From assembly GCF_003334785.1 (NCBI RefSeq), contig NZ_QOWV01000088.1: a DNA stretch of 351 bases; one strand, written 5' to 3'. This DNA is from Escherichia coli. Its GTDB lineage: Bacteria; Pseudomonadota; Gammaproteobacteria; Enterobacterales; Enterobacteriaceae. Under the pieces are notes generated by a model, which had not been told where the DNA came from, searched no databases, and worked only from the letters and a program-made list of their open reading frames with translations. The position numbers and the translations under genes were made by a program. Positions 1 through 351 of this stretch are shown one piece after another (position 1 is the stretch's first letter; the number at the start of each line of letters is the position of its first letter).

Positions 1-20
1 ATATTACGTAGCTCATTTTC
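1..20. repeat. Degenerate repeat remnant flanking the array on the C-terminal side of the minus-strand ORF
   Basis: Positions 1-20 match the last 20 bp of a unit at 10/20 positions (ctcat and tc shared). The encoded ENELRN corresponds residue-by-residue to DDEIKS of the repeat with conservative changes. Confidence 0.55.
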
Positions 21-351
21 CAGATAGCGTTTCAGCTCGAGGAGTTCGTGGTCATCGCCGAAACTGACGGTTTTCAGGCTCTTGATCTCATCGTCCAGAT
101 AGCGGTTCAGTTCCCGGAGCTCGTGGTCATCGCCGAAACTGACGGTTTTCAGACTCATGATCTCCTTGTCCAGATAGCGGTTCAGCTCGAGAAGCTCGTG
201 GTCATCGCCGAAACTGACGGTTTTCAGACTCATGATCTCCTTGTCCAGATAGCGGTTCAGTTCCCGGAGCTCGAGGTCATCGCCGAAACTGACGGTTTTC
301 AGACTCTTGATCTCATCGTCCAGATAGCGGTTCAGCTCGAGGTGTTCATAA
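1..351 (-). CDS. Partial CDS (internal fragment, both ends outside the window) encoding a protein built of 25-aa tandem repeats; function unknown
   Basis: Minus-strand frame with codons on + coordinates 3..350 is open for all 116 codons. Translation N->C: YEHLELNRYLDDEIKSLKTVSFGDDLELRELNRYLDKEIMSLKTVSFGDDHELLELNRYLDKEIMSLKTVSFGDDHELRELNRYLDDEIKSLKTVSFGDDHELLELKRYLENELRN. The other two minus frames hit TGA within the first 6 codons. Of 11 variable sites among the four complete units, 4 are synonymous in this frame (gaa/gag Glu twice, ctc/ctt Leu, agc/agt Ser) and 7 fall on its third codon position; none is purely synonymous in the antisense + frame. Codon choice is GC3-rich (ctg, cgc, aac, atc, acc, ggc, gac). 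The flanking segment ENELRN aligns to the repeat start DDEIKS with a conservative substitution at every position. Caveat: openness is partly a by-product of copying one stop-free unit, so the statistical weight is that of about 25-30 independent codons. Confidence 0.72.
21..95. repeat. Repeat unit 1 (block A = LLE type, block B = DEIK type; carries unit-specific variants at window positions 30, 45 and 78)
   Basis: Direct alignment to units 2-4. Encodes (minus strand) DDEIKSLKTVSFGDDHELLELKRYL. Confidence 0.9.
96..170. repeat. Repeat unit 2 (block A = LRE type, block B = KEIM type)
   Basis: Direct alignment. Encodes (minus strand) DKEIMSLKTVSFGDDHELRELNRYL. Confidence 0.9.
171..245. repeat. 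Repeat unit 3 (block A = LLE type, block B = KEIM type)
   Basis: Direct alignment. Encodes (minus strand) DKEIMSLKTVSFGDDHELLELNRYL. Differs from unit 2 only at window positions 186, 189, 190 and 192. Confidence 0.9.
246..320. repeat. Repeat unit 4 (block A = LRE type, block B = DEIK type; H->L variant at window position 274)
   Basis: Direct alignment. Encodes (minus strand) DDEIKSLKTVSFGDDLELRELNRYL. Confidence 0.9.
321..351. repeat. Partial, diverging repeat unit 5 at the window edge
   Basis: Identical to unit 3 for its first 21 bp (321-341), then diverges (ggtgttcataa). Relative to the consensus, the encoded junction reads YEHLE instead of DDHELLE, consistent with a 6-bp in-frame deletion plus substitutions. 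Confidence 0.8.

Follow-up and report, generated by a model that had tools for sequence, protein, structure and literature searches.

Tandem array and open reading frames

The window, which here means the whole 351-nt stretch of DNA that was analyzed, contains a tandem array with a period of 75 bp. Tandem Repeats Finder placed this array at 12..342, with 4.4 copies, 89% matches, and 0 indels. Six-frame translation found an open frame on each strand, and the other four frames contain a stop codon in every unit. Locus L001, with which the window was compared, is the Escherichia coli ECOR 10 plasmid RCS83_pIII (NZ_LT985292.1). It is a 5,912 bp ColE1-type plasmid with Rop and MOBP mobilization genes. 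The features of the window are as follows.

12-86, 87-161, 162-236, 237-311, and partial 312-342, no strand assigned: tandem array of 75-bp units (25 codons), from Tandem Repeats Finder
3..350, minus strand: internal 116 codons of the putative repeat-protein gene (YEHLELNRYLDDEIKSLK TVSFGDD...ELRN), from six-frame translation
12..350, plus strand: predicted shadow frame, antisense to the gene in its codon register and open for 113 codons, from the codon list of the unit and from relatives
9..11, plus strand: stop codon (TAG) of the plus frame; relative to all 12 relatives, the coding strand has CTT->CTA here, which leaves Leu unchanged
1..44, minus strand: final repeat, which is degenerate, and beginning of the C-terminal tail (..LELKRYLENELRN), from comparison with relatives
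343..351, minus strand: edge of the N-terminal non-repeat region (..YEH), where the first degenerate repeat starts, aligned with residues 50-57 (SEDYEHLE) of the L001 protein

The minus-strand product consists of YEHLELNRYLDDEIKSLK followed by TVSFGDDxELxELNRYLDxEIxSLK units. The start and stop codons of this gene both lie outside the window. By comparison with L001, there are 51 codons beyond position 351, and about 4 codons and the stop beyond position 1.

An earlier note on this DNA had reported that neither the minus frame nor its exact antisense counterpart contains a stop, and six-frame translation confirms this (350->3 and 12..350). The TAG at 9-11 that it gave as the end of the plus frame is seen in the translation as well. 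The plus-strand product would be an acidic hydrophobic repeat, and a count of 1 Lys and 0 Arg among its 113 residues bears out the statement that it nearly lacks these residues.

The reason that the plus frame is open can be found in the codons of the unit. A same-register antisense frame is open exactly when the sense frame has no TTA, CTA, or TCA. The 25-codon unit writes Leu as CTG or CTC and Ser as AGT, and its codon list contains none of these three codons. Thus, the plus ORF is open because the unit of this lineage lacks them. As this stop-free unit is repeated, the antisense ORF becomes as long as the array, with 113 codons in the window and 287 in L001. Therefore, as the earlier note had held, the length of an ORF cannot discriminate between the strands. 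The plus-strand frame appears to be a shadow ORF, a by-product of codon choice and not a gene. Like other shadow ORFs, it has the wrong codon-position pattern and no independent start. It differs from them in that tandem repetition stretches the antisense frame to the full array.

Substitution pattern between units

The four complete units that were compared (21-95, 96-170, 171-245, and 246-320) differ at 11 sites, seven of them at the third codon position of the minus frame, exactly as counted earlier. The variable columns are 30, 36, 39, 42, 45, 78, and 90 at the third position, 40, 49, and 82 at the second, and 92 at the first. The four changes that had been described as silent in the minus frame are indeed silent: GAG/GAA for Glu at 36/111/186/261, CTC/CTT for Leu in the column of 42 (192), GAA/GAG for Glu at 45, and AGC/AGT for Ser at 78. 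All four change a residue in the plus frame, as had been claimed, and so do the other seven variable sites.

The probability of such a pattern was estimated by placing 11 changes randomly on the unit 200,000 times. At least seven changes fell on that codon position with P = 0.027, and at least four silent changes in the minus frame together with none in the plus frame occurred with P = 0.012. The probability of at least four silent changes in the minus frame alone was 0.16, and all of these values are somewhat optimistic since the sites are partly non-independent (39/40 share a codon, as do 90/92).

A codon-based check of both frames, which had been proposed earlier, was done by the method of Nei-Gojobori. 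For the four window units, pN/pS was 0.38 (minus frame) vs. 3.76 (plus frame). When 20 distinct units from 14 related loci were pooled, the ratios were 0.37 and 1.07, with variable columns at 9:6:5 for minus codon positions 3:2:1. The ratio is lower in the minus frame for both sets, and the repeats are under purifying selection in this frame. The substitution statistics within the window point to the minus strand. Taken alone, they are only suggestive and not conclusive.

Relatives and the coding strand

Megablast against PLSDB found the array in four plasmids, all small, from E. coli and Klebsiella variicola. It is present in 1 of 5,426 complete E. coli genomes, and no match was found by megablast in phage genomes. 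All four plasmids have a minus-strand CDS at the array in their RefSeq annotation. A separate gene caller selected the same strand on ten further contigs, with products that are mostly 346 residues long (371 in L009).

The flanks of these relatives indicate where the gene begins and ends. In every relative, the minus frame extends 64 codons past the array to an ATG that is preceded by AGGAG, a strong ribosome-binding site, and on the opposite side its stop comes 7 codons after the array. The start region reads gagTAAgaAGGAGtatcatATG, which puts the ATG 13 nt downstream of the stop of a co-oriented PIN_8 gene. The start codon given by RefSeq is probably 38 codons too late. In the same relatives, the plus frame meets a stop 3 codons beyond one edge of the array, and outside the array it lacks a start codon. 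Its only start candidates are GTGs within the array, with GGAG merely 3 nt upstream. Flanks that provide a start and a stop for the plus frame and close the minus frame had been named earlier as evidence that would overturn the strand call, and the flanks of the relatives show no such arrangement.

Diverged relatives give the same result. In L021, L025, and L016, a long ORF is present only on the strand that is co-oriented with PIN_8, and the antisense frame is interrupted in every unit. In L021, this frame is closed throughout because there is a TCA codon in every unit, with TTA and CTA also present in the first.

The window itself carries a record of substitutions that can be read against L001. 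Positions 41-351 of the window are identical to L001 4137-4447, inside a minus-strand ORF at 3559..4599. When window 3-86 is aligned with L001 3574-3657, the only differences are at 9, 18, 30, and 45, and each is at a third codon position of the minus frame (chance about 0.012). On the minus strand, two of these changes leave the residue as it is, and the other two (D>E and N>K) are conservative. In the plus frame, every one of the four alters the encoded residue, including the change that gives rise to the TAG at 9-11. Within 1..44, the window differs from all relatives at 2, 9, 18, and 30, of which 9, 18, and 30 are minus third positions.

The earlier assignment of the minus strand as coding is supported by the annotation, the flanks of relatives, the diverged relatives, and the third-position changes specific to the window. 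The window is very probably an internal piece of a minus-strand protein-coding gene. This strand call is an ordinary one, and for the close relatives it is already in RefSeq. It illustrates clearly that, within tandem repeats, the strand cannot be assigned from the length of an ORF. Codon-position patterns gave the correct answer for the strand but need the support of flanks.

Two other readings of the array were considered. It is very unlikely that the repeats are non-coding plasmid DNA, iteron-like or structural, in which both open frames are accidental. The array does reside on small plasmids, its near-identical units resemble recently amplified DNA, and its GC content is 52.5% vs. 33% for the flanking cassette. 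However, the length of the unit is divisible by 3, and the reading frame is preserved in each of the variants with 4, 11, or 12 units. The ORF continues in phase into unique sequence with its ATG and ribosome-binding site, and the pooled pN/pS of 0.37 also argues against non-coding DNA. In addition, diverged relatives keep an acidic repeat protein though their DNA has changed beyond recognition. Plasmid iterons are short (about 17-22 bp), lie by a Rep-dependent origin, and are free of frame, whereas the units here are 75 bp long and in frame within an ORF. The plasmids that carry the array replicate by a ColE1-type system with Rop, which does without iterons. The second reading, that the plus strand encodes a hydrophobic acidic repeat protein in the 113-codon frame 12..350 and the minus frame is its shadow, is hardly credible, since the frame is stop-free across the array in the window and all close relatives (a 287-codon GTG ORF at 3619..4482 in L001) but has no silent site among the 11, a pN/pS of 3.8 in the window and 1.07 in the pooled units, starts only at GTGs within the array, a stop position that is not conserved and has been replaced here by a TAG from a change silent on the other strand, a break in every unit of diverged relatives, and the choice of neither the annotation nor the gene caller.

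Array length

The L001 array has 11.3 copies. The window corresponds to an L001-like gene minus exactly seven units (525 bp), with a few private point changes. Among the loci, arrays of 4, 11, and 12 units occur, all in frame. The number and the sequence of the repeats seem to change quickly by unequal recombination.

The 4.4 copies of the window could be a natural short allele or an assembly collapse of an array of 11-12 copies. Collapse is a real possibility, and we lean slightly against it. The deletion of exactly seven units with its junction within identical sequence would suit a collapse, although unequal recombination would yield the same product. Many short-read assemblies break or collapse at the array: it contains the ends of L002-L004, L007, L008, L013, and L014, and P0016 has 96 residues and about one unit. 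The private left end of the window also had no exact match in JGI metagenome contigs, which favors collapse. On the other side, L009 possesses a genuine extra unit, and the four or five private point differences of the window indicate a distinct lineage.

The repeat protein

The full repeat protein of L001 consists almost throughout of near-identical 25-residue repeats with the consensus TVSFGDDHELRELNRYLDDEIKSLK. It has a pI of 4.7, with 84 Asp+Glu vs. 52 Lys+Arg. No signal peptide or hydrophobic N-terminus was seen by eye in its sequence, and it is predicted to be cytoplasmic.

No credible sequence family was identified in Pfam, NCBIfam, PADLOC, PHROGs, or PDB for either translation of the window. 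The repeat protein was also absent from a large protein collection that was searched with a word index and exact look-ups. Several candidate matches were rejected. The NCBIfam model phage_HTJ (head-tail joining) scored 47.7 bits vs. a cut-off of 33, and about 20 PHROG families also matched. These are artefacts of scores summed over repeats, and no single stretch passes. It is the summing over repeats that carries the protein past the NCBIfam threshold for phage head-tail joining. The designed repeat proteins 7rdr and 7rmy in PDB contribute only about 5 bits per repeat, and two weak PADLOC-DB 2.0 matches fail per stretch.

A similarity to LRR proteins was found in the phmmer search of 1.84 billion representatives. 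This search returned one close fragment, a 49%-identical fragment (P0032), and then mostly BspA-type LRR motifs. There were 80 matches with E<=0.001, about 70 of them with LRR_5-type motifs by eye, and E values reached 9.5e-23 with scores summed over repeats. Scoring repeats against repeats inflates this similarity, an effect that also gives the spurious PHROG matches. One of the matches, P0075, is LRR_5 by Pfam and was used as a control (PF13306, E=2.4e-20). The same database gave no LRR family at E<=10, whether the query was the product of the window (116 residues) or the whole L001 protein (346 residues). No LRR_5 similarity was seen in the sister proteins L021, L024, and P0032, all of which scored below 15 bits.

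Other observations are in line with an LRR-like fold. Column by column, the unit LKTVSFGDDHEL can be aligned with the pattern L.SV.FG.NSQL of LRR_5 segments, with the L and F present in at least 90% of rows. The real array scores 95.7 bits vs. at most 33.7 for 30 unit-permuted controls, in a control database that was drawn from real matches. AlphaFold2 without an alignment gave a low-confidence model (pLDDT 51) with a beta strand (TVSF) every 25 residues. With an LRR_5-rich alignment, the model had a pLDDT of 62 and a pTM of 0.66, again of low confidence and with a strand every 25 residues. When both of these low-confidence models were searched with Foldseek, the top 50 matches were all LRR structures, such as TLR13, CroV588, SDS22, and Lingo-1.

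With moderate confidence, the repeat protein is LRR-like, and it is not assigned to LRR_5. The repeats probably fold as an LRR-like beta solenoid. They share with the BspA-type LRR (LRR_5) a 25-residue period and the register L..V.FG....L..(L/I)...(Y/F). They differ in that the Pfam LRR_5 model fails and the half-motif AF..C..L is replaced by an acidic LDDEI.S. Typical BspA proteins are huge surface proteins, whereas the protein here is small, with strongly acidic and near-identical repeats, and its sister proteins have no similarity to LRR_5.

The PIN_8 gene and the conserved pair

In the close relatives, which are small mobilizable plasmids of Enterobacteriaceae, the repeat gene comes second in an operon of two genes. 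The identity of the DNA to these relatives suggests that the gene in the window has the same context. The upstream gene encodes a protein of 409 residues with Pfam PIN_8 (PF18476, E=1.4e-41) and weaker matches to PIN_12/DUF4935. Residues D54, E92, D177, D221, D245, and D274 are invariant, among 13 invariant columns in 20 homologs with identities down to 20%. These acidic residues are consistent with an active PIN-type nuclease. No close solved structure was found for the PIN_8 protein, and it matched 0 families of PADLOC-DB 2.0. It does match phrog_9788 (E=2.7e-45), a phage family of unknown function.

In the classification of the PIN superfamily, PIN_8 is listed as of unknown function, and the related DUF4935 genes are usually monocistronic (Matelska et al., 2017, PMC5499597). 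This 2017 classification is the only publication found in the literature that touches on the topic, and no publication was found on the repeat gene family or the PIN_8 cassette. The repeat gene family is without a name, a Pfam model, or literature, and the cassette of PIN_8 plus repeat gene is undescribed.

The arrangement of the two genes is maintained in every relative with flanking sequence. A co-oriented gene is found 12-13 nt after PIN_8 in L001, L005-L014, L020-L022, L024, L025, and L028. PIN_8 genes at 56-74% identity likewise have a co-oriented repeat gene 12-13 nt downstream. The 13-nt spacing with AGGAG between the genes would fit translational coupling of the repeat gene to PIN_8. 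Outside of the close relatives, the pair occurs in these settings.

L021/L022: Rep3-type plasmids from metagenomes, with PIN_8 and repeat gene
L024/L025: other small contigs, with PIN_8 and repeat gene
L020: Proteus mirabilis plasmid contig, with PIN_8 and repeat gene
L028: chromosomal contig, with PIN_8 and repeat gene

The downstream proteins have a related N-terminus, MN[DE].SFL.[KN]K..LES, and acidic tandem repeats of 25-29 residues, with a pI of 4.5-4.8. Their units have little in common beyond a DD..L..L(S/N)R.LDDE-like core, which is also present in the product of the window. The L021 unit, FDDIHKLSLSLIDESFNNERLNVHG, is also encoded by 75 bp. With phmmer, the L001 protein is linked to P0032 by 128 bits and L021 to L024 by 70 bits, and there is no direct link between L001 and L021. 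From these comparisons, the PIN_8 nucleases of this plasmid clade appear to have a dedicated repeat partner that co-diverges with them.

Beyond this clade the association is looser. No adjoining repeat-protein gene was found for PIN_8 homologs at 40% identity or less, and the partner is therefore not a universal requirement of the nuclease. In 3 of 80 PIN_8 homologs on viral contigs, C-terminal tandem repeats (12, 16, and 19 residues) are fused in frame. Since downstream or fused repeats are found in several PIN_8 groups, PIN_8 nucleases repeatedly associate with repeat modules. A scan of L001 for promoters and terminators did no better than shuffles, and Rfam gave no credible match (best E=0.84).

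Possible functions of the pair

The repeat protein probably binds the PIN_8 nuclease, as an inhibitor or as a specificity or sensor subunit. Tentatively, the pair may be an undescribed two-gene system that moves among small plasmids, genomic islands, and prophages, in which a variable-number repeat module, fused to the nuclease in some phages, would control or target PIN_8. If so, it would be either a new plasmid-addiction pair or a new minimal sensor-effector defense system.

As an addiction or immunity pair, PIN_8 would be toxic, the repeat protein would be its stoichiometric inhibitor, and together they would stabilize a small plasmid. This reading is possible, although doubtful. The genes have a tight 13-nt spacing with a ribosome-binding site between them, the partner diverges along with PIN_8, and the cassette is found on small plasmids, which need stabilization. 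The excess of acidic over basic residues in the partner (84 vs. 52, pI 4.7) would suit a nucleic-acid-binding surface. Against this, PIN_8 genes without a partner exist, which argues against an obligatory antitoxin, and in the PIN classification (PMC5499597) PIN_8 carries no assigned function and the related DUF4935 genes are usually monocistronic. The pair can be likened to VapBC by its PIN-fold nuclease with conserved acidic residues and its tightly spaced two-gene plasmid operon. Nevertheless, gene order and sizes are unlike those of VapBC, in which a small single-domain PIN toxin follows the gene for a DNA-binding antitoxin. Here, the nuclease has 409 residues and comes first, and the partner is a downstream protein of 171-371 residues in which Pfam identifies neither a DNA-binding antitoxin domain nor any other. 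Ribonuclease inhibitor with RNase A and barstar with barnase offer a functional analogy only, in that an acidic protein (an LRR protein for ribonuclease inhibitor) could mask a nuclease. Neither inhibitor has a sequence relationship to the repeat protein.

It is rather unlikely that the pair is a two-component defense against phages or mobile elements, in which the variable repeat protein would sense infection and license PIN_8. LRR-like repeats are the usual architecture of innate-immune sensors, and the fast turnover of repeat sequence and number would suit such a role. Cassettes or PIN_8 genes are also found in islands with integrases and with CbtA/CbeA, anti-restriction, and KAP NTPase genes, and PIN_8 relatives are common in prophage contigs. 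However, neither protein matches a PADLOC model, and the literature searches turned up nothing on such a system. The combination of a repeat module and a nuclease effector, with fast-evolving repeats, resembles Avs/bNACHT and NLR-like sensors. It differs from these in that the two parts are separate polypeptides and there is no NTPase switch or other signaling module.

PIN_8 is a large nuclease family. A repeat partner that co-diverges with it on tiny plasmids would provide a tractable two-gene handle on its function. The fixed pairing of the repeat gene with this uncharacterized nuclease family is a modest, testable lead.

Occurrence of the Two-Gene Cassette

The repeat-protein gene lies directly downstream of, and in the same orientation as, a gene for a PIN_8 nuclease-like protein (PF18476) in the window's relatives. 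The backbones that carry this cassette differ, as seen from L001 (the ECOR 10 plasmid RCS83_pIII, 1..3000) and the related locus L005. Some are ColE1-like/MOBP plasmids and others Rep3/MobA_MobL plasmids; a Tn3-family transposase is also present on one further backbone, a contig of 12.6 kb. These differing backbones suggest that the cassette moves as a two-gene unit. A more distant homolog is represented by the fragment P0032.

L015-L019, 1..442, contig ends: homolog P0032, 29-residue units, 49% identical

P0032 is located in enterobacterial genomic islands, where its neighbours are integrase, CbtA/CbeA, anti-restriction, and RadC genes. The N-terminal half of P0032 was also found on another contig, at the related locus L028 (2595..2807), where it follows a PIN_8 gene with 74% identity. 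The two placements indicate that the cassette is not restricted to plasmids.

Start Codon and Length of the Repeat Protein

The RefSeq start of the L001 repeat-protein gene is an internal ATG at 4485, which gives 308 residues. An ATG further upstream, at 4599, would add an N-terminal extension.

L001, 4485..4599, minus strand: probable N-terminal extension of the repeat-protein gene, beyond the window's right edge

AGGAG lies 7 nt ahead of the ATG at 4599, which itself follows the PIN_8 stop by 13 nt. The added N-terminus (MDGRFMIKK..) is similar to the MN[DE].SFL.[KN]K motif that the diverged relatives carry. With this spacing and this likeness, the true length is probably 346 residues.

Unit Number and Assembly of the Array

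Window, 12..342: tandem array, 4.4 units
L001, 3583..4431: counterpart of the window array, 11.3 units

The window and L001 differ by exactly seven units, in frame. The related locus L009 has 12 units, and in P0016, a 96-residue form of the protein, there is about one. The short array of the window may be a natural recombinant allele, or it may be a collapsed assembly. Assemblies are broken by the array: seven contigs end within it (L002, L003, L004, L007, L008, L013, and L014). The Klebsiella variicola FDAARGOS_627 record "unnamed3" is linear with both ends inside the array. Two "plasmids" of E. coli FDAARGOS_1248, unnamed5 (3,816 bp) and unnamed6 (2,099 bp), add up to 5,915 bp and look like a single plasmid split within the array.

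At the C-terminal edge of the array, the window differs from all 12 relatives only at 2, 9, 18, 30, and 45. These window-specific changes consist of four A>T transversions and a single C>T. Third codon positions of the minus strand are affected at 9, 18, 30, and 45; the first of these, at 9, produces the TAG by which the plus frame, the antisense shadow ORF, is closed. None of the collections searched contained the lineage from which the window derives.

Family Matches and Fused Repeats

The L001 protein (3562..4599) scores 47.7 bits against NCBIfam NF047331, "phage head-tail joining protein", for which the curated cut-off is 33. This identity was rejected because the score is purely the sum of weak per-repeat matches. 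About 20 PHROG family matches were likewise of this kind. Such repeat-summed scores are a pitfall for automatic annotation.

Distant PIN_8 homologs on three viral contigs carry C-terminal tandem repeats fused in frame.

L036, 3931..4283: fused repeats, 16-residue unit
L042, 4076..4367: fused repeats, 19-residue unit
L088, 4022..4240: fused repeats, 12-residue unit

The unit sequences are unrelated. The L036 and L088 arrays also yield long antisense or shifted shadow ORFs.

Base Composition

In L001, GC content is 52.5% in the array (3583..4431); in the compared region, 4448..5842, it is 33.9% in the PIN_8 gene and 32.9% in the non-repeat N-terminal part of the repeat gene. The array of L021, a diverged relative, has 33% GC, similar to its neighbouring sequence. 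The GC-rich unit is a feature of the E. coli/Klebsiella lineage array.
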